Shown here piece by piece: positions 1 to 64,000 of a stretch of 64,000 nt of DNA. The DNA comes from an uncultured Planctomycetota bacterium (GTDB lineage: Bacteria; Planctomycetota; Planctomycetia; Isosphaerales; Isosphaeraceae). The notes beneath the pieces are model-generated. The model ran no database searches. It was not told the origin of the DNA and worked only from the letters and a program-made list of their open reading frames with translations. The DNA is taken from contig CAVTTN010000002.1 in NCBI GenBank assembly GCA_963737655.1, forward strand, positions 7,488,001 to 7,552,000, in the 5' to 3' direction. Numbering within the stretch: position 1 is the first letter of the stretch; the number at the start of each line of letters is the position of its first letter. The translations under genes were made by a program, and so were the position numbers.

Positions 1-384
1 GTATTGCCGGATCGCCAGGAACAGGCCCATCACGCCGAAGATCGCGTATTCCAGGGGCCTCAGGCCCTTCTGGGGGATCGCGACGGGGGCCGAGAGCAGG
101 GCGAACACCGCCGCCATCAGCGCGATGGCCGAGGCGTGAAGCGGCCAGTGCGACCCCTCGCCGAACAGGAGTCGCCGGACGAGAAAGACGATCAGGACCA
201 GGAAGAAGAACCCCGCCGAGGCGCGGAGCCTCGTCTGGCAGAGCCGGCTCGTCTCGTCCGAAAGCTTGCCCCCCACGCCCACCTCGGGCCGAGGCGCCGG
301 GGGTGGCCAGACCGCGGTCTCGGCCCGGGAATTCCCCCCCGCGGACGACTCGAACGGGTCTTCATTCGGCCGATGGGGCGGCAT
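1..384 (-). CDS. Partial membrane protein (N-terminus only); resembles the N-terminal transmembrane region of planctomycete membrane Ser/Thr kinases
   Basis: Not in the ORF track because it runs off the window edge. ATG at 384 with GAGGAG upstream; reads MPPHRPNEDPFESS...LSDETSRLCQTRLRASAGFFFLVLIVFLVRRLL...LEYAIFGVMGLFLAIRQY with several hydrophobic helices. The kinase assignment is inference. Confidence 0.6.
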   Translation of the reverse strand, partial: MPPHRPNEDPFESSAGGNSRAETAVWPPPAPRPEVGVGGKLSDETSRLCQTRLRASAGFFFLVLIVFLVRRLLFGEGSHWPLHASAIALMAAVFALLSAPVAIPQKGLRPLEYAIFGVMGLFLAIRQY

Positions 385-593
385 CGCCGGACTCTCCTCG
401 AGCCATCAAGAACGACGGACAAGCCCCATCACCATAGCACGAAGGCCCGCCCGGGACCATCGGGCGGCGCCGCCGCGACCCGGGCGATTCGCCCCTCGCG
501 AACGAGGGGCCAACGGTGGAGATCGGACCCGATCCCATCCCAGGCCGCCACGTCTCGGGCCGATCGCGCCCAGGACCGTCACATCAAGAACCA

Positions 594-681
<88 letters not shown>

Positions 682-1242
682 GGTATCTCAAAGTCGTTGC
701 CGATTAGAATTTTACGTCGAGCACCTCTTGGAAACCGAGCGACTCGGTCGGGCCTGTCAACCTGCTTGTCAACCATCGGGCAGGGACAAGGGGAGATTCT
801 AGCGGATTCGCTCGCCCGCAGGAAGTGGTCTCCGTCGCCACGGACCGCCGGTCGAGCCGAGGATCTGGCCCTGGTTGAGGCCCGTCCACTTCGCCTCGGC
901 GGGCTGATCCCATCCCCGCGTCTGCATTCCCTCGTCGCGAGCCTCCCGCGCCACTCGATAAGAACGACGCGTCGGACGACATCGAGGCGAGATGCTCTCG
1001 GTTGATCATCCCGGTCAAAATCACGTCCCCTCGACCAGATCCCCGACCATCCTTGACGCGTTCCGTCGAGAAACATCGCTCGGCCTTCGAGCGATCGGCG
1101 TCCCGGACCCTCTTCTCAACACCGGGCGAGCTGCCTCATGACCGGATCGTCCTCCTCAGCATCGAGTCGGGCCGGGACCACGGCCGCGCTGGCTCGACGC
1201 GAGGCATACGGACCCCCTCCGAAGGTCGAGGTCCTCGGGCCC

Positions 1243-1797
1243 TCATGCCTTATCTAAGCTCTTCTTCGCCTCCTCGAGGATTTCTGACGACAAGTCCGGA
1301 TCGGACACGATCCGCGACATGGTCAGCGCGCCGATCATCGTCGAGGCCGCGACGAGGGCCCGACGTCTCGCGGCATCGCGAGGGACCTGGTCGAATTGTC
1401 CCTCGATGATCTCGACCAGCCCCAGGAAGCCCTCGGTCGCCGCGGCACGCGTCGCTTCGTCGCTCCGGGCGAGCTCGCTGCCGATCGCGGAGAGCGGGCA
1501 GCCCGTGGCCGGATCGTCGCGGTGGACGGTCGAGAGGTAGGCCGCCACAGGCCCCGGCCCTTCGGCGGCAGCCCCCAGACGTTCGCAGATCGCCGTTCGG
1601 ATGGCCTCCTCGCACGCCTCGCGGACGAGCTGGTCCTTCGACGCGAAGTGCTTGTAGAACCCGCCGTGGGTGAGGCCCGCGGCCTTCATCAGGTCGTTGA
1701 GCCCGGTCGCCACGATCCCGTTCTTGCGGAACTCCCCGGCCGCGGCCGTCACGATCCGCCCCCGGGTCCTCGCCGCCTCCTCCCTCGACTTCCTCAT
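1243..1797 (-). CDS. TetR/AcrR family transcriptional regulator
   Basis: N-terminal HTH: RIVTAAAGEFRKNGIVATGLNDLMKAAGLTHGGFYKHFASKDQL; C-terminal TGCPL motif. Confidence 0.93.
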   Translation of the reverse strand: MRKSREEAARTRGRIVTAAAGEFRKNGIVATGLNDLMKAAGLTHGGFYKHFASKDQLVREACEEAIRTAICERLGAAAEGPGPVAAYLSTVHRDDPATGCPLSAIGSELARSDEATRAAATEGFLGLVEIIEGQFDQVPRDAARRRALVAASTMIGALTMSRIVSDPDLSSEILEEAKKSLDKA

Positions 1798-1831
1798 GGA
1801 CGTTGATCCTCGATACGATTTTAGAAGCTAT

Positions 1832-1871
1832 TTGACATCCAAAATCGCAGTGCCTATTCTTTGGATGTCAA
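1832..1871. promoter_or_regulatory. Putative TetR operator / divergent promoter region
   Basis: Perfect 12-bp inverted repeat TTGACATCCAAA (1832-1843) / TTTGGATGTCAA (1860-1871) in an AT-rich gap between tetR and nmrA; each arm contains TTGACA. Confidence 0.6.
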
Positions 1872-1905
1872 CCGTAATCCTAACCGGCACCCGGGGACGA
1901 ATCCA

Positions 1906-2844
1906 ATGAGTCGGGACAAAGTTTTGGTCACCGGCGCGACGGGCGACACCGGCCGGGCGGCCGTCGACGAACTGCTGGCCCGCGGCCACGAGGTCCGGGC
2001 TCTGGCCCACGGGCGGGACGAACGCTCGAAGGCGCTCGAGGATCGGGGCGTCGAGGTGGTCTTCGGCGACCTCCTCGATTTCGAGCAGGTCCGAGACGCC
2101 CTGAAGGGCGTGCAGCGGGCCTACTTCGTCTACCCGATCCGCCCCGGCATCCTCCAGGCGACGGCCTACTTCGCCCAGGCGGCGAAGGAGGCGGGCATCG
2201 ACGGCATCGTCAACATGTCTCAGAAGAGCGCCAGGCCGGACGCGAAGAGCCACGCGGCGACCGATCACTGGCTGGCCGAGCGGGTCTTCGACTGGTCGGG
2301 GCTGACGGTCGCCCACATCCGCCCGACCTACTTTGCCGAGTGGCTGCTCTACATCGCCCCGATGATCAAGGCCGGGCTGCTCCACGTGCCGTTCGGCACC
2401 GGCAAGCACGCCCCGATCGCGGCCGAGGACCAGGGGCGCGTGATCGCCGGCATCCTCGACGACCCCGCGCCGCACAAGGGCAAGATCTATCCGCTCTTCG
2501 GCCCCGTCGAGTACACCTACGCGGAGACCGCGCTGGTCCTGGGCCGTGTGCTGGGGAAGCCCGTCGAATATAAGCAGATCTCCTTCGACGCCTTCCTCGG
2601 GATGCTCAAGTCCGGCCGGCAGAACGCGGCCGAGGGGGCGTCGTCGCGGAACCTCTACGGCGAGCTGGGGGGCAAATCGGAACGACCCGGCGACTCCTTC
2701 ACCGTGCAGCACCTGAAGGAAGTCGCGATCGACCACCAGAACGGGGTGTTCGAGGGGACCAATGACCTCGTCGAGACGCTCGGCGGGCGCCCGCCGATGA
2801 CTCTCGAAGCGTTCATCCAGAAGCACCGGGCGGCCTTCGAGTGA
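1906..2844 (+). CDS. NmrA family NAD(P)-binding protein (atypical SDR)
   Basis: KVLVTGATGDTG Rossmann motif; HIRPTYFAEW; APIAAEDQGRVIAGIL. Confidence 0.9.
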   Translation: MSRDKVLVTGATGDTGRAAVDELLARGHEVRALAHGRDERSKALEDRGVEVVFGDLLDFEQVRDALKGVQRAYFVYPIRPGILQATAYFAQAAKEAGIDGIVNMSQKSARPDAKSHAATDHWLAERVFDWSGLTVAHIRPTYFAEWLLYIAPMIKAGLLHVPFGTGKHAPIAAEDQGRVIAGILDDPAPHKGKIYPLFGPVEYTYAETALVLGRVLGKPVEYKQISFDAFLGMLKSGRQNAAEGASSRNLYGELGGKSERPGDSFTVQHLKEVAIDHQNGVFEGTNDLVETLGGRPPMTLEAFIQKHRAAFE

Positions 2845-2887
2845 CCGGCGGGCCCGGCCCGTCTCCCCCACACCGGCGAGGTGCCTC

Positions 2888-3640
2888 ATGAGCGGATCGT
2901 TCTCGACCGTCGCGTTGCTGACCGGGATCACGGCCGCCGTGGTGGCCCTCGTCACGCTCGGGCTCGCCCGGGCGGCCCGGAGGGCGGGACTGCCCCCGGC
3001 GCTCGCCCCTTCGGTCGCCGCCGGGATGATCGTCTGGCTCGGGGCGTCGGCCGCGCTCGCCCGGAGCGGAGCCCTCGGCGACTGGACGGCCCTCCCTCCG
3101 CGATGGCCCCTCCTGCCGCTGACGGCCCTGTTGGCCTCCGTCCTGCTCGGCCTGACCCGCCCCTTCCGGCGCCTGCTTGCGGAAGTCCCGCCGTGGCAGC
3201 CCGTCGCCCTCCAGACCTTCCGCCTGGGCGTCGAGATCGCCTTCTGGAGGCTCCACGAGGAGGGGATCGCCCCCGTCCAGGTCACCTTCGAAGGGAGGAA
3301 CCTCGACGCGCTCGTCGGCCTCTCGGCCCCGGTGATGGCGGCCGGCATCGCGATCGGCCGGGTGGGCCCGAGGCTGACGATCGCCTGGAACCTGTTCGGC
3401 CTGGCGATGCTCCTCAACGCGATCGGGACCGTCGCCACGTCCGCCCCCGGCCCTCTCCACCTGAACTGGTCGGGCGAGCCGTTCACCGCGATCGCGTCCT
3501 GGCCGGTCGTCTGGATCCCGGCGCTGCTCGCGCCGATCGGGATCACCCTCCACGTCGCCTCGATCCGCCAGGCGCTCGCCGGCCCTGGCATGACCGCGTC
3601 GCAACGCCCTCTCCGCACCCGATCGGGGGTGCAAGCATGA
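2888..3640 (+). CDS. Multi-pass membrane protein, function unknown
   Basis: About 7 hydrophobic segments; LQTFRLGVE and FEGRNLDALVG motifs. Confidence 0.7.
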   Translation: MSGSFSTVALLTGITAAVVALVTLGLARAARRAGLPPALAPSVAAGMIVWLGASAALARSGALGDWTALPPRWPLLPLTALLASVLLGLTRPFRRLLAEVPPWQPVALQTFRLGVEIAFWRLHEEGIAPVQVTFEGRNLDALVGLSAPVMAAGIAIGRVGPRLTIAWNLFGLAMLLNAIGTVATSAPGPLHLNWSGEPFTAIASWPVVWIPALLAPIGITLHVASIRQALAGPGMTASQRPLRTRSGVQA

Positions 3641-3712
3641 CCGTCGTCAAGGCCGCCGCCGTGCAGCTCAGCCCGGTCCTCTAGCGCTCACCTTCCCGGA
3701 GAAGGTGGTGCC
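3637..3712 (+). pseudogene. N-terminal remnant of a nitrilase (carbon-nitrogen hydrolase)
   Basis: ATGA overlap with the upstream stop; MTVVKAAAVQLSPVL then TAG, then out-of-frame EKVV; matches typical nitrilase starts (KAAAVQxSPVLYS...EKVV); the rest of the gene is absent. Confidence 0.6.
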
Positions 3713-3811
3713 GTATATTCCTAACACCGCCTGCCTGCGGGGGCGAGGGACGCGGGCAAGACGATCGCTCGTCGCTCTCGCGAAGCCCAGTTCGAACCGA
3801 CGGAGAGACCC

Positions 3812-4096
3812 ATGAAAGTGATGGCCATCGGCACGTTGAAACCCCTGTCGCCGGAGCAGCGTCAGCGCTACCTGCCGGCGGAGGTCCCCGCGACTCTGCA
3901 GCTCTATCTCGACGGCAAGATGGAGCAGTTCTGGTTGCGGGACCAGGAGGCGGGCGTCATCTTCCTGATGAGCGTGGATTCGGTCGCCGAGGCGGACCGG
4001 CTCCTCAAGGGCCTACCGCTCGGCCAGGCCGACCTGCTGACCTTCGAGCTGATGCCGATCGGGCCCCTCCTGCCTCTCGGCATGTTGATGAAGTAA
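3812..4096 (+). CDS. Muconolactone delta-isomerase-like small alpha/beta protein
   Basis: 94 aa; LYLDGKMEQFWLR...GVIFLMSVDSVAEADRLLKGLPL...FELMPIGPL pattern; GGAG RBS. Confidence 0.65.
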   Translation: MKVMAIGTLKPLSPEQRQRYLPAEVPATLQLYLDGKMEQFWLRDQEAGVIFLMSVDSVAEADRLLKGLPLGQADLLTFELMPIGPLLPLGMLMK

Positions 4097-4264
4097 GATG
4101 CCACGGCGGATGACGGCTTGGGCCCGCCGCGGAGCCGGCAACTCGCCGATCGGCCAGAAGGACCGCGAAGGAAACCCCGGATCGCACCGGGGCCGCCTCG
4201 CCGGCGATGAGGCGGCCTCGGACGGTTGTTCTGTCCTCCGGACCCAGATCGGAGCCCTGACGCG

Positions 4265-4765
4265 ATGATCCCGACCTCTGCCCTCCCGGCGTTCACGGCC
4301 TTCCCTGTCGTCCTCAGCCTGGCCGCGATCGAGTCGGGTTTCGTCGTGCTGTTCGGGATGATCGCGAACCGGCCGCTCGACGGCTGGACCCGGTTCTTCC
4401 TGGCGGCGACGGCCGCAACGAGCCTGACCGGATTCGGGTTCCCGATCCGGGGCATGACGCCGGGCCTCGCTTTCGGCATCCTGTCCCTGGCGGTGCTCGC
4501 CGCGGTCATCTACGCCCGCTATCCGGCAGGCCTCGCGGGCTTCTGGCGTCCGGTGTCCATCATCGGAGCTGTGTTCACCCTCTACCTCAATTTCGTCGTC
4601 CTGATCGTCCAGTCCTTCCAGAAGCTGGCGCCCCTCCACGCGCTGGCCCCGAACCAGAATGAGCCGCCCTTCCTGGCCGCCCAGGTCGTCTCGATGGTCG
4701 CGTTCCTCGTCCTGGGCACTCTCGGGGTGACGAAGTTCCGCGCGGGGGCGATCAAGTTCTCCTGA
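4265..4765 (+). CDS. Hypothetical membrane protein
   Basis: About 5 TM helices; LYLNFVVLIVQSFQK and LAPNQNEPPF motifs. Confidence 0.7.
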   Translation: MIPTSALPAFTAFPVVLSLAAIESGFVVLFGMIANRPLDGWTRFFLAATAATSLTGFGFPIRGMTPGLAFGILSLAVLAAVIYARYPAGLAGFWRPVSIIGAVFTLYLNFVVLIVQSFQKLAPLHALAPNQNEPPFLAAQVVSMVAFLVLGTLGVTKFRAGAIKFS

Positions 4766-4792
4766 CCACCTCGTTCCACCGGGAGATCGATC

Positions 4793-5290
4793 ATGATTCA
4801 CGAGCAGACGAACCTCGATGGGGCCCGCCACAGCTCCGAAGCCAGGTCCCGGCGGGGGCTCCTCCGGCTCGGCGCGGCGATCGCGGCGGGCGGGTCGCTG
4901 ATCGCCAACCCTCTGAGGGCGGCGGCGGATGGGAGCAAGGCGGGGATGGAGGAGGTCTCGAAGGATTCCGTCACCGACGCGGGAGAGCCGATCGTCTATC
5001 TGAACACCGCGAGCCCGGAGATCTCGTCGGCCGTCATGACGATCCCGGCGGGCACGACGACGGAATGGATGATCCACCCGGTCCAGGGGTACGTCTACGT
5101 GCTCGAGGGGACGCTGATCGTGGAGTTCGCGGACGGGCCCCGGAAGGAATTCCGGGCGGGGCAGGGCTTCCCCCAGGCGAGGTCGAAGTGGCATCGGGGC
5201 CGGAACGATGGGGCGGGGGTCGTTCGCTTCCTGGCGGTCTTTTTCGGGGGCAAGGACGTTCCCAACATCCTCCACCCGCCCAGGCGATGA
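4793..5290 (+). CDS. Cupin domain protein with putative Tat signal
   Basis: SRRGLLRLG twin-arginine motif; HPVQGYVYVLEGTL...F..GQGF...WHRGRN cupin pattern. Confidence 0.8.
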   Translation: MIHEQTNLDGARHSSEARSRRGLLRLGAAIAAGGSLIANPLRAAADGSKAGMEEVSKDSVTDAGEPIVYLNTASPEISSAVMTIPAGTTTEWMIHPVQGYVYVLEGTLIVEFADGPRKEFRAGQGFPQARSKWHRGRNDGAGVVRFLAVFFGGKDVPNILHPPRR

Positions 5291-5441
5291 TGCGGCTCGA
5301 CGAGCCGGGGTGCCCGAGGACCGGCGGCCCCGGACCAAGGGGCAAATCTCCCCGGGGCGTCTCGACCTGGTAAGGGCCGAGGGGCCGCCCGGCCGTCTCG
5401 TGTCGGAAGGCGCGGGGCGGCCGATCGGCCCTCGATTCGCG

Positions 5442-6389
5442 TCATCGCTCGCTGACCGCCGCTCCGCCCGGTTGTGGCCGAAGTGGGGCGTTCGCGTCCT
5501 CGATCAGGATCCTGCGGACTTCCCCGATGACCTCCGGATTCCGCAAGCAGAGGTGATGAGTCCGGAGCACGAGCTCCGAGCGGGCGCCGGGCAAGCGAGC
5601 GCTGGAGACCGGCACGAGGCCGTCGGTCGCATCGACGGCCGACGGGTCCTGGAGCGTGGCGATGATCGAGTGGAACGGGACGCCGCCCTCGGACCGGGCC
5701 CGTTCCAGCTCCGCGAGCAGAGGGGTGCCCGGACCGATCTGATCGATGCTCGACACCCTCGCCCCCCAGGCCGGCGCCGACGGGCTGAGGACGCGGGCGA
5801 CCCGGCTGCCGGCGAACCAGACGGCCCCGCGATCGACGGGCGAGCCGCGATGCGGGGTCGCGACGAAGATGAACCGGCCGATCCTCGGCCGAGAGGGCGT
5901 CTCCGCCTCGGCCCGCGTCGGGACCTCGCGCCCCGGAAGGCCCGGGTCGAGGCCGCGGATCGCCGCCTTCGCGACGAGCCCGCCCATGCTGAAGCCGACC
6001 AGGATCATCCGATCGAATCCGGCGTCGCGGCCCTCGGGATCGAATCGGCGCCGAGCCTCGCGGAGCGCCTCGACGAGGTGCCGCCCCGAGTCCTCGATCG
6101 GCTGCAGGCTGTCGTAGCGGAAAACGAGCGGCTGGAACCGGTCGCGGACGGCCGGGTCCTCGGAGAACGGCTCGATCATGGCCGACCAGTTCTCGGGACT
6201 GCCGAGCATCCCATGGACGAACACGACGGGCACCCTCCCGATTCGGTAGGGGACGACGCAGCTCAGCTCGGCCGTCCCTGCCCGGATCGTCGCGACGGTT
6301 TCGGCCTCGCCGGCAAGGGCGGCGGAGGGCACAACCAGGAGCATGGCCGCAAGTCGTGAGCGGCGGACCGAGTCGGTTGCAAGACGCAT
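5442..6389 (-). CDS. Alpha/beta hydrolase (lipase/esterase-like)
   Basis: VVFVHGMLGS, GFSMGG nucleophile elbow, FVATPHRGS, DGLVPVSSA, catalytic His region. Confidence 0.85.
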   Translation of the reverse strand: MRLATDSVRRSRLAAMLLVVPSAALAGEAETVATIRAGTAELSCVVPYRIGRVPVVFVHGMLGSPENWSAMIEPFSEDPAVRDRFQPLVFRYDSLQPIEDSGRHLVEALREARRRFDPEGRDAGFDRMILVGFSMGGLVAKAAIRGLDPGLPGREVPTRAEAETPSRPRIGRFIFVATPHRGSPVDRGAVWFAGSRVARVLSPSAPAWGARVSSIDQIGPGTPLLAELERARSEGGVPFHSIIATLQDPSAVDATDGLVPVSSARLPGARSELVLRTHHLCLRNPEVIGEVRRILIEDANAPLRPQPGGAAVSER

Positions 6390-6662
6390 GGGTGGACCTC
6401 AAGGTGGGCGCGGGGCAAGGGATCGGCAAACGGTCGTTGCCGCGAAAATCGGGCGGGGGATGCCCTCGTCTGGGCCCGACGAGGCTTTGACGACGCCGAG
6501 TTGATGTGCCCGGGTCGCGCGGCGAACCGGGCATCCATCTTGACGCGTCACGGACAACGTCTCGGCGGCCCGAGAACCTCCCCGCAGACGGGCCGAGGGA
6601 TTGCGGCCGCCCGGCCGGAAATCGTCGCCGAAAGCGGGCGCGAGGCTCCCGGGCGGAGGGGC

Positions 6663-7094
6663 TCAGCGAGGGGCCGGTGCGGAGGACTTCGCCGCCTCGG
6701 CGTCGAGGCGGGCGACCATGGCGGCGAGGATGGCCTCCTCGGCGTCGTTGATCGCGGCCCAGGCCAGGTCGATCGAGTCGGCGGCGTACTCCGCGGCCAG
6801 ATCCGCCTGGGTGTCCAGCTTCCGCGACTCCCGGTTCGCACTCCACCGGCCGATCGCGTCCTCGGTCTCGGCCAGATCCTCCTGGGCCAAGGCGTCGAAA
6901 TCGGCGTGAGTCTGATCGAGGTGTTCCCTCCGGACCTGAAACTGGTGACGGACTCGGTCGAGCTTCTTTCGCACGGACTCCTCGGAATCCCTGGGCAAGG
7001 CCTGGATGCTCGCCTTGAGCGAATAGACTCGCCCCTCCACCGTGCTGAGCCGGGCCCGCAGGTCGTTGCAGAACTGGTCGATTTTCGCGCTCAT
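6663..7094 (-). CDS. Hypothetical helical/coiled-coil protein
   Basis: 143 aa with GGAGGAG RBS; Ala/Asp/Glu-rich helical C-terminus. Confidence 0.7.
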   Translation of the reverse strand: MSAKIDQFCNDLRARLSTVEGRVYSLKASIQALPRDSEESVRKKLDRVRHQFQVRREHLDQTHADFDALAQEDLAETEDAIGRWSANRESRKLDTQADLAAEYAADSIDLAWAAINDAEEAILAAMVARLDAEAAKSSAPAPR

Positions 7095-7258
7095 GGGTCA
7101 TCTCCTCCGGGTGGGTATCCATCGAGGCGGGATCGTTCGGAAGGTCGTCAGGGAGGCCGAGAAAACACGGGTCATCCCGGGCCTGCTCGCGGTTGACGTG
7201 GTGCGACGAGGCCGATCTCCGACCCGTCGTCCGGGGGCGCCGAGCGGATCTCCGCGGT

Positions 7259-7756
7259 TCACTCGGGTGACGGCTGGCGGTCGGCCTCGTCCCTGGAAAC
7301 GACGAGGCCGACGAGCACGCCCGTCAGCCCGCCGAGGGCGGCGCCGAGAAGCGAGCCTTCGAGACCCCGGATCGGCGCGGCGGCCGGCGGCACGGAGGCG
7401 TCCACCGGGGCCTCGCCTGACGCGAAGGCGGACGCCGCCCCGACGAGCAGGCCCAGCAGGACGCCCGTCCACGACCACCAGAGCAACTCCCGCAGAAAGC
7501 CCTCGGGTCGGGATGAACCCAAGGGATGCTCCGGCTCGAAATCCTCGCCGAGGCTCGGGTCGGGGTGAGGCTCGACGCGGCCGAGCCTGATCCCGATCTC
7601 GCCTTCGAGGCTGAAGACGATGCTCAGGAGATCGATCAGGGCCTCGCCCAGGCCCCCCTCGGTCGCGGCCTCGGACGCCGGGTCGTCGGGGTCCGCGCCC
7701 GGCCTGCCGGTCGGGACGCCGGCCCCGCTCCCCCGGAACTTGCTCCCTTTCGCCAT
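7259..7756 (-). CDS. Hypothetical membrane protein
   Basis: GGAGG RBS; two Gly-rich TM segments. Confidence 0.55.
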   Translation of the reverse strand: MAKGSKFRGSGAGVPTGRPGADPDDPASEAATEGGLGEALIDLLSIVFSLEGEIGIRLGRVEPHPDPSLGEDFEPEHPLGSSRPEGFLRELLWWSWTGVLLGLLVGAASAFASGEAPVDASVPPAAAPIRGLEGSLLGAALGGLTGVLVGLVVSRDEADRQPSPE

Positions 7757-7909
7757 CGTCGCGCCCTCCCGTGGAAAGAGGCATCGCCAACCGGTCCCTA
7801 CCGACCCATGCTCGAACCCTGATTTCGGGACGCCCCGGCGCGTGGAACGTGCCCGAGACTCCGCGATGACTCGCGCCCCTCTGCTCGTCGATGCGGATGG
7901 GCCCTGGCC

Positions 7910-8404
7910 CTACTTCGAGGCGGGAGTCCCCGAGACGTTGCGGTCGGCCGCGATCTTCCACGCGTCGGCTTCCTTGACGCGGAGGACCACCGAACGCCCT
8001 CGGATCGGGCCGGCGTCGCCCGGGAGGCCGACGATCTCGAAGTCGACATCCGCGAGGAGCAGGTCGGGGCGGATGAACCGGGCCGAGACGACGACCTGCG
8101 ACAGCCTGGCGTCCGGGTACACCTCGAAGAACGTCGCGAAACAGTCCGCGATCCGGTCGGCGCCGGAGATGAGGCCATATTGGAGCGTCTTGACGTCGGC
8201 CCCCTGGAGGAACGCGAGGTCCGCGTCGCTGGTGAAGGTCTCGCCCAACTCCTTCGGCTTGCGGCCGTTGAAAGCCCGGACGTATGCCGCCGACTCCTGC
8301 TTCGCCCGTTCGACCGCCCCTCCGTTTCCGGCTTGCCCCGGGACTTGAGGGTCCCCGGCCATCAGGAAGCCCACGATCAACCCGACCATCGCCATGTCAG
8401 TCAT
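7910..8404 (-). CDS. Secreted SnoaL/NTF2-like (SgcJ/EcaC-type) protein
   Basis: Signal-like N-terminus; AYVRAFN...FTSDADL...SARFIRPDLLLADVDF...WKIAADR. Confidence 0.7.
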   Translation of the reverse strand: MTDMAMVGLIVGFLMAGDPQVPGQAGNGGAVERAKQESAAYVRAFNGRKPKELGETFTSDADLAFLQGADVKTLQYGLISGADRIADCFATFFEVYPDARLSQVVVSARFIRPDLLLADVDFEIVGLPGDAGPIRGRSVVLRVKEADAWKIAADRNVSGTPASK

Positions 8405-8667
8405 CGGTCCACCTCTTTCGATGAAGGCGTTTGCTCCGACGCGGAACGCGACCGAGGGATTGACGGCGGACGAACTTCGGCAAGTCGTCGTCGAGCGATC
8501 CGGCCCATCGCTCGTCGCATCGTGGACGTACGAGCTCGGATTCGGATGCGTCCTGACCGGCTCGGGGCCTTGCCCGCTCCCTCGGCTGTACTACTGGGCG
8601 TGGGCGGCGGACATCCCTCGTGGTAGATTAGGGCCTCGATGCCAACGATCTCCGGCGGGGACTCCTC

Positions 8668-9285
8668 GTGAACCAGGGCCACACCACCGCCGTCGTGCAG
8701 CGCTACCTGGACGCGCTGGCCGAAGCCACGCCCGCCGATCCCATCATCCGAGACCTGCTGGATCGGGCCGTCAGGCGGCTCGAGCTGCTGTGCGCCAACA
8801 TGCTCTACAGGAGCTACCCGCGATTGACCCGGCCGCCGCTGAACCTGAAGGCCGACGAGATGCTCGGCGCCGTGGTCGTCCGGCTGATGAGGACGCTCCG
8901 CGAGGTCCATCCGGGGAGCGTCCGCCAGTTCTTCGCCCTGGCCGGTCAACACATGCGGTGGGAATTGAATGACCTGGCCCGCTGCCTAGATGAGCAGCCG
9001 TACGCCGTGGAACTGCGCGACGACCTCTTGCCCGCGATGCCCGGGAGCGACTCGGGACTTACGGCGGAAGGTCGCCGGATGCTCGAAGCGATCGGCAACC
9101 TGCCCGAAGGGGAGCGAGAGGCGTTCGACCTCGTGAGGATCCAGGATTTGACGCAAGTCGAGGCCGCGAGGATCCTCGGGATTTCCGAGAAGACCGTCCA
9201 GCGTCGCCTGAACCGCGCCCTGATCCGGCTCACGGAGGGTCTCGATGACCTCCGACCGGATGCCCCCGAGGCGGGCGATTCCTAG
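8668..9285 (+). CDS. ECF RNA polymerase sigma factor
   Basis: Region 4: IGNLPEGEREAFDLVRIQDLTQVEAARILGISEKTVQRRLNRA; region 2-like QFFALAGQHMRWELNDLAR. Confidence 0.88.
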   Translation: MNQGHTTAVVQRYLDALAEATPADPIIRDLLDRAVRRLELLCANMLYRSYPRLTRPPLNLKADEMLGAVVVRLMRTLREVHPGSVRQFFALAGQHMRWELNDLARCLDEQPYAVELRDDLLPAMPGSDSGLTAEGRRMLEAIGNLPEGEREAFDLVRIQDLTQVEAARILGISEKTVQRRLNRALIRLTEGLDDLRPDAPEAGDS

Positions 9286-9325
9286 CCCTTCCCGCTCCCG
9301 CGAAACGACGCGAGGGATCGAGACC

Positions 9326-12300
9326 ATGTCCGACAAATCCCTCGTCTTCCAGCTCCTGGAAGATGCCCTCCAGTCCGGCCTCTCGCCGGAGGAGGTTTGC
9401 GTCGACCACCCGGAATTGCTGGACGAAGTGCGCGGCGAGCTGGGCCGGATCGACCGGGTCCGGGGCGAGCTCGGCGCGCTGTTCCCGGGCCGGTCCTCGT
9501 CGCCGTCTCCCGGCCTCGTCCGTCCCCAGATCCCCGGCCACGAGGTGACGGACCTGCTCGGCCGAGGGGGCATGGGGGTGGTCTACAGGGCCCGCCACGT
9601 CCGGCTGAACCGGGCGGTGGCCGTCAAAGTGCTGCTCGGCGGGGCCCACGCCTCGCCCCAGGAGCGGGCCCGGTTCCAGAGGGAGGCGGAGGCGCTGGCC
9701 GAGCTCGGCCACCCGCACGTCGTCCAGATCCACGAGGCGGGCGAATTCGACGGCCTCCCGTACTTCACGATGGAACTCGTCGAGGGCGGGACGCTCGCCG
9801 AGAGGCTCGCCGGGATGCCGCAGCCGGCGGGCCGGGCCGCGGCCCTGGTGATCCTGCTGGCCGGCGCGGTCCAGGCGGCCCACGAGCGGGGGATCGTCCA
9901 TCGGGACCTGAAGCCCTCCAACGTCCTCCTGACGCACGACGGCTCGCCCAAGATCTCCGACTTCGGCCTCGCCCGCCGGCTCGCGCCGGGGGCCGACCTC
10001 ACCCGGACGGGGACGCGGCTCGGGACGCCCAGCTACATGGCCCCCGAGCAGGCGTCGGGCCGGGCCGGAGGGGCCGGGCCGGGCGTCGATGTGTATGCCC
10101 TGGGGGCGTTATTGTACGAGCTGCTCACCGGCCGGCCCCCGTTCAAGGCGGAGACCGCCGCCGAGACCGAGCGCCAGGTGATCGCCGAGGAACCCGCGTC
10201 GCCGTCGAGTCTGAACGCGCGGGTCCCCCGCGACCTGGAGACGATCTGCCTGAAATGCCTGAGCAAGGACCCGGGCCGGCGCTACGCCTCGGCCCTCGCG
10301 CTCGCGGACGACCTCGGGCGGTTCCAGAAGGGCGAACCGATCGCCGCCCGCCCCGTCGGCGCCCTCGAGTATGCCGCCAAGTGGACGCGCCGTCACCCCG
10401 GGCGTGCGGCGGCCCTGGTCGGCGGCACCCTCTTCGCGCTCGTGTTCCTCGCGAGCGGATGGTGGGTCCTCGCCGAGAGGGCCGCGATGGCGAGGGAGGT
10501 CCAACAGGACCTCGTGAAGGCGGAACAGGCCCTGGAGCGGTCGGACTGGCCGGAGGCGCGGGCCGCCGTCGAGCTGGCGAGGACGCGACTGGGTCATGGC
10601 GGCCCCGTCGAACTGCGCCGGCGGCTCGATCGCGCGGATCGGGGCCTGAAGTTGGCGGACCGGTTGGAAGAGATCCAGACGCGGAACCAGGAATTCGATT
10701 TCATCCCGGACAAGAAGCGCAACCCCGAGGAGCCGGTCTTCAGTTCCGGGACGGACAAGGAGTTCGAGGAAGCGTTCCGAGGGGCGGCGCTGGGCAACGT
10801 CGGCGACCCGCCCGAACAGGCCGCCGGCCGGATCCGGGAGACGGGCATCCGCCGGGCGATCGTGGAAGCGTTCGACGTCTGGTCCCTCTACGCGGGTGAC
10901 ATCCGGAGGGTCAAGTGGATCTCCGCGGTCGCCAACCTCGCGGATTCGGACCAGACGGCCTGGCGAAAGCGGGTCCGCGACCCATCGACCCGGTCGAACA
11001 GGGCCGCCATCGAGGAACTGGCCCGCACCGCGCCGCTCGACGGCCAGTCGGTCCAGCTCCACCTCGCGCTCGGGAGGCGGTTGGGCGGCGTCAAGGCGGA
11101 CGATGTCGGTTTCCTCCGGCGGGTGCAGGCGGCGAACCGGAACAACTACTGGATCACGTTCGAGTTGGCCCGACTGCTGGCGGAGCGGCACGACCACGAC
11201 GCGCTCGGGTACTATCGGGCGGCGGTGGCCATCCGGCCGCGGTCGTTCTCGGCCCTGACGGGCCTGGGGCGCCTCCTGCTCGATTACGGGCGAATCGCCG
11301 AGGCCGAGGAGACCCAGCGGTTCCTCATCGAGCTCTACCCCGATCGCGACATCCCGTACCACACCATGGCGGTCATCAACCGCGAACAGGCCCGGTTCGA
11401 TCTCGCCGTCGCCAACTGCCGGGAGGCGATCCGGCGCAACCCCGCGTCGGGCACTGCTTACGGCACGCTCGGATGGGTCCTCATCGAGCTGGGCGAGTTC
11501 GAGGAGGCCCGGGCGATGGCCTCACGCGCGCTCGAGCTGCTCCCCGCGGAGGACGTGAACCGGAGCTGGACGAAAGGGGTGATCTTCCGCTGCGACCGCC
11601 TCCTCACGCTCGACCGCCGCCTGCGTGAGATCGCGGAGGGGAGCGTCCCGCCCGTGGACGCCAACCAGGCCGTGGATTTCGCGGAACTCTGCACCATCCG
11701 GCGCCGGCCCGCCGCCGCGGTCCGCCTCTACGCCGCCGCATTCGCCCTCGATTCGCGAGTGCGCGTCTCGAACGCGAGCCGTCCCGTCTATCTGGCCGCC
11801 CGCGCCGCGGTGCGGGCGGGAGTCGGGAACGGCGAGGACTCCCCGCCCGACGGCCCGGGCCGGGCGGCCCTGCGGAAACAGGCCCTCGACTGGCTTCGCA
11901 CCGAACGCGACCTCCGGGCTCCCGGATACACCGTCGGCGAGGCCGACTCCCGATGGATCACGGCGCGCGAGATGCGATTGTGGCGGTACGACACGACCCT
12001 GGCCCCGGTCCGCGACCCGGAAGCCCTCGCCGGGCTGGGCGCGGACGAGAGTCGGCGGTGGAAGTTGCTGTGGACGAGCCTGGATCGCGTGGCGGACGGC
12101 GGCCAGGTCGCGACCGTCGAATCCGCGCAGTCCTACGCCGCCCGCCGGGAGTGGGAGTCCGCCGCCGAGAGCTACGCCGCGCTGGGCGAAACCATCCCGC
12201 CCGTCCTCCTTCAGGAGTGGTTCGAGCTCGCGGCGGTGCAACTTCTGTCCGGGGATCGCGACGGCTATCGCCAGACCTGCGAGCGTCTCGAGACGCCGTA

Positions 12301-12763
12301 CCCCGGCACGTCCTCGGTACGCCCCTATCACCGGGCCCGGGCTTGTACGCTCGCCCCGGACGCCGTCGCCGACATCGCGAAGGTCCAGGCGCTGGGCGAG
12401 GAGGAGTTGAAGCTCGCCCCCGACGCTCACTGGTCCCTGACCGAACAGGCGGCGTTGTACCACCGGGCCGGCCAGCCCCAGAAGGCCGTGCCGCTCCTGG
12501 AGAGGAGCCTCGAAGTCAACAATCGCCCGGGGGCTCAGGTCGTGAGCTTCCTGTGGCTCTCGCTCGCGCACCAGCGGCTCGGGCACCTTGAGGAGGCGCA
12601 ACGGTGGCGAGACAGGGCCGCGACATGGCTGGATCAGTTCGGTGACGGCGCGATGCCCGTGGGTCCGGCCGCCGAGGGGCTCGACCTCCACAACTGGCTG
12701 GAAGCCCTGATCCTGAGGAAGGAGGCGGAGGCCCTCCTCGGCCCTGCGCACCCGGCCCGGTGA
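9326..12763 (+). CDS. Ser/Thr protein kinase with TM helix and TPR repeats
   Basis: LGRGGMGVVY, VAVK, HRDLKPSN, DFG, GTPSYMAPEQ; TM segment after the kinase; TPR-like helical C-terminus. Confidence 0.95.
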   Translation: MSDKSLVFQLLEDALQSGLSPEEVCVDHPELLDEVRGELGRIDRVRGELGALFPGRSSSPSPGLVRPQIPGHEVTDLLGRGGMGVVYRARHVRLNRAVAVKVLLGGAHASPQERARFQREAEALAELGHPHVVQIHEAGEFDGLPYFTMELVEGGTLAERLAGMPQPAGRAAALVILLAGAVQAAHERGIVHRDLKPSNVLLTHDGSPKISDFGLARRLAPGADLTRTGTRLGTPSYMAPEQASGRAGGAGPGVDVYALGALLYELLTGRPPFKAETAAETERQVIAEEPASPSSLNARVPRDLETICLKCLSKDPGRRYASALALADDLGRFQKGEPIAARPVGALEYAAKWTRRHPGRAAALVGGTLFALVFLASGWWVLAERAAMAREVQQDLVKAEQALERSDWPEARAAVELARTRLGHGGPVELRRRLDRADRGLKLADRLEEIQTRNQEFDFIPDKKRNPEEPVFSSGTDKEFEEAFRGAALGNVGDPPEQAAGRIRETGIRRAIVEAFDVWSLYAGDIRRVKWISAVANLADSDQTAWRKRVRDPSTRSNRAAIEELARTAPLDGQSVQLHLALGRRLGGVKADDVGFLRRVQAANRNNYWITFELARLLAERHDHDALGYYRAAVAIRPRSFSALTGLGRLLLDYGRIAEAEETQRFLIELYPDRDIPYHTMAVINREQARFDLAVANCREAIRRNPASGTAYGTLGWVLIELGEFEEARAMASRALELLPAEDVNRSWTKGVIFRCDRLLTLDRRLREIAEGSVPPVDANQAVDFAELCTIRRRPAAAVRLYAAAFALDSRVRVSNASRPVYLAARAAVRAGVGNGEDSPPDGPGRAALRKQALDWLRTERDLRAPGYTVGEADSRWITAREMRLWRYDTTLAPVRDPEALAGLGADESRRWKLLWTSLDRVADGGQVATVESAQSYAARREWESAAESYAALGETIPPVLLQEWFELAAVQLLSGDRDGYRQTCERLETPYPGTSSVRPYHRARACTLAPDAVADIAKVQALGEEELKLAPDAHWSLTEQAALYHRAGQPQKAVPLLERSLEVNNRPGAQVVSFLWLSLAHQRLGHLEEAQRWRDRAATWLDQFGDGAMPVGPAAEGLDLHNWLEALILRKEAEALLGPAHPAR

Positions 12764-13074
12764 GTGCCCGGGCCGGCTTCGGCGACCCTTGACCCTTGCC
12801 GGGCCGGCCTGGGCCCGAGCGAGCGCGGAGGCGATCGGATCGGCTGTCCGCATCCCGCGCTCCGTACAACTGGCGGGGCCGACGGACGGAGAGGATTCGC
12901 GTCCTTCGCTCCGGGCTCGGCCCTCCCCGCGCCGAATTCGTCGAGAGCGTCGGCATTTGGCGGTCGCCCATCGTGGATCATGGGCAGACGGCGACGGCTC
13001 GGCCGCCGCGGCCCTTGAAGGCGGCGCGGACGGCGGGCATTGATCCCTCGGAGGGCGTCCGCCGCTCGTCTGTC

Positions 13075-14157
13075 TCATGGACCGGGCCGGATGCCCAGGC
13101 GGAGCCGGTCCGGCGATCCGGGCGACGCCAGCAACTGCTCGATCGCTCCGAGCGGCTGCCAGTCGGCGACGAGGCCCTCGAACGGGAAAGGGGGATGGTC
13201 GGCGAGGAAGTCCAACGCGGCGCGCAGGTGCCTCGGCGCGTAGTTGTGGACGCCTCGGAGGGTCAGGCATCGTCGGACGATCTGCTCCGGCGCGATCGGC
13301 ACGGGGCGCGTCGGGAAGACCGAGCCGACGAGGACGACCGTTCCGCCGAGCCTGACCAGGGGCAAGATCGCCTCGATCGACTCCGCGGCCCCCGTCATCT
13401 CCAATGCGACGTCGAACCCGTAACCGCCCGTGCTGTCGAGGGCGATCGAGGCGAGGTCATCCGGGGAGGCCGCGTGCGTCGCGCCGAACCGCCCGGCCAG
13501 GGCCCGCCGATCCGGATCGAGGTCGCAGGCGATCACGGCTTCGGCGCCGAGCGTCCGCGCCCAGGCCATCGCGGTCACCCCGAGCATCCCGCTGCCCATC
13601 ACCAGGACGCGACGACCCGCGATCGGTCCGGCCGCTTCCAGGGCGGCCGCCACGGTTGCGGTCGCGCAATTCACCGGGCAGGCCACGGCGTCGGGGAGGT
13701 CGTCCGGGACCCGGAGCACGGTCGTCCCCGGCACGAGCAGGCAGTGGCCGGCGAGCCCGCCCACCAGTTCCAGGCCGGGCCGGAGCGGCTCGTGGCCGTA
13801 CTTCACCTGCCGCTCGCACTTCTGCGGCAGGTCGCGGCGACAATAGAAGCAGCCTCCGCAGATCGCGACCACGCCCCAGGTGACGCGATCGCCCTCCCGG
13901 AGGGGGATGCCGGCCGCGTCGCGCCGTGGCGCCTCCGGCCCGAACGAGGCCACCCGGCCGAGGATCTCGTGCCCGAGGATCGTCGGCGTCGCGACGGTCC
14001 GGCGGCCATGCAAGGTGTGGAGGTCGCTGCCGCAGAGCGTGCACGCGAGGACCTCGACGAGCATCGCGGAACCGCCGGCCTCCGGGATCGCGATCTCCCG
14101 GAGATCCAGCGACAGGCCCGGCCCGCGGAAGACGGCGGCGAGGGTCGTTCGCCTCAT
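13075..14157 (-). CDS. Zinc-binding alcohol dehydrogenase, phosphonate-catabolism-associated type
   Basis: CGSDLH, GHE, C-x2-C-x2-C-x7-C structural Zn site, GSGMLG; PVNCATATV. Confidence 0.88.
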   Translation of the reverse strand: MRRTTLAAVFRGPGLSLDLREIAIPEAGGSAMLVEVLACTLCGSDLHTLHGRRTVATPTILGHEILGRVASFGPEAPRRDAAGIPLREGDRVTWGVVAICGGCFYCRRDLPQKCERQVKYGHEPLRPGLELVGGLAGHCLLVPGTTVLRVPDDLPDAVACPVNCATATVAAALEAAGPIAGRRVLVMGSGMLGVTAMAWARTLGAEAVIACDLDPDRRALAGRFGATHAASPDDLASIALDSTGGYGFDVALEMTGAAESIEAILPLVRLGGTVVLVGSVFPTRPVPIAPEQIVRRCLTLRGVHNYAPRHLRAALDFLADHPPFPFEGLVADWQPLGAIEQLLASPGSPDRLRLGIRPGP

Positions 14158-15449
14158 CGCACCGCCCCCGCCGGGACGGCCCGGATTCCCCGTCGCGCGA
14201 AATACAACCCGCCGAGCCCCAGGCTGACGCAGGTGAGGACGCCGATGATCGCGCACGCCACCTCGAAGAACCGCAAGAACCCGCCGCCCGACGGCAGGGC
14301 ACCCCGGGCGAGCATCAGGAGGACATAACCGAAGTATCCGGCCGAGTCCGCCACGTACATCAGGAACCCGAGGTTGCCCCGGTCCCTCACGATCGCGATC
14401 AGCCGCTCGAAGATCGTCGTGTGGATGGCCACGTAAGGCAGGTAGAGGCCCGTGCCCAGCAGGACCATGAACGCGAAGCCGCCGAGCCGCCCGCTCCCCA
14501 GCCCGGCCAGGGCGATGAGCATCAGCATTGCCCCGGCGATCCCCACCCCGATCGACGCGAAGAACGCCCGGCGATTCTCGACGATCAGGACGCCCAGGCC
14601 ATTCACGAGCAGGACGACCGCGGCCACCAGGACCTCCGACCTCGAGAACAGCGCCGGGTCCACCGCGATGCCGAGCCCTCGCCAGATCTCGGCGCGAAAT
14701 CGGCCCGGAGGCTCCGGGCGATCGTGACCAGGAAGTAGGCCGCGACGATCGCGATCAGGCCGGCGCCGTGGCGTCGCAGCATGGCCCGGCGGTCGGCCCT
14801 GCTCATCGTCGGGCGGTCGCTCCGGAGGGCGACGTCGCGGTCGTCGGGCGGGGGGATGTCGCCCGAGCATCCACGTGGCCACCAGGAGGGGCGGCAGGAA
14901 GATCAGGCCCGCCGCCGCGGGCATCCAGCGCTCGGTCACGCCCCGGTCGAGCAGAAGCGTGCCGACGGACTTGGTCACGCCGTCGGCGAGGATGAAGCTG
15001 GCGCAGAGGCCGGCCGTCAGGGCCTCCGTGACGCGGCGCCCTTCGAGGAAGCCGAGCACCAGGCCGAAGACCATCCCCAGCGCCAGGCCGTTCAGGAACA
15101 GGCCGGCGACGTGCAGCGGCGACGGCGCGACGCCGAAAAGGACCAGAGCCGCCTCGGCCGCCGCGATCAGCAGGACGATCCCGGCCGTCCGCCGCCTCGG
15201 CGGGGTCTCGGCGATCACCCGGATGCCCACGAACTTCGACGCGGCGTAGCCGAGCACCTGCGCCGCCACGAGCACCGTCTTCTCGTCGATCCCCAGGACC
15301 CTGCCGCCGGAGAAAGTCGCCGCGGTGAAGGGCTTTCGGAATCCATAAGTGCAGAAGTAGGCCGTGAACGCCGCGACCGCCGACCACGCGGCCAGGGCCG
15401 TCGAGGACGGCCGCCCCCCCGCGGCGGGTTGTCGGTCGATGATGGTCAT
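14154..15449 (-). CDS. DUF5690-type MFS-like membrane transporter (two compensating internal frameshifts)
   Basis: YFCTYGFRKPF, GYAASKFVGIRVIAE, FLEGRRVTE, SFILADGVTKSVG, GNLGFLMYVADSAGY; the segment ~14690-14860 reads correctly in another frame. Confidence 0.75.
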   Translation of the reverse strand: MTIIDRQPAAGGRPSSTALAAWSAVAAFTAYFCTYGFRKPFTAATFSGGRVLGIDEKTVLVAAQVLGYAASKFVGIRVIAETPPRRRTAGIVLLIAAAEAALVLFGVAPSPLHVAGLFLNGLALGMVFGLVLGFLEGRRVTEALTAGLCASFILADGVTKSVGTLLLDRGVTERWMPAAAGLIFLPPLLVATWMLGRHPPARRPRRRPPERPPDDEQGRPPGHAATPRRRPDRDRRGLLPGHDRPEPPGRFRAEIWRGLGIAVDPALFSRSEVLVAAVVLLVNGLGVLIVENRRAFFASIGVGIAGAMLMLIALAGLGSGRLGGFAFMVLLGTGLYLPYVAIHTTIFERLIAIVRDRGNLGFLMYVADSAGYFGYVLLMLARGALPSGGGFLRFFEVACAIIGVLTCVSLGLGGLYFARRGIRAVPAGAVR

Positions 15450-15554
15450 GCGAGAATCGCCCCCTCGCCCTGGTCGGAATCACGCGGCCTGATCCCGGAA
15501 ACGGCCCGACCAGGGTACCATCCCATTGCGAAGATCGTGTGGAGGACGATTCGA

Positions 15555-16142
15555 GTGACCGCCAGGACTCCCGGGGCCGTCGACGCGATCCGCGGGCTCT
15601 TCGCCGAGAGGGGCGATTCGGCCTACGGCGGCGAATCCGTCTCGCAGCTCGAGCACGCCCTCCAGGCCGCCGCCCTGGCCCGTCGCGACGGCGCGGGCGC
15701 GGCCCTCATCACGGCCGCCTTGCTCCACGACGTCGGGCACCTCCTCCACGACCTCCCGGACGACGCCCCCGATCGCGGCGTCGATGACACCCACGAGGCG
15801 ATCGCCGCCCGATGGCTCTCCCCCTGGTTCGGGCCCGACGTGATCGAGCCGATCCGCCGGCACGTCGACGCCAAGCGTTACCTCTGCGCCGTCGAGCCGG
15901 GATACCAGCAGCGGCTCAGCGAGGCGTCCGCGGTCAGCCTGCGGCTCCAGGGAGGGCCGATGTCGGCCGTCGAGGTTCGCGCGTTCCAAGAGTCGCCCCA
16001 CCTTGCCGACGCCGTCGCCCTGCGGAGATGGGACGACGAGGCGAAGGACCCCGAACTCTCCGCCCCGGACTTCGAGTCCTACGTCTCGACGATCGAGGAG
16101 GCGCTCGCGGCCTCGGTCGCCGAGAGTCGGGGCGAGCCATGA
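15555..16142 (+). CDS. phnZ: HD-domain phosphonate degradation oxygenase (PhnZ-like)
   Basis: YGGESVSQLEHALQAA, ALLHDVGH, DTHE, HVDAKRYL, LSEASAVSLRLQGGPM, RRWDDEAK. Confidence 0.85.
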   Translation: MTARTPGAVDAIRGLFAERGDSAYGGESVSQLEHALQAAALARRDGAGAALITAALLHDVGHLLHDLPDDAPDRGVDDTHEAIAARWLSPWFGPDVIEPIRRHVDAKRYLCAVEPGYQQRLSEASAVSLRLQGGPMSAVEVRAFQESPHLADAVALRRWDDEAKDPELSAPDFESYVSTIEEALAASVAESRGEP

Positions 16143-17293
16143 GCGCGACCGTCGAGCCGCCGAGCCCGGCCGAGGACGTCGGCATCATCGGCGCGGGGAT
16201 CGTCGGCCTGGCGCACGCCCTTTCGGCGGCGCGTCGGGGGCACCGGGTCACGGTCTTCGAGCGCGATCGCGAGGCGAGCGGGGCGTCGATCCGCAACTTC
16301 GGCATGGTCTGGCCGATCGGCCAGCCGGCGGGCGACCGGCACGCGATCGCGACGGAAAGCTGCGCCATCTGGCTCGAACTCGGCCGCGAGTCCGGCCTCT
16401 GGGTCAACCCCTGCGGGTCGATCCACCTGGCGCACCGCGAAGACGAATGGTCCGTGCTCCGGGAGTTCGCCCGCGCCGCCCCGGATCTCGGCTACCCGTG
16501 CGAGCTCTGGACCCGCGACGAGGTCCGCCAACGGACGGACGCCGCGAACCCGGACGGGCTGATCGGCGGCCTGTTCAGCCCCACCGAGCTGGCCGTCAAC
16601 CCCCGGGCCGCGATCCGGCTCCTGACCGACTGGCTCGCCCGGCGGTTCGGCGTGCGGTTCGAGTTCGGCACCGCGATCACCGATATCGATTGTGGTTGGG
16701 TCCGGGCCGCGGACGGACGTGGCTGGGACTTCCACCGGACGCTCATCTGCGGCGGATCGGATTTTGAGACCCTCTTCCCCGAGGTCCTGCGATCCTCCGG
16801 CCTGAGGCGCTGCAAGCTCCAGATGCTCGCGACGGCGGCTCAGCCCGACGGCTGGAGGCTCGGCCCGCACCTGGCGAGCGGCCTGACCCTCCGGCACTAC
16901 GCCAACTTCGGCGTCGCCCCGGGCCTCCCCGCGCTCCGCGGCCGGATCGCGGCCGAGACGCCGGAGCTGGACCGTCTCGGCATCCACGTGATGGCCTCGC
17001 AGGATGACGCGGGCGAGGTCATCCTCGGCGATTCCCACGAATATGACGAGGCGATCTCCCCCTTCGACAAGGCCGAGATCGACGCTCTGATCCTCCGAGA
17101 GGCGCGCCGCGTGTTCCGGTTGCCCGACTGGACGATCGCCCGGCGGTGGCACGGGATTTATGCCAGGCACGAGGATTTTCCCGCGTTCGAGGCCGAGCCG
17201 ATGCCGGGGGTCCACATCCGGACCGGGACCGGCGGCGCGGGGATGACGATGGCGTTCGGCCTCGCCGAGCGATCCTGGGGGGCCTGGTCATGA
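16139..17293 (+). CDS. FAD-dependent oxidoreductase (TIGR03364-like, phosphonate-associated amine oxidase)
   Basis: IIGAGIVGLAHA, GASIRNFGMVW, RCKLQM, ILGDSHEY, GGAGMT. Confidence 0.85.
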   Translation: MSATVEPPSPAEDVGIIGAGIVGLAHALSAARRGHRVTVFERDREASGASIRNFGMVWPIGQPAGDRHAIATESCAIWLELGRESGLWVNPCGSIHLAHREDEWSVLREFARAAPDLGYPCELWTRDEVRQRTDAANPDGLIGGLFSPTELAVNPRAAIRLLTDWLARRFGVRFEFGTAITDIDCGWVRAADGRGWDFHRTLICGGSDFETLFPEVLRSSGLRRCKLQMLATAAQPDGWRLGPHLASGLTLRHYANFGVAPGLPALRGRIAAETPELDRLGIHVMASQDDAGEVILGDSHEYDEAISPFDKAEIDALILREARRVFRLPDWTIARRWHGIYARHEDFPAFEAEPMPGVHIRTGTGGAGMTMAFGLAERSWGAWS

Positions 17294-18087
17294 CGGGACC
17301 GCCGAGGCGCATCCGCGCCGTGATCTTCGACTGGGCCGGGACGACGATCGACCACGGCAGTCGCGCCCCGGTCGAGGCCGTCGTCGCGGCCTTCCGCCCC
17401 TGGGGGATCGAGCTCTCCGCCGTCGAGGCCCGGGGCCCGATGGGCCGGGCGAAGCGCGAGCACATCGCCGCTCTGTTCGCGTTGCCGCGAGTCGAGTCGG
17501 CCTGGCGTTCGCGACACGGCCGGGGCCCGACCGACGAGGACATCGACCGCGTCTACGCGGAATTCCTCCCCCTTCAGGAAAGGGTCCTGGCCGATCACTG
17601 CGACGTGATCGCCGGGGTGCCCGAGGTCGTCGCCGAACTCCGTCGCCGGGGCATCCGGGTCGGCTCGACCACCGGATACACGAAGGCCCTGATGGACGTC
17701 GTCGCCCCCCTGGCCCGGGCCGGCGGGTTCGATCCCGAGGTCATCCTCTGCGCCGACGACGTCCCCCGAGGTCGCCCGGCCCCCTGGATGGTCTTCCGGG
17801 CCGCCGAGCGGCTCGACGTGTACCCGATGTCCGAGGTCGTCGTCGTCGACGACACGCCGGTCGGCATCGAGGCCGGTCGGAACGCGGGCGCGGCGACGGT
17901 TGCCGTCACGCGGACCGGGAACAGCCTCGGGATGTCTCGCGAGGAGGTCGCCCGGTGCGATCCCGAGGCTCTCATCGACCGGCTCCAGGCCGCCGACGCC
18001 GAATTCCGCCGCGCCGGGGTTGACGCCGTGATCGAGAGCGTGGCCGACCTCCTGACCGCGCTCGACGCCCTCGAAGTCGCCGGTTGA
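17290..18087 (+). CDS. phnX: Phosphonoacetaldehyde hydrolase (phosphonatase, HAD family)
   Basis: IFDWAGTTIDHGSRAP, RGPMGRAKREHI (Schiff-base Lys), GSTTGY, GRPAPWM, VVDDT. Confidence 0.93.
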   Translation: MTGPPRRIRAVIFDWAGTTIDHGSRAPVEAVVAAFRPWGIELSAVEARGPMGRAKREHIAALFALPRVESAWRSRHGRGPTDEDIDRVYAEFLPLQERVLADHCDVIAGVPEVVAELRRRGIRVGSTTGYTKALMDVVAPLARAGGFDPEVILCADDVPRGRPAPWMVFRAAERLDVYPMSEVVVVDDTPVGIEAGRNAGAATVAVTRTGNSLGMSREEVARCDPEALIDRLQAADAEFRRAGVDAVIESVADLLTALDALEVAG

Positions 18088-18239
18088 AGGAAGCGGTGCC
18101 TCCGCCGCCGCGCCCGCAGGCGGTCACGGCCCGAGCCTGCCCGCCTCTTGCCGGCCCGACGCGAGGGGTCCAGCACGTCACGGGCCGGTCGATCTGCACG
18201 ACCGACTCGAACCACGACCAGGAGAGAAAAGGCCCCAGG

Positions 18240-18384
18240 GCTGCTTTGGAGAAAACCGCGGTGATCGAGCGGAATCGAGTAGGTCCGACTTCAGTCGGGC
18301 CTACGAAAAAAGGTTTTTTGTAGGCCCGACTGAAGTCGGACCTACTCGATAGACCCCCTCGATCGGGGTTTTCCCCAGAGCACC
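18240..18384. repeat. REPIN/MITE-like palindromic element, family A copy 1
   Basis: Inverted pair of GTAGGTCCGACTTCAGTCGGGCCTAC (18279-18304 and 18320-18345) plus degenerate outer inverted arms. Confidence 0.85.
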
Positions 18385-18386
18385 CC

Positions 18387-18548
18387 AAGGCCGTTTCCTC
18401 TTCCGAGAGTTTTCGGTCGGACGCATCTTGGCTGCCACGGGGTCCGCACCCGGAACCCGTGGGTCAGCCCTCACGGGTTCCGTTTTCGGAACCCAAGTCA
18501 CCCAAAACCCTTCGGAAGAATTGTCCACCGACAAAGGAAACGGCCCTT
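18387..18548. repeat. REPIN/MITE-like element, family B copy 1
   Basis: Terminal inverted repeats GGCCGTTTCCT/AGGAAACGGCC; internal CACGGGTTCCG...CGGAACCC hairpins; aligns end to end with the reverse complement of 26161-26320. Confidence 0.8.
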
Positions 18549-18567
18549 CGAGCCGCCGGAACCGCTC

Positions 18568-18597
18568 TTGCGGCCTGAAGGGCCGATGGGCTACATT
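18568..18597 (+). promoter_or_regulatory. Putative sigma70 promoter of the rpmA-obgE operon
   Basis: TTGCGG-N18-TACATT about 80 bp upstream of rpmA. Confidence 0.4.
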
Positions 18598-18675
18598 GGA
18601 GCTTTCCGCCTTGATCGGAGGCGGTGCGTCCGCGTCTGGTCGGGTGGCGGCTTTTTCTTGCAGGATGGATCAGTC

Positions 18676-20040
<1,365 letters not shown>

Positions 20041-20148
20041 TCCGCGTCGTCCCGGATCGTCGGCTCATGGCCTGGTCGGCATGTTCTCATCCACGTCTCG
20101 ACTCCCTCCAGACCATGCCCTCGATCCGGGACGTTGAGGCCCGTTTCC

Positions 20149-20895
20149 ATGAGCCTCGAACCGCCCCTGCTCGCCGATGTCGGCAATTCCCGGCTGAAGT
20201 GGGGGCGAATCGACTCCCGGGGCACGCTCCTGGACCGATTGAGCCTCCCCCTGGATGACCCGTCGGCCTGGAAGGTGGCCGCCGAGTCGTGGGGGCTGAC
20301 CGGCGCCGAGACCTGGGCGATCGCCTCGGTGAATTCGGCCCGGACCGCCGGGTTTCGGCGATTCCTGGGCGATCCTGAGGACGTTCGAGTCTTCCGATCG
20401 GCGGCCGATGTGCCGGTCCGGCATCGCCTTGCCCATCCCGAGACCGCGGGGGCCGACCGCGCCCTGGCCGCCCTGGCCGCGATCCGGCGGAAGCCCGAGG
20501 GCCGGGCGGTGCTGGTCGTGTCGTGCGGGACGGCCGTGACGGTCGAGCGGATCGACGCCTCCGGCCTCTGGCAGGGCGGGGTGATCGCCCCGGGGCTGGG
20601 CCTTGCCTCGAAAAGTCTTCATGACGGCACCGCTCAACTCCCGAAAGTCGTCGTGGACCGGCCCCCGGCGTCCTGGGGGGATTCGACGGCCCCGGCGATC
20701 GCCGCCGGGGTCTTCTGGGGGACCGTCGGCGCCGTCCGCGAGATCCTCGCCCGGCAAGAACTCGACCTGGCCGATCCGGTCCACCTGTGGACCGGCGGCG
20801 ATGCCCCGATCCTGGCCCCGGCCGTCGAGGGCGACTCGGCGGAGATCGTCCCGGACCTCGTCCTGATGGGCCTGGCGGAGGCGATCCGCCCGTGA
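20149..20895 (+). CDS. coaX: Type III pantothenate kinase
   Basis: LLADVGNSRLKWG, IASVN, GADR, SCGTAVT, GGVIAPG, WTGGDA. Confidence 0.9.
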   Translation: MSLEPPLLADVGNSRLKWGRIDSRGTLLDRLSLPLDDPSAWKVAAESWGLTGAETWAIASVNSARTAGFRRFLGDPEDVRVFRSAADVPVRHRLAHPETAGADRALAALAAIRRKPEGRAVLVVSCGTAVTVERIDASGLWQGGVIAPGLGLASKSLHDGTAQLPKVVVDRPPASWGDSTAPAIAAGVFWGTVGAVREILARQELDLADPVHLWTGGDAPILAPAVEGDSAEIVPDLVLMGLAEAIRP

Positions 20896-22037
20896 ATCCC
20901 TCGGACCGCGACCGACCGATCGCCGTGGTCCTGACCGGCTCGGGCCGAGGGGCGATCTCGGTGGTGAAGGTCTCGGGCCCCGGCTCCGTCGAGGTGAGTG
21001 ACCGGGCGTTCCGGCCGTCGCGAGGGGCTTCGCTCGGATCGACCCCGGCGGGCCGGCTCCGGCTCGGGCGGGTGGGACATGGCCTCGGCGATGAGGTCGT
21101 CGCGGTGATCGTCGGCACCGACCCGCCGGCCGTCGAGATCCAGGGACACGGCGGCCCCGAGGCGGTTCGAATGGTGCTCGACGCCCTGGAAGAGGCCGGG
21201 GCCGTCGTCGTTCGTTCGACGGGTCCGGGCCGGACGATCCGCGAGAAGGCCGAGGAGGCGCTCGCCCGATGCCCGACCCTTCGCGCGGCCGATGTCCTGC
21301 TCGATCAGGCCTCCGGGGCGCTGGAGGAGGAGCTTCGCGAGGTGGATCGGTCCGCGGCCTCGGACCCGCCCGCCGCCCTCAGGCGGCTCGACCAACTTCT
21401 CGATCGAGCGTCGTTCGGAATTCGCCTGCTGGAGGGCTGGCGGGTGGTGCTCTCGGGACGGCCGAACGTGGGGAAGAGCCATTTGCTCAACGCCCTGGCC
21501 GGCTACGAGCGCGCGATCGTGTCGCCGACGGCCGGGACGACTCGCGACGTGGTCACGATCGCGACGGCCTTCGAGGGGCTGCCGGTCGAGCTGGCCGACA
21601 CGGCCGGGTTGAGGCCCTCGGAAGATCCCGTCGAGTCGCTCGGGATCGCCGCGGCGAGGGGCCGGCTCGCCGGCGCCGACCTGGCGTTGCTCGTCCTGGA
21701 CCGTTCCGAACCGCTGACCGTCGAAGACCATGCCGCGCTCGCCGCGCTTCCCTCGGCGCTTCGAATCGCCAACAAGGCCGACCTGCCGCCGGCCTGGTCG
21801 GCCGAGTCGATGGGCGCGGTGGCCGTCTCGGCCCGGACCGGCGAGGGGATCTCGGACCTCGTCCGGGAGATCGTCGCCCGGCTGGCGCCCGAGCCTCCGC
21901 CGGCCGGGTCGGCCGTGCCCTTCGACGAGGAGATCGTCGCCCAGTTCATGGCGGCGAGGACGAAAGTGGCGGCGGCGCCGGGATTGGTGTTGGATCAATT
22001 CTTCGCGGCGAAAAAATGCTCCGAGACTGCTCGGTAG
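20892..22037 (+). CDS. mnmE: tRNA modification GTPase MnmE/TrmE-like (short form)
   Basis: GRGAISVVKVSG, EIQGHGG, GRPNVGKS, GTTRD, DTAG, NKAD, SARTGEG. Confidence 0.82.
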   Translation: MNPSDRDRPIAVVLTGSGRGAISVVKVSGPGSVEVSDRAFRPSRGASLGSTPAGRLRLGRVGHGLGDEVVAVIVGTDPPAVEIQGHGGPEAVRMVLDALEEAGAVVVRSTGPGRTIREKAEEALARCPTLRAADVLLDQASGALEEELREVDRSAASDPPAALRRLDQLLDRASFGIRLLEGWRVVLSGRPNVGKSHLLNALAGYERAIVSPTAGTTRDVVTIATAFEGLPVELADTAGLRPSEDPVESLGIAAARGRLAGADLALLVLDRSEPLTVEDHAALAALPSALRIANKADLPPAWSAESMGAVAVSARTGEGISDLVREIVARLAPEPPPAGSAVPFDEEIVAQFMAARTKVAAAPGLVLDQFFAAKKCSETAR

Positions 22038-22158
22038 AAAGCCCCAGTGAGAACGAGTAGGTCCGACTTCAGTCGGGCCTGCGAAACAAGGGTTTTTTAG
22101 GCCCGACTGAAGTCGGACCTACTCGACCCCTTTCCGTCACCGGGGTCTTCTACGGAGC
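22029..22158. repeat. REPIN/MITE-like palindromic element, family A copy 2
   Basis: CGAGTAGGTCCGACTTCAGTCGGGCCT...AGGCCCGACTGAAGTCGGACCTACTCG core; outer arms GTAGAAAGCCCCAGTGA / TCACCGGGGTCTTCTAC; lies between convergent genes. Confidence 0.85.
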
Positions 22159-22191
22159 CATCTGACACGATTTCGGTGATTCCGGCCCCGA

Positions 22192-25100
22192 TTACTTTCG
22201 GGCCGGCGGCGGGGGAATCCTCGACAGGTCGGGTCCGGCGGCGGGGGCGGGGGCGTCGAGGTCGAGCTTGGCGTCGTCCCGGGTCATGCTGGCGGGCGAG
22301 CGGTTAGGTTCCCAGGGCGTGAGGAAGCGGGCGTCTCCGTGGATCGGGGCGTCCTCTCCGGGGGCGACGGCCACGAGCCAGGAGGGGCGGTCGAACCGGA
22401 CCGGCAGCATGCCGGGCTGGGCGGTCTGGTCGCGTCGATAGGTCTCGATCTGGTGATAGACGACGCCGTGACCCTCCCACTTGACCTGCTCCCGGAGGGC
22501 TTCGAGGCCGTCTTGACCGTCGATCCGGACGAGCGGGCCGTCCTTGGAGTTGGTGGCGAGGATCGTATCGCGGGCGACGACCTCGCAGGTGGGCAGGTCC
22601 GGCTCGCCGGGGGCGCTTTCGAGCTGGACGAGGCCGCCGGCCAACCTCGCGGTGACCTGGCGAAGGGTGACTTTCAGTGGTTCGGTCGTCGCCCCTCGGG
22701 GCAGGCCGTGGCCGTGGACGAGGCTGCCTCCGGCCCCTAGCACGCAGTTCGAAAGCTCGACATCCAACCTCCGACCGGCGGCGACGTCGAGGATGTCCCC
22801 TCCGCCTCGAAGCAGGCAATCGGTGGCGCGGACCTGGGCCGAGCCCGGGGGCATGGCGAGGCGGTCGCGGTCGGCCGGTTCGTCGCTGGCCAGGACGAAC
22901 GCGACGGCGGATTTCGGCCGATTTCCGGGGATCGTGACCGTGCAGCCCTCCAGGTTCAGCTCGGCCCCGGCCCGGACCGCGAAGGCGCCCAGGCGCCATC
23001 GGCCGGGGCGTCGGCGTCGTCCAGGACGAGGTCGATCCCGCGAAGCTCCAGGCTTCCCGATCGGACCCGGAAGAGGCTCGGGCGCTCGGCCGGGCGTTCC
23101 GGGTCGGGCGCCCCGGGCTTGAAGCGGAGGACCGGCCAGGGCGCACCCGGCTCGGCCTGGAGGACCCATCGGCCGGGGCCTCGGATCTCGATCGAGGAGA
23201 CGGCCAGGTCGGCCCCTCCGGCGATCTTCAGGACGCCTCCCTTGCTCGCCGGCCGGTTCAGGGCATCGATCAGGGCGTCGGCCGTCCGGAGGGCCTCGAG
23301 ATCGGGCGGATTGGCTCGTTCCTTAACAGGGGGGTCGGCGACGACGGGGGGCGGACCGGGCTTCTCGTCGAGGGCCGGCGGGGGGCCTTCGGCCGGGTCG
23401 CGTTCCATCGGTGCCATGGGCTCGACCGGGGGGTCGTCATCGCGGGCCATCGCCTTGGGGGGATCGGCCTTCGGGGCCGCGGTCTCCGCCGGCATCGGCC
23501 CGCTGGGGAGCGAGACGAGCGGTCCGGCGGCGACGGTCTTGCCGGGCTCTCGGTTCGGGTTCGCGGGCGGACCGCCGAGGATCGCCGGTCGGGGCGGCCC
23601 GACCGGTCCGGCAGGCGCGGCCTTCGGGCCCAGCGCCAGGGCGTCCGAGGCGATCAGGATCGGGCCGAACGGGCCTCGCCGCGCGCCCTGGTCTCGCAGG
23701 GGCCGTTCCCCGGCTTCCAGGGCGAAGGAGGCCGAGGGGTCGGCCCGGGCGATCAGGCCGAACGGGTCGGCCGAGGCCCAGACCGGTCCGTCGGCCTCGA
23801 CCGAATCGACCTCGCGGAGCCCCCGAGGGTCGTCGCTCCACGAGGCGAAGTCGTGGATCGTCGCGTCGTCGGGCCCTTCGCGAGACGGCTGGAGATAGGT
23901 CACGATCCCGTGGTAGAGGTTCGACCGGCCTCGCCAGTCCAGCCGATCGGGGTCGTCCACCGCCACGAGCGTGGCACCTCGCTCCAGCCCCGTGGCCACG
24001 ACCGATCCGTCGACCCTGGCTCGAACCGTCGCGCGGGTGGCCTTGAGGAACGGCCCTCGCCCCGGACGCGCGGAGATGTGCTTGAGCGTCAGGTCGATCG
24101 TGGGCGGGGCGAGCCCCCCGGGCCTTCGATGAGGAAGCTCGGGCCGTCGGCGCCGAAGGTCGAGTCGCGAACCTGGACGTCGGCCGCCCCCTTGGCCCGG
24201 ACCCCGACGGCCCCGCGATCGACGTGCGAGGCGTCCACCATCAAGGTCGTCGGCGGGGCGTCGGCCGGGCCCGGCCCGAGTTCCACGGCCGTCGGCCGGC
24301 TGGGGCCGAGCCGCAGAGGCGCCGTGCGGAACAGGCAGCGGCGGATGGTCAATTCGGTCCCCTCGGCGCGGATCGCCGAGGCCGGGGAGTCGGCGTCGCC
24401 GACCCGGAACTCGATGCCCTCGATCGCCACGACGCCCGGCCCGAACCGGAGGATCGCCGAGTCGGTCGAGGAGGGCGAGCCGCCCCGGACCCCTCGGATC
24501 GTCGGTCGGGCGTCGGCCCCGGCGCGGATGGTGAGGTCCCGGCGGCCCGTCGCCGGGGGCGGGGCGGCCTTGAGCTCGTAAGGCCCGTCCTCGGTGAGGA
24601 TCAGGGTCGAGCCCGACGGCTCTCGGGCCAGGGCGGCGGCGAGGTCGTCGGTGGGCTTGAGCGCGACCTCTCTCGGACGGGCCCTGGGCCGAGGCGGGGC
24701 GGCCTCGGCGGCCTTCGCCGTCGCGGCCTTCGGCACCGTCTCGACGACGGGCGAGGGCTTCGGCTCGGCCGGCTTGAGCGTGGACGGCTTCGGCGAGGTC
24801 GCGACCATGGGCTCCACCGGCGGAGGCTCGAACGGCTCGACTCCCGGCTGCCCCCAGATCACCAGCGAGCCCACGACCAGGGCCAGGGCCGCGGCCGGGA
24901 CGCCCCACACCAGGTGCCTCTCCCACGCCGGAGGACTCGGCGGGGCCATCCACACCAGCCCCTCCGGGCTGAGCGACCGCAACCCCATCGAGCCGGCCAC
25001 CGTCAGCAGGTCGCGGACGAGCAATTCGGGCGTCTGATACCGCCGGTCGCGGTCCTTGGCCATCAGCTTCAAGAGGATCGCGGCGAGGTCCTCCGGCACG

Positions 25101-25993
25101 CTCGGATTGACCGATCGCACGTCCGGGGGCGGCTCCTCCTGGTGCTGGAGGAGCTTCTGGAGGACCGTCCCTTCGGGGAAAGGCGGCCGTCCCGTCAGCA
25201 TGTGAAAGAGCGTGCATCCGAGCGAGTACAGGTCGCCCCGGACGTCCACGTCCCGGGGGTCTCGGGCCTGTTCGGGGCTGATGTAGTCGAAGGTGCCGAG
25301 GGTCATCCCGCTCTGGGTCAGGCCGTCGTCCTCGGTCCCTCGCTCGAACCGGCGGGCGAGCCCCATATCGACGAGCTTCGCGCGGCCCTGGGGCGTCACG
25401 ATGATGTTCGAGGGCTTGATGTCGCGGTGGACCACGCTCCGTTCCGAGGCGTGGACCAGCGCCCCGGCGACCTGGAGCGTGTAGTTGATCGCCTCGTCGA
25501 CGCGGAGCGGGCCCTTCTCGGCGACTCTCTGCCGGAGAGTGGTCCCCTCGATGTACTCGAAGGCGATGAAGTGATAGCCCTTGTCCGTGCCGATGGTGAA
25601 GACGCGGGCGATGTTCTCGTGATCGAGCCGGGCGGCGGCCCGGCCTTCCTGGTAGAACCGCTGGACGACCTCGCCGTCGGAGGATTGCTCGGGCGGGAGG
25701 ATCTTCAGGGCCACCTCCCGCTGGAGGCGGCCGTCGACGGCCAGGTAGACGGCCCCCATCCCGCCGATGCCGATGGCCCGGACCAGCTCGAACGACTCGA
25801 TCCGGTCTCCGGCACGGGGCAGGGGGAGGGCCTCGGCCCTCCGGCCGAACGACGACTCGGAATCCCCTTCGACCTTGCCCCCGGTCCGGACCGTGGGAGG
25901 GTCGCCGGCCGGAAGCGGCGAGGGATCGGCCGGGCGCCACGATCCGGTGGCGTCGGGCACGAACCCGGAGATCTTCGTCTTCGAATCCGGCAT
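22192..25993 (-). CDS. Membrane Ser/Thr kinase with a large C-terminal beta-helix-like region (frameshifts at ~24115 and ~22990)
   Basis: IGIGGMGAVY, VALK, HRDIKPSN, DMG, GTFDYISPEQ; TM WGVPAAALALVVGSLVIW; continues through ORF-track frames 22956..26036 and 22192..23169. Confidence 0.85.
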
Positions 25994-26110
25994 CGGCCGA
26001 CTCTCTCGGGCCGAGGGAGCGGTCTCCCTGGTGCAATCCCTTGCAGTTCGCGATGAGGCGACGGGGTCCGCGCGAACGATGGGCCAGAGGGCGCGGAGAT
26101 CCCCTGAGCG

Positions 26111-26140
26111 ACTATATGCCGACCCCCCCGCCGGTGTCAA
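26111..26140 (-). promoter_or_regulatory. Putative sigma70 promoter of the kinase gene
   Basis: Minus strand TTGACA-N18-TATAGT. Confidence 0.55.
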
Positions 26141-26160
26141 CCGAGGCCGGACCCGCCCCC

Positions 26161-26320
26161 AGGGCCGTTTCTTTTTCGGTGGAAGATTCTTCCGAAGGGT
26201 TTCGGGTGGCACGGGTTCCGTCTTCGGAACCTGTGGGACGGACGCCACGGGTTCCGAAGACGGAACCCATGCCACCCCAGATGCTTCCGGCCGAACGCGC
26301 TCGGAGAATGAAAGGGCCCT
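26161..26320. repeat. REPIN/MITE-like element, family B copy 2
   Basis: Termini AGGGCCGTTTC / GAAAGGGCCCT; inverted pair GGGTGGCACGGGTTCCGTCTTCGGAACC / GGTTCCGAAGACGGAACCCATGCCACCC. Confidence 0.8.
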
Positions 26321-26408
26321 GGGCCGTTGCCTCTCCGTGGCGATCGTGCCACAATGAGGGCCTTGCCTCCCGGACCCACCCGCTCCTTCTCGCCGATCGA
26401 GGCCCTCG

Positions 26409-27682
26409 ATGCGTGTCTCCTCGACCACCCGCCGGACGTTCTTGATGCAGACCGGGGCCGCGGCGGCCGTCGCGACGGCCGCGGACCTCGCCTCCGTCGC
26501 CCATGCCGCCGGCAGCGACACCCTCCGCGTCGGCCTGGTCGGCTGCGGAGGGCGAGGCACCGGAGCCGCCGAGCAAGCCCTGACCGCCGACCGGGCCACC
26601 AAGCTCGTCGCCATGGGCGACGCCTTCCCCGATGCCATCGAGGGCAGCCTCTCCTCGCTGAAGTCCTCGGGCGTGGCCGATCGCGTGGAGATCCCGGCCG
26701 ACCGCAAGTTCGTCGGCTTCGACGCCTACAAGAACGTGATCGACAACGTCGATATCGTCCTGCTGACGACCCCGCCGCACTTCCGGCCCATCCACCTGGA
26801 CTACGCCGTGAAGAAGGGCGTCCACAGCTTCGTCGAGAAGCCCGTGGCCACCGACGCGCCGGGCGTCCGCAAGGTCCTGGCCCTGATCGAGGAGGCGAAG
26901 GGGAAGAACCTCGCGCTGGTCTCGGGCCTCTGCTGGCGATATCACCAGCCCCGCCGCGAGACGATGAAGCGCGTCCTGGACGGCTCGCTCGGGCCGGTCG
27001 TGGCGGTCGAGACGACGTACAACTCGCGAGGGGTCTGGGAGCCCAGGCGGACCCGCGAGCAGGTCGGCTCGGAGATGGAGTCTCCAGATGAGGAACTGGT
27101 ACTACCACTGCTGGCTCTCGGGCGACCACATCGTCGAGCAGGCCGTCCACGGGATCGACACGATGGCCTGGGCCCTGGGGACGAGCCCCGGTCCGCTGCA
27201 TCGCCTCGGGCGGGCGGACGGTCCGCACCGACGAGAAGTACGGCGACATCTGGGACAACTTCTCGGTCCTGTACGAGTACGCCAACGGCGCCCGGGGCTA
27301 TCACAACTGCCGACACTGGCGCGATTCCGACCCCCGGGTCGAGGACTTCGTGCTCTGCCCCAAGGGCCGGGTGGACGTCTTCGCCAACAAGGTCGACGGC
27401 GAGGCGAAGTGGCGCTATCGCGGGCCCAAGACCGACATGTACCAGGCCGAACATGACGAGATGTTCGCCTCGATCCGCGCCGGCAAGCCGATCAACAACG
27501 GCCTGTATGCCGCGAGGAGCACCCTCCTGGCGATCATGGGCCGGATGGCGGCGTACACCGGCTCCTACGTCACGTGGGAGATGGCCCTCAACTCGATCGA
27601 GAACCTCGGGCCGAGCGAATACGCCTGGGGCGACGTCCCGAAGCGGGCCGTCCCCAAGCCGGGGGTCACGAAGTTCGCCTGA
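26409..27682 (+). CDS. Tat-exported Gfo/Idh/MocA family oxidoreductase (frameshifts at ~27083 and ~27180-27190)
   Basis: TTRRTFL Tat motif, VGLVGCGGRGTGA, FVEKPVA, MRNWYY..WLSGDHIVEQAVH, AIMGRMAAYTG. Confidence 0.88.
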
Positions 27683-27725
27683 GTGGAAAATGGGGTCGGA
27701 TCAATAGGAAAATTGAGCCGACATG

Positions 27726-27862
27726 TTCCGTAGAAGACCCGATTCGCGGAGGCCCAACGAGTCGGTCCGACTTCAGTCGGGCCTACAAAAGCGTCTTGTT
27801 TTGTAGGCCCGACTGAAGTCGGACCGACTCGATCCCTTCCCATCACCGGGGTTTTCCACAGG
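27726..27862. repeat. REPIN/MITE-like palindromic element, family A copy 3
   Basis: CGAGTCGGTCCGACTTCAGTCGGGCCTACAAAA...TTTTGTAGGCCCGACTGAAGTCGGACCGACTCG; lies between convergent genes. Confidence 0.85.
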
Positions 27863-27901
27863 GCCGATCCGCCGCCGGTTTCCCGCCCTCACGCCTTGTC
27901 C

Positions 27902-29611
27902 CTACGCCCGTCCCACCCGGCGGACGACGTCGCGGAGCCTTCGGGCGTCGATGGGCTTGGTCAGGTGGGCGGCGAACCCGGCGTCTCGACACGCGGAGAC
28001 GTCGGCCTCGGCGCCGTAGCCGGTCAGGGCGACGGCGGGGACTCCGTGACCGGCGGGGAGGCGGCTCAAGAGCTCGATTCCGGAGCCGTCGGGCAGCCCG
28101 AGGTCACTCAGGATCAGGTCGAATTCGGAGGGCCTGAAGGCGGAGAGGGCCGACGCCACCCCCTCGGCCGAGACGACGCGATGGCCGTCGGATTTCAGGA
28201 GCCGGCCGAGGACGGCGATCGTGGCCGGGTCGTCCTCGACCAGGAGGATGCGGAGGGGGCCGGAGGCGGACCCCTCGGCCTCGGGGGGCGGACCGGCTTC
28301 CGGGCTGATCCGGGCCGAGCGGACGGTGGGGATCTCGATGGCCAGGCGAGTGCCTTTGCCCGGTCCGTCGCTCTGGGCGGTGATCCGGCCGGCGTGGGCC
28401 TCGATCACCGATCGGCTGATCGCCAGGCCCAGGCCTAGGCCGCCCCCCCGTGGCCCTCGTTCGGGGCCGGGGACCTGGACGAACGCCTCGAAGATCCGGC
28501 TGAGGGCCTCGGGATCGATGCCGATCCCGGAGTCCTCCACCTCGACGACCAGCCTGGGGGCGTCGCGACCGTCGGGCCTCGCATTCCGGGAGCGGACCCG
28601 GATGAAGCCGCCCGCCGGGGTGAACTTCACGGCATTCTTCACCAGGTTCCAGACGACCTGCTGGAGCCGGGCCGGGTCGGCCTCGGCGTGGTGGTGTTCC
28701 GCCTGGAGCTCCACCAGGAGCCGCAGGCCGCCGGCATCCACGTCGGCCCGGCAGATGTCGATCGCACGATGGATCAGGGCGTGGACGTCCACGAACTCCG
28801 GGGCGAGCCGGAGCTTCCCCTGGCCGATCCGGGTGATGTCCAGGAGGTCGTCGATCAGGCGGGATTCCAGCTCGATGTTGCGGCGGACCATCTCCAGGAT
28901 CGGCAGGAGGGCCTCGGGGGTGGACGGATCGTCGATCAGGGTGGACGTGGCGAGCAAGACGGGGTTCAGCGGGGTCCGCAGTTCATGGCTGAGCATGGCG
29001 AGGAAATGGTCCTTGGCGCGATTGGCGGCCTCGGCCTCGGCCCGGGCGGCCCGCTCGCGTTCGAGGAGTCGGGAGCGGTCTTCCTCGGCCCGGCGGCGCT
29101 CGGCGATCTCGGCGCGAAGGAACTCGTTGGCGTGCGCGAGCTCGGCCGTCCGCTCTCGGACGCGGATTTCCAGCTCGTCGCGGACCCGTCGCAGCGCGTC
29201 CTCATGGCGGGCTCGTTCCAGGGCGAACCGGATCGAGCGTTCCAGGACCAGCGCGTCCAGCCGTTCCTTGGGCACGTAATCGGCGGCGCCGGCCTTCATG
29301 GCTTCCACGTCGGTCGAGCGGTTCCCCTGGCCGGTCAGGAGGATCAGGGGCTTGCGGCAGCCTCCGGCCCGGGCCTCGCGGATCAGGTCCAGGCCGCTGG
29401 TGGGCCCGAGGTGGTAATCGACGAGGTAGACGTCGTGCGACTCCGACCGGATCGCCACCAGGCCCCGGTCGTACGACGCGGCCCAGTCCAGGGCGAACCG
29501 GCCCCAGGGGATCTCCTCCAGGAGGTCCCGGGTCAGGACGAAGTCGTCCTCGTCGTCGTCCACGAGCAGGACGCGGAGAGGCTCCGCGGACGGGTCAGTC
29601 GCGGGGCGCAT
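27902..29611 (-). CDS. Hybrid sensor kinase / response regulator (REC-HisKA-HATPase-REC)
   Basis: VLLVDDDEDD, LSHELRTPL, NLVKNAVKFT, DSGIGI, GLGLGLAI, C-terminal ILLVEDD...SDLGLPDGSG. Confidence 0.93.
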   Translation of the reverse strand: MRPATDPSAEPLRVLLVDDDEDDFVLTRDLLEEIPWGRFALDWAASYDRGLVAIRSESHDVYLVDYHLGPTSGLDLIREARAGGCRKPLILLTGQGNRSTDVEAMKAGAADYVPKERLDALVLERSIRFALERARHEDALRRVRDELEIRVRERTAELAHANEFLRAEIAERRRAEEDRSRLLERERAARAEAEAANRAKDHFLAMLSHELRTPLNPVLLATSTLIDDPSTPEALLPILEMVRRNIELESRLIDDLLDITRIGQGKLRLAPEFVDVHALIHRAIDICRADVDAGGLRLLVELQAEHHHAEADPARLQQVVWNLVKNAVKFTPAGGFIRVRSRNARPDGRDAPRLVVEVEDSGIGIDPEALSRIFEAFVQVPGPERGPRGGGLGLGLAISRSVIEAHAGRITAQSDGPGKGTRLAIEIPTVRSARISPEAGPPPEAEGSASGPLRILLVEDDPATIAVLGRLLKSDGHRVVSAEGVASALSAFRPSEFDLILSDLGLPDGSGIELLSRLPAGHGVPAVALTGYGAEADVSACRDAGFAAHLTKPIDARRLRDVVRRVGRA

Positions 29612-30050
29612 CGGGCAACTCCACGATCTCCAGCCAGTATCGCCCCAGGTCTCGCATCACCTCCACCAGCCCGGCGAACGTGACCGGCTTGGTGATGAAG
29701 GAATTCGCCCCGAGCTCGTAGGACCGAAGGATTTCGGCTTCCCCCGCCGTCGTGGTCAGGACGACGATCGGGATGGATCGGAGCTCGGGATTGGTCTTGA
29801 TCTGGCCCAGGGCTTCGCGGCCCCCCATCCTCGGCATGTTCAGGTCCAGCAGGATCAGGCCGGGCCTCGGCGAGTCGGCCGGAGCGGAGAACGGCCCTCG
29901 GCGTTCGAGGTACTCCATGAGCTCCTCGCCATCGTGGACGAATCGCAGCTCATTGGCCACGCGGACCTCGCGAAGGGCCTCGCGAGTCAGGAGGCGGTCG
30001 TCCTCGTCGTCGTCGGCCATCAGGATCACGACGCGCTCGGTCCGGCTCAT
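29595..30050 (-). CDS. Single-domain response regulator (Rcp1-like)
   Basis: ILMADDDEDD, LILLDLNMPRMGG, IPIVVLTT, YELGANSFITKP, RYWLEIV. Confidence 0.92.
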   Translation of the reverse strand: MSRTERVVILMADDDEDDRLLTREALREVRVANELRFVHDGEELMEYLERRGPFSAPADSPRPGLILLDLNMPRMGGREALGQIKTNPELRSIPIVVLTTTAGEAEILRSYELGANSFITKPVTFAGLVEVMRDLGRYWLEIVELPDAPRD

Positions 30051-31254
30051 GGGCGCGATCCCCCGGTCGGGGGCTCCAGGGGGAGCCGGATCAGGAACGT
30101 CGAGCCGGAGCCCTGGACGCTCCGGGCCGAGAGCGACCCGTGGTGCCTCTCGACGATCTTCCGGCAGATGGCCAGGCCCATGCCCGAGCCTTCGAATTCC
30201 CCCCGGCCGTGGAGCCTCTGGAACATGGTGAAGATCCGCTCGGCGTACTTCTCGTCGAAGCCGATCCCGTTGTCTTCCACGACGATCTCGCAGAGGGGCT
30301 GGGCCGGAAGACCCCCGATTCGGTCAATGTCGCCTCGGCCGAGGCCGGCGGCGGCTCGATCACCCGGGCCGAGACCCGGATCACCGGGGGGACGCCCGGC
30401 CGGTGGAACTTCAGGCCGTTGCCGATCAGGTTCTGCAGCAACTGGCGGACCTGGAGCGGGTCGGCGCGGATCGTCGGCAGGGGGGCGAGCTCGACCCGCC
30501 CGCCGGTCTGCGCGATCCGCCCTTCCAGGTCCTCGACGACCCCGGCCGCCACCTCGTCCAGGCTCACCGAGGAGAACGGCTGGGCCTTGGTCGAGATCTG
30601 CGAATAGGCGAGCAGGTCCTCGATCAGGACCTTCATCCGGGCCGCCGCGTTGACCATCCGCGCGAGGTAGTCGCGCCCGTCATCCCCCAGGGCCGGGCCG
30701 CACCGGGACGTCAGCCGGTCGCCGAACGCCTGGATCTTCCTCAGGGGTTCCTGGAGGTCGTGCGAGGCGACCATGGCGAACTCCCGAAGCTCGCGGTTGC
30801 TCTGCTCCAGCTCTCGGGCGAACATCTGGAGCCGCTCCTCGGCCTTCAGCCGCTCGTCAATCTCTCGGCGAAGCTCCGCGGGGCCCCGGAGCGACAACGC
30901 CTTGGGGATCACCGGGACCAGCGCCACCACCGTCGCCACCGAGATCACGGCCGTGATCGCCTTGAGGAGACCGGCCAGCCGGTACAGCGGCGTGTAGAAG
31001 ACGACCACTTCCATGAAATGCGTGAATCCACACCCAATAATAAACGCACCGAAGAGGACGAACATCCAGGAAAACGGCAAGTCCTGCCTCTTTCTCGCGA
31101 ACGAGACGAGGAGGATCGGGATGGCGACGTAGGCCATCCAGATGGCGGCGTCGGAGGCGTTGTGGAGCTGGACCAGCTCGTCCGACCACCCGCCTCAGTG
31201 CCGTCGGGGCACGAAATCGGAATGATCGAACAGCTTCGCGAAGAATTCACCCAT
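30047..31254 (-). CDS. Sensor histidine kinase with an N-terminal ETR1-type ethylene-binding domain; in-frame TGA at codon 20 and one frameshift at ~30290-30350
   Basis: [45 protein letters not shown]...[37 protein letters not shown]...GSGMGLAIC. Confidence 0.85.
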
Positions 31255-31500
31255 GCGGCTCGCCTCTCACCGGGGTTCCGGCCCGGCCTCGGCGAGGTCC
31301 CGTTCGCGGACCCCCATCCACCATAGTTCAATCGTCGAGCGGAGGATAGGGCCCTGCCGTTCCGGGCCTCGCCGATTCCTCGCCTTTGGATCGGCCAAAG
31401 CACGCCCGATCCGTCTCAAAAATCCCGGACGAATTGGAGACCGCCTCTTCGTCCGCGAGATGCCCCTCCCCGGCTCGTCCCGGATTCCCACGCTCCGCCC

Positions 31501-32013
31501 TCAACCGTCGGTCGCGATCGTCGCCGAGAGCACTGGCGGCTGGCGGAGGGTCTGGAGGACCACGCAGTACCTCTCGGTGAGCTTCAGCAGCGTGGCGAGC
31601 TGGTCGGCGGTCGCCTCCGTCTTCAGGGAGAAGCGTAACCGGATGGACTGGAACCCGACCGGCGCGGTTTTCTCCACGCCCAGGGTGCCCCGGAAGTCCA
31701 GGTCGCCTTCGGCCCAGACGCTCCCGCCCTCCACGGCGATCCCCAGGGCGGTGGCCACGGCCCGGAGCGTCACGCCCGAGCAGGCGGCCAGGGCTTCCAG
31801 GAGCATCTCGCCGGAGCAGGCCCAGGAGCCGTCCCCGCCCGCCGCCGGATGCAGGCCGGCGTCGATCAGGGCCCGGCCGGTCTCGACCCGGCAGGAGATC
31901 CCCTCGGCCCCGAGCTCGCCTCGGGCCCTCATCGTGACCACGGCCGAGGCCGGGTCGTCGCGATACTTCGCCTTGATCGGGGCCTGCAAGGTCCGGATCG
32001 CCTCGGCGTCCAT
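31501..32013 (-). CDS. OsmC family protein
   Basis: [45 protein letters not shown]. Confidence 0.88.
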
Positions 32014-32146
32014 CGAATCCACCTCCTCTCGCGAAGGAAAACGGGGCCGTCGAAGCCTATCCCGACCTGAAGACGTCCGCAATCGGTGGCCGATCGGCCA
32101 CCGGCCGGGTAGGCTGGTGTTTTCGCTCGGCCCGGAGGCGATCGCG

Positions 32147-32848
32147 ATGGACGAATCGAAGAAGGCGGTGGTCTTGCTCAGCGGCGGCCTCGATTCCGCC
32201 ACCGCCCTGGCCGAGGCGATCGCCGAGGGATTCACACCGTTCGCCCTGACGATCCTGTACGGCCAGAGGCACGCCGTGGAGCGCGACGCCGCCCGACGGG
32301 TCGCCCGGTCGATGGGCGTGGCCCGCCACGTCGAGCAGACGATCGACCTCCGCGCCTTCGGCGGCAGCGCCCTGACCGCCGAGATCGACGTCCCGAAGGA
32401 CCGCGACGCCGGCGCCATGGCCTCGGGCATCCCGATCACGTATGTCCCGGCCCGCAACACGGTCTTCCTCGCCCTGGCCCTGGCCTGGGCCGAGTCCCTC
32501 GGCGCGTTCGACCTGTTCGTCGGCGTGAATTGCGTCGATTATTCCGGCTATCCGGACTGCCGGCCCGAGTACCTCGCCGCGTTCGAGACCATGGCGAACC
32601 TGGCCACGAAGGCCGGCGTCGAGGGCTCGGGCCGATTTCGCATCCACGCCCCGTTGATCCGCATGAGCAAGGTGGAGATCATCCGCAGGGGCCGCGAGCT
32701 CGGCGTCGATTACGGATCGACCCACAGTTGCTACGACCCCGACCCGCAAGGCCGGGCCTGCGGACGGTGCGACTCCTGCCGGCTGAGGCTCGACGCCTTC
32801 GCCGCCCTCGGACTCGACGACCCGGCCCCTTATGCCACGACCGCCTGA
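32147..32848 (+). CDS. queC: 7-cyano-7-deazaguanine synthase
   Basis: [32 protein letters not shown]...CGRCDSC. Confidence 0.96.
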
Positions 32849-32890
32849 ACGCGTCCGCGTGCCCTCCTTCACCCGCTTCGAGACATCCTG

Positions 32891-33793
32891 ATGCGACTCT
32901 CCCATCGCCTCCGGGGCCTGTTCCCGCCTCTGCCCACGCCGTTCACCCGCGACGAATCGATCGACGTCCCGGCGCTCTCGCGGTTCGTGGATTTCCAGGT
33001 CGAGGCCGGGGTCCACGGCCTGTGGGTCCTCGGCACGACCGCGAGGTTCGACCAGGTCACCGAGGCCGACGCCCGCCTCGTCGCCGAGACGGTCCTGGAC
33101 GCGAATCGGTCGCGGCTCCCGACCGTCCTGAACGTCTCGGACCTCGGCACGAGGCGGACCCTCTTCCGCGCCCGATCGTTCGACGACCTCGCGTTCGACT
33201 ATTACGCCGCCCTCCCGCCCTGGTATCAGCCGATGAGCCCGGCCGAGGTCGGCGACTACTTCCGAAGCCTGGCCGACGGCCTGACTCGCCCGCTGGTCAT
33301 CTACAACGCCCCGTGGGTCTGCAATCAGCTCGCGTTCGACGACCTTCGCCGACTGGCCGAGCACCCGAGGATCGTCGGCGTGAAGGACGTCTCCCCGAGC
33401 CTCTTCCGCACCGTCGACTGGCCGAAGGAGGCCCGCGAGGCCCTGGATTTCCGCTACCTCCATGGCAACGATTTGCTCGCCACCTCGATCGACCTCGGCG
33501 CCGACGGCTTCGTCTCGGCCCTGGGCAACGTGTTTCCCGAAGTGGCCGTGGCGACCTGGGACGCGATGGAACGCAACGACCTGGCGGCGGCCTTCCGCCT
33601 GCAAAGCCAGTTCACCCGGCTCGGCCGGGCGATGAACCTCGGACCCACGCTCGCCTGCCTCGAAGCCGCCGGACGCCATCGCGGCCTCTTCGACCGGATG
33701 CTCCCGAGCCCGTATCGATCGCTCGACCCCGAAAAAGCCGGGAGGGTCATCGAGGCGATCGAATCCGTCGGGATCCTCCCCTCCGAGGCGTGA
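32891..33793 (+). CDS. Dihydrodipicolinate synthase / class I aldolase family protein
   Basis: LPTPFTRDESID, GLWVLGTT, IYNAP, IVGVKD (Schiff-base Lys), GADGFVS. Confidence 0.85.
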   Translation: MRLSHRLRGLFPPLPTPFTRDESIDVPALSRFVDFQVEAGVHGLWVLGTTARFDQVTEADARLVAETVLDANRSRLPTVLNVSDLGTRRTLFRARSFDDLAFDYYAALPPWYQPMSPAEVGDYFRSLADGLTRPLVIYNAPWVCNQLAFDDLRRLAEHPRIVGVKDVSPSLFRTVDWPKEAREALDFRYLHGNDLLATSIDLGADGFVSALGNVFPEVAVATWDAMERNDLAAAFRLQSQFTRLGRAMNLGPTLACLEAAGRHRGLFDRMLPSPYRSLDPEKAGRVIEAIESVGILPSEA

Positions 33794-33890
33794 TTCCGCC
33801 CCGCCGGGCGAGGCGAAGCGGACTCGAAATCGGGGGCGACAATGCCGATTGGATTTGCTAGAGTCTCGCCTCGCTGGAGACGGGCCCCGG

Positions 33891-34754
33891 ATGGCCCGGC
33901 TCTCCGGCGGATCGGACCCCGCCAGTCCGCCCGTCAGGTCCCATCGAGGAGAGTCAGGGCATGGAGGCCGTCCCCATCGACCGGGCCGAGGCCGGCGCGC
34001 CCTCGCGTTGGCCGTCCTGGCCCTCTTCCCCGGCCTGGCCCGGGGCGCGTCGTACCAGACCCCGAATTTCCGGGTCGAGGCCCCGTCGGCCGAGGCCGCG
34101 AAGCTCGTCGGCGACCGCGCCGAGAGCTGCCGGAAATCGCTGGCCATCGCCTGGCTGGGCCACGAGCTGCCGGACTGGGCCTCGCGATGCCCGATCCGCG
34201 TGAAGATCACCGGCGGAGAGGCCGGCGGCGTCACGAATTTCGGCTTCGCCCGCGGACGGGTGACCGATCAGGAGATCGAGATCGAAGGACGGCTTGACCG
34301 CATCCTCGCCTCGGCCCTGCCCCACGAGGTCACCCACACGGTCTTCGCCGCGTATCTCGGCGAGCCGATGCCGAGATGGGCGGATGAGGGCGGTTCGCTC
34401 CTCAGCGAGGACGATCGCGAGTTTCGCCGTCACGACCGGATCGTGATCGACCTCCTCGCCCGCAAGGGCGATTACCCGCTCGGCCGACTGTTCGTGATCG
34501 AAGATTACCCGAGCGACCTCATGGGCTTCTACGGCCAGGGCTATTCGGTCTCGCGGTTCCTCGTCGAGATGGGCGGGCGTCCCAGGTTCCTCCAGTTCGT
34601 CAAGGACGGCATGAAAAAAGGCTGGGACGGCGCCGCCAAGGCCCACTACAACCTCGCCGATTGCCGGGAGCTCGACCGAGCCTGGCGATCCTGGCACAAG
34701 GTGATCGCCCACGGGCCGGCCTCCGGCGACGCGGTGGCCGTCCACGCGCCGTAG
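33891..34754 (+). CDS. Secreted zinc metallopeptidase-like protein (peptidase MA / gluzincin)
   Basis: LPHEVTHTV (HExxH), PRWADEG, FYGQGYS; signal-like hydrophobic stretch. Confidence 0.78.
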   Translation: MARLSGGSDPASPPVRSHRGESGHGGRPHRPGRGRRALALAVLALFPGLARGASYQTPNFRVEAPSAEAAKLVGDRAESCRKSLAIAWLGHELPDWASRCPIRVKITGGEAGGVTNFGFARGRVTDQEIEIEGRLDRILASALPHEVTHTVFAAYLGEPMPRWADEGGSLLSEDDREFRRHDRIVIDLLARKGDYPLGRLFVIEDYPSDLMGFYGQGYSVSRFLVEMGGRPRFLQFVKDGMKKGWDGAAKAHYNLADCRELDRAWRSWHKVIAHGPASGDAVAVHAP

Positions 34755-34771
34755 GGTGCATTTGATGTGGC

Positions 34772-36427
34772 CTACTCCACGTAATTTTTCGAGAACCCCA
34801 TCTCCTCGGGGGCGTGGAGTCGGAGCATCTTCAGGTCGACGTCGCTCGGGACGCTCTGCCTCGTGGCCATCGACCCGAGGAACATGATCCCCAACGACAG
34901 CGGCACGCCCCAGATCGCGGGCTGCTCCATCAGCGATCGCGCCAGGGGACCCGGGTCGATCGTGAGGATCTTCTTGTCGAGGAGCATCGAGCAGACGATC
35001 GCCCCGAGCGACAGGATTCCGCCGGTCAGCATCCCCGCCCCCGCGCCGAACTTCGTCAAGCCTCGCCACCACGAGCCGAGCAAGAGCAGCGGGAAGTACG
35101 AGGCCGCGGCGATCGCGAACGCCCAGCCGACCATCATGGCGATGTCGAACGACTCGACCAGGAACCCCAGGCCCATCGACGCCGCGCCGATCAGCACGGC
35201 CGAGAGCTTGAACGCGAGCATCCGAGACGCCGGGCTCGCCCCCGGCCTCAGGATCTTCCCATAGATGTCGTGGGCCAAAGCGACCGACATGCTCACGAGA
35301 AGCCCCGAGAACGTGGACATGAACGCGGCGAACGCCCCGGCGCTGGTGATCGCGCTGAGGATCTGACCGACCAGCGGGTTCGTCAGCTTCATCGGCAAGG
35401 AGATCACCACGCGATCGGTCGTCCCGTTGACATAAAGTGAGGGCTCGACCAGCCTCCCCAGCGTCCCCCAGATCGGCGGGAAGACATAGAACGCCCCGAG
35501 CATGACCATCACCCAGAGCGTGGTTCGCTTGGCGGCGCGGCCGTCGGGATTCGTGTAGAACCTCACGAGGATGTGCGGCAAGCCGGCCGTCCCGCAGATC
35601 AGGGCGATGATCAGCGAGTAGGTATACAAGAGCGGATGTCCGTGTTTCGAGGACATCGGCCCGAACGGATGAATCCACCGGGAATTTGCCGGGACCTTCG
35701 GGGCGGGCGAGGCTGGGGCGGCCACCACGTGCGGCCCTCCGACGGGAACCGCCTGGGTCGCAACCGGCACGCCCGTCGGGTCGGCCGCGATCTTCGCCAG
35801 GTTCCCCGGGTAGTGGCCGAACACGCTGGCGATCACGAACACGGGCGCGGAGATCGCGAAGATCTTGGCCCAGTACTGGAACGCCTGGACGAATGTGATC
35901 CCCTTCATCCCGCCGAACGCCACGTTGAACGTGATCACCACGCCCACCACCACGATCCCCGCCCAGAACGGCCATCCCAGGATCGCCGCCATCGTCACCC
36001 CGGCGCCTTTCATCTGCGGCATCGTGTAGAAGAAGCCGATGCAGAGGACGAACGACACGGCCACCTTGCGGAAATTGGGGCTGTCGAACCGGCCTTCGGC
36101 GAAGTCGGGGATCGTGTAGGCCCCGAACCTCCTGAGCGGCCCGGCGATGAACAGGAGGAGGAAGAGGTATCCCGCCGCGTAGCAGGCCGGATACCACAGG
36201 GCGTCATATCCATTCTTCATCAAGAGGCCGGCGATCCCCATGAACGAGGCGGCGGAGAGGTATTCGCCCGAGATCGCCGAGGCGTTCCAGAAGACGCTGA
36301 CCGAGCGGCCGGCGACGAAGAAATCCGAAGCGGTTTTCGCCTTGCGAGTGGCCCAGAGGCCCAGGCCGATCGTCGCGGCGGTCATGAGGAACACGCCGAG
36401 GACCGGAATCCACGAAAACGGCGTCAT
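34772..36427 (-). CDS. Sodium:solute symporter, cation/acetate symporter ActP-like
   Basis: ASDFFVAGR, NASAISGEYLSAASFMG, YTIPDF, GGMKGIT, GTAGLPHILVRFYT. Confidence 0.9.
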   Translation of the reverse strand: MTPFSWIPVLGVFLMTAATIGLGLWATRKAKTASDFFVAGRSVSVFWNASAISGEYLSAASFMGIAGLLMKNGYDALWYPACYAAGYLFLLLFIAGPLRRFGAYTIPDFAEGRFDSPNFRKVAVSFVLCIGFFYTMPQMKGAGVTMAAILGWPFWAGIVVVGVVITFNVAFGGMKGITFVQAFQYWAKIFAISAPVFVIASVFGHYPGNLAKIAADPTGVPVATQAVPVGGPHVVAAPASPAPKVPANSRWIHPFGPMSSKHGHPLLYTYSLIIALICGTAGLPHILVRFYTNPDGRAAKRTTLWVMVMLGAFYVFPPIWGTLGRLVEPSLYVNGTTDRVVISLPMKLTNPLVGQILSAITSAGAFAAFMSTFSGLLVSMSVALAHDIYGKILRPGASPASRMLAFKLSAVLIGAASMGLGFLVESFDIAMMVGWAFAIAAASYFPLLLLGSWWRGLTKFGAGAGMLTGGILSLGAIVCSMLLDKKILTIDPGPLARSLMEQPAIWGVPLSLGIMFLGSMATRQSVPSDVDLKMLRLHAPEEMGFSKNYVE

Positions 36428-36699
36428 CGGCCCACCTCGTCGCCGCTTGGCGCCGCTTCGGACCGGATCGCGTCCTCGATCGCGTCCGATGCGCGGACGA
36501 AATAGACCGAAAGCGCGACGGTGATCGGATAGAACAGGACGCCGAGGAACAACCAGCTCGCCGGGAAGCCGAAGATCGACGCATCGGCGACCGTCGGCAG
36601 GAAGCGATTGACCAGGGGGAGGCCGAGGATCATCGCCAGGAACACCGAGGCGACCCGGAGGCTCAGCGAGGCTTGCCTCCGCATCACCCGGCGAGACAA
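36424..36699 (-). CDS. DUF485 (YjcH-like) small membrane partner of the symporter; start uncertain
   Basis: Two TM helices; overlaps the symporter start; usual gene pairing. Confidence 0.7.
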   Translation of the reverse strand: MSRRVMRRQASLSLRVASVFLAMILGLPLVNRFLPTVADASIFGFPASWLFLGVLFYPITVALSVYFVRASDAIEDAIRSEAAPSGDEVGR

Positions 36700-36849
36700 C
36701 TGGGCGAGCTCGGCCCGGTCGGCACCGATCGGGGCATGGGATCATTCCGGGAGGAGGAGCGGCGACGGTCGATCGGAGCGATACTCTAGGCGTCGCCGAC
36801 CGTCTCCGCAAGCGGCCCCCGGCCCCGATCCCCCCGACGCCCGATCGCC

Positions 36850-38234
36850 TCAGGCCCGGGCGCCCTCCGCCAGCCCGGCCGCCGAGGGTTCGGCCAAGGC
36901 GGCCCTCGACCGAACGATCATCGGCAGGCCGAACTCGGGGCGGAGCGTCATCGTGGGGAGCGCCCTCACGTTCGCGTCCGGCGCGAGCTCCAGCCGGTAT
37001 TTCCTCGCGATGGTGGCCAGGACCAGGGCCATTTCCATCAACGCGAAGTCCTTGCCGATGCAGACCCTCGGGCCTCCGCCGAACGGGAAGTAGGCATATC
37101 TCGGGATTTTCCGGGCGAGGCCGCCCTCCCAGCGCTCGGGGCGGAACGTATCGGGGTCGTCGAACCATCGGGGGTCGCGGTGGACGAGCCATTGCGACAT
37201 GTAGACCGTCCAGCCCTTGGGCACGTTCACGCCCGCGACCGTCGTGGACACGATCGCCTCCCGGCCGATCAGCCAGACGGTCGAATCGACCCGCAGGGTC
37301 TCGGCGATCACGTTCTCGGTATAGGGCAATCTGGGGAGGTCGGCGATCGTCGGGGCCCGGCCTCCGAGGACCGAGTCGATCTCGGCGAGCATCTTCGCCT
37401 CGACCTCCGGGTGGCCGGCGAGCCGGTGGGCGACCCAGGCCAGGGTGTTGGCCGTCGTCTCGTGGCCGGCCATGAAGAGCGTCATGACCTCGTCGCGCAA
37501 TTGCCGGTCGGACATGCCGCCGTCTTCATCGGTGGCGTGGAGGAGCATCGACAGCAGGTCGCCCCGGCCCTCGCCGGACTTCCGCCTCTCGGCGATCATC
37601 CGGAAGACGATCGAGTCGAGCCGGCGGATGGCCTCTCGGAGGCGGCGGTTGGCCGGCGTGGGGAGCCATTCGGGGATCGGGACGATCCGGCCGATCTTGG
37701 CGGTGAAGGCGCGGAGGACGGTCTCCATCGCCTCGCTCGCCCCGGCGCTCTCGCCGCGGACCTCGGCGCCGAAGAGGGCCTTGGCGGCGATCCCCAGGGT
37801 CAGTTTCATGAACTCTTCCTGGGCGTCGATGCGCTGGTCGGGGCCCAGCCGTCGATCATGGCCTCGGCGAACTCGACCATCATCGCGGCCTGGGCGGCGA
37901 CCTTCTCGCGGGCGAACGCCGGCTGGGCGAGCTTCCTCTGCCGCCTCCAGAAGTCCCCTTCGCTGGTCAGGAGGCCCCGGCCGAGGGTCGATTTCGTCCT
38001 CTTCAATGCGAAATGCTTGATGAAATCCTTATTCTTGGTGACGAGCACCTCTTCGATCGCGTCGGGGTGGCTCACCACCAGGATTCGCCTCGGCCCCAGG
38101 CGGATCTGGAAGACGTCTCCATATTTGTGAAAGCATTCGGTGAGGAACGTGAGGCGGCCGGAGACGAACTGGCCGAGATTCCCCTTGAGCCAGTGGCCTC
38201 CCGGTCCGGGCGCGAGACGGGCATCGGTGATCAT
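36850..38234 (-). CDS. Cytochrome P450 (frameshift at ~37845)
   Basis: GLLTSEGDFWRRQRK, AGHETTA, ETLR, HRDPRWF, FRPERW, FPFGGGPRVCIG. Confidence 0.93.
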
Positions 38235-38282
38235 CGCGGAATCCCTTCATTCCTTGCGTCGCGGAGGCGGATCGGGCCCGAG

Positions 38283-39500
38283 CTATCCGGGCGTCCCGTC
38301 CGAGGCGGTCGGCTCGGGGTCGAGCAGGACGACGTCCCGGCCGTCGAAGACGGCGTCGTCGGCGTCGGCGTCGATCGGGAGGCTGTGGATCCAGGAGTTC
38401 CAGCCGAGGATCGGCCCGGCCTCGCCCTCCTCGGGCAGGCGGCATTCGGGGACCTCGTCGGCCCGGAGGATCAGTTGGACCTCGAAATCCAGCTCGGGGC
38501 CGACGTAGAGCCTCGTCAGGTGGGAGAGCAGGAAGAACCCCTTGCGGTAGGGGACGGGGGTCGGATCGGGCAGCAGCCGGATGAACTGGCCGTAATTCAG
38601 GGGGCCGAGCCTCAGGCGGACCTTGCCCTGGACGTCCCACACGCGATCCCCGGCCACGGCCCCGACGCCCAGCTGGGCCGAGATCGTCGGCTCGCCGACC
38701 CGGGTGCGCACCTCGGGTTCGAGGGCCAGCCACTGGCCCTGGAACTGGTGGACCTCGACCGGGAGGCCGAAGAAGTCGTTGAGGATGGCTTCCAGCCCGG
38801 CGGCCGACCGCGGCCGGTGGGACAGGAGGCCCGAGTAATAGACCAGCGCGAGGTCATCCACCCGGGCGAGGGTCTCGAAGGAGAGCCGACCGGCATCGTC
38901 CCTCGGCGCGAGGACCTTGAGGCGGTTCCTCAGCGAGGGCATCCCCACGCCGACGAGGCTGAGGACCGCCTTGACGATGTCGTCGGGCTCGGAGCGGCCG
39001 GCGGTCCTCTTCTCGAACTGGATCGCCGGCCGGTACTTGGCGAAGGCGCGATAGAACAGCGAGGTCAGCCGGTGGTTGAACAGGTCGAGCCATTCGCGCA
39101 AGGCCCGGCGCTCGGCCGACTTGCTCTCGCGCTCCAGGCGGATCACGAGCTCGGTGAAGTGCCGGGGGAGGACGCCCGACGGCCCGATCAGCCCGAGGAA
39201 CGCCTGGGTGACGATCGGCGACGGCTTCTCGCTGGTGGGCCGTTCGATCGTATAGATCGAGCTGGGCGGGAACGTCAGCGAGGGGATCGAGCGAAACCGA
39301 GCGGCCTCCGATTTGGGAGGCCCCGCGTGGCCGACCGGGGCCTTCATCGGGTCCAGCAACTGGAGGAGCCGGACGGCCTGGAAGAAGTCGAAATGCGAGC
39401 CGGAGTCGAACAGCCGTTGCTCGACGGTGGGCTTCTTCCGCCTCGATGCCGAGGAGGAGGCGGTCAGATCAGGGGCTGTTCGCCCGCCCGAGGCGCCCAT
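38283..39500 (-). CDS. tssG: Type VI secretion baseplate subunit TssG
   Basis: FDFFQAVRLL, FLGLIGPSGVLP, LDLFNHRL..LFYRA, PRSAAGLEAIL, LGWNSW. Confidence 0.92.
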   Translation of the reverse strand: MGASGGRTAPDLTASSSASRRKKPTVEQRLFDSGSHFDFFQAVRLLQLLDPMKAPVGHAGPPKSEAARFRSIPSLTFPPSSIYTIERPTSEKPSPIVTQAFLGLIGPSGVLPRHFTELVIRLERESKSAERRALREWLDLFNHRLTSLFYRAFAKYRPAIQFEKRTAGRSEPDDIVKAVLSLVGVGMPSLRNRLKVLAPRDDAGRLSFETLARVDDLALVYYSGLLSHRPRSAAGLEAILNDFFGLPVEVHQFQGQWLALEPEVRTRVGEPTISAQLGVGAVAGDRVWDVQGKVRLRLGPLNYGQFIRLLPDPTPVPYRKGFFLLSHLTRLYVGPELDFEVQLILRADEVPECRLPEEGEAGPILGWNSWIHSLPIDADADDAVFDGRDVVLLDPEPTASDGTPG

Positions 39501-41314
39501 GTCTTGAATGGCCTCTCTCCCTGCCTCGTCCGGGCGACGAGCTGGGTGAAGGAGTTGATCGTCGTGTACAGCCCGAGGAAGCGTTCCAGGAGGCTGGCGA
39601 ACAGGTAGGTCCCGGAGCCGAGGTATTTCTGCTCGTCGAGCTCGACGGAGACCTCCACCCCCCGGCAAAATCCGCTGGCGGCGCCGGAGCCGGTCCAGCC
39701 GACGACCGGGCGGGTCGAGAGGCCGACGATCCCGTCGATCAACTGCCGGCTGACCGCCGCGCCCTGTTCGCCCTGCTCGGGGTCGGAGAAGTCGTAGAGC
39801 CGGAGGATCTCCTGGAAGGCCTGGCGGCCGGCCTCGGGGTCGGACAGGCTCAGGTGGTTGAGGCTCAGGTGCGAGATCAGCCGCCAGTACGCCCCTCGCC
39901 GCGCCGGCGGCCGTTGCGTGATCGTGGGCATCCTCAGGCAGCGGATGCGGGACAGCGGGGCCGATTCCTCCAGGGAGAACGACAGCCGATCGCCGGCCGA
40001 TTGCAGCCTCGCCGGCAGGTCGCGGTTGGTGCAGGTCGTCCGGACCACCAGAGTGGACTCGGCGGGGAGCCTGGGATTGAACCCCAGGTCCACCAGGGTC
40101 AGATACACCTCGGTCCCCCGGTCGGACTCGTCGAACGACGGCCGCCTCGAGGCGATCCAGTAGGCCCGTCGGCCCGAGTCGGCCGAGCCGTGGCGGAACG
40201 AGTAGAACGGCTGGTACTCGGTCTGGGACCGCGACGCCGGATCGATCCCGATGACCTGATCGATCGAGTAGACCTCGTGCCCCGCCTGCGCGGTGACCTC
40301 CGGCAAAACGCGGTATTCCAGCTTCGCGTGGGTCAACGGGATCGGCTCGGCCGTCTTCTCGAACAGGTTCACCACCGGCGCGCAGCCGAGCCGGAACGTC
40401 TCGGCCGAGACCGATTGCTCCAGGTTCGAGGCGGCTCGGTTCAGATAGATGATCACGTCCATCGTCTTGCCGGGGCCCGACCGGCACGCCGGTCCCAGGC
40501 CCTTCAGGTCGGCGAACTGGAACTTGGACGGGAAGGCGAAGAACTCGGTCAGCAGGCGGTAGCCGAGGAACGAGTGGGACGGGTAGGGGAGCAGGCCCTC
40601 GTCCCGCTCGAACCCCACCTGGCCAAATGCCTCGTCGCCATCCAGGATGATCGGGGGCGCATCGACGCCCCGGACCTTCAGGGTCACGCACATCACCGAA
40701 TTGAACAGGGATTCATACAGGGAGGCGGCCATCGCCCCTTCGCCCAGGAGGAAGAAGCGGAGGGTCTCCAGGCTGAGTTCGTGGAAGCCCATCCCGGCCT
40801 TGCAGTCGAGCTGGAGCCGGATCGCGGCGGCGGCCCGGGGCGGGGGGTCCAGGCCCGGCGGGAAGGGCGGGGTCAGGTAGCGGGCCGACGCCACCTGGAT
40901 CGGCCACAGTATCACGTCATGACCCGTCCGGAACTTGCACGGCACGTCCTGGACCGGAGGGCTGGCGATCCGGCTCCCCCGGGGGATCTTGAAGCCGTCG
41001 GGGAGTTGGCCCCGGTCGAAGTCCAGGTCGAACTGGACGATCGCCATCGAGGGGATCGGCGCGAGGTAGTGCGGATAGAGGACGCCGAGGAGGGCGTCGG
41101 TCAGCTCGGGGAACTCGTCGTCGAGCTTCTTGTGGATCCGCCCGGCGAGCAGGGCGAATGACTCGATCAGGCGCTCGACGTGGGGGTCGATGCTCCGGTT
41201 CGGCTCCAGGAGCAGCCGCCCGGCCGCGGCCGGGTATTGCCGGGCAAACTCCTGGGAGAGCTGTCGGATGAAGATCAGCTCGCGCTCGTAATATCCGTAC
41301 AGTGCTTCGCTCAT
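39464..41314 (-). CDS. tssF: Type VI secretion baseplate subunit TssF
   Basis: YYEREL, DPHVERLIESFA, YPHYLAPIPS, GYRLLTEFFAFP, WRLISHLSLNHLSL, INSFTQL. Confidence 0.95.
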   Translation of the reverse strand: MSEALYGYYERELIFIRQLSQEFARQYPAAAGRLLLEPNRSIDPHVERLIESFALLAGRIHKKLDDEFPELTDALLGVLYPHYLAPIPSMAIVQFDLDFDRGQLPDGFKIPRGSRIASPPVQDVPCKFRTGHDVILWPIQVASARYLTPPFPPGLDPPPRAAAAIRLQLDCKAGMGFHELSLETLRFFLLGEGAMAASLYESLFNSVMCVTLKVRGVDAPPIILDGDEAFGQVGFERDEGLLPYPSHSFLGYRLLTEFFAFPSKFQFADLKGLGPACRSGPGKTMDVIIYLNRAASNLEQSVSAETFRLGCAPVVNLFEKTAEPIPLTHAKLEYRVLPEVTAQAGHEVYSIDQVIGIDPASRSQTEYQPFYSFRHGSADSGRRAYWIASRRPSFDESDRGTEVYLTLVDLGFNPRLPAESTLVVRTTCTNRDLPARLQSAGDRLSFSLEESAPLSRIRCLRMPTITQRPPARRGAYWRLISHLSLNHLSLSDPEAGRQAFQEILRLYDFSDPEQGEQGAAVSRQLIDGIVGLSTRPVVGWTGSGAASGFCRGVEVSVELDEQKYLGSGTYLFASLLERFLGLYTTINSFTQLVARTRQGERPFKTWAPRAGEQPLI

Positions 41315-41387
41315 CGAGAGCCGTCCCGGATCGGGGCCTGCCGTGCCCGAGGCCGTTCCATCTTATCACGGACCGACGATCGGCGCG

Positions 41388-41871
41388 TCATTCCTCGGCC
41401 GTGGCGATCGTGGCCCGGCCGGTCGTCAGCTCCAGGACCGTGTCGAAGGCGACCTCGGGGCAGGGATCGACGGCGAGCCGGGCCTCGATGTGGAACCGGA
41501 CCCGGCGGAGGGTCATGTTCCCCCCCTCGATCATCGTCGCCTTCACGTCGCGGAGCCTCGGCTCGAACTTGCGGATGATCGACTCCAGGAGCCGGCAGAG
41601 ATCCTGCTTCTGCCGGGTCGCGACGAGCCTCCACCGAGGCGAGGTCCGGCATCCCGTAGGTCAGGACCGAATCGGGGGTGAAGACGAAGCCGGGCTCGAA
41701 GTCGTGCTTGGGCCGATGCGTGTTGAGCAGGTCTTCCAGGTCGCGACGGACCGCGTCCCGGACCTGCTCCAGGGTGTAGCCCCGGTTCCACGCCGTCCCC
41801 TCGGAATCCGAGTCGATCAGGCGATCGAGGATCGAGGGCATCAGCCCGTTCTGCGGCTCATCCCTGGGCAT
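41388..41871 (-). CDS. tssE: Type VI secretion baseplate subunit TssE (frameshift at ~41625)
   Basis: PSILDRLID, VRRDLEDLLNT, SVLTYGMPD, then in the shifted frame IRKFEPRLRDV...FHIEARL...VAFDTVLELTTG. Confidence 0.88.
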
Positions 41872-41946
41872 GGTCGGGCTCGGAGCTTGAGGAAAGGCGG
41901 GCGGGGCCGGCCTCGGAGGGGCCTGCGGGCGGGGGGCGTGCCCGCC

Positions 41947-42747
41947 TTACCCTTGGACTTCGGGCGTGGTGGGGATGAGCTCGCGGAGGTCCAGGAGCGC
42001 GATGGCGTCCTCGTCGAGGAGGAACAGGCGGGCCCCCACGCCGTGGACGGCGCCGCCCTCGGCCTCGATCCAGTCGGTCAGCCGGCCGAGCTTGGCGGCG
42101 TCGTCGGCGTGGGAGAACGTGCCGGGGTAGAGGTTGGGGAGGAACACGTCCCCGGCCTCCTCCTCCATCTCCAGCTTGGCGGGGAACCAGATCAGGTCGC
42201 GGGGGAACCGGGGCGGGGCCATCCCGAGTGAGACGACCTGCTCGACGGGCACCCAGAAATACGCGCCCTGGGCCATCACTTCCAGGAGGCTGCCGAAGAA
42301 GTCGTCGCAGTCCCGGAAGGAGGCGAAGGGGTTGCCGTTGAGGGTGCCGGAGACGGCGGGGTCGGCCTCGGCGGCCTCGACGAGCTTGGCGGCCATCTCG
42401 GCGGTCAGGCCCTGCCGGCGGCACTCCAGGGCTTCGATCCGCAGCTCGGCGTGGCGGGGGACGGGCCCGATGAACTTGGGCTTGTCGGCCGCCTCGAAGA
42501 CCTTGCGACGGGCCGCCTCGCTGTCCAGGAGCTTGCGGTAGGAGAGGGCGGCGAGGTCGAGGTCGGCGTCTCCGTAATGGATCGCGTCGAGCTGCTTGCG
42601 GGCCCGGTCGAGGTCGCCGGAGAAGGCGAGGAGCTCGAACAGGAAGAGGCGACGGTCCTGGTCGGTGGGGTGGGCCTTGACCTCGGCGGTCTGGGCCTCG
42701 ATGGCGGCCTTGAGGTCGCCGGCCTTGAACGATTCGGTCGCGGTCAC
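41947..42747 (-). CDS. tagJ: Type VI secretion accessory protein TagJ (ImpE/SciE)
   Basis: VKAHPTD..RRLFLFELLAFSGDLDRA, DCDDFFG..LE, YFWVP, RDLIW, KLGRLTDW. Confidence 0.88.
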   Translation of the reverse strand: MTATESFKAGDLKAAIEAQTAEVKAHPTDQDRRLFLFELLAFSGDLDRARKQLDAIHYGDADLDLAALSYRKLLDSEAARRKVFEAADKPKFIGPVPRHAELRIEALECRRQGLTAEMAAKLVEAAEADPAVSGTLNGNPFASFRDCDDFFGSLLEVMAQGAYFWVPVEQVVSLGMAPPRFPRDLIWFPAKLEMEEEAGDVFLPNLYPGTFSHADDAAKLGRLTDWIEAEGGAVHGVGARLFLLDEDAIALLDLRELIPTTPEVQG

Positions 42748-42844
42748 GGGAAGGCCCTCGGTCCGGAGCGGGTTCGGCCGGGTGGGAGGCAAGGGGCCCC
42801 CGGGGCGAGCGGCCCCGGGGTCCGAGACGGGGTCACTCGGCCGG

Positions 42845-43369
42845 TCAGGCCGCCGGCGGGGCGTTGGTGCGGACGTCGTAGGCCGCGTTGATCGCCGGCG
42901 TGATCGGCGTCCCGTCGGCCTTCTGCTGGGTGTAGGTGATGTTCACCTGGCCGAAGGCCATCGACAGCGATTCGGTCGGCGTGTCGTCGCCGCCCGAGGA
43001 CCCGCTCCACTGGATGCTCTCGATGTACACTTCCTTGAACGTGTAGAGCAGGTACTCCACCGGCTTGCCGCCGGCCTTCCTCATGACCACGTCCACCTGG
43101 GGGAAGTGGTCGCCGCCGGCGCAGGCCAGGAACAGCTTGGGCGAGGCCGAGTCGCTCTTCTTCATCACGTTGAACGAGGAAATCGACACCTTGCCGCCGC
43201 CGGTGCCGGTCGTCCCGGAGCCGATGGTGACCGGGTTGCTGGCCCCCCAGGAGAAGGAGTAGATCTCAAAGGCCGACTTCTTGCTGTAGGTCGCGTCGGT
43301 GCTCTCGCCCTTGACTTCCAGGCCGTTGGAGGACTTGCCGGTGAAATAGCAGAACGTGTCGAAAGCCAT
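42845..43369 (-). CDS. hcp: Type VI secretion tube protein Hcp (TssD)
   Basis: VKGEST, EIYSFSWG, KKSDSASPKLFLACAGG, PTESLSMAF. Confidence 0.93.
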   Translation of the reverse strand: MAFDTFCYFTGKSSNGLEVKGESTDATYSKKSAFEIYSFSWGASNPVTIGSGTTGTGGGKVSISSFNVMKKSDSASPKLFLACAGGDHFPQVDVVMRKAGGKPVEYLLYTFKEVYIESIQWSGSSGGDDTPTESLSMAFGQVNITYTQQKADGTPITPAINAAYDVRTNAPPAA

Positions 43370-43682
43370 GATCGACGATCTCCTGGAGAAAGGCAGCCGC
43401 GACCGCCCCGAGCGGGTCTGATTGAGTGCCAGGGATGCCTCGCCCGGGGCGGCCGGGTCGGCGAGACATCCGAGCGACGGAGACGAGATGGATGGCGACG
43501 CCGGGGGCGCCGCTCTCGGCCGGTTCGGTCGGCGGGCCCGCCCCGGACGACTCGGTCCGCGGGCGGGTCCTGGAGGGGCCGGGCGTCCGTCGCGTTGCCC
43601 TGCCCCCTCCGCTCTCTAGACGGCTGGAGCGGCGTTTCGTGACGATCGACCCGGCCTCTCTCCGGTTGGGGACGGTCGGGCC

Positions 43683-45167
43683 TCAGCCCTTCTTCGGCAC
43701 CTCGGCGACGAGCCTCATCGACGCCGAAAGCCCTTCGAGCTGGTAGTGCGGCTTCATGTACGCCACCGCCTCGAAGAACCCCGGCTTGCCGGCGACGGCC
43801 CGGACCTCGACCGTGGCCTCCGACAGCGGCTTCCTCGCCTTGATCGCGTCGCTCGCGCCGTTGGGGTCCACGCAGTACTGGCTGATCCAGTTGTTCAGCC
43901 AGTACGACAGGTCGGACACCTCGGCGAACGAGCCGATCTTGTCCCGGGCCATCACCTTCAGGTAGTGGGCGAACCGCGACGTGTTGAGGATCAGGTTGAA
44001 CTTCGACGACAGCTCGGCGTTCGAGTTGGCGATCGGGTCGAAGTACGTCTTGGGCTTCTGGCACGACTGCGCGCCCATGAACACCGCGAAGTCGTTCCCC
44101 TTGCTGTGGACCAGGGGCAGGAACCCGAGGTTGGAGAGCTCGAACTCGCGGCGGTCGGTGATGGCGATCTCGGTCGGGCACTTCATCGCCACGTCGCCGT
44201 CGTCGGTCGGGAAGGTGTGGACGGGCAGGCCCTCGACCTTGCCGCCGCCCTCGACGCCCCGGCTCCGGGCGAACCAGCCGTACTGGGCGAAGGCGTCGGT
44301 CATCCTCGTGGCGTAGGCCCAGGCGGCGCCCATCCAGCCGTAGCTGTTGTGGTCGGTGCCGTCGACCGTCTCCTCGAAGTTGAACTCCTCGATCGTCTTG
44401 AAGTTGGGCCCGTAGGGCAGCCGCGACAGGACCCGGGGCATCGCCAGGGAGACGTACCGCGAGTCCTCGCTCTCCCGGAAGCTCTTCCACGCCGCGTATT
44501 CGACCGAGTCGAAGACCTTGGCGAGGTCTCGCGGGGCGGAGAGCTCGGTATAGCTCTCCATGTTGAACATCTTGGGCGAGACGTTCGAGACGAACGGCGC
44601 GTGCGAGGCCGCCGCGACGTTGGAGATCATCTTCAGGAGGCTGATGTCCTCGGCCGAGCGGCCGAACTCGTAGTCGCCCACGAGCATCCCGTACGGCTGG
44701 CCGCCGAGCTGGCCGTACTCCTCCTCGTAGATCTTCTTGAACAGGCTGGACTGATCGAACTCGGCGGCGCGCTCCAGGTCCTTGAACAGCTCCTTCTTGG
44801 AGACGTTCAGGACGCGGATCTTGAGGCTCTCGCCGGTCTCCGACTGGTGGACGAGGTAATGCAGGCCCCTCCAGGTCGATTCCAGCTTCTGGAACGCCGG
44901 GTCGTGCATGACTTCGTTGAGCTGTGCCGAGAGGGTCTGGTCGATCTTGGAGACCCAGTGCTTGATCGAGCTCTCGACGTCCTTGGAGACCTTCTGGCCG
45001 GGCTTGACCAGCTCGCCGAGGAACTGCTTGAAGTAGTCCTTGGCGCGTTCGGCCTCGGCTTCGGACTGGGGCCGGGTGGCGGAGATGACCTGATCCAGGA
45101 GATTGGGGGCTTCGGCGTCCTGCGCCTCGGCGGCGGCGGCCCCTGCGGTCTGTTCGGCGGTGCTCAT
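43683..45167 (-). CDS. tssC: Type VI secretion contractile sheath large subunit TssC
   Basis: FQKLESTWRGL, IYEEEYGQLGG, RLPYG, KCPTEIAITDRRE, SRFAHYLKVMARDKIGS. Confidence 0.96.
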   Translation of the reverse strand: MSTAEQTAGAAAAEAQDAEAPNLLDQVISATRPQSEAEAERAKDYFKQFLGELVKPGQKVSKDVESSIKHWVSKIDQTLSAQLNEVMHDPAFQKLESTWRGLHYLVHQSETGESLKIRVLNVSKKELFKDLERAAEFDQSSLFKKIYEEEYGQLGGQPYGMLVGDYEFGRSAEDISLLKMISNVAAASHAPFVSNVSPKMFNMESYTELSAPRDLAKVFDSVEYAAWKSFRESEDSRYVSLAMPRVLSRLPYGPNFKTIEEFNFEETVDGTDHNSYGWMGAAWAYATRMTDAFAQYGWFARSRGVEGGGKVEGLPVHTFPTDDGDVAMKCPTEIAITDRREFELSNLGFLPLVHSKGNDFAVFMGAQSCQKPKTYFDPIANSNAELSSKFNLILNTSRFAHYLKVMARDKIGSFAEVSDLSYWLNNWISQYCVDPNGASDAIKARKPLSEATVEVRAVAGKPGFFEAVAYMKPHYQLEGLSASMRLVAEVPKKG

Positions 45168-45173
45168 GAGGGA

Positions 45174-45692
45174 TCAGGCCTCCGTCGCGGGGGTTTCGGT
45201 TTCGATGCCCATCTGCTTCGCCAGCTCCTTGGCCTTGTCCGTGTTCTGGAGGATCTCGGCGAGCTTCTCTTCGAGCTTGTCGTTGCCTTCCATCTTGGAC
45301 AGGAGCTGCTGGAGGTTGAACCTCATGTCCATCAGCTCCTTGAGGGCGGGGATCTGGGCGGCGACCTTGGCCGGCTCGAAGTCGTCCATGCTCTTGAAGT
45401 TGAGCTCGACGCCGATCTTCGAGTCGTCGTTCTGGATCTTGTTATCGACGCGAGTGGTGATCCTCGGAGCGGCCTTGGCCAGGACGTCGTTGAAGTTGTC
45501 GCGGTCGATCGAGACGACCTTGCGCTCCTTCAACGGACGGAGGGGGTCCTTCGGCTGCCCGGAGAGGTCGGCCAGGACGCCGACGACGAACGGGAGCTCG
45601 ACCTTCTGCAAGGCCCCGTTGGTCTCCACGTCGTAGGTAATCTGGACGCGGGGCCGGCGGACCCGGTCCAGCTTGTGCTGCATGCTCGACAT
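45174..45692 (-). CDS. tssB: Type VI secretion contractile sheath small subunit TssB
   Basis: RPRVQITYDVE, ELPFVVGVLADLSG, IDRDNFN, FKSMDDFEP. Confidence 0.96.
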   Translation of the reverse strand: MSSMQHKLDRVRRPRVQITYDVETNGALQKVELPFVVGVLADLSGQPKDPLRPLKERKVVSIDRDNFNDVLAKAAPRITTRVDNKIQNDDSKIGVELNFKSMDDFEPAKVAAQIPALKELMDMRFNLQQLLSKMEGNDKLEEKLAEILQNTDKAKELAKQMGIETETPATEA

Positions 45693-45913
45693 CGCAACCT
45701 CCCCGGGAAACGTGACATGGAACGGGTATCGGGGACGCCCGGTCAGGTCCCCGGTCCGGGGCCGCCTGCCCGGCGGCCCCAATTCATTCGGCGGCCGCGC
45801 TCGCATGGCCAGCCGGACCACCAATGGGTCGCGATCCTTCCAGGCCCCTGCGTTCTAAGCCAACCGGGCCGACAAGGCAAACGAAATGTTCGCGAGCGAC
45901 CATTTTCCGGACG

Positions 45914-46980
45914 TCAGGCCTCGGGCTCCTCGACCAGGGCCTTGATCCCCAAAGTCTTGGACATCTCTTCAAGGACCGTGGCCTCCTTGATCAGCTCCCT
46001 CATGAGTTGCGGGAAGCTCATCGCGCCGAGCTGGCAGGCCCTCTGGATCATGAAGGGGATCGGGCTGTGGGCTCGATCTTCTCGAGGACCGCGGCGGCCT
46101 CGGCCAGCCTCTGATACACCTGAACCCGGTTGGTCATCCGGCCGCCGCCTCCGCCGCCGCCGCCCCCCTCGGCGGCCTCGCCGCCGCCCTCCCCCTCGCC
46201 GACCTCCTCGCCGCCGGCCTCGACCGGCGCCGGCCCCTTGCGGTCGAGGATCTGCGAATTGAGGTTCCAGCATTCCTCGAGGGCGCCCCGGACGCTCGTC
46301 AGTCCGGGTGCGACGTAGCCCATCTTCTCGTTGAGGAGCGCCAGCAGGGCCGCCACGACCTCTCGGGCCTCGGCCAGGTCGTCCACGAGCGTCTGGAAGC
46401 GGTCGCGGGGGGTCTCCGACACCGCCTTGTCGAATTGCTCGGTGGTGACCTTGCCCTTGCCGCTCTGGATCTGCCGCCAGTCCTGGAAACTGAACGGCTC
46501 GCCCTCGATGAAGACGATCGGCACGCCCCGGATCGTGTTGGGGAAGCGGGCCCCGCGGTCCGGGTCGTCCAGCCAGTTGAAGGCGGCGGCGCGGGGCTCC
46601 ACGTCGCCGTCCTCGTCGATCTCCGGGCGGATCCGGTCCCAGCCGTTCTCGACCAGGGCCTTGAGGAACGCCAGGCCGTCGCGGACCCCGGCGTAGCCGT
46701 TCACCCGGGTGACGGCCTCGGTCAGCCGGGCGGCGAGCATGAGGTCCTTGGAGGTCTCGGTCAGCGCCTTGGTCGTCTGGCGGACGATCCCGGGCCAGTC
46801 GGCCTTCTTGTACTCGGTGGGTCGGGTCGGGTCGTCGGCCGGATAATCGTCCGGGTTGATCTCCTTCCTCGCGGTGTCCAGGGCCTCGCGGAGCGCGAAG
46901 GGGACGGACGATCCGGCCGGCTCGTCGCCGGGGATCGGGGCGGTCAGGGCATCAATGTCCAGCGAGGGAGGGGAGGGCAT
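45914..46980 (-). CDS. tssA: Type VI secretion protein TssA (frameshift at ~46070)
   Basis: ImpA N-terminus LTAPIPGDEPAG...ADW...SKDL; C-terminal EPHSPIPFMIQRA..LG. Confidence 0.88.
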
Positions 46981-47142
46981 GCCGTCCTCGGTGGGGGGCG
47001 GGACCAGGTTGCGGACTCGGGGCCGGGCCTGGGCGACATCGGCCCGGGGCCGGGGCGGCCCCGCCGGCCCTCAAGAGTATCCCACGGCGGCTCGGAAGCC
47101 AAATCCTTCCCCAAGAGACATTAGGGCTCGGGACGGTCGCGG

Positions 47143-48429
47143 TCAACGGCCCGGCCCGGAGTCTCGGAAGATTTGGGTCAAGCTCCGACGGCCGGTGCCC
47201 AGGCGGGCCGTCGGGGCCCGGGCCGGGGCCTGGGGACGCCCGGAGGAGATCGGCCGGACCGTCGGGGGCAGCGGCGGCTCGTCCGTCTCGTCCTCGGCGG
47301 GGGCCGCCGGGCTGGCCGCTCCCCTTGAAGCGGCCGGGTGGACCGTGGGATCGCCGCTCGGGGCCGACGATCCGTCTTCCAGGAAGATCGGCGCATTGGG
47401 AGGAGTCGCGGTCCCCGTCCCCGTCGCCGTCGCCGTCGCCGGGGCGGAGGCCCGGGGCGTCGCCGGCTCGGCGGTCCGGGCCCGGGCCAGGGCGTGGTAG
47501 ACGCTCCTCTGGCCCGTGTTCATCCTCGCCGCCAGCTCCGGGGCCGGGCCTCGCTTCGCCGCGGCGGAGGCAGTCTTCTTCGCCGACGCCACGACCTCCG
47601 CCAGCGTCCTCTCCTCGAGCTTCGAGTAATACGCCGTGAGGATCACCGAGGCCGAGGTCTTCGCCCCTCGGGCCCCGATCGGGTCGGGCACTTCCGCGGG
47701 CGATTCGGTCGGGGCCGGCGGGGTCGGCGGCAGCTTCACCTTGCAGAGGCACGAGTTCAGGGCCGTGAAGGCCGCCGAGCGGACCCGGGGCGAGGTCTCC
47801 GACGGATTGTCGTCGGCCTCCGAGCCCTCGACGACGATCTCCAGGGCGGCGATGGTCTTCTTGGTGCAGCAGCAGCCGCGGCCCAGGGCCAGGGCGGCCT
47901 CATAGCGGACGCATTCGTTGCGGTCGGCCCGCAGGCCGGCGATCAGGGCGGCCTCGGCGTCGGGCCAGTAGTGGCAATCGACGGTCCCGAGGTAGGCGAT
48001 CGCCGCGCGACGGGCCTTGGCGTCGGCCTCGTCGGCCTTGATCTTGGCGGCGACGGCCTCGGCGCCGTTGGGGCCTCCGGCCGCCGAGAGGGCGGCGATG
48101 TCGGCGGCGCTGGGCACCGTCGGGCAGCACTGGGGGATCAGGCCGCCGGAGAGCGCCCTCATCGGCGCCATGCCGTTGTTGAGCAAGGCCCCGAGCTGCG
48201 ACTTGCAGATCTTGTCCTTGCAGGCGGCGCAGTTGGCCTTGGTGATCCCGAAGAGGCCGAAGATCGTCCTGGGGGCCGCGGCCACCGGCGCGGCGGCGAC
48301 CGGGACGGCGGTCGCCGCGCCTCCCACCGGGGCCGCGGCGCCGGGGATTCCCGGGATCTGCGCCCGGGCCGAGGCCGCGAACAAGAAGGCCGCCACCATC
48401 GCCGCGCCAATCGCCTTGCCGCTTCTCAT
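47143..48429 (-). CDS. Secreted Cys-rich protein with a HEAT-like repeat and a Pro-rich tail
   Basis: Signal peptide ending ARA-Q; CAACKDKIC, CCPT, DCHYW, GCCCTKK; HEAT-like ALIAGLRADRNECVRYEAALALG. Confidence 0.75.
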   Translation of the reverse strand: MRSGKAIGAAMVAAFLFAASARAQIPGIPGAAAPVGGAATAVPVAAAPVAAAPRTIFGLFGITKANCAACKDKICKSQLGALLNNGMAPMRALSGGLIPQCCPTVPSAADIAALSAAGGPNGAEAVAAKIKADEADAKARRAAIAYLGTVDCHYWPDAEAALIAGLRADRNECVRYEAALALGRGCCCTKKTIAALEIVVEGSEADDNPSETSPRVRSAAFTALNSCLCKVKLPPTPPAPTESPAEVPDPIGARGAKTSASVILTAYYSKLEERTLAEVVASAKKTASAAAKRGPAPELAARMNTGQRSVYHALARARTAEPATPRASAPATATATGTGTATPPNAPIFLEDGSSAPSGDPTVHPAASRGAASPAAPAEDETDEPPLPPTVRPISSGRPQAPARAPTARLGTGRRSLTQIFRDSGPGR

Positions 48430-48679
48430 GCGTCCGCCTCCGCGAAACGTTCGGGCCGTGGCACGCGAGGTCGCCCGGCGAGCCCGCCTTGTCGTCTATC
48501 GGGTCAGGGCCGAACGGCCTTGAGAGGATTTGCCGGTCGTGCCGGTCGCAGGGCGTGTCGGTCAAGGTCACCCGTTCCTCTTGGCTTTTTCGGCGGATCG
48601 GCGTATAACCCGCCCGCCCCGCGCCGCCGGGCCCCGCCTGGGGGCCGCCGCCGGGGCCGTCGCCACGGAGGGCGAACGC

Positions 48680-50442
48680 GTGGACCGGACCCCGGTCGAA
48701 CATCGACGACGGGCCACGGCCCGAGGAGCCTCGCTCCTCGCGGTCCTCGTGGCGCTGGCGGTCGGCGGGTGCTCGACGCCCGCCGCCTCGCGATCGTCGT
48801 ATCGACCGATCCTCGATGAGCCTCCGGCCGAGTCGCTCGCCCCCGAGCCGTCGCCGGCCCTGGCCGTCGGCGCCGAGGCGGAGCGGGTCCGCGTCCGCAA
48901 CGAATCGCGGCCGGCTCCGCCCGCGTCGAAGCCGTCGCCCGCTCCGTCCGCCCCGCCTGGGCCGTCGATCCTCGACGAGCCGCCTCTTCCTCCCCCCGAC
49001 CCCTCGGGCCGTCCCCGAGCTTCGACCGTCGATCCCGCCCCTCGGCCCCGGCCCCGTCGCCCTCGGTGCCGATCCGCCCGAAGGCCGTCCCCTCGGAATC
49101 GGCCGCCGAGAGGGACCGCGTTTTGCGAACGCCCCACGAGTTCATCGCCTCCGAGGAACGGCCCCGGACCGATCGAATCGCCGCCCCTCGGCCGAGATGG
49201 ACGCTCGCCGAGGTCGTCCTGCCGGTCGATCCTGATCCGCCTCCACCTCCTCCGACGGCGCCGATCGCGGAGGAGCCCGAGGAACGGACGGGAGCCGAGC
49301 CGGGCGCGCCTCCGAAGAGTGAGGGACGTGACGAATCGGTCCTCGAAGCCGCCTGCCCGACGTGCGGCGGATCGGGACGGACCTTCGACACCGATCGGGC
49401 CGAGATCGGCACGTGTGCCTCGTGCGGAGGGGGCGGCCGCTGCAGCCCGGGGCGGGCGGATTGCCCGCCGATCGTCGCGAAAACCTTCGCCGGGCGGTTC
49501 GCCGCCGAACTTTATCAGTGCCTCTGCTGCCCCGATCCCTGCTACGAGCCGAGCTGGGTGCCCCAGGCCAACGCCGCGTTCTTCCAGGACTTCGCCCGCC
49601 CTCGGACCATCACCCGGTTCCGCTACGATCGCGACAACGACCTGATGTTCCCCGACCGCTCCGAATACTTCTGGGCCCGGGAATCGCTGAATTCCCCCTA
49701 TCCGCAGGGCGGCAAGGGGCCGAAGCAGCCCAAGGCGTTCCCCGCCCACCCGAAGCCCGGCTATCACGGGCCGACGATCGCGCCCAAGGGTGAGCGAAGC
49801 CTCAACTACGACGAGCTCTCACTCTACACCGAGGCCGCCGCCGGCAACGCGAGCTTCTTCGTCGAGGTCCCGTACCTCTCCACGAACCCCTATTACACGG
49901 GCCATCACGCCGGGTTCGCGAACATGAACCTGGGGACGAAATCGGTCCTCTTCGACTGCGAACTGCTCCAGATCACCTTCCAGTTCCGCACCTACCTGCC
50001 GACGGGGAACGCCGTCGAGGGGCTGGGAAACGGCCACGTCTCGCTGGAGCCGTCCCTGCTGATGGCGCTGCGGCTCGCGCCCGATTGGTACCTCCAGGGG
50101 CAGGTCGCCGAGTGGATTCCCCTGGGAGGGGACCAGAATTACGCCGGTTCCTTGATCCACTATCACACCAGCCTGAACGGAGTCCTCGGCCGGATCGCGC
50201 CGAACTCGCCATTGATCGGCACCTTCGAATTCAACGGCTGGTCGTTCCAGGACGGGGCGTACACCGACCCGGTCCTCGGCCCGTTCCGCAAGTCGAGCGG
50301 ATCGACGTATGCGAACCTCGGTCCGGGCCTGCGGATGGTCCTGTGCGACAAGGTCGATTTCGGGGTCGCCGCGGCCTTCGCGCTGACCGATCCCCACTGG
50401 GCCAGCTCGTTCATCCGGGCCGAGTTCCGGGTCCTCTACTGA
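48680..50442 (+). CDS. Putative lipoprotein with a Pro-rich linker, Cys-rich segment and C-terminal outer-membrane beta-barrel-like domain (frameshift at ~49040)
   Basis: GGAGG RBS plus GTG; lipobox AVGGC; CPTC, CASC, CLCCPDPC; alternating beta pattern, YLPTGN...GLGNGH, terminal RAEFRVLY. Confidence 0.68.
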
Positions 50443-50541
50443 CCTCGCAGGGTCCGCTCTTGCGGACAATTTCCAATTCCCTCGACGATTTCGCCCCAAT
50501 CGAAGAGGTCCGCAAGAGCAGACCCCACGGAGGCCGCTTCG

Positions 50542-51207
50542 CTACATGGCTTCCTTGATCCCCGAGTTCACGAGCCACCAGTTCGCCGGGTAGCTCGTGG
50601 CGAACCCGACGATCATCGCCAGTTGCATCAGGAACCAGTACGTGACGGTGTTCGGCTCGGGCGGGACTTCGAAGAACACCAGCCGGTTCAGGGCCATGAA
50701 GCCGAACATCCCGACCTCGAACGCCACGAGCGAGATCGTGTCGGCCTTGATCGCCGCCCAGATCCCTTCGCCCACCCCGAGCTTGCGCATCGGGGCGATC
50801 GTGAAGAACTGGAAGAGGACGCCGATCAGGTACGCCAGGGTGAAATCGCCGAGGTAGGCGGTCAGGAGCTTCGAGCCGAACAAGGTGACTCCCGACAGGA
50901 AGATCGCGGTCTCGGCGATCGTGTCGCCCAGGGTGCAGCCGGCCCCGCAATGGCTCGTGGCGACGAACACCGTCTGCCAGAACGGCTTTTTGGGCGCGTC
51001 GCCTTCCGTCGCCTTCGGCCGTCCCATCACCCAGTACGCCCACAGCCCGACCGGCCCGAAGTAGAGGCCCGTGATCGGCCAGACCACGTTCATGATCGCC
51101 ATCGGCCGGCGATGGCCGGCGAGCAGATCGCCCAGGATCACCAGGGAACAGACCACCGAGAGGCCCACGAACCCGTAAGCCACGATCCTCAACCAGTCCG
51201 GCGGCAT
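50542..51207 (-). CDS. DUF4396 family membrane protein
   Basis: IMNVVWPIT, SHCGAGCTLGD, AFEVGM, FLMQLAMIVGFATSYPANWWLV..GIKEAM. Confidence 0.85.
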   Translation of the reverse strand: MPPDWLRIVAYGFVGLSVVCSLVILGDLLAGHRRPMAIMNVVWPITGLYFGPVGLWAYWVMGRPKATEGDAPKKPFWQTVFVATSHCGAGCTLGDTIAETAIFLSGVTLFGSKLLTAYLGDFTLAYLIGVLFQFFTIAPMRKLGVGEGIWAAIKADTISLVAFEVGMFGFMALNRLVFFEVPPEPNTVTYWFLMQLAMIVGFATSYPANWWLVNSGIKEAM

Positions 51208-51365
51208 GGCGGTCGGCCTTTCTCTCGAAGTCGTGTTCCAAGGGCCCTGCCTGCAATCCTCACGCCGTGGGACTCGCTCGACGGCTTGACTCTCGGGGGC
51301 GGCGGATCGACGATGAACCGGTCCGGGCGCGGGGGATCGTCCTCCCGGCCCGAGGAGGCCCGCCG

Positions 51366-51746
51366 ATGCTGGGAATCGCCCTGGCTTCCGCGCTCCTGAT
51401 CCTCTTCGCGACGGCCTGGGTCGAATTCGCCTGGGTCCGGGCGCCGGCGTTCGTCGATCGATGGGCCGAGACCCACCTCTATCGGATCGTCCGTCGCCGG
51501 AGGAAGATGCTGTTCCGAGGCCCGTTCTCGTGGAAGAGCTGGGGTCTTCAAGTCGTCTTCCAAATCGAGATCGACGACGGTTCCGACCTGATCAAGGCCG
51601 GCTGGTTCCGCGTGGGAGGGTTCGGGTGGCCCTCGACCCGGCGGTTCGAGGTCCGGTGGGACGATCGATGGCCGCCGTTCGTCGGCTCCCATAGCCCGGC
51701 GACCGGGGCGGCCGTCTCGATGTGGGACCGCCAGCTCGACGGCTGA
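51366..51746 (+). CDS. Small hypothetical membrane protein
   Basis: GAGGAGG RBS; N-terminal TM helix; aromatic-rich remainder. Confidence 0.55.
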   Translation: MLGIALASALLILFATAWVEFAWVRAPAFVDRWAETHLYRIVRRRRKMLFRGPFSWKSWGLQVVFQIEIDDGSDLIKAGWFRVGGFGWPSTRRFEVRWDDRWPPFVGSHSPATGAAVSMWDRQLDG

Positions 51747-51924
51747 ACCCCTCGCGACGATCTTCGAAAGATTTCGTTGATCGCGTCCGCCCCGCGCGAT
51801 TACAATCGTCGTCATGATCCATCGGCGATCATTGAATCGTTCGGGCCGCCGGCGAATTCGACCCTCGGCCCAGGGCTCGCGAACGAACAAACGGATCGAA
51901 ATCTCCCATTTCGAGGCCCCGCTG

Positions 51925-52776
51925 ATGAGCCGGACCGCGCGATCGTGGACCTCTCTGGCGCTCCTCGCCCTCGTCCCGCCGCTGGCCCTCGCCCAGGCCC
52001 CTCCGGCCGAGAAGGCCGCCGATCCCGCCCACAACAAGTGGCTGCCGGTCCTGAAGAAGCAGGCGGAGGAATACTCGATCGTCGTCGATGCGGCCGATGG
52101 GCCGAAGACCCGGACGAAAATGGTCGCCGAGCCGTTGATGCGATGGACCCAGCCCGTCCGGGGCGGGGATGACGGCGTCCTCTGCCTCTGGACCGATCGC
52201 GGAGTGCCCGTGGTGGCCATGACCGTCTTCACCTTCCGCGCCGACACCGGCGAGCGCTGGGTCGTCCACGAGCATCAATCGCTCTCGCTCCGGCCGATGG
52301 AGGCGACCTGGCAGGGCAAGGCGATGTGGCACACCAGCGGCCCGGGGCTGACCTTCGCCCCGGTCCCCGACGCCCCGAGCCCGGCCGGTTCTCCGGCGGG
52401 GAGGCTCCGGCAGATGCAAGGCTTCCTCCGGGACGTCTCCGCCAACACGATCGACCGCAAGGGCTCGACCTGGCCGCTCCGCCCGCTCTCGAAGCCGCTC
52501 TACCGCTATGAGGGGACCGGCCCCGAGGTCCCCGACGGCGGCGTCTTCGCCCTGGTCCAGGGCAACGACCCCGAAGCGTTCGTGGTGATCGAGGCCCGAG
52601 ACGGCCAGTGGCGATTCGGCCTCGCCCGCCTCACCGACCTGGAGCTGAAAATCCGGGTCAAGGGCAAGGAGGTCTTCTCCGCCCCCTACACCACCGGCCG
52701 GGACGACGGCCCCTATCAGACGGTCGTGGCCGTCTCCAAGAATAGCGAATCCCCCGAGGACTTCACGAAGCCGTAG
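51925..52776 (+). CDS. Uncharacterised secreted protein, paralog 1 of 5
   Basis: Signal peptide; RWTQPVRGGDDG..LW, HE.QSL, PVPDAPSPA...RLRQM, PLYRY, DG.VFALVQGNDPE. Confidence 0.8.
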   Translation: MSRTARSWTSLALLALVPPLALAQAPPAEKAADPAHNKWLPVLKKQAEEYSIVVDAADGPKTRTKMVAEPLMRWTQPVRGGDDGVLCLWTDRGVPVVAMTVFTFRADTGERWVVHEHQSLSLRPMEATWQGKAMWHTSGPGLTFAPVPDAPSPAGSPAGRLRQMQGFLRDVSANTIDRKGSTWPLRPLSKPLYRYEGTGPEVPDGGVFALVQGNDPEAFVVIEARDGQWRFGLARLTDLELKIRVKGKEVFSAPYTTGRDDGPYQTVVAVSKNSESPEDFTKP

Positions 52777-52843
52777 GGAGGGCGAACCCTCTTTGCGGGA
52801 GGCCAGGGAACCCGTTCCATCGCTTCGCCAGGGGCGAAAACCG

Positions 52844-53734
52844 ATGACTCTCCCATCCGCACTGGTCCTGCTCCTCGCGATCCCCGCCCAGGCCCCCGCC
52901 CGGGACGAGGGCGCGGGAAGCTGGCTGCCGATCCTCCGCCAGCAAGCCTCGGAGTACGCGATCGTGCCGAGAGATCCGGCCATCCGGCCGCCGAAACCTC
53001 GGCCCGACCCGATCCTCCGCTGGACCCAGCCCGTCCGAGGGGGCGATGACGGCGCCGTCTTCCTCTGGGTCACCGACGACGGCCGCCCCGCCGCCGTGGC
53101 CACGATCTTCACCTATCGCGTCCCCGACACCAAGAGGACGATCCAGCACGAGGTCCACTCCTTCCTGCCCACGGGACTCGACGCCTCCTGGCGAGGTCGT
53201 CCGATGTGGAAGGCCGACGCGCCCGGCCTGTCCTTCCGGCCCGTCCCCGATGCACCCGAGCCGGCCGGGTCCGCCGCCGCCCGCCTCCGCCAGATGCAGG
53301 CCCTCGCCCGCGAGTTCTCCGGCGAAAACGTCCACGAAAAGGCCGGCAGGAACGAACTCCGCCTGATGCCCAGACCCCTCTATCGCCAGCCCTCGACCGA
53401 TGCCGACCCGAAGGACGGGGCCCTGTTCTGCCTGGCCCACGGCACCGACCCCGAAGTCTTCCTCCTGATCGAGTCGCGGAAGGGATCGGGCGGTGTACTC
53501 ACATGGCAATACGCCCTCGCCCGCTTCTCCGACCTCGCGCTCAAGGTCCGCCTGAAGGGCCAGGAGGTCTGGAGCGTCGGGCCCGGCCAGTGGCAGCGCC
53601 GCGACGGCATCCACGCCTACTACATCGCCGAGATGGTCGATGCCGACACGCCCGAGGAGTACCGCAAGGCCGAAAAGACGGACGGAGACGGCCCGGCGCT
53701 CCCGGTCCGCCCGGGTTCCGAAGAATTTCGTTGA
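52844..53734 (+). CDS. Uncharacterised secreted protein, paralog 2 of 5
   Basis: Signal peptide; RWTQPVRGGDDGAVFLW, HEVHS, RLRQM, DGALF..GTDPEVFL, WQYALAR. Confidence 0.8.
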   Translation: MTLPSALVLLLAIPAQAPARDEGAGSWLPILRQQASEYAIVPRDPAIRPPKPRPDPILRWTQPVRGGDDGAVFLWVTDDGRPAAVATIFTYRVPDTKRTIQHEVHSFLPTGLDASWRGRPMWKADAPGLSFRPVPDAPEPAGSAAARLRQMQALAREFSGENVHEKAGRNELRLMPRPLYRQPSTDADPKDGALFCLAHGTDPEVFLLIESRKGSGGVLTWQYALARFSDLALKVRLKGQEVWSVGPGQWQRRDGIHAYYIAEMVDADTPEEYRKAEKTDGDGPALPVRPGSEEFR

Positions 53735-53760
53735 CAACGCCCGGGGCTCGGCGATATTTG
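53731..53760 (+). promoter_or_regulatory. Possible internal sigma70 promoter
   Basis: TTGACA at 53731 followed 17-18 bp later by ATATTTG. Confidence 0.3.
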
Positions 53761-53801
53761 TAGTCACACGAGGCATCTCGTCACCCTCGCGGGAGGTCCC
53801 C

Positions 53802-54758
53802 ATGCTCGGCGGAAAAGCCCCGGCGATGGCCATCCTCGCCGCCCTGGCCGCCTTCACCCCGCCCGACGATCCGCGGCCCGAGGCCGGGGTCCCGGTCCGC
53901 CGGGCCCTGGTCCTCTGCGGCCTCCCGGGCGACGAGGAACATCGCGAACACTACGGCGCGGCCGTCGAAAAGATCGCCAAGGCGCTCGTCGATCGTTGCG
54001 GGTTCGCCTCCGAGAACGTCTGGGTCCGGTTCGGCGTCGCCGCCAGGGACGGCGACGGCCCGGCGATCCGAACCGGCCGCGGCCTGTCGACTCGCGAGGG
54101 GCTCGCGGCCGACGCCGAGGCCCTTCGCAAGGCGTCCCGGCCGGGGGACGCCCTCTGGGTCATCGTCCTCGGCCACGGGCACTTCGACGGCCGGACCGCG
54201 CACCTCAACTTGCCGGGGCCCGACGTCTCGGCCCTCGAATTCGCGAAGCTGTTCGAGGACATCCCCGCGACGGAACAGGTCTTCTTCCTGACCACCTCGT
54301 CGAGCGGGTACTTCCTCAAACCGCTGTCGAAGAAGGGTCGGGTCGGGATCTCGGCCACCGAGGCCGACCTGGAAGTCAACGAGACCCGATTCGGCGCCGC
54401 CCTGGCCGACGTCCTGGCCGAGCCACCGCCCGAGGCGGATCGCGACCGGGATGGCACGATTTCCGTCTTCGAACTCTACCTCGCGGCCGTCTCCGAGGTC
54501 ATGAAGCGATTCGCCGACGACGAGCTGATCGCCACCGAGCACGCCCAGATCGACGACAACGGCGACGGCCACGGCAGCGAAATCCAGCTCCTCTTCCTCC
54601 CGCCGGACCCCGGCGGCGAGAGGCCCGATCCGAAGCCCAAGGACCCGGCGAAGACCGTCGCGAAGAAGGCGCCCGCACTCGGCCCGACCGACGACGGGGC
54701 CCTGGCCGCGAAGCTCCGGGTCAGCCAGGCGAAACCCCCGGCCGGAGGCTCCCAATGA
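53802..54758 (+). CDS. Secreted caspase/C13-fold-like protein with EF-hand-like motifs
   Basis: ALVLCGLPGD, LWVIVLGHG, FFLTTSSSG, ISAT, DRDRDGTISVFE, DDNGDG. Confidence 0.65.
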   Translation: MLGGKAPAMAILAALAAFTPPDDPRPEAGVPVRRALVLCGLPGDEEHREHYGAAVEKIAKALVDRCGFASENVWVRFGVAARDGDGPAIRTGRGLSTREGLAADAEALRKASRPGDALWVIVLGHGHFDGRTAHLNLPGPDVSALEFAKLFEDIPATEQVFFLTTSSSGYFLKPLSKKGRVGISATEADLEVNETRFGAALADVLAEPPPEADRDRDGTISVFELYLAAVSEVMKRFADDELIATEHAQIDDNGDGHGSEIQLLFLPPDPGGERPDPKPKDPAKTVAKKAPALGPTDDGALAAKLRVSQAKPPAGGSQ

Positions 54759-55552
54759 GGCTCGCCATCGCCCTGATCCTGGCCCTCCCCGCCCTCGACG
54801 ACGTGGCCGGCGAGCGTCAGACGCCCGCCGAGCGGCTGGTGTCTCTCAAGAGTACGATGAAGTCTTATGAATTGACGCTCCGTCGGGACGACGCGCCCGG
54901 GAGCCTGGGAGTCCAGGAGGAGCCGGCCTTCCGAGTGGGCCGTCAGCGAGGCAACTTCGTCGATGGCGCGATCTTCCTCTGGCTCGACGACGTCGGCCGG
55001 CCCGAGGCCGCGATGGAAGCGTTCCTCCTCAGCGAGCCGGACGTTCCCAACGGCAAGTGGATTCACGAGTTCACGTCGCTCGCCACCGGGCCGATCGAGG
55101 CGACGATCGGCGGCAAGACGCGATGGTCGCCGACCGTCCCGGGCCTGGAATTCCGGGCCGTCCCCGGGGCGCCGAAGCCCGCGAACACCCCCGCCGCCCG
55201 GCTCCGCCAGATGCGCGCGATCGCCGACGAGTTCAAGGCGGACGACGATTTCGGGGGCTCGGGCTGGCTCTCCCTGCGGATGCTCACCACGCCGATCGCC
55301 CGCTTCGGCAAGACCGGGGCGGAGCCGGAAGACGGCGCCCTCTTCGCCCTCGTCGATGGGACCGACCCCGAGGTCTTCCTCTTCGTCGAGGCCCGCAAAG
55401 GCAAGGAAGGGCCAGAATGGCAATATGCTCTCGCCTCGATGGGTTGCTGGGCCGTGAAGGTCCGTCGCGACGGCAAGCCCGTCTGGGAGCTTCCGAGGCG
55501 CTCCACCGGCGATCCCTCGAAGCCTCTGTACAACTACCCCTTCTGGCCCTGA
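54755..55552 (+). CDS. Uncharacterised secreted protein, paralog 3 of 5
   Basis: ATGA overlap; EPAFR, DGAIFLW, HEFTSL, RLRQM, DGALFALVDGTDPEVFL, WQYA. Confidence 0.8.
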   Translation: MRLAIALILALPALDDVAGERQTPAERLVSLKSTMKSYELTLRRDDAPGSLGVQEEPAFRVGRQRGNFVDGAIFLWLDDVGRPEAAMEAFLLSEPDVPNGKWIHEFTSLATGPIEATIGGKTRWSPTVPGLEFRAVPGAPKPANTPAARLRQMRAIADEFKADDDFGGSGWLSLRMLTTPIARFGKTGAEPEDGALFALVDGTDPEVFLFVEARKGKEGPEWQYALASMGCWAVKVRRDGKPVWELPRRSTGDPSKPLYNYPFWP

Positions 55553-55598
55553 ACCGTCGCAACCCGACCCATTTCGGAGGCGGCACCGCCGGACTTCG

Positions 55599-56393
55599 AT
55601 GAGCGTCCTGCCCTCGTCCGCGATCCTGATCGCCGTGCTCGCCCAGGCGGCCCCCTCGCCCCGCGACGAGGCCGCCGAACGCCTGAAATTCATGAAAGAT
55701 TCGGTGGCCGTCTACGAATTCACGAGAGAATCCGGCCCGCTGAAGCTCGTCAGCGAGCCGGCGTTCCGCCTCGGCAATCAGGGCAACGGCGTCCTCGAAG
55801 GCGCCATCTTCCTCTGGACCGACCCGAAGACGGACCGACCCGGGGCCGCCGCCCAGGTGTTCCTCCACCGGAATGACCTCCAGCCCGAAGGTCGATGGCT
55901 TCACGAGTTCACGTCGCTTTCCACCGACCCGTTCGTCGCCGCCCGGGGCCGGTCCGAGCCGTGGAAGCCGGAGGGGCCGGGCGTGGTCTTCAAGCCCGTC
56001 CCCGGCGCGCCCGCCCCGGCCGCGACGCCCGCCGCCCGGCTCCGCCAGATGAGGGCCCTGGCCCAAAGCTTCAAGGCCGTGGACGACTTCGGCAATCACG
56101 GCACCTTCGAGCCGCTCCGCCTCCTCACCACGCCCGTGGCCCGCTACGGCAAGCCCGGGGTCGTGCCCGAGGACGGCGCCCTCTTCGCCTTCGTCCAGGG
56201 GACCGACCCCGAGGTCTTCCTCTTCCTCGAGCTGCGTAAGGGGAAGGATGGGCTGGAGTGGCAATATGCGTGCGCTCCCATGTCTTGCTGGCCCCTGAAG
56301 GTCTCGCGGGACAACGCCGTCGTCTGGGACGTCCCCTTGAGGTCGTCCGAGGACCCGAGCAAGCCGTTCTTCTGCCTGACCTACGTCCCCTGA
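55599..56393 (+). CDS. Uncharacterised secreted protein, paralog 4 of 5
   Basis: EPAFR, EGAIFLW, HEFTSL, RLRQM, DGALFAFVQGTDPEVFL, WQYA. Confidence 0.8.
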   Translation: MSVLPSSAILIAVLAQAAPSPRDEAAERLKFMKDSVAVYEFTRESGPLKLVSEPAFRLGNQGNGVLEGAIFLWTDPKTDRPGAAAQVFLHRNDLQPEGRWLHEFTSLSTDPFVAARGRSEPWKPEGPGVVFKPVPGAPAPAATPAARLRQMRALAQSFKAVDDFGNHGTFEPLRLLTTPVARYGKPGVVPEDGALFAFVQGTDPEVFLFLELRKGKDGLEWQYACAPMSCWPLKVSRDNAVVWDVPLRSSEDPSKPFFCLTYVP

Positions 56394-56430
56394 TCGCCCC
56401 CGATCGTCTCCGCCCGAGCGAGGCCCCGCG

Positions 56431-57465
<1,035 letters not shown>

Positions 57466-57472
57466 ACCGGCC

Positions 57473-58369
57473 ATGCCGTTCGACGATCGCGAGCTGATCG
57501 ACCCGGCGTTCTTCTCCCGACTCGACTCGCTGGAGCTCCGCGCCCGCTCGATCGTCGAGGGGGCGATGCACGGCCTCCACCGCAGCCCGTATCTCGGGAT
57601 GAGCGTCGAATTCTCCAGCCACCGCGAGTACGCCCCCGGCGACGACCTCCGCCACCTGAACTGGAAGCTCTACGCCCGCCACGACCGCCTGTACATCAAG
57701 GAATATGACGCCGACACGAACCTGAACCTCTACTTGATGGTCGATATCAGCGCCTCGATGGGCTGCGCCCACGCCGGGATGAGCAAGCTCCAGTACGCGG
57801 CGACCCTCGCGGCGGCCCTCGCCCACCTCGCCCTCTCGCAGAGGGACGCCGTGGGCCTGACCCTCTTCGCCGATTCCGTCGTCGCCCACCTCGCCCCGAA
57901 AGCGAAGGCCCATCAGTTCGACGAGATCCTGGCCACGATCGCCTCGGCCCCTCTGCGCCAGGCCACCGGCACCGAAAAGGCGCTCCACCAGGCCGCCGGG
58001 CTGGCCAGGCGTCGCGGGCTGGTCGTCGTCCTCAGCGACCTCTTCGGCGACCCCGAGGCGATCGGCGGCGGGCTGGACCATCTCCGCTACCTGAATCACG
58101 AGGTGATCGTCTTCCACGTCCTCGACCCGATCGAGCGCGGCCTCGCCCTCGACGGCCTGATCCGCTTCCGGGACCTGGAGACCGGCGAGACGATCACCAC
58201 CCAGGCCGAGGGCGTCCGCGACGCCTACCGCAAGGCCGTGGACGACTGGAGCCAGGCCCTCGAGATCGAGTGTCGCAAGAGGGCCATCGAGCGCGTCGAG
58301 CTCCTGACCACCGACCCGCCCGACCGGGCCATCCTCGACTACCTGGCGAAACGCGCGGCGACCCTCTGA
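57473..58369 (+). CDS. DUF58 domain protein (VWA-like MoxR partner)
   Basis: GLHRS..G.SVEFS.HREY.PGDDLR.LNWK, DISASM, VVLSDLF. Confidence 0.93.
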   Translation: MPFDDRELIDPAFFSRLDSLELRARSIVEGAMHGLHRSPYLGMSVEFSSHREYAPGDDLRHLNWKLYARHDRLYIKEYDADTNLNLYLMVDISASMGCAHAGMSKLQYAATLAAALAHLALSQRDAVGLTLFADSVVAHLAPKAKAHQFDEILATIASAPLRQATGTEKALHQAAGLARRRGLVVVLSDLFGDPEAIGGGLDHLRYLNHEVIVFHVLDPIERGLALDGLIRFRDLETGETITTQAEGVRDAYRKAVDDWSQALEIECRKRAIERVELLTTDPPDRAILDYLAKRAATL

Positions 58370-58403
58370 TCGGATCGAGACTCGATATTTCGGAGCGAAA
58401 CCC

Positions 58404-59233
58404 TTGCGCAAGAGACCGACGATCCGATTCGCCCCGCTCCTGCTGCTCGTCCTCTCCGGGGCCGACGATCCGAAGCCGCCGAGGGCGAAGCTCATGCGCG
58501 CGATGGCCGGCGAAATCGAAGTCGCGTCCGCGGACCTCGCGACGAAATATCCGATGATCGGCGAGCCGATCTATCGGTTCGACGACCCGACTCGCAGCTT
58601 CTCCGACGGAACCGTCTGGGCCTTCGGCCCGAAGGACGGCCGACCGGAGGCGCTGCTCACGCTCTCCCTGGAGGGCGAATCGGGCGGCCTCTGGCACTGG
58701 ATCTACGAGTTCACGTCGCTCTCCTCAAGCAAGGTCTGCGCGACCGGTCCCGCCGATATCCGCTATTTGCCGTGGGTGCCGGACGAGCCGGGATCCGCCT
58801 CAAACCGTTCCCGAAGGCCGATCCTCCCGCTTCGGACGCGCCGAAACGGCTCCGCCAGATGCGCGAGCTCGCCCGCCGGTTCCGCTCCGACGAGACGTTC
58901 GAGCCCAAGCCCGGGCTCAAGCCCGAGCGCTACGAATTGCGCCTTTTGAGCCAGCCGGTGCTGCGGTATTCCGACCCCAGGAACGGCCTGATCGACGGGG
59001 CGATCTTCCTCATGGCCTACGGCCAGAACGCCGAGATCGTCCTGGTGATCGAGGCGAGGCGCGAGGGCGAACTCGCGCCGGCCTGGTCGTTCGGGGTCGA
59101 GCGGATCTCGGCGGCCGAGTCCCGGGTCAGGCTCGATGAGGCGGTCGTCGTCGAGTTCCCGAGAATCCGCGATAATGTGATGACGCGAACCTATGCGGGC
59201 TTCAGCCGGCCGAGCCCGGCCGGGAAGGAGTGA
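58404..59233 (+). CDS. Uncharacterised secreted protein, paralog 5 of 5 (frameshift at ~58790)
   Basis: PIYRFDDPTR..DGTVW, YEFTSLS; then KRLRQMRELARRF, ELRLLSQPVLRY, DGAIF...GQNAEIVLVIEAR. Confidence 0.75.
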
Positions 59234-59239
59234 CGCCCG

Positions 59240-61186
59240 ATGAGCTTCGTCCAGGGGGGGATGCTCGCGGCCCTGGCCGCGCTGGCGATCCCGATCCTGA
59301 TCCATCTCCTGTTCCGTCGCAAGGCCCGGCCCGTGGACCTGGGCACCCTCCAGTTCCTCAAGGTCGTCCTCCGCGACACGACCCGGCGCCGGAGGCTCAA
59401 GCGGTACGTCCTGCTCGCGATGAGGCTCGCGGCGGTCGCCCTGATCGCGCTGCTCTTCGCCCGTCCCTACCTGCTCGCCCACGAGCCATCCGAGGGGAGC
59501 CGCCTCGTGGTCGTCCTCGTCGATCGATCGGCCAGCATGGGGCTGAAGGGCGGCACGTCCCCCTCCGATCGCGCGGCCAGGGAACTCCGCGAGATCGTCG
59601 CGAGATCGGGAAAAGGCACGCAACTCGAACTGGCCGCGTTCGATCGCGCCATCTCGCCGATCGCGAAGCCCTCCGACCCTGCGACGGACGCCCTGAAGCC
59701 CGGATCAGCCGGGACCGACTACGCGCCCGCGATGGCCTGGGCCCGCGACGTGAGCATTCGATCGCGCGCGAAATCCAGGGAGTTGTACATCCTCACGGAT
59801 TTGCAACGATCGGGCCTCGACCGGGGCGAATCGGTGGCGATGCCGGGCGACCTGGACGTGCATCTCACCGACTTCGGCCGTCTATACCCGAAGAACCTCG
59901 CCGTGGTCGCCGTCTCGCTCTCGTCGCCGACGATCCGCCCCCGCGACTCGACGACCGTCTCCGCCACCGTCCGCAACGCATCGCCGATGCCCGTCGAGAA
60001 GGTCTCCGTGAGGCTCCATCTCGAATGCCCCGGCAACGAGCCGATCGACCGCGAACGGGCCGTGGACGTGGACGGCAACGGCTCGGCGGTCCTCGCATTC
60101 CCGCTCACCGACCTGGACGCGGGTTTGTGGCGAGGACATGTCGAAATCGGCACGAGCGATGATCTTCCGATCGACGATCGCCGCTATTTCGCCATGCCCG
60201 TGTCACGGCCCGCGAGGGTCCTCCTGATCGACGGCGACCCCGGCGCCTCGCCCATCGAGTCGGAAACCTTCTTCCTCCGCGCCGCCCTCCGGCTCGCCCC
60301 CGAGGGCGAAACGTATGCGAAATCGCCATTCTTGACGACAACCATCGCTGCGCAGTCACCGCTGCCCGAACTCGATCCGATCGCCGTCGTGGTCCTCGCG
60401 AACGTCGGCGATCTTCCCGCAGATCGTGCGCGACAACTCGCCGAATTCGTGGCGAGGGGAGGTGGACTCGTCGTCTTCACCGGCGACCGAGTGACGGCCG
60501 AATCGGCCCGATCCTGGATCGACGCGGGCCTCGGCGTCGGACGAGTCCTCGGGGCGGAACACGCGGCCGATCGGCCGTTCCGCCTCGAATCGTGGGATGA
60601 TTCGCACCCGATCTTCCGGCCGTTCGCCGACCCCGAATCCGGAGACCTCCGCCGCCCGACGTTCCTGGCGATTACGAAGGTCGACCCCGAGCCATCGAGC
60701 CGAGTCCTCGCGCGATTCCGGGGCGGCGCCCCGGCCCTGATCGAGCGATCGGTCGGGAAAGGGCGCATCGAAATGTTCGCATCGGCCTGCGATCACGCCT
60801 GGGGCGATTGGCCCCGAGGGCGGATGTTCTTGCCCATGGTCCACCAGATCGTCGCGCAGGCGGCCGGACTGGCCGACGGCGGCCCGACTCGCGAGGCGAT
60901 GGCCGGATCGAAGGAGATTCCCGGGATTTTCGAGGAAAACGGCCGCCTGCGCGTCGTGAACGTCGATCCGTCCGAGTCGGAGCTGGCTCGGTGTTCCTCG
61001 GCCGAGTTCGCGGCGAAATTCGGGTTGCGGCTCGCCAACGCGAACCCCAGGGTCGAGGCGCCCAGGGCGGTCCGATCGCGGGCCGACGACCGCCTACGGC
61101 CCGACGAGCTCTGGCCGTGGATCGCCCTGGGACTCATCGGCCTGTTGATGCTCGAAAGCCTGCTCGCCAATCGGACGTCCGCATAA
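59240..61186 (+). CDS. BatA N-terminal plus VWA domain membrane protein
   Basis: LAIPILIHLL...LQFL (BatA), DRSASM MIDAS, GTD, ILTDLQ, GATase-like GGGLVVFTG, C-terminal TM LWPWIAL...LESLLA. Confidence 0.88.
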   Translation: MSFVQGGMLAALAALAIPILIHLLFRRKARPVDLGTLQFLKVVLRDTTRRRRLKRYVLLAMRLAAVALIALLFARPYLLAHEPSEGSRLVVVLVDRSASMGLKGGTSPSDRAARELREIVARSGKGTQLELAAFDRAISPIAKPSDPATDALKPGSAGTDYAPAMAWARDVSIRSRAKSRELYILTDLQRSGLDRGESVAMPGDLDVHLTDFGRLYPKNLAVVAVSLSSPTIRPRDSTTVSATVRNASPMPVEKVSVRLHLECPGNEPIDRERAVDVDGNGSAVLAFPLTDLDAGLWRGHVEIGTSDDLPIDDRRYFAMPVSRPARVLLIDGDPGASPIESETFFLRAALRLAPEGETYAKSPFLTTTIAAQSPLPELDPIAVVVLANVGDLPADRARQLAEFVARGGGLVVFTGDRVTAESARSWIDAGLGVGRVLGAEHAADRPFRLESWDDSHPIFRPFADPESGDLRRPTFLAITKVDPEPSSRVLARFRGGAPALIERSVGKGRIEMFASACDHAWGDWPRGRMFLPMVHQIVAQAAGLADGGPTREAMAGSKEIPGIFEENGRLRVVNVDPSESELARCSSAEFAAKFGLRLANANPRVEAPRAVRSRADDRLRPDELWPWIALGLIGLLMLESLLANRTSA

Positions 61187-61257
61187 AAGGACATGAGCGA
61201 ACCGGAACGCCTCTCCGTCGAGGGGCGCAGACCCACTCCTCCTCGAAAGGACCGCCC

Positions 61258-64000
61258 GTGACCTCCGAACCGAGAATTCTCCGGCGATTCGAGGGAGTCT
61301 GGGCCTCGCTTCGGCGTTCTCAAGCGGCCGTGGGCCTCGGCTTCACGGCCCTGGTGGCCACCCTCGGCGTGGCGTTCCTCGCCGCGAGCGATTTCTACCA
61401 TGAGATGCCCCGTCGCGATCGTGCCGCCGGACTCGCCATCCTCGGCCTCGCCGTGGCGGCGGCCCTCTGGCGAGGGTGGATCGCGCCAAGGCGATGGTGG
61501 ACCAGGCCCAGGACGGCCGTCGAGATCGAGGGCCGATTCCCTCAGCTCGGCCAGAGGGTCCGCACGGTCGTCGAGTTCGCCGGCATGCCCGACGCCCGAC
61601 TCGTCTCGGCCGGGGTGAAGCCGAGCCTCGTCGGCGCGCTGGCCGAGGAGACCGAGGCCCGGTTCGAGCCGTTGCCGATCGCCCGAATCGTCCCGAGGCG
61701 GAGGGCGGCCGTCATCGCGTCGCTCGCCGCGGTCCCCGCCTTGATCCTCGCCATCGCCTGCGCCCGAGGCCCCGAATGGCGAATCGCGACGGCCCGGACC
61801 TTCCTGGTTGAGCGGCCTTACACCACCTTGAAGGTCGTCCCGGGCGATATTCGCATCGACCAGGGTGAAAACGTGACCATCACGGTCGAATCCAGCGGTC
61901 GCGCCAGGAAGAAGGTGATCCTGGAGACGAGGCCGGCGGCCTCGCCCGGCGCACCGTGGAAGGTCGTGACGCTCGATCCGCCTGAGGGCGGCCCGGCGAA
62001 CCGTCGCGAAATGACGCTTGAAAACGTCAAGGATTCGCTGATCTATCGAATCGTCGCCGGCCCGGCCCGGAGTCAAGAGCATGAGGTCTCCGTGATCCGC
62101 CCCCTGGAAATCCGGGCGTTTGACGTCACTCTGAACCCTCCGGAATATACCGGGCTCGAGCCGTCGAAGGTCCCGGGGGGCGACATCCAGGCGGTCCAGG
62201 GCACGTTTGCGAGGTTCCGGATCGCGTTCGACGCGTCGCCGAGCGAGGCATCGATCGAGCTATTCGACGCGGCGAATCGAAACTCCTCTCTCGTGGTCGT
62301 GCCGCTCAAGAACGACGGCTCGGGGTTCGTGGCCGACCTGAAACTTGAGAAGACTCTTCGATACAAGGTGGTGACGACGCGAGTGGATGGACGCGCATTA
62401 CCGGAGGCCGAGCACCGGATCGACGTCCGCGAGGACCGCGCGCCCGGGTCGCGTTCGAGGAGCCCGAGGAGGCGCTGGAGGTCCACCCGATCGCCGAGGT
62501 GACCCACCGCGTGAGGGTCGGCGACGACTTCGGCCTGACCAGGGCCGGGATCGTGTTCCGGTTCAACGACGGGGAAGAGAAGACGTTGCTCCTGAAGGAG
62601 TTCGCCGCCGGGCCCGGCAAGAGGCCGCAGACCGTCGCGACCATCGAAGAGACGCTCCTGATGGAGACGCTCGCGGCATCGCCCCAGGACAGCGTGACCT
62701 ATTTCGCCTTCGCGGAGGACAACTTCCCCGACGCCCCGAGGCGGACCGAGACCGACCTCCGCTATATTGATATCCGTCCATTCAAGCGCGAGTATCAGCT
62801 TGCCGATCCGTCGAACGGGCAAGGGGAGCCCGATGAGTTCGTGGCCCTGGAGGAGCTGATCGGCCGACAGCGATTCAACCTCAACCGGGCCAACCGGCTG
62901 GCGAGGCACCGGCCGACCGATCGCGTCGAGCCGGAGGACCCGCTGAAGATCGCGGGGTTCGAGGAGGCCCTACTGGCGATGGCCCGCGAGTTCACCGAGG
63001 GCATCGAAAGGCTGGCCGACGCCCGGGTCGATTCGATGCATCGGGCGGAGGAGGCGATGGTCGCCGCCGTGGACGCGCTGGACCGGAGCCGGAATGCCGA
63101 GGCCCCCGGGGCCATGTCCGAGGCGCTCAAGAACCTCGTCGCCGCCCGTCGCGAGCTCGTCGAGCTCATCGGCCAGACCCCGGCCGCCGCGATGGCGATG
63201 AGGAGCTTTGATCGCAAACAGGCCCAGAAGATCCGCAATCCGAAGACCAAGGACGAGGAGGCCGAGCAGGTCGCCGAGGAAATCGAGCAGCTCGCGCAGG
63301 AAGAGGATTTCGTCTACGCGACCATCGCGAAACGGGCCGACTCCGACACGCCGGGCAAGGCGAAGGAGCAGAAGGGCTCCGGCGAGCCCCGGGATGCCAA
63401 GACGACGGAACCGACGAAGAATCGGCCCGGGACGAAGGATGGCGACGCCGAGAAGGAGGCCCGGAGCGAGGCGGCGAAGGGGAACGCGAAGGGGTCGAAG
63501 GGCCAGGGCTCTCCCGGCAAAGGCAGCGACCCCGGCGATACTTCGAACGGTCGGGATCGTCGCGAGACCGCCGACAAGCAGGAGGAAATCGCGGACGAGG
63601 CCCGCGCCCTGGAAGAGCGGCTGAAGCGGATCGAGGCCGCGTCCGACCTGGCCAAGGCCCGGATGGGCCAGGCCGCCGAGAAGGCCGAGAAGGCGTCGGG
63701 CGCCCTGAACCGGGGCAACACGAGCGAGGCCGAGAAGGAGGCCAAGGCCGGGGCGGGGATGCTCCACGAGCTGGCCCGGCAGGTCAAGGGCGAGATCGCC
63801 CGGGAAGTCGCCGACGAGATCGCGATGGCCCGCGACCTGGCCCAAGAGCTCGCCGCCCGAGAGGAAGAGCTCGCCCGAATGGCGGAAAACTCGGGGAATC
63901 CGGCCGAGGGAAGGGGCGAAGGCAAGGAACCGGGCCGAGCCTCGTCGCCTGGGACCGGGCCGGGCGGGCGGGGTCGCGGAGGGCTGGGAGACTGGACCAA
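61258..64000 (+). CDS. Large membrane-anchored protein with Ig-like and coiled-coil regions (DUF4175-like); partial; frameshift at ~62445
   Basis: Three N-terminal TMs, IEGRFPQLGQRVRTVVE, NPPEYTGL, DRAP.VAF, DDFGL, YFAFAEDN, IDIRPF, long Glu/Ala/Lys helical region open to the window end. Confidence 0.78.

Follow-up and report, generated by a model that had tools for sequence, protein, structure and literature searches.

The closest described systems are the ethylene receptors of plants and bacteria and the bacterial selenoproteins with in-frame SECIS elements. In Arabidopsis ETR1, as far as the consulted excerpts of two papers go, the Cu(I) site is formed by D25, C65 and H69 together with K91 (PMC2799528, PMC10266040), and both the dimer and ethylene binding by it are stabilised by disulfides at N-terminal Cys4/Cys6 (PMC2799528). 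The tested bacterial receptor AzoEtr1 has the residues corresponding to the ETR1 copper and relay positions at D35, C75, H79 and K98 of an ETR1_N three-helix domain (PMC11819568, PMC10266040, both in part), and AzoEtr1 and SynEtr1/GeiEtr share a kinase output, a neighbouring response regulator and one N-terminal Cys-type residue (PMC11819568, PMC6682694, in part), the single N-terminal Cys of the cyanobacterial receptors being a possible counterpart of the disulfides in plant dimers (excerpted from PMC6682694). For bacterial selenoproteins, the bSECIS model given in the consulted part of a 2026 review (PMC13188914) describes a hairpin with a 3–9 nt loop, a 4–16 bp stem, a G in loop position 1 or 2, a spacing of 16–37 nt and an MFE of at most -7.5. 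Most of the 119 prokaryotic selenoprotein families listed in that part of the review are oxidoreductases; among the others are some transporters, one TonB receptor and one putative regulator of the FmdB family, and no listed family is a sensor kinase or a PF25487 protein.

The window analysed here, a stretch of 64,000 nucleotides from the genome of an uncultured planctomycete, differs from those families in that it encodes an ethylene-receptor-type sensor kinase in which, we posit, a UGA at residue 20 is recoded as selenocysteine (Sec), a reading to which we give a probability of roughly 0.85. The parts of this gene and of the genes that follow it are:

31198..31254, minus strand: N-terminal extension, residues 1–19, ending F14-V-P16-R17-R-H; ahead of the TGA the frame is open, and the sequence alike, in 13 of 13 TGA loci
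31195..31197, minus strand: in-frame TGA, residue 20, predicted selenocysteine; a Cys column, in which 12 further distinct loci also have TGA
31165..31179, minus strand: putative bacterial SECIS apical hairpin, +16 to +30, with a 6-bp stem and the loop GUC at 31173-31171; conserved, its 13-nt core shared with the SECIS of a peroxiredoxin-like gene of the host
30889..31179, minus strand: ETR1_N ethylene-receptor-like three-helix membrane domain, residues 26–122 (PF25487, E=1.5e-36, 124.9 bits, cut-off 27)
30592..30789, minus strand: HisKA phospho-acceptor domain, residues 156–221 (PF00512, E=2.2e-9)
30293..30420, minus strand: first part of the HATPase with a linker, the frame shifting somewhere in the linker (frame comparison)
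30047..30292, minus strand: C-terminal part of the HATPase in the shifted frame (PF02518, E=3.8e-19, at 30292-30050), whose stop, 30049-30047, overlaps with the following gene's ATG
29595..30050, minus strand: single-domain response regulator (PF00072, E=2.6e-18)
27902..29611, minus strand: REC-HisKA-HATPase-REC hybrid kinase, third gene of a probable operon (domain search)

A frame check bore out the reading frame proposed in the earlier note, with the minus-strand ATG at 31254 sharing the frame of the ORF-track start (31137) and the TGA at 31197-31195, in the context FVPRRH-stop-GGWSDEL, as the only stop between them. The note needs correction in that the kinase gene is itself frameshifted: HisKA is in frame with ETR1_N, and the HATPase is split in this assembly, a C-run near 30295 being one candidate place for a shift whose exact position is not pinned down. 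The HATPase is complete in one frame with HisKA in relatives L213, L092, L098, L114 and L134. As a cytochrome P450 gene (window 36850-38234) and a Gfo/Idh/MocA oxidoreductase gene (26409-27456) nearby are each split across frames in the same way, the kinase frameshift is likely, though unproven, to be an assembly indel. Gene overlap indicates that the adjacent response regulator is the probable phospho-partner of the kinase. A promoter search found no sigma-70-like promoter.

The database protein of this genome (P0005) starts at M40 and therefore drops the copper-site Asp (D35), which illustrates how easily such genes are mis-annotated. The called N-termini of eight homologous proteins (P0012, P0015, P0039, P0053, P0056, P0057, P0062 and P0098) are truncated just past the Sec column; these could be UGA forms that were called wrongly, or could lie at contig ends.

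In the window protein the AlphaFold model places helices at residues 25–55, 62–87 and 91–120 after a 24-residue extension (pLDDT 94), and the ETR1_N residues D35, Y42, I45, P46, I72, C75, H79 and K98 are all present. Y42, I45, P46 and I72 are what we take to be the rest of the seven residues required for ethylene binding. The copper-site numbering is the same as that of AzoEtr1, and D35/C75/H79 and K98 correspond to D25/C65/H69 and K91 of ETR1. Judged by its sequence, the window kinase belongs to the bacterial ethylene receptor family and would work as a receptor of that kind; unlike AzoEtr1 and SynEtr1/GeiEtr, it has as its N-terminal residue a UGA, predicted to be Sec, with a SECIS. It differs from ETR1 in having a bacterial two-component output and no GAF domain, and in having one chalcogen residue, predicted to be Sec instead of Cys, in place of Cys4 and Cys6. 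Since the Cys of the copper/ethylene site is C75, which is still Cys, Sec20 would replace a different, N-terminal Cys before helix 1. The earlier proposal of a Sec-containing metal, redox or gas sensor kinase thus survives as to Sec, while the gas-binding core (D35/C75/H79/K98, all kept) and the role of Sec, which lies outside it, have to be considered separately. PDB sequence and Foldseek searches returned no solved relative.

Conservation of the TGA column was assessed across homologous proteins and DNA loci. Cys occupies this column in 94 of 106 homologous proteins, the remaining 12 alignments stopping short of it, so that the Cys in the proposed motif P-x-x-H-C-x-x-W holds; the His does not, as it directly precedes Cys in only 12 of 73 aligned homologues, whose motif is F-x-P-[RH]-x-x-C-[GY]-x-W. 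At the DNA level 66 of 68 loci reach the column, with 59 Cys codons, two TGA codons (the window gene and L023) and five others, two duplicate pairs being counted. One locus in a selA-positive genome, L075 (G028:C14:60731-61090), has Ala where Cys or Sec is otherwise found.

Relatives with TGA at this column, which had been suggested as a check, do exist. A pattern scan of metagenome contigs, in which TGA-GG and two bases of the hairpin 3' arm were fixed, gave 47 matches, of which 36 were unrelated and 11 were true homologues with TGA at the column, nine of them distinct. A loose pattern run over 401 genomes of the phylum matched 24, among which only the window genome and G048 were homologue-like (the others being judged by eye from 60 bases), and added locus L166. 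A hairpin-consensus pattern run over 401 genomes of the class matched two, the window genome and G634 (L213), against none for the reversed pattern. The total is 13 distinct TGA loci, the window gene and 12 others, with pairwise identities of 42–77% and a locus GC of 33–69%. In all 13 the N-terminus upstream of the TGA is open and in frame, and D35, Y42, C75 and H79 are kept, as is K98 in 12 of the 12 that cover it. L023 and L213 are intact full kinases, and outputs vary among the TGA loci between plain, hybrid and PAS kinases. The subfamily, with the motif F-x-P-R-x-x-U-G-G-W, is small, scattered and mostly found in Planctomycetota where the host is known; within the host family the form is rare, with a stop only in the window copy among 73 matches in 121 genomes. 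From this conservation we infer recoding, and a Sec subfamily of ethylene-receptor-type kinases is very probably real.

The proposed apical hairpin, GAGCUG-GUC-CAGCUC at +16 to +30 (31179-31165), is present as described, with the loop G at +22 and hence a 21-nt spacing from the UGA, and its 3-nt loop starting GU, 6-bp stem and 21-nt spacing all lie within the limits of the bSECIS model (PMC13188914, in part). The lower GUGG/CCAC and GGCG/CGCC pairing that had also been proposed is not conserved in relatives. Folding of the single sequence gave weak results (z of -1.35 to -2.23, not significant alone): two of four folded windows favoured another apical stem, GGAC/GUCC, and the 48-nt region folds at -23 kcal/mol with an MFE structure that holds the alternative apical stem. 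Support came instead from comparison. In the 12 TGA loci scored, +15 to +21 pairs with +25 to +31, the first two loop bases are invariably G and U, and five core pairs with the GU loop stand 21 nt after the UGA in 12 of 12, whereas among 54 Cys loci in register the core pairs are kept in two and at least six of seven pairs with a GU loop in three. Paired cells make up 95% in the TGA loci, compared with 31–61% when the partners are slid. Covariation is modest, with one pair changed on both sides and a closing pair that varies between A-U, C-G and G-C.

Codon usage across the hairpin also distinguishes the two groups. The stem end and loop are filled by rare codons, CTA in seven of 12 TGA loci and GTT in nine of 12, each compared with none of 54 Cys loci, against a background in the same TGA genes of 32 CTA among 579 Leu codons and 50 GTT among 357 Val codons. 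Two caveats apply to the contrast between TGA and Cys loci: two bases of the 3' arm were already set by the metagenome pattern, and the same peptide spans the hairpin in only three Cys loci (4, 4 and 6 of 7 pairs kept), so that the contrast is partly an amino-acid difference. In the window copy and L213 a G-C pair takes the place of the closing A-U, at the price of replacing Trp by Gln. Within the genome, the hairpin geometry follows 11 of 149,708 TGA triplets, 7 of 34,725 TAG and none of 14,753 TAA, and only two of the 11 TGA matches lie in coding-like frames, namely the window kinase and a UxxC AhpC/TSA gene whose hairpin has an identical 13-nt core at the same distance (+22). The hairpin exceeds chance only through comparison, by way of the TGA relatives and the genome-wide geometry count.

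These comparisons bear on the simplest alternative, that the TGA arose by nonsense mutation or reflects a sequencing error at a Cys codon, or else is read as Cys or Trp by leaky suppression or an alternative code. A single substitution turns TGC or TGT into TGA, the assembly is error-prone, and 72 of the 73 family matches have no stop; nevertheless, the TGA is common to 13 distinct long-branch loci, accompanied by a conserved hairpin of rare codons, and this reading is very improbable, at the family level being, on these comparisons, already largely refuted. A TGA-reassigned genetic code was considered and rejected, TGA being an ordinary stop that terminates normal genes in these genomes. Restart of translation at M40 was likewise rejected, as it would lose D35 and M40 is not conserved among homologues.

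In column-masked trees the TGA forms sit on long branches mixed with Cys forms, with at least five changes, mostly at open forks, and these trees do not separate one TGA origin from several; the first of them left out L108, L080 and L085, which are too short, and four duplicates. End branches of the TGA loci measure 0.07–0.83, and the nearest relatives of the window copy in the tree are Cys forms. A quick rooted tree of a chosen 38-row subset places TGA forms among the deepest branches of the subfamily, with weak support, and so allows a weakly supported scenario in which the P-R-x-x-[CU]-G subfamily would have started out with Sec and repeatedly returned to Cys.

The genome (7.63 Mb, 68.7% GC, 87.7% complete, main contig not closed) encodes most of the selenium machinery. 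Of the selABCD set whose presence had been proposed as a check, selA, selB and selD are all over cut-off, selA and selB adjacent and intact and selD with its own in-frame TGA, while tRNA-Sec (selC) was not found in the assembly by ARAGORN, Rfam (150 of 1752 candidates scored), blastn with the tRNA-Sec of four relatives, or nhmmer. ARAGORN at low threshold gave noise only, and neither an anticodon-arm scan nor Rfam on the sel loci found a tRNA-Sec; an anticodon regex missed known tRNAs (CAT, CTT) and was dropped as a control. The site syntenic to selC of congener G002 (G000:C2 about 101190-101320) holds a long palindromic repeat instead. The tRNAs Lys(UUU), Ser(CGA) and Val(GAC) were likewise not found in the whole assembly, and in relatives Lys(UUU) and Ser(CGA) lie within tRNA arrays of 11–16 genes (L220, L223, L224) that are absent from it. 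Because the contig is open and a tRNA-Lys(UUU) that is array-borne in relatives is also absent, an assembly gap is a plausible source of the missing selC, one that is suggested, not shown. tRNA-Sec is present in two congeners and, along with selA and selB, in the TGA carriers G048 and G634; G041 has selA and selB with no tRNA-Sec match over cut-off. The tRNA-Sec of G048 (L176, G048:C1:239067-239158) has an unusual 3' side of the anticodon loop (a C in the second position past the anticodon) relative to the three others in the alignment. Across the phylum selA is over cut-off in 84 of 121 genomes, and its co-occurrence with Sec genes is therefore weak evidence.

Three other UGA genes were recovered in the host. 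An AhpC/TSA gene with a UxxC motif (G000:C2:3455494, plus strand; L225:346-939) has a signal-peptide-like N-terminus and a SECIS core that matches the kinase's exactly; its product is a probable exported selenoprotein. An Rdx/SelW-like CxxU gene lies directly upstream of selD (G000:C2:3221679 and 3221374, minus strand; L019), both with an in-frame TGA, and GU-loop hairpins occur at +34 in selD, behind an extra small hairpin, and at +23 in the CxxU gene. A codon-score scan for the selenoproteome found the peroxiredoxin and SelD and missed the kinase and Rdx, and is therefore insensitive.

These data also bear on whether the window copy is alive. The Sec family could be real and this copy dead or dying, the host having lost its tRNA-Sec and the frameshift in the kinase being true, as the undetected selC and the frameshifted HATPase would have it. 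We regard this as quite improbable: selA, selB and selD are intact and the three other UGA genes kept, the P450 and Gfo/Idh/MocA genes of the window are split in the same manner, the shifted frame runs out precisely at the ATG of the following gene, and the open assembly also lacks tRNA-Lys(UUU) despite the 2,784 AAA codons in its long ORFs. A live, functional window copy is the likely case on present evidence. By the Cys column, the recurrence of TGA, the bSECIS hairpin and the presence of selA, selB and selD in the host, the kinase is predicted to be a bacterial selenoprotein, selC being the one component not found in this assembly, and resembles known in-frame-SECIS selenoproteins in its Cys/Sec homologue pair and its small G-first loop 21 nt past the UGA (PMC13188914, in part).

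The position of residue 20 suggests possible functions. Given three helices and a cytoplasmic kinase, one would expect the N-terminal extension on the periplasmic side. When a homodimer was modelled with a Cys stand-in (P0003, residues 1–135), it scored 0.63, whereas the best of three controls scored 0.00; of 30 solved pairs 20 attain the mark, as does 1 of 23 single chains. At least 89% of contacts were common to the runs, with a pLDDT of at least 79. The modelled interface comprises residues 12–15, 20–23, 27 and 30–31, with 20–23 in both copies, and a Cys20-Cys20' pair is absent from the 25 best-resolved modelled contacts. We consider the most likely role, at about an even chance, to be that Sec20 replaces a Cys presumed to cross-link receptor dimers, so that a diselenide would join the two subunits at the periplasmic face.

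Sec20 could instead be a metal ligand or loading site, selenolate being the stronger ligand of soft metals. Together with H31, and twice per dimer, it would bind or pass on Cu(I) or some other soft metal at the periplasmic face, and the receptor would sense the metal or be armed by it. C20 and H31 are conserved in 73 of 73 and 69 of 73 homologues, and residues 20–23, 27 and 30–31 are all in the predicted interface; on the other hand, modelled H31 packs on G95/K98 of the partner and the known copper site D35/C75/H79 is intact and has no need of Sec20, and we judge a metal site to be rather unlikely. Alternatively, Sec20 could act as a catalytic redox switch, cycled by peroxide or periplasmic oxidoreductases between selenol and oxidised forms so as to toggle the kinase, whether or not it binds ethylene. 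Redox proteins make up the majority of known bacterial selenoproteins (PMC13188914, in part), and the host UxxC protein with its signal-peptide-like start has the same SECIS core; however, the two genes are linked by the SECIS alone, all ethylene-site residues are kept, and the extension has no resolving Cys, so any cycle must run between subunits, all of which leaves such a switch unlikely.

For the diselenide reading the following mechanism is proposed. SelB binds the GU-loop SECIS hairpin and delivers Sec-tRNA to the UGA in the established pathway. Acting on the hairpin 21 nt downstream, it would insert Sec at residue 20, in an N-terminal segment that is probably periplasmic and at the dimer interface, and the three-helix domain would keep its predicted Cu(I)/ethylene site (D35, C75, H79, K98), as homology suggests. 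A diselenide, resisting reduction better than a disulfide, might keep the dimer locked or tuned to the redox state, and a signal would pass from the membrane domain through HisKA-HATPase to the adjacent response regulator, as homology and gene overlap suggest. If selenium is lacking, the ribosome would stop after 19 codons, and receptor synthesis would therefore depend on selenium. More tentatively, and with something short of even odds, a switch of the Se-Se or Se-Cu type, spanning the dimer in the periplasm, may gate ethylene/copper signalling by redox state, in a receptor made only when selenium is available.

Neither a Sec sensor kinase nor an ETR1-like protein appears in the consulted parts of deep-Sep (PMC12013277) or of the planctomycete genome paper (PMC4807772), and a full-text literature search returned no report of a Sec ethylene-receptor-type kinase, although subscription journals or supplements could hold a mention. 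Among the NCBIfam matches listed there was no selenoprotein model and nothing over cut-off. Sec ethylene-receptor-type kinases are probably an undescribed selenoprotein subfamily. If true, a receptor containing Sec would bring two-component signalling within the reach of selenium biology. The N-terminal Cys of bacterial ethylene receptors is a candidate for a cross-link, a copper relay or a redox switch, and since selenium is a unique spectroscopic handle (77Se NMR, Se EXAFS, 75Se label), the Sec forms would offer a natural probe of its role.

The surroundings of the kinase gene contain a number of other recognisable genes. An OsmC-like gene (window 31501-32013, minus strand) lies just upstream on the same strand, and queC and a DHDPS-family gene (32147-32848 and 32891-33793, both plus strand) are divergent from the strand of the kinase and OsmC-like genes. 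Further along, at 38283-41314 (minus strand), are genes resembling TssF/TssG, presumably of a type VI secretion baseplate.
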